A DNA stretch of 23,614 bases from an uncultured virus (IMG/VR IMGVR_UViG_3300005239_000257). Taxonomy: Duplodnaviria; Heunggongvirae; Uroviricota; Caudoviricetes; Crassvirales. Position 1 is the stretch's first letter. Each line of letters begins with the position of its first letter. Positions 1-23,614 of this stretch are shown one piece after another. A program made the translations under genes and the position numbers. The notes under the pieces are model-generated. The model was not told where the DNA came from. It saw only the letters and a program-made list of their open reading frames with translations, and searched no databases. The DNA lies in the IMG/VR virus record IMGVR_UViG_3300005239_000257; one strand, written 5' to 3'.

Positions 1-3000
1 AAATATGGAAATAAAACTACTTTAATAGAACAAAGTTTACTTAAAACACCTCAAGGTAAAGAAACTTTTGATTTTACAAAATCTGAGTTTGGTGAATCTA
101 TAGGTGGATTAGTTGAAACAATAACTAAAAGACTTTATGATCCTGTTTTACCTGATTTAAAAAGAGCTACATCTAGAGATCAGTTTAAACAAGATTTAGT
201 TTCACAAGCAGCAACTATTATTTCAAATGAATTTGATCCAAACAAACAAGATCTTGGTAAATTTACCACAAATAGATTAAATCTAAGAGCTAATAGAATT
301 GCTTCAGAAACTTTTGAACAAAAAATAACAGATGATGTTACCGAAGCGAAAGCTGTGTCAACTGATGAAAAAGCTGCAGACGAAGTTACGAAAAGAAAAC
401 CAATAACTGAGGCATTAAATTTAAAAGAACTTAAAGAATCTGTTGATAAAAATGCAGAGCTTGGTATAGTTAAAATAGAAAATACTTTAGACAATAACGA
501 TTTATCTGATCTTAAAAAGATAAATGCAATTAGAAAAAGTATTGGTGGATTATTTGAAAAACAATATTTTAAAGAAATAGGTAAAGTATTAGGTAAAAAT
601 ACAAAAACATCTGATGATTTTTCTAAATATTTAAATAATAATTTTGAAACTTTATCATACGCAGCAACTAATAATATTGATTTTCAAAAAGGAAACAACA
701 TAGCTTCTGATTGGAATACAAATTTTCCAACAAAAGAAGAGTTTATTGATTACTACGAAGGCAAAGATATTTTGCCATCACAACCAAGAAGTGTAAAATC
801 TGATAGAAAAAAATCTTTAATTAACGCCGTTGCTAGGCAAATGGCTAATGATGGTTTAAATAGTTATGTTAAGAAAAATCCTAAAGTAGCTAAAATATTT
901 AAACAAAAATATAAAGTACCTTTAGCTAGTAAAAGCACTATTCCAAAAAATGCAATACAAATAGCTGAAAACCTTCCTGGTTATGGATTAAGTAAAAATC
1001 CAAGAACACCAGCTGCTGGAGTTGCTAATGCTATACTTAAAAAAGTTGGTGGAGAATTAGATTTCAGCAGTGATGATATGCAGAAAAATCAAGATAATAT
1101 TAATTCATTTTGGAATATACTTGATTCTGCAGTTGCAAAAAATCCAAGCATTTTTCCTAAAGAAATATTTGGTATAAAAGGAATTTTTAGACCTAGCGGT
1201 AGAATATTTGGCACAAAAAGAGGTTCAAGTAAAGCTAGAGCAAATGATAAATCTGGAAAACTTACTGAAGAATATAACATACTTAATAATTTAAACGAAA
1301 AAAGATTTTCAGATTTTCAAAAAAAATATAAAGGTAAAATGGGATCTTTAGTTAATGATGCTAAGGGATGGAAAGGCAGTTCTTATTCTACTGTTTTTGG
1401 TAAAAAAGGAATAGTTACTGAACAAAGTATAAAAAAAGCTATAAAAGAAGGTAAAGCTGATGATTTTAATAAGAAAAACACAGCAATGCATCGACAAGTT
1501 TGGAGTTTAATGTTTGATCAGATAAAAATAGATCCTAATTTTGCTAAAATTGTAGATAAAATAACAAACACGGCTGATGCTACTAATAATTGGCATAGAT
1601 TTGGAGCAGAGTTTGTTGCTTATTCTATAAATCCTAAAGGTAGTAATAAAAAATTATATGAATGGGAGCATGCTATGCAAGCTAATACAGCTAAATTATT
1701 TTTATTAGACGCTGCTGTAAAAAAAATACCTTTTAATGAAATATATAATGCTGTTTCTAAAAATTATAAACTTATAGCATTAGACAAAGCTTCTGATTTA
1801 ATTTTAGGAAAAGCAAACAGAGGTAATTCTATGGGTGATAATTGGAATATGTTTACTGATAGTTATTTAAGTAGATATTTTTCACCAGAAGTAGTATTAC
1901 AAGGTGGTATTGATCCTAAAACTATTATTGGCTTAAATGGAGAAAGTTTAGCTACAATGTATAATATAGATTCAGCTGGGCAACCCGTTATAAAACCTAA
2001 AATTTTATCTTCTAAAAGTAGAACATTTTATGAAGATGGAGATGGTGTATCTGAAATTGAAGCGCCTTTAAGCAGAGAGTTTAATAAAATGTTAGAAAAA
2101 ACAAAAGGCGTTAAAGCTGGTGCTGTTTATTCTGATGCTAGAGCCGCTAAGATGGGTACTAAAAAAGGTTTTCAAGCTTTTGTACCTTATTCAGCTGAAG
2201 ACTTTTTAGGTTTAATATATCCTACATTAGGTAAAGGTGAGCAAGGTAATAAAGATCTTAAATGGTGGAAAGACAATGTAATGACACCTTATAATGATGG
2301 CATGACTAACTTTGAATCAGCTAAACAAGCTGCAATGATAGAGTGGAATCAAATAAAAGATCAAATACAAAACACACCAACTAATTTAGGTAAAGAAGCT
2401 GTACGTGACTTTTCTAATGAAGATGCTATACGAGTATATTTATGGGATCAAAAAGGTGTTGTGCCCGATGGTTTGTCTAAAAAAGATATATCAGCTTTAA
2501 CTAAACATGTAAAAGCTAATCCTGAATTACAAGATTTTGCTAATCAAGTAGCTGGTTTAAATATAAACGGTTATCCTGATCCTACAAAAGGATGGTTAGC
2601 TGGTACTATTACAACAGATCTAGTTAATCATGTAAATACATCAACAAGATCTGAAATGCTTGAGCCTTGGCAGCGAGCTATAGATGAAATATATACTAAA
2701 GATAATAAAAATAAACTTAGAGCTACATATGGTGATAAATACATAGAAGCTTTAGATGATATTTTATATCGAATGAAAACTGGTAGAAACAGACCTACTG
2801 GGGCTAATAGAATAACAAATAATTGGTTAAACTGGGTTAATGACTCTGTTGGTACGATTATGTTCTTTAACCAAAGATCTGCTATACTACAAACTATATC
2901 GTCTATAAACTTTATAAACTGGTCAGATAATAATCCAATAGCAGCGGCTAAAGCTTTTGCTAATCAAAAACAATACTGGTCAGATTTTGCAGAGTTATTT

Positions 3001-4395
3001 AATTCTGATTTTCTTAAACAAAGAAGATCTGGTCTTAAAACAGATGTAAACTCAGATGAGATAGCTCAACAAGCTGCTGGTTCTACTAATAAAGTAAGAG
3101 CTGGTCTTTCTTTGTTACTTAAAAAAGGATTTTTACCTACGCAAATAGCAGATAGTTTTGCTATTGCTTCAGGTGGATCTACTTTTTATAGAAACAGAAT
3201 TAATTCATTGATGAAAGAAGGAATGAGTGAGTCTGATGCTAAAAAACAAGCTTTTTCAGATTTTAGAGATTCTGCAAATGAATCTCAACAATCATCTGAT
3301 CCATCAAGAATTAGTATGGAACAAGCAAGCTCATTAGGGCGCGTTATATTAGCTTTTGCAAACACTCCGATACAATATACTAGATTAACTAAAAGAGCCG
3401 TTCAGGATCTTATGGCTGGTCGAGGAGACTGGAAAACCAATGTATCTAAGATAGTATATTATGGTGCTGTGCAAAATATTATATTTACAGCTTTACAACA
3501 AGCTATGTTTGGTATGTTATTTGCAGATGACGATGATGAATTTCAAAATGAAAGGAAAGATAATGCTACATTTAATATAGCTAATAGTACAGCAGACACT
3601 TTTTTAAGAGGTTCTGGTGTTGCCGGAGCTTTTGTTGCTATGCTTAAAAATATGGCATTAGAAGTTAAAAGACAAAGTGAAAAGTCAAGATCTGATTATA
3701 CTAAAGTAGCAGATAAGCTATTTACTGTTTCACCGCCTATAGATTCTAAGTTTAGAAAACTTAAAGCTGCAGGTAGAGCTTTTACTTATAAACAAGAGCT
3801 TGAAAAAATGAGAACAAGAGGTGTTGCATTAGATAATCCTGGCCTTATGGCTATTGCTCAAACAATATCTGCTTTTGGTAATATTCCAGCAGATAGAGTT
3901 CTACGTAAGTTAAATAACATAGTTGAATCTACAAATGACGAAAATGCAATTTGGCAGCGTATTGCTTTAGCAATGGGTTGGGGTCAATGGGAACTTGGTA
4001 TTGAAGATAGAAAAACGCGTGAAGCTAAAATAGAAAGAGATGCTTTTAAAAGAGTTGAAAAATCTATTGGTAAAGTTGTTAAAAAACGTGAAAAAGATGC
4101 TAAGAAAAAAAGTCCTATTAAAGATTTAGCACCAGGAGTTTTAGGTGAAGCTAACAGAGATGGTAGCATTGTTGTAGCTAAAGGACTTTCAAAAAAGAAA
4201 CGTGAAGAAGTTATTAAACATGAAAAAGTTCATCAAAAAGAAATGAAATCTGGTAAACTTGATTATGATGATAACTTTGTTTATTACGGTAAAAAAAAAT
4301 ATGAAAGAAAAAACGGCAAAATAATGCACAATGGTAAAGCTAAGATTGAAGGAGATCACAGTTTACCTTGGGAAAAAGTTGCACATAACGCTTAA
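1..4395 (+). CDS. Giant multidomain (polyvalent / internal virion-type) protein, 5'-truncated; sigma region-2-like segment, possible His-Me/HNH-like segment, long helical region and C-terminal HExxH metallopeptidase domain
   Basis: Frame +1 is open from base 1 (KYGNKTTLIEQ...) into the called ORF at 355, so the true start lies upstream of the window. HEKVH at 4219-4233 followed by PWEKVA fits a zincin-like motif. The virion role is inferred from size, strand and position. Confidence 0.75.
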   Translation, partial: KYGNKTTLIEQSLLKTPQGKETFDFTKSEFGESIGGLVETITKRLYDPVLPDLKRATSRDQFKQDLVSQAATIISNEFDPNKQDLGKFTTNRLNLRANRIASETFEQKITDDVTEAKAVSTDEKAADEVTKRKPITEALNLKELKESVDKNAELGIVKIENTLDNNDLSDLKKINAIRKSIGGLFEKQYFKEIGKVLGKNTKTSDDFSKYLNNNFETLSYAATNNIDFQKGNNIASDWNTNFPTKEEFIDYYEGKDILPSQPRSVKSDRKKSLINAVARQMANDGLNSYVKKNPKVAKIFKQKYKVPLASKSTIPKNAIQIAENLPGYGLSKNPRTPAAGVANAILKKVGGELDFSSDDMQKNQDNINSFWNILDSAVAKNPSIFPKEIFGIKGIFRPSGRIFGTKRGSSKARANDKSGKLTEEYNILNNLNEKRFSDFQKKYKGKMGSLVNDAKGWKGSSYSTVFGKKGIVTEQSIKKAIKEGKADDFNKKNTAMHRQVWSLMFDQIKIDPNFAKIVDKITNTADATNNWHRFGAEFVAYSINPKGSNKKLYEWEHAMQANTAKLFLLDAAVKKIPFNEIYNAVSKNYKLIALDKASDLILGKANRGNSMGDNWNMFTDSYLSRYFSPEVVLQGGIDPKTIIGLNGESLATMYNIDSAGQPVIKPKILSSKSRTFYEDGDGVSEIEAPLSREFNKMLEKTKGVKAGAVYSDARAAKMGTKKGFQAFVPYSAEDFLGLIYPTLGKGEQGNKDLKWWKDNVMTPYNDGMTNFESAKQAAMIEWNQIKDQIQNTPTNLGKEAVRDFSNEDAIRVYLWDQKGVVPDGLSKKDISALTKHVKANPELQDFANQVAGLNINGYPDPTKGWLAGTITTDLVNHVNTSTRSEMLEPWQRAIDEIYTKDNKNKLRATYGDKYIEALDDILYRMKTGRNRPTGANRITNNWLNWVNDSVGTIMFFNQRSAILQTISSINFINWSDNNPIAAAKAFANQKQYWSDFAELFNSDFLKQRRSGLKTDVNSDEIAQQAAGSTNKVRAGLSLLLKKGFLPTQIADSFAIASGGSTFYRNRINSLMKEGMSESDAKKQAFSDFRDSANESQQSSDPSRISMEQASSLGRVILAFANTPIQYTRLTKRAVQDLMAGRGDWKTNVSKIVYYGAVQNIIFTALQQAMFGMLFADDDDEFQNERKDNATFNIANSTADTFLRGSGVAGAFVAMLKNMALEVKRQSEKSRSDYTKVADKLFTVSPPIDSKFRKLKAAGRAFTYKQELEKMRTRGVALDNPGLMAIAQTISAFGNIPADRVLRKLNNIVESTNDENAIWQRIALAMGWGQWELGIEDRKTREAKIERDAFKRVEKSIGKVVKKREKDAKKKSPIKDLAPGVLGEANRDGSIVVAKGLSKKKREEVIKHEKVHQKEMKSGKLDYDDNFVYYGKKKYERKNGKIMHNGKAKIEGDHSLPWEKVAHNA

Positions 4396-4404
4396 ATAAT
4401 AAAT

Positions 4405-4590
4405 ATGCTTAAAAACACTGAAAAGTACGAAAGAAAAACGCCTCAAGGCTCAACAGCTATAAATCAAGCAATGCAAGAGCAAAAAAATTCTAAAGAAGAT
4501 GCTTTAGTTGCTAAAACTAAAATGATATATAGAGATGTAGAACCTTCAAATGATAATTCTCATTTAAACAGGCTTTTATATCCGCCTTAA
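4405..4590 (+). CDS. Hypothetical protein (61 aa)
   Basis: ATG 9 nt after the giant-protein stop, with an AT-rich leader; ends just before the terminator. Confidence 0.6.
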   Translation: MLKNTEKYERKTPQGSTAINQAMQEQKNSKEDALVAKTKMIYRDVEPSNDNSHLNRLLYPP

Positions 4591-4609
4591 AGGCAGAAGA
4601 GCATAAATA

Positions 4610-4648
4610 AAAAAAAGGGGAGCAAACCATTACGGCAAGCTCCCCTTT
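4610..4648. terminator. Bidirectional intrinsic terminator between convergent modules
   Basis: AAAGGGGAGC (4614-4623) pairs with GCTCCCCTTT (4639-4648). The left A-run gives a U-tract on the minus strand, and TTT follows the GC stem on the plus strand. Confidence 0.85.
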
Positions 4649-4662
4649 AATTGTTTATAATA

Positions 4663-4887
4663 TTAACCTAATATTAATCCGATTATAATACCAGCTATAG
4701 GACCTAATACTGCCCACAGTTCTAATATTCTAATCTTCTTTAACTCTGCATTTGTAAAAACATTATCAGACGTATCTAATATAACATTACCAGCTTTTTG
4801 TTTAAGCTCTTCTGTTTTCTGTTTTAACTCTTCTTCTAATTGTTTAATTTGTTTTTTTGCATCCGCAAAAGTAAATTTACTAGCCAT
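4663..4887 (-). CDS. Small protein with N-terminal coiled coil and C-terminal transmembrane helix
   Basis: KQIKQLEEELKQK heptads; C-terminal LWAVLGPIAGIIIGLILG hydrophobic segment. Confidence 0.7.
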   Translation of the reverse strand: MASKFTFADAKKQIKQLEEELKQKTEELKQKAGNVILDTSDNVFTNAELKKIRILELWAVLGPIAGIIIGLILG

Positions 4888-4908
4888 TGTTTTAGTTTTA
4901 ATTATTAA

Positions 4909-6651
4909 TTATCCATCACAGGATATACAGTTTGGATCCATAGCTTTAGCAGCTATATCACCTCTTAGAACTGATTCAGTTCTCATGTAATAAAGAGTTT
5001 TTATACCCCTTTTCCAAGCTTCAAAATGGACTTTATTAACCCATCTTGGCTCAGCCTCCGCCGGGAATGCTAGATTTAATGACACTGATTGATCAATATA
5101 ATCTTGACGTATTCCAGCTTGTCCAACTAACTCCAGTTGGTTTATCTCCTTAAACGTTTTATAAACGTTCTTGACAGACTCGCCTTCTTCTTGAGTTAGT
5201 CGTCCGAGGTGGTCGTAAAACCATCCATCGAGTTCTTTAATTCCTTGAATGGATCCACCATCTTCCAGAATTTTATCCCAAGTTTCCTTGGTATCAATAC
5301 CAACTTTCCTAAGTACTTTCTTAAGTTCATTATTTTTCCTTATAAATGTTCCTTTAGCTGATTGTTCTGTAAAAACATTAGCTGCCCAAGGCTCTATGCC
5401 GGGCGATATGTTACCACTTAGCTTACTATTTGAAACAGTAGGTGCTACAGATCTTAAATGTGTATTCCTAAAACCTGTACCTACACACCACAATGGTTCA
5501 CCATATATTTCAGCAAGCTTACGTGATGCTCTTTCGCTTTCAATTTTAATTTTACTAAATATCTCTCTAGTTTTAAACTGAGCTAAAAGCCCTTCAAAAG
5601 CTATTCCCTTCTTCTGTAACAGCGTATGCCAGCCTAATACACCTAAACCTATGGCTCGGCCTTTTTCTGCTGATCTAATAGCGTTTTCAAAGCCTTTCAT
5701 ATTCTTGGCCTTTTGTATAAACTCTTCCATCACACCATCTAAAAACCACGTAGCATCATAAATAAGATTAGTATTTTTCCACTCATCATATTTAGCTAGG
5801 TTTAAAGAAGACAAACAACATACAAAGCTATGACTTTCATCTGTGTGTAATGTAATCTCACTACAGATATTAGTCATATGTACTTTTAAGCTATTGCTTT
5901 TGTAAGCATCTGGATTAGCTTTGTTCGTATTACCTTTAAAGAGGATATACGGCTCGCCAGTAGCTTTACGTTTTTGGAGGAGTTTACTCCATCTTGTCCT
6001 TGCTTCTTGATCTCCGCTTTCGAGCTTTCGCATAAACTTATCGCCAACGACAGCACACTGATGTAAGTTAAGAGATTGCCTGTTGACGTCGCCTTTAGGT
6101 TCTCTGATCTCCAACCATTCATCAAAATCAGCGTGTTCGATATTGAGATTAACGGATGCAGCTCCTCTACGTACTGATCCTTGATTGGTCGCGAGTATAG
6201 TTGAGTCATAGATCTTGCAAAAAGGGACAACTCCATCTGATGTTCCATTACCTGTAATTTTAGCTCCGGCAGGGCGTATCATATTGATGCCTATACCTAC
6301 TCCGCCGCCGTGTTTAGCAAGTAGCATCATTTCTAAATTCTTATTACCTATATCATTTATGCTATCAGCAACATCAATACCAAAACAAGAGATAGGTAAA
6401 CCTCTGTCTGTACCTGTATTAGATAACACGGGTGATGCTAAACATAACCAACCTTTCCATATGTATTCAAAAAACTGTTCTGCTAGTTCTGGTTTATATA
6501 AACGTCTAGCTATAGCATTTGAAACTCTTAAGTAAGCATCTTTAGGTGATTCACCCATTAACAAATATCCACCAACTATAGTTTTTCTATATACGTCAGT
6601 GTCACCCCAACTAGGGTAGTCTATACCTTTTTTCCACTCGTTGTTCCACAT
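4909..6651 (-). CDS. nrdA: Ribonucleotide reductase class I alpha subunit (short form, no ATP cone evident)
   Basis: ASPVLSN, PISCF, GGGVG, NQGSVRRGA, TNICSEI catalytic loop, APTVSNS, DQSVSLN, KTLYY tyrosine pair and C-terminal CISC. Confidence 0.97.
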   Translation of the reverse strand: MWNNEWKKGIDYPSWGDTDVYRKTIVGGYLLMGESPKDAYLRVSNAIARRLYKPELAEQFFEYIWKGWLCLASPVLSNTGTDRGLPISCFGIDVADSINDIGNKNLEMMLLAKHGGGVGIGINMIRPAGAKITGNGTSDGVVPFCKIYDSTILATNQGSVRRGAASVNLNIEHADFDEWLEIREPKGDVNRQSLNLHQCAVVGDKFMRKLESGDQEARTRWSKLLQKRKATGEPYILFKGNTNKANPDAYKSNSLKVHMTNICSEITLHTDESHSFVCCLSSLNLAKYDEWKNTNLIYDATWFLDGVMEEFIQKAKNMKGFENAIRSAEKGRAIGLGVLGWHTLLQKKGIAFEGLLAQFKTREIFSKIKIESERASRKLAEIYGEPLWCVGTGFRNTHLRSVAPTVSNSKLSGNISPGIEPWAANVFTEQSAKGTFIRKNNELKKVLRKVGIDTKETWDKILEDGGSIQGIKELDGWFYDHLGRLTQEEGESVKNVYKTFKEINQLELVGQAGIRQDYIDQSVSLNLAFPAEAEPRWVNKVHFEAWKRGIKTLYYMRTESVLRGDIAAKAMDPNCISCDG

Positions 6652-6775
6652 TATTATTTTTTTTAACTTGTTTTAAAGCATCTTGTAAATGCATTTTTTC
6701 CCAGTGCATCCTATACTGATAACCACCTGGGAAAGTAGCATCACATTGACTACATTTTATAATATCTTTAGCCAC
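6611..6775 (-). CDS. C2H2 zinc-finger microprotein (54 aa, GTG start; not in the ORF track)
   Basis: Manual translation: MAKDIIKCSQCDATFPGGYQYRMHWEKMHLQDALKQVKKNNNVEQRVEKGYRLP. Contains C-x2-C-x3-F-x8-H-x4-H, fills the gap and overlaps both neighbouring genes. Confidence 0.75.
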   Translation of the reverse strand: MAKDIIKCSQCDATFPGGYQYRMHWEKMHLQDALKQVKKNNNVEQRVEKRYRLP

Positions 6776-7034
6776 TGTATAAGTAAATTAAATAACCTAC
6801 AATAACATTTACATTAACAGCAACTAAATTCCATTGTTTAGCTAACCAGACTTGAGGCGTACACACTACGCCGCCTATTATGTAAGTAACAGCACCTATT
6901 TCTCCATAAGGTAATAAATAAGGACTGATCATTATAAATGCAGTTCCAAAATAACCTAGTCTATTAGCTAGTCTTTCTTTAGCAGATAGCTTCCTGTTTT
7001 TTACTAAAGATTTAAGAAACTTTTTCATTACCAA
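6768..7034 (-). CDS. Small membrane protein (about 3 TM helices)
   Basis: Basic N-terminus followed by three hydrophobic segments; likely starts at MKKF, coupled to the nrdB stop. Confidence 0.7.
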   Translation of the reverse strand: MVMKKFLKSLVKNRKLSAKERLANRLGYFGTAFIMISPYLLPYGEIGAVTYIIGGVVCTPQVWLAKQWNLVAVNVNVIVGYLIYLYSG

Positions 7035-7996
7035 ATATCTTCAAAATCTTCACCTTCATTTGCTTTAGAGTAATCCGTCGGACGTACAGCAAAAAAGTCA
7101 GTATGAGTGTGGCCACCAGTGAGATGGTAAAACCAATCGAGTCTGCTTGATGCTTTGTCATCGAAACTAAAGTACTGCCCGAGGTGCTTGTAACCAAGTT
7201 CAACGAGCTTTTCATTGAGTCTTTTTCTAATGAATTGTTTAAGATCGTTGGCTTTAAGATTTTCAATATCTCCTTGTTCGAACATTTTATCAATGTATCG
7301 CTCTTCTGCTTTAAGCATTGCTTCTGCTGCATTTATAACGTCTTTTTTACAATCTTCTAGTAACTTATTATCTTCTTGACACATATGTCTAAACAACTGA
7401 CAACCCATTTTACTGTGTAATGATTCATCACGAACAGACCATTTCATTTGTTGACCTATTCCTTTGAGAAGATTACGAAGCTGGAAGCTATAAAGAACAG
7501 CAAAAGCAGAATAAAGACTAACTCCTTCTGCAAATGCACTAAATATTGCAAGGCTTGTTGCAATTCCAACGCGTTTGTTTCCACCATAACTAACTAAATT
7601 ATTAAATCGTTCCATTGTAGCTTCGTCTTGCAAAAAAGCTTCAAAATTTTCTAGGCCTAGTGTTTCATTAAGATAACTATATGCTACAGCGTGTATAGTT
7701 TCTTGACTACCAAACATCATAGCCATTTGTTTTATTTCATGCTTAGGAAACCACGATACAACTTTTTGGGTCCAATAATCAGATACCGCACATTCTGTTT
7801 GCGCAAATCCCAAAAGTATATTTCCAACCAGGTTCTTCTCTGCTTTGGTAAGTTTCTCATTCCAATCTTTGACGTCACCTGACATTGGTATCTCGGTATG
7901 AAGCCAAAACGCTTGAGCTTGTTTGAGCCATCCCTCAGTATAGTATTCTGGATAATCAAACGGTTTGTATGCAATCCTTTCATCGAATAATCCCAT
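7028..7996 (-). CDS. nrdB: Ribonucleotide reductase class I beta subunit
   Basis: Ferritin-like di-metal motifs ETIHAVAY (with radical Tyr), AEGVSLYSAF, RDESLH; C-terminal TDFF...Y. Confidence 0.96.
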   Translation of the reverse strand: MGLFDERIAYKPFDYPEYYTEGWLKQAQAFWLHTEIPMSGDVKDWNEKLTKAEKNLVGNILLGFAQTECAVSDYWTQKVVSWFPKHEIKQMAMMFGSQETIHAVAYSYLNETLGLENFEAFLQDEATMERFNNLVSYGGNKRVGIATSLAIFSAFAEGVSLYSAFAVLYSFQLRNLLKGIGQQMKWSVRDESLHSKMGCQLFRHMCQEDNKLLEDCKKDVINAAEAMLKAEERYIDKMFEQGDIENLKANDLKQFIRKRLNEKLVELGYKHLGQYFSFDDKASSRLDWFYHLTGGHTHTDFFAVRPTDYSKANEGEDFEDIW

Positions 7997-8293
7997 TTAT
8001 TGTTTTTCTTTTATGTTATACATTTGTAATTGTTTTTTAACTTGTTTTCTTACAGTTCTTTTAATCTGTTTTCTTTTTCCATCAAATAAATATTGTCTAT
8101 ATGTAAGTCTAACTTGAGGATTAAAACTATTTAAACCTTGTAAGTTTTCAAAATCATATCCTATTGATTTAAAATCTACACTACCATATTCATTTAAAGG
8201 CACATCATAATTTGTTCTTGCCTCTAAAAAAAACTGACTACCACCGCAAGAATTTAAAACTATAATAAACATTACATATATTATATTTTTCAT
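7997..8293 (-). CDS. Putative lipoprotein
   Basis: MKN plus hydrophobic stretch plus lipobox-like VLNS-C. Confidence 0.6.
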   Translation of the reverse strand: MKNIIYVMFIIVLNSCGGSQFFLEARTNYDVPLNEYGSVDFKSIGYDFENLQGLNSFNPQVRLTYRQYLFDGKRKQIKRTVRKQVKKQLQMYNIKEKQ

Positions 8294-8508
8294 ACCTCTA
8301 GTTTTTTATCTTCTTGTTCTTTTTTTCTTTCTTCAAACATTTTAGTTAATTCTTTTAATGCTTTTTTATAACCTGGTAAAAGCTTAACTAGCTCAGTTGT
8401 ACCAACTGATATATCTTTCATTGTATTTAGCTCTTGGATAATTCTATTTAATACGTTACCCATTGTGTCTATCTTGTTAGACATTTCTATTAATTTATTC
8501 TCTTTCAT
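8290..8508 (-). CDS. Hypothetical helical protein
   Basis: ATGA overlaps with both neighbours. Confidence 0.7.
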   Translation of the reverse strand: MKENKLIEMSNKIDTMGNVLNRIIQELNTMKDISVGTTELVKLLPGYKKALKELTKMFEERKKEQEDKKLEV

Positions 8509-8654
8509 ATAAATAATTTTTTACCTAATATTAAAGGACTGGCATCTTTATTATGATTAATTTCATAATGATTATCAAACTCTTTAATAAGCACAGGTTT
8601 GTTTTTAAATCTTATTGGATATTTATTTAATACATACTCTTCTATCTTATTCAT
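8505..8654 (-). CDS. Hypothetical protein (49 aa, MNKIEEYVLNKYP...)
   Basis: Manual translation; stop overlaps the next ATG. Confidence 0.6.
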   Translation of the reverse strand: MNKIEEYVLNKYPIRFKNKPVLIKEFDNHYEINHNKDASPLILGKKLFI

Positions 8655-8784
8655 AATAAAATGTTATACATAATTCCACAAAAGGTAAATAAAATACATG
8701 TTCTACAAATGTTGGCTCTGGATAACTTCTCATACCTACAAGAACTCCAGGATAAAAACCAGTACTAATTTCCCATCCGGTCAT
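8647..8784 (-). CDS. Hypothetical protein (45 aa, MTGWEISTGFYPG...)
   Basis: Manual translation; fills the gap and overlaps its neighbours. Confidence 0.6.
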   Translation of the reverse strand: MTGWEISTGFYPGVLVGMRSYPEPTFVEHVFYLPFVELCITFYYE

Positions 8785-8869
8785 TTTTTTCTTCTTTTAA
8801 ATAATAATTTAACATAGTCATATGATATTTTATACGTTCAGCATAATGATCATGTAATGAAAAATCCAT
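8765..8869 (-). CDS. Hypothetical protein (34 aa, MDFSLHDHYAER...)
   Basis: Manual translation; fills the gap between coupled ORFs. Confidence 0.4.
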   Translation of the reverse strand: MDFSLHDHYAERIKYHMTMLNYYLKEEKNDRMGN

Positions 8870-8972
8870 GTTTTCTTCCGATTGATTCAATGTCAGCGTA
8901 TCTAATTGCTCCATGTGTTGATTTTATATAGTTATTAATATCTTTTTGTAACACTCTACGAGAATACATCAT
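8850..8972 (-). CDS. Hypothetical protein (40 aa, MMYSRRVLQK...)
   Basis: 3' part of track ORF 8850..9077; ATG overlaps the endonuclease stop (ATGA). Confidence 0.5.
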   Translation of the reverse strand: MMYSRRVLQKDINNYIKSTHGAIRYADIESIGRKHGFFIT

Positions 8973-9421
8973 CCTCGCTTCTTTCTTCTTTCTTTGATCA
9001 GAATCATCGTGTGGTCTACCTCCTTCTGGTTTTGCGGCTTGTAAAGCGTCTTTCCAATCTTGTTTTTCGTGAGCCATAGTTTAAATAGTTTCCATCTTAT
9101 AGGGAAAGACTCATTAGCCCTTCCCTTACATTCAATTATATAGTCTTTTCCAACAAAGTCAGGTGTATACTTAATTCCCAGTATTTTCTTTTGCCCTCTG
9201 TTAGTATATTCACCTTTTCCGTTTGCTTGTTTTTCAAAAGATTCATTGTTAAAATTAAATCCTTCGATAAGCTGGAAAACTTCATTTTCATATCCTTCAA
9301 ATAGTTTGTTTTTTTTAAGAGCCATATACGTATATCGCTCTAAACCTGATGCAAAATTAATGCCGTCATAAGTAATTTTCTTAGACTGTACTGGACCTTT
9401 TTTTCTAGATCTTTTTTTCAT
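8969..9421 (-). CDS. PD-(D/E)XK endonuclease, T7 endonuclease I / DUF1064-like (possible resolvase)
   Basis: DGINFASGLE, YTPDF and IIECKG motifs. Confidence 0.8.
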   Translation of the reverse strand: MKKRSRKKGPVQSKKITYDGINFASGLERYTYMALKKNKLFEGYENEVFQLIEGFNFNNESFEKQANGKGEYTNRGQKKILGIKYTPDFVGKDYIIECKGRANESFPIRWKLFKLWLTKNKIGKTLYKPQNQKEVDHTMILIKERRKKRG

Positions 9422-10284
9422 TAAGTTCTATTTGATACAAAACTAGGAGGTGGTCCTGGATCTGGATAAGCAGATATTGTTTGAGGATCAATAACCTCTA
9501 TATCTTTAACAAACGTACCGTTAACCATTTTACCTGTACGTTTAGATATAACATCATAAGCAGAGCCTATACAGCTTTCTATATGTACACCTCTCATATA
9601 AGCTAAGTTAGTTAATACAACAACCATATCGCCTATAGCATCTATAACCTCAGGCTGATCATTTTTTAATAAAGCTTTAGCTAGCTCACCAGCTTCTTCT
9701 TGAAGCTTAACATATTGTGTAGTAGCATTACCCTTGTCATATAAACCTCTTTCTTTTGCCCACTCTCTAATTAATTCAAATTGATCTTGATGAGAATATA
9801 ATTTTTCTTTATGTTTTTGAAAAGGACTAGCTTCATGCATTGCTTTATTATAAATATAACAACGATTAGCATTAAACATAGAAGTTTTAACATTATCTAT
9901 AATCCACTCTATTTTATCTGTAGCATTTATATCAATAGTACCATAAGGTGTTTCCCACTGCAGATCACCTAAAAAATTACCATTAATATCTTCTTTAGAT
10001 ATTGCAAATGTAGTTGTTTGTTCTGTTACGTTTACTTTTTTCATTTCTTTATTAAATAATTTATCATAAGGTTTAATGTCTACTTTATAGCCTAAATCTT
10101 CTTGTAATGTTCTTTCAGCTTTTGCAGCTTCTTTTATATCATCTGTTTCAAATAATATTTCATACTCACCTGGTTTATAACCTTGTTCTTGTTCAACACG
10201 TTTTTTAATGTTTTTAGTACAACCTATTTTTTTACCAAGTATATGATATACTTTATACTTACCGCTTTTAATTTCTATATCCAT
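9421..10284 (-). CDS. N-terminal GIY-YIG-like domain fused to a C-terminal MazG-like NTP pyrophosphohydrolase
   Basis: N-terminal VYHI..KIGCTKNIKKR...EAAKAERTL; C-terminal WAKERGL...KLQEEAGELA...DAIGDMVV (EExxE/DxxxD metal site). Confidence 0.8.
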   Translation of the reverse strand: MDIEIKSGKYKVYHILGKKIGCTKNIKKRVEQEQGYKPGEYEILFETDDIKEAAKAERTLQEDLGYKVDIKPYDKLFNKEMKKVNVTEQTTTFAISKEDINGNFLGDLQWETPYGTIDINATDKIEWIIDNVKTSMFNANRCYIYNKAMHEASPFQKHKEKLYSHQDQFELIREWAKERGLYDKGNATTQYVKLQEEAGELAKALLKNDQPEVIDAIGDMVVVLTNLAYMRGVHIESCIGSAYDVISKRTGKMVNGTFVKDIEVIDPQTISAYPDPGPPPSFVSNRT

Positions 10285-10287
10285 TAT

Positions 10288-10557
10288 TTAAAAATTATAA
10301 TTTAATCCTCCACCGTTTGATCTTTTGATCATAGCCTCTTCAATCTCATCATTTAAACAACGCTTAGCTGCTTCAAGATATAATATAGCATCCATCATTT
10401 CTTCTTGAACATCTATAATAAATCTATTAAGATCTTTATCTTCGCCTTTAATCTCTTCCATCATAGTTGCACCGTATTTCTTTTGACCTGTTAAACTACG
10501 CTGATCCATCTTTTTTAATACAGTTTGTACTATTTCATCTTTAGTTTCTATTTGCAT
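10288..10557 (-). CDS. Small all-alpha NTP pyrophosphohydrolase-like (MazG superfamily) protein
   Basis: R..G.KKYG and QEEMMDAILY motifs. Confidence 0.6.
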   Translation of the reverse strand: MQIETKDEIVQTVLKKMDQRSLTGQKKYGATMMEEIKGEDKDLNRFIIDVQEEMMDAILYLEAAKRCLNDEIEEAMIKRSNGGGLNYNF

Positions 10558-10561
10558 ATTA

Positions 10562-11200
10562 TTATATTTTATTGTTATAAAGGTGTAAGTTATGTGCGTA
10601 ATGATAGTAATTACCTACAGGTATAGACAGTCTATCTGCAACCATTTTTTGTAGATATGAAAAACAATACTGATCAATACAAAAACCAAACCAGAGATCA
10701 TTAGATCGCATCAGAACAGCCATATTTAATTTGTTATTCAGTACAGTAAACTGAACAGCGTAAGTACAAGGTGTATCTTTACGATACTTAGCATGTTCTT
10801 TACCATCATAAATACTTATAGCTGCATGCCTAGTATCTTTGTCGTGTTTTAATTTAGCAATAACATAATCTAGTTGATAATTACGTTCCCATTGATATCC
10901 ATAATTAGAATTAACATGACGATCTATAGACATGCGTTCCCATATAGCAGGAACTTTACCATATAGCTCGCCAAGCTTATCAATATTGTTATCTCCTGAA
11001 AGATACCACTTCCATTCAGCTTCAGCATAATCTATATTAAAGTTTCGTTCTTCATTAGTTATAATATTGTCTAAAGGATTAGATATAGTAAAACCTATAT
11101 TAAACAAAGCTTTAGTATCGCCAAAGTCTACGCCATCAGATTTTATTTTAACATAAAAATAATTAAAAGCGTCGTTAGCATTGTGAAAATTAGTTTTCAT
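10562..11200 (-). CDS. Thymidylate synthase-fold enzyme, dCMP hydroxymethylase (T4 gp42)-like
   Basis: AEWKWYLS, PAIW, VNSNYG, DTPCT (catalytic Cys), MRSNDLWFGFCID with Asp at the specificity position, and HNLHLY. Start placed at MKTNF. Confidence 0.82.
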   Translation of the reverse strand: MKTNFHNANDAFNYFYVKIKSDGVDFGDTKALFNIGFTISNPLDNIITNEERNFNIDYAEAEWKWYLSGDNNIDKLGELYGKVPAIWERMSIDRHVNSNYGYQWERNYQLDYVIAKLKHDKDTRHAAISIYDGKEHAKYRKDTPCTYAVQFTVLNNKLNMAVLMRSNDLWFGFCIDQYCFSYLQKMVADRLSIPVGNYYHYAHNLHLYNNKI

Positions 11201-11492
11201 ATGATAATAATAAATATTTATATACAATTATGCTAAAGCATATATACCAAATAAAAGCAATAGCTTTACATATTAAATGATATAAAGAATTATATTTGTT
11301 GTTTTCCATAATAGTTTCTAAATTAATTAATATAGCTAATAAAAAACAAGACAATATTATTACAGCTTTTAATCCAACAACCTGTTCTACCGTAGTATAA
11401 GTGCTTAATGCTAATACTGTAAATATAACAATAAATATTGAAAGTAAAAAGCTTTTTATGCTTAAATAATTAAACTTTCTTCTGTTTATCAT
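11190..11492 (-). CDS. Putative membrane protein
   Basis: Three hydrophobic segments; fills the space between neighbours. Confidence 0.55.
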   Translation of the reverse strand: MINRRKFNYLSIKSFLLSIFIVIFTVLALSTYTTVEQVVGLKAVIILSCFLLAILINLETIMENNKYNSLYHLICKAIAFIWYICFSIIVYKYLLLSYEN

Positions 11493-11772
11493 AATAGTAT
11501 TTATATGCGTTCATAACTTCATCCCATATCTGTTTCCAGTCATACTGAAACTTAGATTTGTAAACTTTTTTATGTTTACCAGGCTCTGATATACCAACAT
11601 ACCATTTACCGGGTTTGTTAGTTACAGGAATAGGAGATATAATAATACCTTTATTAACTCCCCACATATACCACTTAGATTGTTCATCATTCATCATCCA
11701 AGTGTCGTCTAATAAAAAACCAGACTTCTTTTTCTTAGCAAGCTCTCTTGCTTTTAAAGTACCTACACTCAT
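11470..11772 (-). CDS. Hypothetical protein
   Basis: Starts directly after the primase-helicase stop. Confidence 0.75.
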   Translation of the reverse strand: MSVGTLKARELAKKKKSGFLLDDTWMMNDEQSKWYMWGVNKGIIISPIPVTNKPGKWYVGISEPGKHKKVYKSKFQYDWKQIWDEVMNAYKYYYDKQKKV

Positions 11773-13482
11773 CTATCCTTCCCAAGGCATAGAGTCTAGC
11801 TCTTGCTCGTGCGGTATGTAGTCTCCTGAGTCTTTGTTCCACTTAAAGTGTGCTTCTGCTTGGTTTTCGCCAAGATTCTGAAACTTAACTTTGAGAACTT
11901 TAACTTTAACTGTTTTATTAGTGTAATTCCTATGAACCAAAAGGCCATGATAACTAGCATCGTACCACTCACCGCCTCCTTTAATCGAGTACATTGTTGG
12001 TTCATCCATTGTTCCATCATCTTTCTTATACATTTTAGTTGGGTGAGCTACAACAATAACAAGTACATCATGCTTCTTTGCAAAAGCTTCTATACGTGTT
12101 AAGTATTCCATCGTTGCATCAGGTATACTCATTGCACTAGCTCCGTTCATTTTTACTTTATTATATGGATCTATAACTAAACACTTTATGCCTTTGCGTT
12201 TAACAAGCTCAGCACCTTTAGTTAATACAGAATCAAGATCATATCTTTCATTTTCTATAAAGTAAAAGTTATCATCTACTAGTTCTGTAACTTGATTCCA
12301 TTTGTCTGTGCCTATATCTTCTTTCTTAGGCATCCAACCTCCTATCTTACGTATTAGCTTATGCGTGTGTAAGAATGTAGGTTTATTCTCTGGTGAAGCA
12401 AATGCGGTTTTCCAACCGTATTTCATTTGGTATCCCACCACCATTCTATCAACAAAGTCAGACTTCCCACTGCTAGGAACGCCTGTAACGGTGATGAATT
12501 GTCCCGTATAAGTAGAGAATATGCTATCAAAGTTATTAAGGCCGACTTGATACCCAGGTTTAAAGCCTTCATGAATAAATTCTTGTAGTTCATCGTTTAC
12601 ATCTTTTAAAGTTACTACGTTTTCAAGAGGAACAGGACTAGCTGTATCAACAAGACGCTTGAGCATAGTATCGCCGTAGCGTAACATATATTCATTAGCA
12701 TCTTTGCAGTCGTTAAAGTTAATTGTATAACATACTTCTGCTCCGAAACGTCTGATAAGTTCTTGTTGTAGGTTTTGTCCTGCTTCATCTTGGTCAACTG
12801 CGATGATAATTTTGGATTTGTCATCGAAATATTCAATGCAATTATCAAGGTAGTCAAGGTTAAGGCGATTAAGAGTAGCTCCGTTTGGTACACTGACCAC
12901 ACTATCGACTTTAGCATCCACAAAAGATAAAGCATCCATTTCGCCCTCCACAATAACAACATAATCGTGGCCAACAGTACTATCGATATTATAGAATACT
13001 TTTTCTGCGCCTTTAACAAGTTTAAAGTTTTTTCTACCATCTCTATATTTTATATTTATAAGTTCGTTATTAATAAAATAATTAAATTGAATAGTATTTT
13101 CAACTTTAGAGGTTTGTGGCATCCACTCAGAACCTTCAGATATTCTCATCTTAATAAGTGTTCGTTGTGAGATGCCTCTGTCCTCAAACCATTTAACAGC
13201 TTTATCGCTTATAAGTACATTGTTATGCCATTCAGGCTTTGTATATACTTTATTTACATCACCCTTACGTTGAAAGGTATGCAGTTGAAATACTTCATCA
13301 CAATTCATACAAGTACCAAGACCACGTTCCCAATCGTACATAGCACATTTTGCTTTACGATTCTCAGGTTTTCTATCAGCAGAGCAAAGAGGACATATGC
13401 CCTCTTTTTTCCCTACTTCAAGGTCATACTGATTGAACTGGTCAATAGTAAATCCGTTGATCTCTGTATTGTTAACTGTCAT
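11773..13482 (-). CDS. DNA primase-helicase (T7 gp4 / Twinkle-like)
   Basis: Zn-binding CPLC...CMNC; TOPRIM VEGEMDA, SVPNGA, DQD, KDANE; Walker A GVPSSGKS; VIDPYN; VAHP. Confidence 0.95.
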   Translation of the reverse strand: MTVNNTEINGFTIDQFNQYDLEVGKKEGICPLCSADRKPENRKAKCAMYDWERGLGTCMNCDEVFQLHTFQRKGDVNKVYTKPEWHNNVLISDKAVKWFEDRGISQRTLIKMRISEGSEWMPQTSKVENTIQFNYFINNELINIKYRDGRKNFKLVKGAEKVFYNIDSTVGHDYVVIVEGEMDALSFVDAKVDSVVSVPNGATLNRLNLDYLDNCIEYFDDKSKIIIAVDQDEAGQNLQQELIRRFGAEVCYTINFNDCKDANEYMLRYGDTMLKRLVDTASPVPLENVVTLKDVNDELQEFIHEGFKPGYQVGLNNFDSIFSTYTGQFITVTGVPSSGKSDFVDRMVVGYQMKYGWKTAFASPENKPTFLHTHKLIRKIGGWMPKKEDIGTDKWNQVTELVDDNFYFIENERYDLDSVLTKGAELVKRKGIKCLVIDPYNKVKMNGASAMSIPDATMEYLTRIEAFAKKHDVLVIVVAHPTKMYKKDDGTMDEPTMYSIKGGGEWYDASYHGLLVHRNYTNKTVKVKVLKVKFQNLGENQAEAHFKWNKDSGDYIPHEQELDSMPWEG

Positions 13483-13483
13483 A

Positions 13484-13564
13484 TTAGTCTTCTATTGAGT
13501 TGTTATCTTCTCCTGCATCAGCAATCCAATCATCCCAATCTCTTGAGGAAGGTCTCAACCACAT
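13484..13564 (-). CDS. Possible acidic micropeptide (26 aa, MWLRPSSRDWDDW...)
   Basis: ATG overlaps the SSB stop (TAATG); its stop lies 1 nt before the primase ATG. Confidence 0.4.
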   Translation of the reverse strand: MWLRPSSRDWDDWIADAGEDNNSIED

Positions 13565-13893
13565 TAAAATGGTAGATCAGGTTCTGAACCAGCACTTGAT
13601 ATACTCTGTAGTATTTCAACATTATCACGCTGAGGTTCTCCTTCTCTAGGAGTAACAGGCACGTTCTCGCCGTTAGTCCATACAACCTTTACATTACCTA
13701 AAAAAGTCTTAGGTGCTTTAGCATCTCTTTCCTCTTTAGTCTGTTCAGTTTGTATATAACCTGTATCACCATACTGACCTAACTCATCATTAAGTACAAT
13801 AGTAATAGGATAATACTTACCTTTTTTGCCTTCATAGATCTTAGACTTATCAATCTTAGTTAGATCAATGTTAGCTGAAATTAAACTTGCCAT
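13564..13893 (-). CDS. Putative single-stranded DNA-binding protein
   Basis: Beta-rich N-terminal part; flexible tail ending DLPF; lies between the recombinase/exonuclease pair and the helicase. Confidence 0.7.
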   Translation of the reverse strand: MASLISANIDLTKIDKSKIYEGKKGKYYPITIVLNDELGQYGDTGYIQTEQTKEERDAKAPKTFLGNVKVVWTNGENVPVTPREGEPQRDNVEILQSISSAGSEPDLPF

Positions 13894-14061
13894 TTAGTAT
13901 GTATTTATAGTGTTAAACATTCTTCGCATCTGATCTTTTGTAGCACCAGTAGTTCTACGTAGATTATCTACAGCTTTAGTATGCGATTGGTTGCTGTAAA
14001 AATTATTTATGCTTGTGTTAACTCCTGTTACATCACAAACTCTTTTTCTTGTTCTTGCCAT
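13894..14061 (-). CDS. Hypothetical basic protein (55 aa, MARTRKRVCDVTG...)
   Basis: Manual translation; its stop abuts the SSB ATG. Confidence 0.65.
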   Translation of the reverse strand: MARTRKRVCDVTGVNTSINNFYSNQSHTKAVDNLRRTTGATKDQMRRMFNTINTY

Positions 14062-14070
14062 AAAATTAAA

Positions 14071-14802
14071 TTAAAGTGTTTTGGAGATATAATATTGGCT
14101 AAAATCTCCTTCGCCATTTACAAAAAACTCATTATAAGCTTGTACAGCTCTAGCAACTTTGTTCTGACCTGATTGTAAGAACTGATCGCTACAGTCAAAT
14201 AAACCTAGTTGCATAGTCTTTTTATCTACAACTATAAATATAAGTTCATAGCCAAACATCTTAGAATAGATGTAAGCTTGACTATCATAATTATACTTAT
14301 AAGCTGAACTAGCAAATGAGTTTATATTGTTTGTTGTTTTAAGATCTACTATTAGTTGATGGCTATGATTTATAATATCAGCTTTACCTTTCCATTGTAA
14401 GTCTTCAAGCTTAGTAACTCCAGGTACCTCATATTCAACATCGCCTTCACGTATCATATCATAAAACAACTCGTTCTCTAGTACTTTCTCTCGCATCAAC
14501 TCAATGTTATCAGCCTCGTGTTCTAGCAGACATATATCGCCTCCAGACAACTCCTTATAAGCTTTTGTATTTCTAGTTGATGATTTTATTATCTTATACT
14601 TATCGAGCTTCTCAGGCTCTAGTATAGTAGTATGGAAATAACCTCCAACAACAAACGCAGGGTTTGGTGGTGACGGCTTTTTAAAATCAAGAGGGTTATT
14701 TAACAACGCTGATATATCACTGTTACTTAAATATTGTTTACCGAAGTCTCCGTAATAATTCTCGTCGTCTCTTAACTTCTCTATTATTTGTTTGTTATCC
14801 AT
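14071..14802 (-). CDS. PD-(D/E)XK exonuclease (exonuclease VIII / DUF3799-like)
   Basis: YLSNS, G.YFHTTILEP, KGKADII, VDLKTT and YDSQAYIY motifs. Confidence 0.85.
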   Translation of the reverse strand: MDNKQIIEKLRDDENYYGDFGKQYLSNSDISALLNNPLDFKKPSPPNPAFVVGGYFHTTILEPEKLDKYKIIKSSTRNTKAYKELSGGDICLLEHEADNIELMREKVLENELFYDMIREGDVEYEVPGVTKLEDLQWKGKADIINHSHQLIVDLKTTNNINSFASSAYKYNYDSQAYIYSKMFGYELIFIVVDKKTMQLGLFDCSDQFLQSGQNKVARAVQAYNEFFVNGEGDFSQYYISKTL

Positions 14803-15382
14803 TAAGTTCTGTTAAAGCCTCAGCCGTTATACTATATTTTTCTTGAAGCGTTTTCATAAGACCTCCGTTAGCTATAAACTTTTTAGCTTGATCAATGTTC
14901 TTCATATCAATAACAGGCTTTTTACTAGCTATTATTTTATCTTCAAGAGCATTAACTTGAGCTTTAAGCGTTTGTCTTGCTGTAGGCTTATCATGTGTAT
15001 TAGTTGCATCTGAGTCAGCTGTATCATCTATTAATAATAGATTACCTAAAGCATATTTCTTGCCATAAGATGATGCTGAACCAAACTTCTGAGGCATTTG
15101 CATACCTTTCTGATTAAGATCAATACCAACTACAGCTGTGCCTTCTATTTGATCGCCGGTTTCAGCGTCAACAATAGTAGCTGTACTATGTAGTATTGGA
15201 AAGTCACCTAGTGTTAGGTTTTCTCTTATTGTAAAGTAAACTCCATGTTCTTTATTATAAGGCTTTAATGCCTCTAATATATCTTCAGCAGATCTAAACA
15301 TGTAATTACCAAAGCTATTTTTTCTAGACTTTTTAGCTTTGAACTCTGCTTGTATTGTACTAAGTTTTTCTCTAATGTTCAT
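14795..15382 (-). CDS. ERF-family ssDNA-annealing recombinase
   Basis: KNSFGNYMFRSAEDILEALKP and QKFGSASSYGKKYAL..LL.IDD..DSD motifs. Confidence 0.9.
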   Translation of the reverse strand: MNIREKLSTIQAEFKAKKSRKNSFGNYMFRSAEDILEALKPYNKEHGVYFTIRENLTLGDFPILHSTATIVDAETGDQIEGTAVVGIDLNQKGMQMPQKFGSASSYGKKYALGNLLLIDDTADSDATNTHDKPTARQTLKAQVNALEDKIIASKKPVIDMKNIDQAKKFIANGGLMKTLQEKYSITAEALTELNG

Positions 15383-15485
15383 TTGATTGAATTATTTCGT
15401 AGTTAATATACATACCGTTTTTATAGTACGTCCTGATACCATCACCCTCGGTGTATGTATCAATGTCTGTTATATAATCTTTCAT
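15372..15485 (-). CDS. Hypothetical protein (37 aa, MKDYITDIDTY...)
   Basis: Manual translation; fills the gap. Confidence 0.45.
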   Translation of the reverse strand: MKDYITDIDTYTEGDGIRTYYKNGMYINYEIIQSNEH

Positions 15486-15486
15486 A

Positions 15487-15852
15487 CTAATAGATTAAAT
15501 CATATATAACTTTATCTTTCTTAAACAACCTACGTTTAGCGTAGTTGTCTATCTTGCCAAATACAGTGTGACCATCAACTAGGTCATTATTGTATTGATC
15601 ATACTCATTATATATTTTAGCTTTTGTTGACACACCTTTGCCTGTTAATTGATAACTGTTTATAGGTATATACTTACCTGATGAAACTGGTGATACAATG
15701 CTAAAATTATAATTTGCCTGTTTTTCTCTAGGCGCATTATCTTTATAAGGACTAGGAGGTGAATCCCCTTGCCTTACATATTGTAATTCGTCAATAGCTG
15801 TGAAACAGCTTTTATATTTAGTCTTAAACTTATACATAGTATTATAGTGCAA
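15487..15852 (-). CDS. Hypothetical protein
   Basis: ORF track; same orientation as the operon. Confidence 0.65.
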   Translation of the reverse strand: MHYNTMYKFKTKYKSCFTAIDELQYVRQGDSPPSPYKDNAPREKQANYNFSIVSPVSSGKYIPINSYQLTGKGVSTKAKIYNEYDQYNNDLVDGHTVFGKIDNYAKRRLFKKDKVIYDLIY

Positions 15853-15870
15853 TTATTTGTTAAAGGGACC

Positions 15871-16647
15871 TTAATCCTGATATATTTTTAAATTTGTTGC
15901 AGAGTACTCATGTACCTTTGACTGCGAACGTATACCATTAGTAGAAACATAGTAAGCTAATTCATTTAAAGCATCTTCGTTATTTTTTAGTCTTGTCAAT
16001 AACCTTTGCTTTTGTTTCTTTACGCTTTCCATGTTACCTCCATAATATTTAGCAATTTCAGCTATCTTTTTAGGTTTAGAATATATATCATCTAAACCAT
16101 AAAACATTTGCATCATGCCTGAATACTTGGGTATGTACTTTTGTAACCAACCTATAAGATAATCACCTAGTTTATCATGTTCATAATTATATATGTCATC
16201 TTCAACTATAGCAATAACATCGCTGTCAAACCATTGAGGAAATAATACAGAGATAAAACCAAAACCATTTGTATGTCTTTTTTTATCTTTATTATTCCAT
16301 ATACCTTTTATAGGTCTACCAGATCCATCGACGTTTTCTTTTATTCTATCACCTACAATACCTTTAATGCTGATACTCAAGAACTTACTAACTGTTTTAT
16401 TCTTGTCTAATTTTGATTCAAGCTTATTTATATAAGTCCAATCAACATTACTCCAAGCTGTTAGTAGTGCTAAATACGCCTCTTGATTTAAATCATTAAT
16501 ATTCATAACACCAATAGCTGAATAGTCTTTTGAATAACTATTTGCTATTTTAGTAGCCATCTTAAAATAATCAGATGGTATATTAGATTTTATATCATTA
16601 ACTGTTTGTCGGTTGATAGCATATATTTTCTTATTAAAATTTTTCAT
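15871..16647 (-). CDS. Phage-encoded sigma70-family RNA polymerase sigma factor
   Basis: Region 2-like MATKIANSY...NDLNQEAYLALLTA; region 4 HTH-like MFYGL...KIAEIAKYYGGNMESVKKQKQRLLTRLK. Confidence 0.8.
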   Translation of the reverse strand: MKNFNKKIYAINRQTVNDIKSNIPSDYFKMATKIANSYSKDYSAIGVMNINDLNQEAYLALLTAWSNVDWTYINKLESKLDKNKTVSKFLSISIKGIVGDRIKENVDGSGRPIKGIWNNKDKKRHTNGFGFISVLFPQWFDSDVIAIVEDDIYNYEHDKLGDYLIGWLQKYIPKYSGMMQMFYGLDDIYSKPKKIAEIAKYYGGNMESVKKQKQRLLTRLKNNEDALNELAYYVSTNGIRSQSKVHEYSATNLKIYQD

Positions 16648-16859
16648 ATATGTAATAATTTTAATCTTCTACTATATTTTCTTATCAGAGCTGCTTTATG
16701 TTTAAGCTCTCGTACAGGTATTCTATTTCTAGCTTCACCTGTTAATACTATTTCTATAATCTCTTCACGTAGAGAGTAAATTTGATTCCAAAGATACTCT
16801 CTATGTTTAGAAGCTCTAGATCTAGTGTCAATTCTTACGTTGCCTATTTTTATTAGCAT
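16644..16859 (-). CDS. Hypothetical basic protein
   Basis: Track ORF 16644..16883; likely start at MLIKIG; ATGA overlap with the sigma gene. Confidence 0.6.
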   Translation of the reverse strand: MLIKIGNVRIDTRSRASKHREYLWNQIYSLREEIIEIVLTGEARNRIPVRELKHKAALIRKYSRRLKLLHI

Positions 16860-16950
16860 CTTTCTTTGGTTTTCTAAATGCATTTACCTTAGATCGTATG
16901 CTAAATACATCGGTTGCTATAAAGTGTTTATATATTTGATATCTATTCAT
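16828..16950 (-). CDS. Hypothetical basic protein (40 aa, MNRYQIYKHF...)
   Basis: Manual translation; ATG 1 nt after the upstream stop. Confidence 0.5.
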   Translation of the reverse strand: MNRYQIYKHFIATDVFSIRSKVNAFRKPKKDANKNRQRKN

Positions 16951-16951
16951 A

Positions 16952-17119
16952 TTATACGTAATTCCAGAATGAGTCTATTTTTTCTATATAAGTTAAACCA
17001 CCTTGATTAAAATGTAGGTTTTTATGCTTGTCAAAGCTAGGTGGTATTTCACCTACAGCATAAGGTTTAAATTCAATTACTTCTCCAGTTGTTAAACTTC
17101 TTAGTTTTCTTGTTTTCAT
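16952..17119 (-). CDS. Hypothetical protein (55 aa, MKTRKLRSLTTG...)
   Basis: Manual translation; TAATG coupling with the upstream ORF. Confidence 0.6.
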   Translation of the reverse strand: MKTRKLRSLTTGEVIEFKPYAVGEIPPSFDKHKNLHFNQGGLTYIEKIDSFWNYV

Positions 17120-17256
17120 TAATATAAAGGTTTAGTTAAATTTTCTTCTGTTTCCCAATGCTCAAAGATGTGTTCACCTGTTGAGTCATCAATATAATAT
17201 GTTCTATCACGTATAGTGATAAACACACAGTCTTCTGTTCTTACATCTATTATCAT
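17119..17256 (-). CDS. Hypothetical protein (45 aa, MIIDVRTEDCVF...)
   Basis: Manual translation; starts 1 nt after the ligase stop. Confidence 0.6.
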   Translation of the reverse strand: MIIDVRTEDCVFITIRDRTYYIDDSTGEHIFEHWETEENLTKPLY

Positions 17257-17257
17257 A

Positions 17258-18094
17258 TTATTCGTAGTTTCTGATTGATTTAAATAGTGGATGTCTGTAT
17301 GAACCTGATGGCGTACGTTGAAAGTATGTGAACGTAGCTGTTTTGCCTATGTACCACTCGGCAATGTCATACATTTTTGTTAGTACAGGCATTTTATCCA
17401 TCACTGGCATTCCGAACTCGTTACCGTCAGCGTCTCGTGCAAGAAATTTGCCGATCGTGCCAGTACGTTTGCCTTGGCCTTCCACCCAGCCGATGATCGT
17501 CGCTTCGGTGTCGTGGAACTCTTTGTATTTTTGTAAATTGTAACTGCGTTTTTGTTCATATGGTTTGTTATTACGTAATATTGCGCCTTCGTAGCCTTGT
17601 TTAGTAGTAAACTGATAATACATTAGTCTTGCTGTAACATCGTTTTGAACTTGGTAAGTCTCAACTGTTTTACAGTATTGTAATGTAAACTCTTTGTGTA
17701 AGTTTTTAATGCTTTCATTGCGATACTCAAAACTATTATCAGGCGTATCAGGCATGAATATGTCATAGTTGTGAAATTGTATTGCTTTAGCTTCTTCAAT
17801 ATCAGCATCAGATGGTAATTGTTTACGTACGAGAGAGATAATCTTGTTGAAGTTATCTTTGTAATCGTGATTGTATAACTCACCGTCTAGTACAACGTGA
17901 GGATACTTGTTAAACAATGGTCGTAGTTCATCTAGTATATGCTGAACGTTCATAAATCGTTTGTGGTTACGTGAGAACGCACCGTGGTAAGTAATGTAAC
18001 AGCGTACACCATCGAGCTTCGGTTGTATAAAAGAATCTTTGTCAAATTCTTTTTTACCTACAGGATGTGCAAGCATTACCTTAAAGTTTGTCAT
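17258..18094 (-). CDS. ATP-dependent DNA ligase
   Basis: QPKLDGVRC (adenylated Lys), LDGELY, EGAILR, KYKEFHDTE and C-terminal OB-fold RHP. Start at MTNFK is likely. Confidence 0.95.
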   Translation of the reverse strand: MTNFKVMLAHPVGKKEFDKDSFIQPKLDGVRCYITYHGAFSRNHKRFMNVQHILDELRPLFNKYPHVVLDGELYNHDYKDNFNKIISLVRKQLPSDADIEEAKAIQFHNYDIFMPDTPDNSFEYRNESIKNLHKEFTLQYCKTVETYQVQNDVTARLMYYQFTTKQGYEGAILRNNKPYEQKRSYNLQKYKEFHDTEATIIGWVEGQGKRTGTIGKFLARDADGNEFGMPVMDKMPVLTKMYDIAEWYIGKTATFTYFQRTPSGSYRHPLFKSIRNYE

Positions 18095-18377
18095 AGTCTG
18101 CTTTGATTTTATCATATATTTCTTGTAATTCTTGTAATAATTCGTATTTTTCCTCTTGTATTAACTTTTCTTTAGTTAACATCAGTTCTGTAAGCTGTCT
18201 AGCAAGCGTGTCTTTTTCGCTATACTTAGGATTACCGAAAGCATCCACATCTTTGTGTAGAAACTCCTCGGCAGGCATTACATTAAAGTTAGGATCTTGA
18301 TCTAGCTTAAAATGTAAGTTGTTTAGTACTTTATTTGCTATCATATCAGATAGCTCTTCTAATTGTTCAGGCGTCAT
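18081..18377 (-). CDS. Hypothetical protein (C-terminal UVR-like EEKYE motif)
   Basis: ORF track; overlaps its neighbours. Confidence 0.7.
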   Translation of the reverse strand: MTPEQLEELSDMIANKVLNNLHFKLDQDPNFNVMPAEEFLHKDVDAFGNPKYSEKDTLARQLTELMLTKEKLIQEEKYELLQELQEIYDKIKADYDKL

Positions 18378-18648
18378 TTGCTTCTGCTTTTTCTGCTTCT
18401 ATTTCTTTTAATCTTCTTATGTCATCCATATACCTGTTGTCGGTATAATCTCTTAATTCTAAGATAAAGTATTCTACTATATCTGATAAGTCAAAACCAT
18501 CTTCTATAAGTGGTCTACATGATTCTACATTCATTTCCATACGATATTCACCGCCCATGAGTTCTTTCATGCGTTTTAGCTTACGATGGTAAGATAAGTA
18601 GTTGTCTAAGTCTTTAGTTATTTTTGGATCAATCATTGTTTTTGTCAT
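18367..18648 (-). CDS. Hypothetical protein
   Basis: ORF track. Confidence 0.7.
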   Translation of the reverse strand: MTKTMIDPKITKDLDNYLSYHRKLKRMKELMGGEYRMEMNVESCRPLIEDGFDLSDIVEYFILELRDYTDNRYMDDIRRLKEIEAEKAEANDA

Positions 18649-18964
18649 TTAATTCTTCTAAGTAATCTTGTACTTCGCCTTCAGGTAAATACTGTTCGAA
18701 GTCAGCTAACCATACTACTGCAGGGTCACCGTCATAGCTTTCATTTTCAGCTGTCTCTTTAATTCTGTCTATAATTTCTTCAAAGCTAGGTTCATAGTAA
18801 TATACATCATATTCCCAATTTAAATGTTGAGGATCGTTAGACATTACATGTATTTCATAACCATCAGCAGTATTCCACGTACCTATTTCTAGGTTTGGTC
18901 TACCATTATAGTCGTCACTTAATTTTACGTTTAGAGCTTCGCCAAGCTTTTCATATATATCCAT
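18629..18964 (-). CDS. Acidic hypothetical protein
   Basis: First gene after promoter copy 1; about a quarter D/E. Confidence 0.75.
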   Translation of the reverse strand: MDIYEKLGEALNVKLSDDYNGRPNLEIGTWNTADGYEIHVMSNDPQHLNWEYDVYYYEPSFEEIIDRIKETAENESYDGDPAVVWLADFEQYLPEGEVQDYLEELNDKNND

Positions 18965-18965
18965 A

Positions 18966-19106
18966 TTATTGTTGTAATTGATTAAACATTTCAGTTATTT
19001 CATTTGTTATATTATCACAATCAGTATTATTTTGTAACGTACTTTTTGTAATTTTATTATGATGAAACACATATGTGCCATCATTCCAGTTTATAGTCAT
19101 TTTCAT
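18966..19106 (-). CDS. Hypothetical protein (46 aa, MKMTINWNDG...), overlapping promoter copy 1
   Basis: Manual translation; ATGA coupling upstream. Confidence 0.4.
   Translation of the reverse strand: MKMTINWNDGTYVFHHNKITKSTLQNNTDCDNITNEITEMFNQLQQ
19008..19047 (-). promoter_or_regulatory. Repeated early promoter-like motif, copy 1
   Basis: AAAAAGTACGTTACAA-N12-TGTGATAATATA on the minus strand. Confidence 0.85.
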
Positions 19107-19330
19107 AGTGTTGATTTTGTTTTACATAGCCATTCCATTTCTCGCCAAACTCTTAAGTTTCTTATAGCATCAAAAGCTAATCCAAAGGTTTGTTCTTCAT
19201 CAATACCTGCTAAACCTTTATGTCTATTTTTAAAATAGTAATTAGCTTCATATTCAAAGTGATGAATTTTAGAATAAATCTTGTTATGTATTCTATCGTT
19301 TATATAATATTGCATTTCTTGTTTATTCAT
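19103..19330 (-). CDS. Hypothetical protein
   Basis: ORF track. Confidence 0.65.
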   Translation of the reverse strand: MNKQEMQYYINDRIHNKIYSKIHHFEYEANYYFKNRHKGLAGIDEEQTFGLAFDAIRNLRVWREMEWLCKTKSTL

Positions 19331-19409
19331 AATGCTTATCTAGTAATTTATTAGCAGTTTCCATACTGATCTCATTGATCTCATATAGATGCCATATTAA
19401 TTTAGTCAT
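19323..19409 (-). CDS. Hypothetical micropeptide (28 aa, MTKLIWHLYE...)
   Basis: Manual translation; A-rich leader after the tRNA. Confidence 0.45.
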   Translation of the reverse strand: MTKLIWHLYEINEISMETANKLLDKHYE

Positions 19410-19429
19410 TTTTATTTATTTAAAGTTAG

Positions 19430-19502
19430 TTGCGCAGGGAGGATTCGAACCTCCGACCTCAAGGTTATGAGCCTTGCGAGCTGACCTCTGCTCTACTGCG
19501 CT
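19430..19502 (-). tRNA. tRNA-Met(CAT), initiator (fMet)-type; CCA not encoded
   Basis: AGCGCAG acceptor with 1:72 mismatch; D arm GAGC/GCTC; anticodon arm CAAGG-CTCATAA-CCTTG; T arm GGAGG-TTCGAAT-CCTCC. Confidence 0.93.
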
Positions 19503-19568
19503 AAAATGTAGGACCTCACCAACGGTTTTATTTACCCACGCGTTGGTACGTTGGCTTTTTGGTCCTTT

Positions 19569-19697
19569 TTAATATTGATTTTGTTGCCATTGTGTAATAC
19601 CTGAATTATATCTCTGATAGTATTCACGTTCTATTGCTTCTATTTGAGCATTAGTTATTTTAATTATTTTATTTGCCTTGTGCTTCCTCTTTTTCAT
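19569..19697 (-). CDS. Hypothetical protein (42 aa, MKKRKHKANK...)
   Basis: Manual translation. Confidence 0.5.
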   Translation of the reverse strand: MKKRKHKANKIIKITNAQIEAIEREYYQRYNSGITQWQQNQY

Positions 19698-19947
19698 TTA
19701 TTGATTCGTTTATAAGATTTTCTGCTATTTCATGATAGTTTACTTCAGATAAAAATGCATTAGCATAATCTTCAACTAAACCATTACCATTACCAATTAA
19801 AGTACCGAACACAGCGTCTTCAACTAATTCTTTTACATAATCAGCATCAACATGCTCGCATTCATACCAGTCGTAACCGTCTATTATTTCTAAATTAACT
19901 CGCCATGTAGCGTAGTTAGTCCACCCGTTATGTCTTTCATCGCTCAT
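19669..19947 (-). CDS. Acidic phage protein with GWTNYATW motif
   Basis: ORF track; the N-terminal GWTNY.TW and C-terminal VNY.EIA pattern resembles small phage early proteins. Confidence 0.75.
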   Translation of the reverse strand: MSDERHNGWTNYATWRVNLEIIDGYDWYECEHVDADYVKELVEDAVFGTLIGNGNGLVEDYANAFLSEVNYHEIAENLINESINEKEEAQGK

Positions 19948-20099
19948 AATTGATTTCTTTTAAAGTATTCTCTTGCTTCATTAAGCATTGATAATCCTAC
20001 ATCGTAGTGATTAAATACATAGTTTACTTTTTCATCTATATTTAGATGATTGTAGTAACTATTTACGTGATCTAGTATATTTATTTCTGTGTTTGTCAT
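19944..20099 (-). CDS. Hypothetical protein (51 aa, MTNTEINILD...)
   Basis: Manual translation; ATGA overlap downstream. Confidence 0.6.
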   Translation of the reverse strand: MTNTEINILDHVNSYYNHLNIDEKVNYVFNHYDVGLSMLNEAREYFKRNQL

Positions 20100-20110
20100 A
20101 ATTTATTTTT

Positions 20111-20361
20111 NNNNNNNNNNNNNNNNNNNNNNNNNNNNNNNNNNNNNNNNNNNNNNNNNNNNNNNNNNNNNNNNNNNNNNNNNNNNNNNNNNNNNNNNNN
20201 NNNNNNNNNNNNNNNNNNNNNNNNNNNNNNNNNNNNNNNNNNNNNNNNNNNNNNNNNNNNNNNNNNNNNNNNNNNNNNNNNNNNNNNNNNNNNNNNNNNN
20301 NNNNNNNNNNNNNNNNNNNNNNNNNNNNNNNNNNNNNNNNNNNNNNNNNNNNNNNNNNNNN
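20111..20361. other. Assembly gap (251 N)
   Basis: Run of N. Confidence 1.
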
Positions 20362-20471
20362 TTTGCGTCACCGTCAACTGTAATTTCATTATCATACAAA
20401 CCTATGTATGTTAATTTATAAGCTTTTGGTATCACATTTTTAAATTGTGTGTCAAATTTATTACCTGCCAT
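20362..20471 (-). CDS. Hypothetical protein, 3' end in the gap (MAGNKFDTQF...)
   Basis: ATG after an A-rich leader; reading frame open into the gap. Confidence 0.6.
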
Positions 20472-20491
20472 TTTTATTTATTTATAATTAG

Positions 20492-20565
20492 TGGACGTGG
20501 TAGGAGTCGAACCTACGTTTGTTACGTTTCTCTAACGGTTCTCGTAACACTTACCCGTCACGCCC
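20492..20565 (-). ncRNA. D-armless tRNA-like RNA resembling an isolated tmRNA tRNA-like domain (G3-U70)
   Basis: Acceptor GGGCGTG/CACGTCC plus A; T arm GTAGG-TTCGACT-CCTAC; central stem TGTTACG/CGTAACA with a 16-nt loop. Confidence 0.75.
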
Positions 20566-20759
20566 TATTTTCTACGCCAAGCTTTGTGAACTTGTTCACT
20601 TAATTCTTGACTAACTATTTGTACTTCTAATACTTGTTTGTTTGCAATAATAGGTATATAACTTACTTTTTTAGTGCTTGAACACTGAACACAGCTATTA
20701 TAACCTAGTTTTATTCTTACTGGATGAATTATATCACCACATCTACAATGTTTTTTCAT
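20565..20759 (-). CDS. C4 zinc-finger protein, TraR/DksA-finger-like
   Basis: CRCGDIIHPVRIKLGYNSCVQC resembles the CG..I...R......C..C finger pattern. Confidence 0.65.
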   Translation of the reverse strand: MKKHCRCGDIIHPVRIKLGYNSCVQCSSTKKVSYIPIIANKQVLEVQIVSQELSEQVHKAWRRK

Positions 20760-20776
20760 ATATTATTTGTTACATA

Positions 20777-20816
20777 TATATTATCACAAACAAATTTGAT
20801 TTGTAACGTACTTTTT
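20777..20816 (-). promoter_or_regulatory. Repeated early promoter-like motif, copy 2
   Basis: Same two boxes with N12 spacer; 17 nt upstream of ATG 20759. Confidence 0.88.
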
Positions 20817-20819
20817 TGA

Positions 20820-21026
20820 TTATTTTTCTAGCCATTCTGCTTTTCGCATGTTTTTATTAACACCTAAGTCATCAAAATCACCATTAAGTATCATTTCTTG
20901 TATTACTTGTAATTTTTCTGATTGAGAACATGTGTCATAACCAAATTCACCGAATAAAGATTCTGCTGTAATATCCATTGTTTGTAATAACCACCTTGAG
21001 TGATCATTAATTGTTTCGTTTACCAT
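20820..21026 (-). CDS. Hypothetical protein (FGEFGYDTC motif)
   Basis: ORF track; TAATG coupling. Confidence 0.7.
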   Translation of the reverse strand: MVNETINDHSRWLLQTMDITAESLFGEFGYDTCSQSEKLQVIQEMILNGDFDDLGVNKNMRKAEWLEK

Positions 21027-21550
21027 TATAAGTTATTTATTAATTTTACTAATTTATCTTCGATTGAAGCAACACCTTCAGTGAAGCCTTCGTTATAACC
21101 TTCGTTATATGCTTCAACCCAAGCATCTGCTTCTTTTACTCTTTCTTTTGTTAAATATGATTTAACATTTAAAGCTTTGTGCTCTTCATACTGCTTTAGT
21201 ATTTTATTTTTACGTAATTCTACAGCATATTCGCCACAATTTTTATTATTAAAATTTTGTAAAGCGTTTATTGCTTCTGAAATATCATTATATTTTATTC
21301 GAGCAATACCTGAAAAAGTCTTTTTAACACCATCATAATCATATTCACGATTTATTTCTTCACGTGAATTTATTTGATATAGTCTATCACCTATTTCATT
21401 GTCTTCTTTGTAGTATTCGCCATTTCTAATACCTTCACGAGTAACACTTACTCGAGCATATTGGTGATTAGCATAGCCAATACGACCATCTGCCATACGG
21501 AAATATATACCTGTTGGCGTGGTTTTTATTGGTTTTAACGTTTCTAACAT
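21026..21550 (-). CDS. Hypothetical protein with C-terminal YNEG/FTEG (GxxxG) repeats
   Basis: ORF track. Confidence 0.75.
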   Translation of the reverse strand: MLETLKPIKTTPTGIYFRMADGRIGYANHQYARVSVTREGIRNGEYYKEDNEIGDRLYQINSREEINREYDYDGVKKTFSGIARIKYNDISEAINALQNFNNKNCGEYAVELRKNKILKQYEEHKALNVKSYLTKERVKEADAWVEAYNEGYNEGFTEGVASIEDKLVKLINNL

Positions 21551-21556
21551 TTGTTT

Positions 21557-21754
21557 TTATATTAATTTAAAATATTTTTTAATAGTATTCACGCTTGCTT
21601 TATTAAAAGCGTGTACTCTTTCTCTATATTGTTTGTTACTACAATATTTCTTCATAGCATTTACACTTGTAATACCATGATCTTCGCCATATTTTTCTTC
21701 GAACGTTGCTATTTGAAGCAATTTATCGTCCATCATTTGTTTACTTATTCTCAT
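21557..21754 (-). CDS. Hypothetical protein
   Basis: ORF track. Confidence 0.65.
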   Translation of the reverse strand: MRISKQMMDDKLLQIATFEEKYGEDHGITSVNAMKKYCSNKQYRERVHAFNKASVNTIKKYFKLI

Positions 21755-21897
21755 ATTTTGTATTTTTTCATAAAGTCACATATATCACCTACTATTTTGT
21801 GTTCTTTGCTATCTATAGTATTTTTATACTTAAAACAGTAGTTGTATATATAGTCGTTAAACACTTTATTTAATAATTTCTTTTCTATTTTATTCAT
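21751..21897 (-). CDS. Hypothetical protein (48 aa, MNKIEKKLLN...)
   Basis: Manual translation; first gene after promoter copy 3; ATGA overlap downstream. Confidence 0.6.
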   Translation of the reverse strand: MNKIEKKLLNKVFNDYIYNYCFKYKNTIDSKEHKIVGDICDFMKKYKI

Positions 21898-21913
21898 ATT
21901 ATATATTTACAAT

Positions 21914-21953
21914 TATATTATCACAATATAATTTAATTTGTAACGTACTTTTT
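21914..21953 (-). promoter_or_regulatory. Repeated early promoter-like motif, copy 3
   Basis: Same two boxes with N12 spacer; 16 nt upstream of ATG 21897. Confidence 0.88.
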
Positions 21954-22217
21954 AATTTTTCTATTTCTTGCTTCTTCTTGATATTCTAAAATACAGTGAG
22001 CAAGATCGTCTTTGTCCCATTCCATTAATTGATCGTACGATAAAGTATTATTTTCTTCATTAAATTCATCATCTACAATATAATTTATTTCTCTTTGCAA
22101 ATCGTCACCTTCATAATCTTCTGCTAAATAAGAATGTTCTTGTATTACTCTATTATATATTTCTTCTCTTAATTCTAATTCTTCATCAGTAAGATCAAAT
22201 TCTTTTTCTTTTCTCAT
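21933..22217 (-). CDS. Highly acidic protein (DNA-mimic candidate)
   Basis: About 29 of 94 residues are D/E by manual count. Confidence 0.75.
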   Translation of the reverse strand: MRKEKEFDLTDEELELREEIYNRVIQEHSYLAEDYEGDDLQREINYIVDDEFNEENNTLSYDQLMEWDKDDLAHCILEYQEEARNRKIKKYVTN

Positions 22218-22218
22218 A

Positions 22219-22332
22219 TTATTTTAAAGTCATCGTTATTAATTCAAATTCTTTATTTGTTATTGTACCTTCCATTAAAGCAAGGAACTCACTTGAGACA
22301 TCTCTGCCTGTATATTTATTTATTATAGTCAT
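22219..22332 (-). CDS. Hypothetical protein (37 aa, MTIINKYTGRDV...)
   Basis: Manual translation; stop 1 nt before the next ATG. Confidence 0.55.
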   Translation of the reverse strand: MTIINKYTGRDVSSEFLALMEGTITNKEFELITMTLK

Positions 22333-22468
22333 ATTCTTTTATTATTTTAATTTGTTCGTTAATTTCTTTTATTCTTTTTTTATTATCACTTTGACTTGAC
22401 CAAACAGAGTCATTTCTAACTTGTTCATGTAATGTTTCTAGTGCTAAAATTATTAAATGCTTATTCAT
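22316..22468 (-). CDS. Hypothetical protein (50 aa, MNKHLIILAL...)
   Basis: Track ORF with the start moved downstream of the tRNA-like element, to an ATG with an AAATAAT leader. Confidence 0.6.
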   Translation of the reverse strand: MNKHLIILALETLHEQVRNDSVWSSQSDNKKRIKEINEQIKIIKEYDYNK

Positions 22469-22482
22469 ATTATTTATTTTAG

Positions 22483-22553
22483 TTGAGTGGAAAGGAATCG
22501 AACCTTTATTTCCCATTTAACTAAGGAATTTAACCTTGTTAACTGTTCACTCA
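22483..22553 (-). ncRNA. Second D-armless tRNA-like RNA
   Basis: Acceptor-like TGAGTG/CACTCA plus A; T arm AAAGG-TTCGATT-CCTTT; central stem TTAAC-AAGG/CCTT-A-GTTAA with a 7-nt loop TTAAATT. Confidence 0.65.
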
Positions 22554-22623
22554 TTTGTCTTCTCGACTTGGTCTGTTCGTTTAAGGAAAGAACACACTTC
22601 AACACCTTTTATTTATTTATAAT

Positions 22624-22857
22624 TTACACAAGAGTTTTTAATTCTTTTACAAATGTTGGTAAATTATTTGTATTTGTATAAGTTTTATACTTTGTCCAAC
22701 AATTCATATTTTCAAATTTATCTTTTAATTGATTGAAGACAACACTTTGATTATATGTATATTCTACACCTTTTTTATTTACAAATACACACACTTGTTT
22801 ATTTTCTATACCTTTTACACTTATTACAAAGCGTTTTACATTTTTTATATTATTCAT
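22624..22857 (-). CDS. Hypothetical protein
   Basis: First gene after promoter copy 4. Confidence 0.7.
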   Translation of the reverse strand: MNNIKNVKRFVISVKGIENKQVCVFVNKKGVEYTYNQSVVFNQLKDKFENMNCWTKYKTYTNTNNLPTFVKELKTLV

Positions 22858-22909
22858 TTTATTATTATTTATTTATTATTATTATTTATTATTATTAATT
22901 TCTTACATT

Positions 22910-22949
22910 TATATTATCACATTTTTATATGAATTGTAACGTACTTTTT
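22910..22949 (-). promoter_or_regulatory. Repeated early promoter-like motif, copy 4
   Basis: Same two boxes with N12 spacer. Confidence 0.88.
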
Positions 22950-23143
22950 TGTATATTATTTTTATTTATAAATGTTAAACCTTTTAAATTAAATTCTATA
23001 ACATTATTTAAAGTTAATTTATCTTTTAATTTTATATTTTGTAAATCATTTATATTAAAACCTATATAAGTATTATTTTTTAATTTAACTTTTTTAGTAT
23101 TTAGTATTTGTGATTTATAATGTTTAGTATATAATTTTTGCAT
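22925..23143 (-). CDS. Hypothetical protein (72 aa, MQKLYTKHYK...)
   Basis: Start moved to ATG 23143, 21 nt downstream of promoter copy 5. Confidence 0.55.
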   Translation of the reverse strand: MQKLYTKHYKSQILNTKKVKLKNNTYIGFNINDLQNIKLKDKLTLNNVIEFNLKGLTFINKNNIQKSTLQFI

Positions 23144-23164
23144 TTTGTTATTTTTTGTTACATA

Positions 23165-23204
23165 TATATTATCACATATTATAGTTATTTGTAACGTACT
23201 TTTT
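23165..23204 (-). promoter_or_regulatory. Repeated early promoter-like motif, copy 5
   Basis: Same two boxes with N12 spacer. Confidence 0.88.
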
Positions 23205-23614
23205 ATTAAATATATATAAAATGTCCCTTTTTGAATATTTTGCACTATAATATAATAGATACTATTAATATCTTAATAATAATGAGATATATTGATAATA
23301 TGATAATGACATTAATTATATGACACATTGACATATAATAATATATATATCATGACATTATGTCATATCACATACTATTATATATTAATATAAATTCAAT
23401 AATAATAAAGGTATTGTGCAAAATGTGTAGACATTTAATACATTTATTGAATATAATACAATACATTGATATATATTCTATCAATATCACAACGACTATC
23501 ATATTGATAACAAATATATATAATAACTATCAATATCGCAATAAAAACAACATATTATTGTGATATATGGGGTACTTTTTAATATGAGTTTTCTAACTAG
23601 CTGACTATCAATAA

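Follow-up and report, generated by a model that had tools for sequence, protein, structure and literature searches.

Introduction

The early genes of phage T7 are separated by RNase III sites. For plant mitochondria, RNase P and RNase Z cuts at so-called t-elements are described to form mRNA ends (Forner et al. 2007, PMC1920247), i.e., the ends of an element are at the same time mRNA 5' and 3' ends, and the excised element gains a non-templated C or CA (PMC1920247). Regarding the enzymes, the passages drawn on here report that RNase Z cleaves CCA-less precursors past the discriminator and is blocked by CCA, and that the critical RNase P contact is the C74 pair (PMC1874595). Tails other than CCA are reported for the T4 tRNA-Pro/tRNA-Ser dimer and for B. 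subtilis trnI-Thr, both of which carry UAA in its place (PMC11143913, PMC1874595). Finally, mycobacteriophage DS6A is described to encode a tmRNA that consists of the tRNA-like domain (TLD) only, and inhibition of tmRNA is reported for a similar molecule, perhaps through titration of SmpB (PMC4131195, PMC11915505).

Here, we analyze a stretch of 23,614 nucleotides from an uncultured virus (IMGVR_UViG_3300005239_000257), in the following referred to as the window. An initial annotation had proposed that three tRNA-shaped elements, each located just before a start codon, serve as tRNA-like punctuation of an early polycistronic transcript.

Results

Elements of the window

The window holds exactly three T-arm elements, all of them on the minus strand, which is the coding strand (Table 1). 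Allowing for at most one mismatch, GGTTCGANTCC shows three matches, again only on the minus strand, compared to an expected number of 0.22, and three matches were reached in none of 100 shuffles. All three elements end with N73-CTAA; next come 10-16 A/T bases, then an ATG. Direct reading bears out the earlier claim that they end with A-CTAA rather than CCA, and the coordinates given with it are all correct (ATGs at 19409, 20471 and 22468; A/T leaders of 16, 16 and 10 nt). Over the whole window, ACTAA shows no enrichment (85 observed vs. 109 expected). Since its per-position frequency is about 0.002, three matches exactly at positions 73-77 are not a chance effect. The 16 bases preceding the ATG are identical downstream of tRNA-Met and of element 2, and this 16-mer (TAAATAAATAAAAATG) has exactly these two copies in the window. 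The two trailers are thus not independent.

Table 1. Features of the window discussed in the text
Feature	Coordinates	Strand	Basis
Initiator-type tRNA-Met (CAT; element 1), no encoded CCA, A73 at 19430	19430..19502	-	ARAGORN, Rfam
CTAA trailer of tRNA-Met, positions 74-77	19426..19429	-	direct reading
16-nt A/T leader and ATG at 19409	19407..19425	-	direct reading
28-codon ORF downstream of tRNA-Met	19323-19409	-	direct reading
Structured non-coding spacer directly 5' of tRNA-Met	19503..19572	-	folding, relatives
Element 2, putative TLD-only tmRNA mimic	20492..20565	-	Rfam tmRNA, relatives
CTAA trailer of element 2	20488..20491	-	direct reading
16-nt A/T leader and ATG at 20471	20469..20487	-	direct reading
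64-aa ORF upstream of element 2	20565..20759	-	direct reading
Promoter-like site GTTACA-16-(TG)nGATAAT, would drive the unit of element 2 and tRNA-Met	20780..20807	-	
Element 3, degenerate tRNA-like element	22483..22553	-	Rfam tRNA, MFE fold, relatives
CTAA trailer of element 3	22479..22482	-	direct reading
10-nt A/T leader and 50-aa ORF starting at 22468	22316..22478	-	direct reading
Promoter-like site of the same GTTACA-16-(TG)nGATAAT type, upstream of the unit of element 3	22913..22940	-	

The tRNA-Met is the only ARAGORN call in the window and reaches 65 bits with the Rfam tRNA model (RF00005, gathering score 29). It has a D arm and the anticodon loop CUCAUAA. Bacterial initiator tRNAs are characterized by an unpaired 1:72 position, A11:U24 and three consecutive G-C pairs at 29-31:39-41. 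The tRNA-Met of the window shows both an unpaired 1:72 position (A1/A72 mismatch) and A11:U24, together with discriminator A73, and has A29-U41 plus two G-C pairs (AGG) at 29-31:39-41. Among its 16 distinct relatives, A:A at 1:72 is found in 15 and A11 in all, and positions 29-31 read GGG (8), AGG (4) or AGU (4). Element 1 is most likely a working CCA-less initiator-type tRNA-Met. The spacer on its 5' side (MFE -21.1 kcal/mol, z -3.03) is kept in the relatives L006, L007 and L009, with GGACC/GGTCC changed to GGGCC/GGCCC. The gene downstream of tRNA-Met varies among close relatives; the tRNA and its CTAA are constant.

The acceptor stem of element 2 has 7 bp, including G3:U70. The element further consists of an unpaired D substitute of 9 nt, one variable helix, a 16-nt loop, the T arm and A73. 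The Rfam tmRNA model (RF00023) matches with 30.6 bits (E 8e-10), which is below the gathering score of 47; 37 nt replace 326 model positions, and an mRNA-like domain with tag reading frame and pseudoknots is absent from the Rfam alignment. ARAGORN finds no tmRNA, be it in the window or in L006-L015, and neither Rfam nor ARAGORN matches element 2 as a tRNA. Its single-sequence folding is weak (z -1.05), and it has no sequence match in 50,697 phage records. The acceptor stem is invariant in 16 relatives, all of which retain G3:U70 and with A73 the alanine identity set, and seven pairs are changed on both sides. Family members range from 60 to 107 nt, and a 60-nt relative scores 35.2 bits for tmRNA. 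A sister family (GGGGGTG) scores above the gathering threshold (61.6-67.5 bits), with about 304 of 374 model positions missing from the alignment shown. Element 2 agrees with a TLD-only tmRNA of the DS6A type, an identity that likely gives it a function of its own. The initial annotation had not recognized element 2 as such a mimic.

Concerning the surroundings of element 2, its G1 is the final base of the TAG stop of the upstream 64-aa ORF, and this overlap (agaaaata-GGGCGTG) is shared by the window, L209, L247, L152 and L268. The frame of the ORF that follows (20471 downwards) crosses a masked N stretch (20111-20361). Tails of 20 relatives read CTAA (10), CAAA (6), CTAG (3) or CTAT (1). The ten without CTAA have no ORF directly after the element; what comes next is structured RNA, a promoter-like site or tRNA-Met, and in three relatives only CT separates A73 of element 2 from A1 of tRNA-Met. 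In the window, element 2 and the spacer are set apart by a gene block of about 1 kb that holds four ORFs; relatives such as L009 lack this block, and in L009 the spacer comes directly after element 2. Given this and that the trailer and leader of element 2 nearly copy those of tRNA-Met, the trailer was possibly acquired by recombination. The interior of element 2 is exchanged between the window and L209, whose ligases are 98% identical.

Element 3 combines an acceptor stem of 6 bp with a bulged 9-bp hairpin (loop UUAAAUU), a linker that contains GGG, and the T arm. It has no D arm, and its loop carries U instead of a purine at position 37. The Rfam tRNA score of 21.4 bits (E 0.4) is under the gathering score of 29, ARAGORN does not call it, and single-sequence folding is weak (z -1.86). 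Stem and T arm are common to relatives of 41, 71, 108 and 115 nt, six minimal forms (41-42 nt) have an invariant AATGGTT linker, and three T-stem pairs are changed on both sides. The 50-aa ORF behind element 3 is missing from the 98%-related L209, where this leader continues into the next ORF, the junction being at ATGA. Going by scores and calls, we do not file elements 2 and 3 as tRNAs.

Five promoter-like sites of GTTACA-16-(TG)nGATAAT type are found on the minus strand (23195, 22940, 21944, 20807, 19038), and sites of this type lie 200-1300 nt upstream of the elements. On the minus strand between the elements and their flanking ORFs, neither a promoter-like nor a terminator-like site was found, i.e., the elements sit inside transcription units, on the coding strand. 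The gene strand carries 63/66 elements in ligase-oriented loci. With five promoter-like sites within 4.2 kb, processing is less needed for the expression of distal genes. Genes are also gained and lost at plain ATGA overlaps distant from the elements.

Survey of relatives and host-class control

A survey of related phages for T-arm hairpins with ACTAA behind them had been suggested along with the initial annotation. Ours covers 99 sources with 74 distinct acceptor-plus-T-arm elements, among which CTAA is found in 46, C74 in 67, C74 followed by A/T in 65 and CCA in 2; these counts across relatives are not phylogenetically independent. Of the 30 acceptor-stem families, 15 include CTAA, which begins exactly at position 74 in all of them. 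Its conservation in relatives, which had been set beforehand as a test, holds for tRNA-Met (16/16 distinct relatives) and for element 3 (7/7, i.e., 5/5 family members plus L001 and L216) and fails in half of the element 2 relatives (10/20). Conservation covers acceptor stem, T arm and a linker containing GG; interiors range from zero (41-nt elements) to more than 100 nt. RNase P, RNase Z and the CCA-adding enzyme recognize just this conserved part, which supports an interpretation of the elements as processing substrates.

We also related the tails to ORF starts, counting an ORF if it begins with ATG within 30 nt of the element and has at least 30 codons. Such a start follows 37/46 CTAA elements compared to 6/28 others (Fisher p 7e-7) and, within the element 2 family, 8/10 CTAA vs. 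0/10 non-CTAA members. Conversely, CTAA is located 8-30 nt upstream of 93% of 29 post-element ORF starts vs. 18% of 939 other candidate starts. The leader after CTAA elements is never shorter than 13 nt. The nine CTAA elements without an ORF of this kind include the tRNA-Met of the window with its 28 codons.

As a control, we used six genomes of one Bacteroidetes class, which were chosen only by the class membership of one MAG. Among the 46 host-class tRNA genes sampled, all have C74, 37 have A/T at position 75, 5 encode CCA and 2 CTAA; in the class-defining MAG itself, C74 is found in only 19/43 tRNA genes. The Cellulophaga phage phi4:1_13 has C74 in 22/22 and CTAA in 2, and loop L15 of the RNase P RNA reads GGU in 3/3 host-class RNAs shown. 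The CTAA enrichment of the phage group (46/74) over the control (2/46) has a p-value of 3e-11. C74 followed by A/T is thus the ordinary tRNA-gene end in the likely host class, and only U75-A76-A77 is special to the phage group. The host is most likely a marine Flavobacteriia member.

Discussion

We consider it somewhat probable that the three elements are substrates of host RNase P and 3' processing within early operons and that their excision cuts the message. From sequence and conservation we infer every cleavage step as well as selection for punctuation itself. Host RNase P would cut the 5' side of each element, and the encoded C74 could preserve pairing with the GGU of its loop L15. The 3' cut, at or beside N73, would be made by the host pathway for CCA-less tRNAs, in which RNase Z or an equivalent acts first and the CCA-adding enzyme second. 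With a base other than C at position 75, RNase Z would not be blocked by CCA. The N73-C-U-A-A tail may be the form which the tRNA-gene end of the likely host class takes in this phage lineage. As no promoter or terminator separates the elements from neighboring ORFs, excision would cut a polycistronic RNA: the upstream message would end at the element, and the downstream ORF would be left with an unstructured A/U leader of 13-25 nt, suited to initiation without Shine-Dalgarno sequence. The initial proposal of tRNA-like punctuation gains from operon placement, acceptor/T-arm conservation and the link of CTAA to ORF starts; it loses from the tails of element 2 (CTAA in 10/20) and from C74 plus A/T being generic for the likely host class.

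An explanation compatible with processing, yet rather unlikely to be the full account, is that the three RNAs are independent small RNAs with their own jobs and that mRNA cutting is an unselected by-product. The tRNA-Met would supply or replace host tRNA-fMet, element 2 would titrate SmpB or AlaRS and dampen trans-translation, and element 3 and its relatives would act as decoys for host factors that bind or cut tRNAs; the common tail would reflect a shared need for host-type 3' maturation and the nearby ATGs a compact genome. The alanine identity set kept in 16/16 element 2 relatives, the tmRNA scores of the sister family above the gathering score, the generic C74 plus A/T of host-class tRNA ends and the interior swap between the window and L209, which looks like diversifying pressure on the RNA itself, argue for such jobs, as do the reports on the TLD-only tmRNA of DS6A and the tmRNA inhibition by a similar molecule (PMC4131195, PMC11915505). 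What it leaves unexplained is why CTAA and not CAAA goes along with an ORF start (8/10 vs. 0/10 within one family), why leaders after CTAA elements have at least 13 nt, and why interior-less 41-nt forms are retained between genes.

It is improbable that CTAA and A/T leader instead belong to the downstream gene cassette and mark recombination joints, without a role in RNA cleavage, such that small early genes are shuffled beside conserved tRNA-like islands. The variable gene behind a constant tRNA-Met and CTAA in close relatives, the four-ORF block of about 1 kb in place of which the spacer directly follows in L009, the duplicated leader 16-mer and the loss of the first ORF after element 3 in L209 with its joint at ATGA would all fit this. 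However, the start of CTAA is fixed at position 74 across 15 different acceptor-stem families, C-T is kept where tRNA-Met begins two bases on and no cassette is present, CTAA is not general in gene leaders (18% vs. 93% of post-element starts), and plain ATGA overlaps away from elements are sites of gene gain and loss, too. That elements 2 and 3 resemble tRNAs by chance and share the pentamer as a coincidence of an A/T-rich genome is hardly credible: their Rfam scores under the gathering thresholds and weak folding z-scores would allow for it, but it is already contradicted by the T-arm motif count (3 vs. 0.22), by conservation and compensatory changes in relatives, and by CTAA in 46/74 elements vs. 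2/46 host-class tRNA genes.

Going beyond the processing of the three elements, we tentatively suggest, as a doubtful extension, that RNA punctuation is modular throughout this lineage of marine Flavobacteriia-type phages. Each module would combine a tRNA top half, made up of acceptor stem, GG linker and T arm, with a freely exchangeable interior and a fixed N73-CUAA signal for cutting and starting. Through host RNase P and 3' processing, it would yield two products at the same time. One would be the downstream mRNA, its short A/U leader being defined and made for Shine-Dalgarno-free initiation; the other would be a stable small RNA with a CCA tail, the variable interior of which would act on the host, e.g., as a tmRNA TLD mimic that stops ribosome rescue or as a decoy for tRNA-targeting defences. 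U75 would act as a switch, with CUAA meaning 'release mRNA' and CAAA 'another RNA follows'.

Comparison with known systems

Like the t-elements, which are described as non-decoding tRNA-like folds with a perfect GGTTCRANYCC T arm within mRNA precursors (PMC1920247), the phage elements are tRNA-like folds with a conserved T arm inside predicted mRNA precursors. They differ in that the t-elements reside in an organelle and have mapped ends, whereas ours belong to a bacteriophage and have ends predicted from sequence. Furthermore, the phage tail CTAA is conserved, whereas the plant study reports, in the passages considered, no conserved motif at processed ends (PMC1920247), and the phage family also has minimal forms of 41 nt and one member derived from tmRNA.

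With the TLD-only tmRNA of DS6A and the CDS-less organellar tmRNAs, as far as described in the sources cited above, element 2 has in common that little exists beyond the tRNA-like domain, with the alanine pair and no tag frame. In contrast to DS6A, it belongs to another phage group with another likely host phylum, has no encoded CCA (tail ACUA), and sits between protein genes, 20 nt ahead of an ORF. The CCA-less tRNAs of T4 and trnI-Thr share with our elements, according to the cited passages, a non-CCA A/U tail to be removed prior to CCA addition, and the few-base spacers described for T4 dimeric precursors (PMC11143913) resemble the relatives in which element 2 and tRNA-Met are 2 nt apart. 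However, the phage elements encode C74 and then UAA, their tail is common to non-tRNA mimics, and it is followed by protein genes and not by other tRNAs. As for the RNase III sites of T7, both are structured RNA signals in an early polycistron that host RNases would cut into defined mRNAs; here, a tRNA-like L-shape takes the place of a long duplex, and RNase P and RNase Z would act in place of RNase III.

Layout of the tRNA-shaped elements

Three copies of the T-arm motif GGTTCGANTCC are present in the window (0.22 expected), always on the minus strand, and each site belongs to a tRNA-shaped element ending in the discriminator base N73 followed by CTAA (positions 74-77). Direct reading finds 10-16 A/T bases and then an ATG after the CTAA of each element. 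This agrees with the initial annotation in the coordinates of the three elements, their CTAA ends and the ATGs. ACTAA as such is not enriched across the whole window (85 vs 109 expected).

Window features discussed in the text
Feature	Position	Strand	Properties
Element 1, tRNA-Met(CAT)	19502-19430	minus	ARAGORN call; Rfam 65 bits
Element 2, tmRNA mimic (tRNA-like domain only)	20565-20492	minus	Rfam tmRNA 30.6 bits (E 8e-10), with matches at both model ends
Element 3, degenerate tRNA-like element	22553-22483	minus	Rfam tRNA 21.4 bits, under tRNA threshold
Structured non-coding spacer directly 5' of tRNA-Met	19503-19572	minus	MFE -21.1 kcal/mol, z -3.03
Non-coding block 5' of element 3 (...GTTGAAGTGTGTTCTTTCCTTAAACGAACAGAC...)	22554-22623	minus	weak fold, z -0.57
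Promoter-like motif GTTACA-16-(TG)nGATAAT, five copies	23195, 22940, 21944, 20807, 19038	minus	
Replication and nucleotide-metabolism block		minus	ribonucleotide reductase, thymidylate synthase, primase-helicase, Erf, exonuclease, ATP-dependent ligase
258-aa protein	15871-16647	minus	faint phage sigma-factor PHROG match, E 1.8e-4
287-aa protein	9421-10284	minus	T5orf172/GIY-YIG-like N-terminal part and MazG-type pyrophosphohydrolase
1464-aa open frame, cut by window start	1-4395	plus	no match in Pfam or PHROG

The window has a G+C content of 31% (20111-20361 masked), and many small ORFs lie upstream of the replication and nucleotide-metabolism block. A Shine-Dalgarno sequence is absent at every gene start in the window; instead, an A/T-rich stretch of 10-20 bases precedes each ATG. 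In the unit that starts at the 22940 promoter-like motif, element 3 comes after the first ORF. In the 20807 unit, the first ORF runs directly into element 2, the final base of its TAG stop serving as G1 of the element. tRNA-Met also belongs to this unit, at a distance of about 1.3 kb from its start and behind the structured 70-nt spacer. Since no terminator-like site was found on the minus strand of the window and the elements reside inside units headed by promoter-like motifs, their excision, if it takes place, would cut the messages.

The promoter-like motif forms part of a longer conserved box (ACGTTACAAA...TGTGATAATATA), which in relatives is also present after some tRNA-like elements. The 258-aa protein may, given its faint profile match, be a phage transcription factor. 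The spacer 5' of tRNA-Met has no Rfam match at E up to 10 and is kept in three relative loci (L006, L007, L009), where GGACC/GGTCC is replaced by GGGCC/GGCCC. The block upstream of element 3 is near-identical in the relative loci L001, L213 and L216, while the length of a short GTG-started frame within it varies among relatives.

Collection of relatives

Among 50,697 phage records there is no close relative of the window or of element 2. Blastn against cultured phages returned only generic tRNA-Met matches for 19300-20120 and none for 20380-22700, element 2 or a mini-tmRNA; an exact 26-nt 3' pattern of element 2 has no match in viral contigs. Its 3' half matched tRNAs of many phyla in genome contigs and gave no host clue. 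Judged by the primase-helicase, the named isolates closest to the window are phages of Cellulophaga (41% identity), Tenacibaculum and Flavobacterium.

Relatives were gathered from three sources, i.e., viral contigs searched with two proteins, viral contigs searched with the 5' half of element 2, a query blind to the trailer, and metagenome contigs found via ligase alignment (best 80 of 540 confirmed loci). Only 10 of the 72 loci from the 5'-half scan hold real elements; the other 62 lack the T arm and 3' strand and were excluded. The search for elements covered 99 sources and required a T stem of 5 bp around TTCRANN and, after it, a strand of 7 nt with 6 or more positions pairing to an upstream strand. 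This yielded 89 elements, 74 of them distinct. A few entries are probably chance matches or belong to a distant phage (L015; minus strand of L209). Because the filter selects for pairing, pairing itself is no evidence here. A T arm plus 7-bp stem plus N-CTAA provides a simple search signature for such elements.

Characterization of the three elements

Hallmarks of initiator tRNAs are an unpaired 1:72, A11:U24 and GGG at positions 29-31. In element 1, A1/A72 are unpaired and A11:U24 is present, while positions 29-31 read AGG. Among the 16 distinct tRNA-Met relatives, the A1/A72 mismatch is found in 15, A11 in all and GGG at 29-31 in 8. We read element 1 as an initiator-type tRNA.

In element 2, 37 nt stand for 326 positions of the tmRNA model, and its score is below the Rfam gathering score of 47. 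Its acceptor stem, including G3:U70, is unchanged across 16 relatives, in which 7 pairs of the internal helix and T stem combined are altered on both sides. A sister family from related phages (GGGGGTG...CACCTCCA) reaches 61.6-67.5 bits, i.e., it exceeds the gathering score although the entire mRNA-like part is absent. These two uncultured families of mimics restricted to the tRNA-like domain (TLD) are candidate means by which phages could control ribosome rescue.

The interior of element 2 is variable. Comparing the window with L209, whose ligases are 98% identical, the parts flanking the interior helix are identical, while the helix itself (20509-20548 on the minus strand vs 4351-4400) differs wholly in sequence and length (74 vs 87 nt). 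Two copies of element 2 that end in CTAA, in L222 and L151, have no ORF behind them; instead, both precede the common sequence ATAGGGAAAAGTC.GGAAG (L222 436-470). This sequence may be another RNA; for L222, Rfam gives nothing there at E up to 0.01.

The fold of element 3 comprises an acceptor stem of 6 bp, a bulged hairpin of 9 bp and a T arm, and lacks a D arm. Its relatives retain the stem TGAGTGA/CCACTCA and the T arm, whereas differing interiors cause total lengths of 41, 71, 108 and 115 nt; one more variant is present in L216. Three pairs of the T stem are altered on both sides, and only this stem is informative since RNAalifold misaligned the 5' strand of the family. A 43-codon ORF through element 3 was rejected, given that a TGA interrupts the frame in L001 and L213. 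The most reduced forms are six elements of 41-42 nt from four loci, which consist of acceptor stem, an invariant AATGGTT-type linker and T arm only.

CTAA tails and gene starts

CTAA is the most frequent tail of the 74 distinct elements (46), followed by CAAA (8), CTAG (3) and CTAT (3), with other tails in 14 cases. C74 is encoded by 67 elements and C74 followed by A/T by 65; only two carry CCA. CTAA is spread over 15/30 acceptor-stem families. With regard to the initial annotation, which had tied its reading to conservation of the CTAA trailer in relatives, the trailer proved constant in tRNA-Met (16/16) and element 3 (5/5 types plus L001 and L216, both missed by the filter), and also in the mini-tmRNAs of the sister family (6/6). 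For element 2, this holds for only half of the copies (n=20: CTAA 10, CAAA 6, CTAG 3, CTAT 1). All three CTAG cases are copies of element 2 that abut tRNA-Met. Such head-to-tail pairs (L161 1501-1655, L203 537-690, L217 1326-1459) have a 2-nt spacer (CT, between A73 and A1) and would resemble dimeric tRNA precursors of T4. Pairing of the 5' leader with the CTAA trailer was rejected on direct reading. The cultured flavophage phi10:1 of Cellulophaga (L349) holds two acceptor-plus-T-arm elements without annotation at 31695-31761 and 31935-32005, which adjoin its annotated tRNA-Tyr and tRNA-Phe and have the tails CAAA and CTTC; a tRNA-like element without annotation is situated between these two tRNA genes.

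The tail is related to the position of gene starts. Within 30 nt of N73, an ATG that starts an ORF of 30 or more codons is found for 37/46 CTAA elements vs 6/28 others (p 7e-7), and lowering the limit to 20 codons results in 42/46 vs 9/28. Within the element-2 family alone, an ORF start is near in 8/10 CTAA copies vs 0/10 non-CTAA copies. Where an ORF starts no more than 80 nt away (52 elements), spacings are mostly 13-25 nt, with three shorter ones (2, 3, 5). A general role of CTAA as a leader motif was rejected, since 93% of 29 post-element starts have it 8-30 nt upstream, vs 18% of 939 other candidate starts, many of the latter being internal ATGs.

In L009, L006 and L007, element 2 has the tail CAAA and is followed by the structured RNA and then tRNA-Met, while in the window a stretch of about 1 kb holding four ORFs separates element 2 from the latter two. 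Here, trailer and leader of element 2 are a copy of those of tRNA-Met, so that the window's second CTAA was probably acquired by recombination. Small genes are also gained or lost at ATGA overlaps (L209 vs window).

Host-class tRNA ends and RNase P

As a control, we sampled tRNA genes from six genomes (loci L318-L343, genomes G003-G008) that share their class with a Bacteroidetes bacterium MAG (G002). Position 73 was fixed by acceptor-stem pairing, since the ARAGORN gene end includes C74. All 46 genes encode C74, with A/T at position 75 in 37, CCA in 5 and CTAA in 2. In Cellulophaga phage phi4:1_13, C74 is likewise encoded by all 22 tRNA genes (A/T at 75 in 20, CCA in none, CTAA in 2). The MAG itself is heterogeneous (83 tRNA matches; C74 in 19/43 genes, CCA in 1) and thus a poor control alone; it looks like a mixed bin.

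C followed by A/T is thus the ordinary tRNA end of the host group, and encoding C74 but not C75-A76 amounts to a host-side rule, which was not found stated in PMC5143459. CTAA is far more frequent in the phage-group elements (46/74 vs 2/46 host-class genes, p 3e-11 in a test that ignores relatedness). Judged by these encoded ends, UAA at 75-77 is the phage lineage's addition to a host-type end.

GGU is present in what we take to be loop L15 of 3/3 host-class RNase P RNAs shown, located by reference to the E. coli M1 sequence. According to PMC1874595, C74 and C75 are the pairing partners of the L15 G residues in E. coli and B. subtilis, the C74 pair being critical, and RNase Z cleaves 3' of the discriminator unless blocked by CCA. 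UAA in the CCA position is described for T4 tRNA-Ser and B. subtilis trnI-Thr (PMC11143913, PMC1874595).

Interpretation and known analogues

The initial annotation proposed that the elements act as tRNA-like punctuation of an early polycistron. Of the accounts considered, the best-supported one for all three elements is indeed excision and punctuation: host RNase P and the CCA-less 3' pathway would act on the elements, cutting them out would punctuate early transcripts, and the next ORF would be left with a short A/U leader. Six RNA runs from three studies contain 0.17-0.31 of the sampled words of 20362-22900; these shares count as no evidence. Punctuation may be selected as such, or it may only accompany, as a by-product, the production of three useful small RNAs.

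If the cuts occur, tRNA-type mRNA punctuation would extend beyond organelles to abundant marine phages. Furthermore, it would show how phages whose likely hosts lack Shine-Dalgarno-led initiation set the 5' ends and leaders of their mRNAs. In literature searches on phage tRNA-like elements, no title or abstract opening described protein-gene punctuation of this kind in phages. Phage-borne tmRNAs are already known (PMC9004378, PMC8776804). The closest described analogues of the three elements are the t-elements of plant mitochondria (PMC1920247), while element 2 is closest to the TLD-only tmRNA of phage DS6A (PMC4131195, PMC11915505).

Follow-up and report, generated by a model that had tools for sequence, protein, structure and literature searches.

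A putative tag-less, tmRNA-like RNA with alanine identity in a phage genome, and its covarying relatives in viral contigs

What is the 74-nt element that occupies the gap between two minus-strand open reading frames (ORFs) in this viral DNA? A sequence-only reading of the 23,614-nt stretch analysed here (hereafter the window) had described it as the tRNA-like domain (TLD) of a tmRNA, with alanine identity and no mRNA domain. The element is real, and the string written out in that reading is the reverse complement of positions 20492–20565, hence a minus-strand RNA that runs from G1 at 20565 to the discriminator base A73 at 20492. We refer to this TLD-only, tmRNA-like RNA as a mini-tmRNA.

Gene content identifies the window as phage DNA, with ORFs that match both subunits of ribonucleotide reductase, MazG, thymidylate synthase, a primase/helicase, an exonuclease with Erf, DNA ligase and a resolvase. 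No close relative of the window was found among 50,697 phage records, and a blastn search with the 1-kb surroundings of the element against cultured phages gave no match. The primase/helicase is nearest to that of Cellulophaga phage phi10:1 (41% identity), followed by those of a Riemerella-type phage, a Tenacibaculum phage and Flavobacterium phages. This proximity to Cellulophaga and kindred phages points to a flavobacterial host. The region recurs in marine metagenomes and in some labelled freshwater (12 studies). Elsewhere in the window, an ORF of 1346 aa (355–4395, plus strand) has no PHROG or Pfam match and gave a null tblastn result against cultured phages, and positions 20110–20361, inside the ORF downstream of the element, are masked with N.

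The RNA has the parts of a tRNA-like domain that the sequence-only reading had named: an acceptor stem with G3·U70 and A73, a canonical T arm, an unpaired D region and no 7-nt anticodon loop. The 5' strand of the acceptor stem, GGGCGUG (20559–20565, G3 at 20563), pairs with CACGUCC (20493–20499, U70 at 20496), and this 3' strand together with A73 spans 20492–20499. A stemless D region of 9 nt, ACGGGUAAG (20550–20558), contains GG and carries A8 in place of the U8 of tRNAs; it is unpaired in the minimum-free-energy (MFE) and centroid folds and aligns with the D-loop columns of the family described below. In the MFE fold, the anticodon arm is replaced by a P2-like hairpin of 7 bp, UGUUACG and CGUAACA around a 16-nt loop (20520–20549). 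A linker, AAC (20517–20519), which also agrees with the Rfam tmRNA consensus, leads into the T arm GUAGG-UUCGACU-CCUAC (20500–20516), on which the fold and the Rfam tmRNA alignment concur. All family members share the AC ahead of the T stem (invariant alignment columns A48 and C49). CCA is not encoded; CUA comes directly after A73. G3-U70 is the identity element of alanyl-tRNA synthetase (AlaRS), and a stemless D loop with a long connector helix is the architecture of the tmRNA tRNA-like domain bound by SmpB.

Both the MFE and the centroid fold consist of exactly the 7-bp acceptor, the open D region, the 7-bp hairpin and the T arm. The fold energy is no better than chance (z = -1.05, with 33/200 shuffles equally stable), and above-chance support for the element thus comes from model and family comparisons and not from thermodynamics. 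The element stands out in G+C content (0.51 vs ~0.31 for the window). A terminator-like match on the plus strand at 20500–20516 is the T arm read from the opposite strand, and consensus scans of the window for promoters and terminators gave results at chance level.

The Rfam tmRNA model (RF00023) matches the element at 30.6 bits (cut-off 47; E 5.9e-10 in a 2.4-kb search). The alignment takes in both ends of the 374-position model, with 37 nt standing in for 326 internal positions. RF00023 is the best Rfam family for the element; three weaker matches of the same clan were suppressed in this E-value-threshold search. At gathering scores, Rfam reports a tRNA-Met alone in the window, and the element is called by neither RF00023 nor RF00005. 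ARAGORN likewise calls tRNA-Met(CAU) only, and the mini-tmRNA neither as a tRNA nor as a tmRNA.

Canonical tmRNA (RF00023) and the window element have in common an acceptor stem with G3·U70, a GA-type D region with GG, the AC and T arm, and A73. Canonical tmRNA also has an mRNA-like domain, a resume codon, a tag ORF and pseudoknots, and the window element has none of these. Its two TLD halves are separated by 37 nt and its loop is 16 nt long, with no tag reading frame, and PK1–PK4 are absent along with the internal Rfam model positions.

We identified relatives of the element in viral contigs with two pattern scans. The first pattern combined the window's 5' strand with its T loop and matched at least 89 loci. 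Among the matches listed were 20 unique sequences with a fully paired acceptor, of which 3 are cloverleaf tRNAs and 17 have the layout of the window element. These 17 listed sequences all have U70 (17/17) and A73 (17/17); C74 is present in 16/17 and an encoded CCA in 2/17. The second pattern left acceptor positions 3–6 and 67–70 unconstrained, excluded U8 and matched at least 116 loci. Among the matches listed, 171 regular-expression matches included 54 with 7/7 acceptor pairs (51 unique). G3·U70 is present in 50 of these 51 unique sequences, in a pattern that left positions 3:70 free, and the one exception among the matches listed, an A-U pair, is in a long-arm tRNA.

An alignment of 68 unique members was then assembled, from which six loci (L132, L056, L005, L022, L123 and L100) had been dropped for cloverleaf features. 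After removal of these six rows, 3:70 is G·U in 68/68 members. Both partners vary in pairs 4:69, 5:68 and 6:67 as well as in three T-stem pairs, and double-change cells number 185 in the alignment vs 53.6 in shuffles. Full pairing of the acceptor and T helices was a selection criterion, so the evidence here is the covariation alone. All five P2 pairs also show double changes (5/5), with 91.5% of cells paired in a model-fitted alignment that leans to the model structure. P2 stems in relatives of the window's clade include UGCUGA/UCAGCA, UGUUGA/UCAACA and UGCAAA/UUUGCA. By these comparisons, the window element belongs to a large covarying family in viral contigs, and selection acts on G3·U70 and A73. 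G3·U70 and the stems are thus conserved in homologs, a point on which the sequence-only reading had made its claim depend.

Most members of the family have a tmRNA-type D loop, GG-UUUCGAC. Most also contain an inner P2 module composed of UAAAR, a covarying hairpin of 3–4 bp and AA (35 viral-contig and DS6A sequences), and the inner hairpin varies among CCG/CGG, CCC/GGG and CCAC/GUGG. The window copy has neither the inner hairpin nor the UUCGAC D-loop motif common in the family. The window's clade, the window copy included, forms a divergent branch of the family in which the D region is shorter; the window copy has in addition lost its inner hairpin. In most members the inner loop begins with UAA; we considered whether this might be a stop codon that brings about immediate termination and rejected the idea; the window's clade has CAAAG there, and the window copy lacks the motif.

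Membership of the window element was also assessed with covariance models. The first family model (R1) scores it at 80.1 bits. A second model (R2) was built from 35 members, with DS6A in and the window's clade out, and provides an independent test of membership. R2 gives 51.6 bits to the window element and 43–57 bits to its clade, compared with 28–32 bits for bacterial tRNA-Ala genes with an identical acceptor stem and 17.5 bits for the window's tRNA-Met. RF00023 scores relatives unevenly. Two exceed the cut-off of 47 (L053, 50.4 bits; L013, 47.8 bits), three lie somewhat below it (the element of phage DS6A, 43.2 bits; L064, 41.3 bits; the Franklin22 copy, 41.1 bits) and others score lower (L016, 34.5 bits; L017, 31.4 bits; L006, 20.6 bits). 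With an E threshold of 0.01, RF00023 had no match in 6 of the 14 loci searched. ARAGORN miscalls some family members (L040 1487–1572 as tRNA-Ile(gat) and L062 1489–1568 as tRNA-Val(aac)) since the loop that closes each long hairpin is by chance ~7 nt in size.

Bacterial tRNA-Ala is the other RNA to which the window element is closely similar. The two share G3·U70, A73 and the T arm, and in many genomes the acceptor stem is identical. In contrast, tRNA-Ala has a D stem, U8, a 5-bp anticodon stem and a 7-nt loop with NGC, and the window element has none of these. When bacterial genomes were scanned for the 3' end of the window element, at least 121 loci matched. ARAGORN called no tmRNA among the 121 bacterial loci listed, and the window's acceptor, GGGCGUG/CACGUCC, was found in no tmRNA call. 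GGGCGTG lies 60–110 nt upstream in 58 of the bacterial loci listed, nearly all of which are true tRNA-Ala genes, at 73 nt. Minis account for three of the bacterial loci listed (L255, L269 and L280, the last from a Bacteroidetes bin, where its contig is 1.7 kb long). The window's clade could descend from tRNA-Ala instead of tmRNA, because its acceptor stem is that of true bacterial tRNA-Ala genes. Under either origin, the element would be read functionally as an anticodon-less alanine acceptor.

Could the element then be a functionless tRNA-Ala pseudogene that has decayed by loss of its D stem and anticodon arm? Its acceptor, its ordinary fold energy and ARAGORN's failure to call it are what such a relic would show. 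However, relatives preserve the architecture by compensatory substitutions within P2 and within the T stem, the design recurs in phages with G+C contents from ~0.4 to 0.72 and with many acceptor sequences, and R2 separates the element from true tRNA-Ala by ~20 bits. We therefore regard a pseudogene as highly improbable, in agreement with the initial view that this is no decayed ordinary tRNA. The family instead forms a broad set that, by these comparisons, is under selection across phages that differ widely in host and in G+C content. Phages of the window's clade keep the element beside one ordinary tRNA or none, and one relative that is 100% complete by CheckV (G006) carries it with no RF00005 match. 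The element is thus not tied to tRNA arrays.

A published precedent exists in mycobacteriophage DS6A, whose tmRNA is listed as 'TLD only' by Hudson, Lau and Williams (2014; PMC4131195). That paper, citing Mao et al. (2009), states that a molecule similar to that of DS6A strongly inhibits tmRNA whether or not it can be charged. Titration of SmpB is put forward as a possible cause (PMC4131195; PMC11915505), and a 2025 tmRNA database paper repeats both the DS6A case and the inhibition of tmRNA (PMC11915505). We located the DS6A element with R1 at 28478–28560 of JN698994, between gp33 and gp34, where the record leaves it unannotated. DS6A was the one case of a phage TLD-only tmRNA found in the literature, and no paper describing a widespread phage family of such RNAs was found in a search largely confined to journals open without subscription.

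The DS6A and window RNAs are phage-encoded, ~74–80 nt long and without a tag frame (tmRNA Website tmID 11587). Both have a 7-bp acceptor with G3·U70 and A73, a stemless D loop, one hairpin in place of the anticodon arm, AC followed by a canonical T arm, and a CUA trailer, and the same models match both. They differ in acceptor sequence (GGGGCCG/CGGCUCC in DS6A, GGGCGUG/CACGUCC in the window). The D loop of the DS6A RNA is of the tmRNA type and an inner hairpin (GAAAA-CCGCACGCGG-UA) is present, whereas in the window element the D region is shorter and the 16-nt loop is open. The host lineages differ as well, as relatives of the window phage infect Flavobacteriia. From its structure and model scores, the window element is a new member of the TLD-only (CDS-less) kind of tmRNA first noted in DS6A. 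The assignment made by the sequence-only reading is further supported by tmRNA being the best Rfam family, by the near-invariance of G3·U70 and by the coverage of the DS6A RNA with the same model family.

Among cultured phages, Microbacterium phage Franklin22 carries an unannotated copy (NC_073427 39916–40003/40006; L090 1442–1529) between a tRNA-Asn and a tRNA-Gln gene, with an R1 score of 54.9 bits and the acceptor GGGCCUG/CAGGUCC. BLAST searches suggest similar 3' halves in the Microbacterium phages Katzastrophic, Celaena, FlameThrower, Bachaco and Gack. A BLAST search with a 77-nt version of the element matched 295 phage records, mostly through the 3' halves of ordinary tRNAs, and none of the 295 (0/295) covered 80% of the query. 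Matches in Aeh1 and Kremar were rejected as members (no G3·U70; R1 24 bits), and a match in Reedo is ambiguous. The cultured phages closest by primase/helicase, Cellulophaga phi10:1, PJN03 and Tenacibaculum JQ, gave no convincing copy (≤20 bits).

CDS-less tmRNAs are also described in jakobid mitochondria and Mallomonadaceae plastids (PMC11915505). By that description, they too are reduced to a TLD of ~65 nt without a tag frame. Unlike the window phage element, these forms are organellar, arose by vertical reduction and have a dedicated imported SmpB (PMC11915505).

We propose that the window element is probably an alanine-accepting, anticodon-less phage RNA of the TLD-only tmRNA kind that binds SmpB in competition with host tmRNA. 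The mini-tmRNA would be co-transcribed with the upstream ORF. RNase P would cut its 5' end, its 3' end would be trimmed, CCA would be added and host AlaRS would charge it with alanine. The charged RNA, together with host SmpB (and EF-Tu), would then compete against host tmRNA, and proteins from stalled ribosomes would thereby go without the degradation tag, either through sequestration of SmpB or through donation of a single alanine without a tag. We think that the RNA would also enter stalled ribosomes as Ala-RNA and donate one untagged alanine, because the published inhibition required no chargeability, yet the family keeps its charging identity. Since inhibition is independent of chargeability, titration of SmpB alone fails to explain the invariant G3·U70. 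The sequence-only reading had offered titration of SmpB, EF-Tu or AlaRS, alanylation of stalled peptides without a degradation tag, or a decoy for tRNA-targeting nucleases as candidate mechanisms; of these, competition for SmpB has an experimental precedent, reported at second hand (PMC4131195; PMC11915505).

Genes for SmpB, an RF-1-domain protein (ArfB-type hydrolase) and tyrosine integrase were not found in any of five carrier contigs (5/5). A phage-borne partner protein of the SmpB or RF-1/ArfB type was rejected on this basis, and the element must therefore rely on host factors. The same contigs bear on whether the element is an attP remnant from integration into a host tmRNA or tRNA-Ala gene. 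Such a remnant would contain the 3' part of the gene alone, whereas the window element has both halves, and they pair. Integration into tmRNA genes is described as common, and pieces of these genes can be found in phages (PMC9004378). No tyrosine integrase, however, was found in the five clade-carrying contigs, three of which are 100% complete (CheckV), and an attP remnant is exceedingly improbable.

Phages carry tRNA genes in counter-defence roles, and this general role would also fit a different use of the RNA, as a charged or uncharged decoy for defence nucleases directed at tRNA or tmRNA, or as a donor or sink of alanine off the ribosome. One phage protein is described as binding fragments of tRNA and tmRNA (PMC11662646). 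However, neither the window nor the family shows any sign of a nuclease target, and the variable inner arm has no conserved loop for nuclease recognition. We consider such uses very unlikely.

The position of the element relative to its upstream neighbour raises a further possibility. The upstream ORF (20565–20759, minus strand) encodes a 64-aa protein with four cysteines that has no Pfam or PHROG match, and the G of its TAG stop (20567–20565) is G1 of the RNA. Homologues of this ORF with the same TAG/G1 overlap are found in two other loci (L021 and L030). In 11 of the 68 unique family members, the window element among them, G1 of the RNA supplies the last base of an upstream TAG stop; these cases represent at least 7 separate lineages with unrelated upstream proteins, and the upstream frame is open for at least 65 codons in 9 of the 11. 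As a control, TA precedes 4 of 157 G-initial ARAGORN tRNAs in the same loci, 2 of the 4 with a frame of at least 50 codons (Fisher p ~5e-4; 0.015 after collapse to lineages).

This overlap could reflect a self-contained circuit formed by the mini-tmRNA and its upstream gene. RNase P excision would take the last base of TAG and turn the upstream message into a non-stop mRNA, the product of which would otherwise be ssrA-tagged and destroyed. The RNA freed by the same cut would rescue the ribosome as a tag-less alanine donor, sparing the upstream protein. Such a circuit would resemble the control of ArfA via non-stop mRNA, but it would be phage-built. A comparable smpB/ssrA overlap in Carsonella is discussed in PMC4131195. 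We judge the circuit quite unlikely. Simple gene packing is the plainer explanation of the overlap, because in 31 of the 68 members the distance to the stop of the longest upstream frame is no more than 9 nt.

Downstream, the 3' trailer CUAAUUAUAAAUAAAUAAAAAUG (20469–20491, minus strand) leads to the start codon of the next ORF (ATG 20471–20469). A closely similar trailer (19407–19429, minus strand) follows the window's tRNA-Met(CAU) gene (19429–19502, minus strand; called by ARAGORN and Rfam). The two trailers are identical at 21/23 positions, and both end in the ATG of the next ORF. Within the window, the exact 16-mer TAAATAAATAAAAATG is found in just these two trailers; allowing up to 2 mismatches gives 4 matches in the window vs 0.59 expected. 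In the complete relative G002 (locus L030), a tRNA-Met lies 2 nt behind the mini-tmRNA.

The tRNA-Met of the window has a 1:72 mismatch, with A opposite A. A 1:72 mismatch marks the bacterial initiator tRNA. The window tRNA has 2 of the 3 G-C pairs typical of initiator anticodon stems, and the tRNA-Met of L030 (1583–1656) has the same 1:72 mismatch. A separate, degenerate tRNA-like piece at 22483–22553 (minus strand) has a T arm (AAAGG-UUCGAUU-CCUUU), an acceptor-like stem with 6/7 pairs and a similar A/U-rich trailer before an ATG. This piece overlaps small ORFs and scores weakly (R1 16.5 bits; R2 17.7 bits).

The trailers, the 2-nt spacing in G002 and the location of the element flush between two ORFs, with 31/68 members at most 9 nt behind an upstream stop, are features expected if the fold served as mRNA punctuation. 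In that case the element would direct cuts by RNase P and RNase Z that end the upstream message and give the next gene a fixed, short, A/U-rich leader, and charging would be irrelevant. Plant mitochondrial t-elements offer a parallel, as they are tRNA-like, are located between coding regions, could direct RNase P and RNase Z, and have been proposed as cleavage signals (PMC1920247); they are not reported to keep an aminoacylation identity, whereas the mini-tmRNA family keeps one. The conservation of this identity is the main difficulty for punctuation as the sole role, since G3·U70 is present in 50/51 unique sequences among the matches listed while neighbouring pairs vary freely, and A73 is kept. 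We know of no need for an AlaRS identity pair in a cleavage signal. Punctuation without charging is thus rather unlikely. The two roles are compatible, and the shared trailers and the 2-nt spacing in G002 make it likely that a processing-signal role is additional to the main one, although it does not explain the conserved G3·U70.

RNA-library contigs of relatives, 90–95% alike, span the element and its flanking ORFs; as contigs they show neither transcription nor RNA ends and strand, and they may stem from DNA carry-over. Other relatives' contigs lose resemblance exactly at 20566, the 5' edge of the element (two runs, depth 113 and 145). One relative contig stops near the 3' edge, at about 20489. 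The loss of resemblance at 20566 suggests that some relatives have the upstream ORF but different DNA at the element site. The element looks like a cassette that some relatives carry and that others have exchanged for different DNA.

In the papers found, trans-translation is treated as host quality control, with DS6A alone as a phage tag-less tmRNA. Mini-tmRNA genes escape ARAGORN and Rfam cut-offs, and annotation pipelines may mislabel them as tRNAs. If the alanine-accepting, SmpB-binding RNA proposed here does block or redirect tagging, many phages would reprogramme ribosome rescue with an RNA of 75 nt. This would bear on the conflict between phage and host and on genome annotation, and the mini-tmRNA would provide a natural minimal ligand of SmpB and AlaRS for research on trans-translation.
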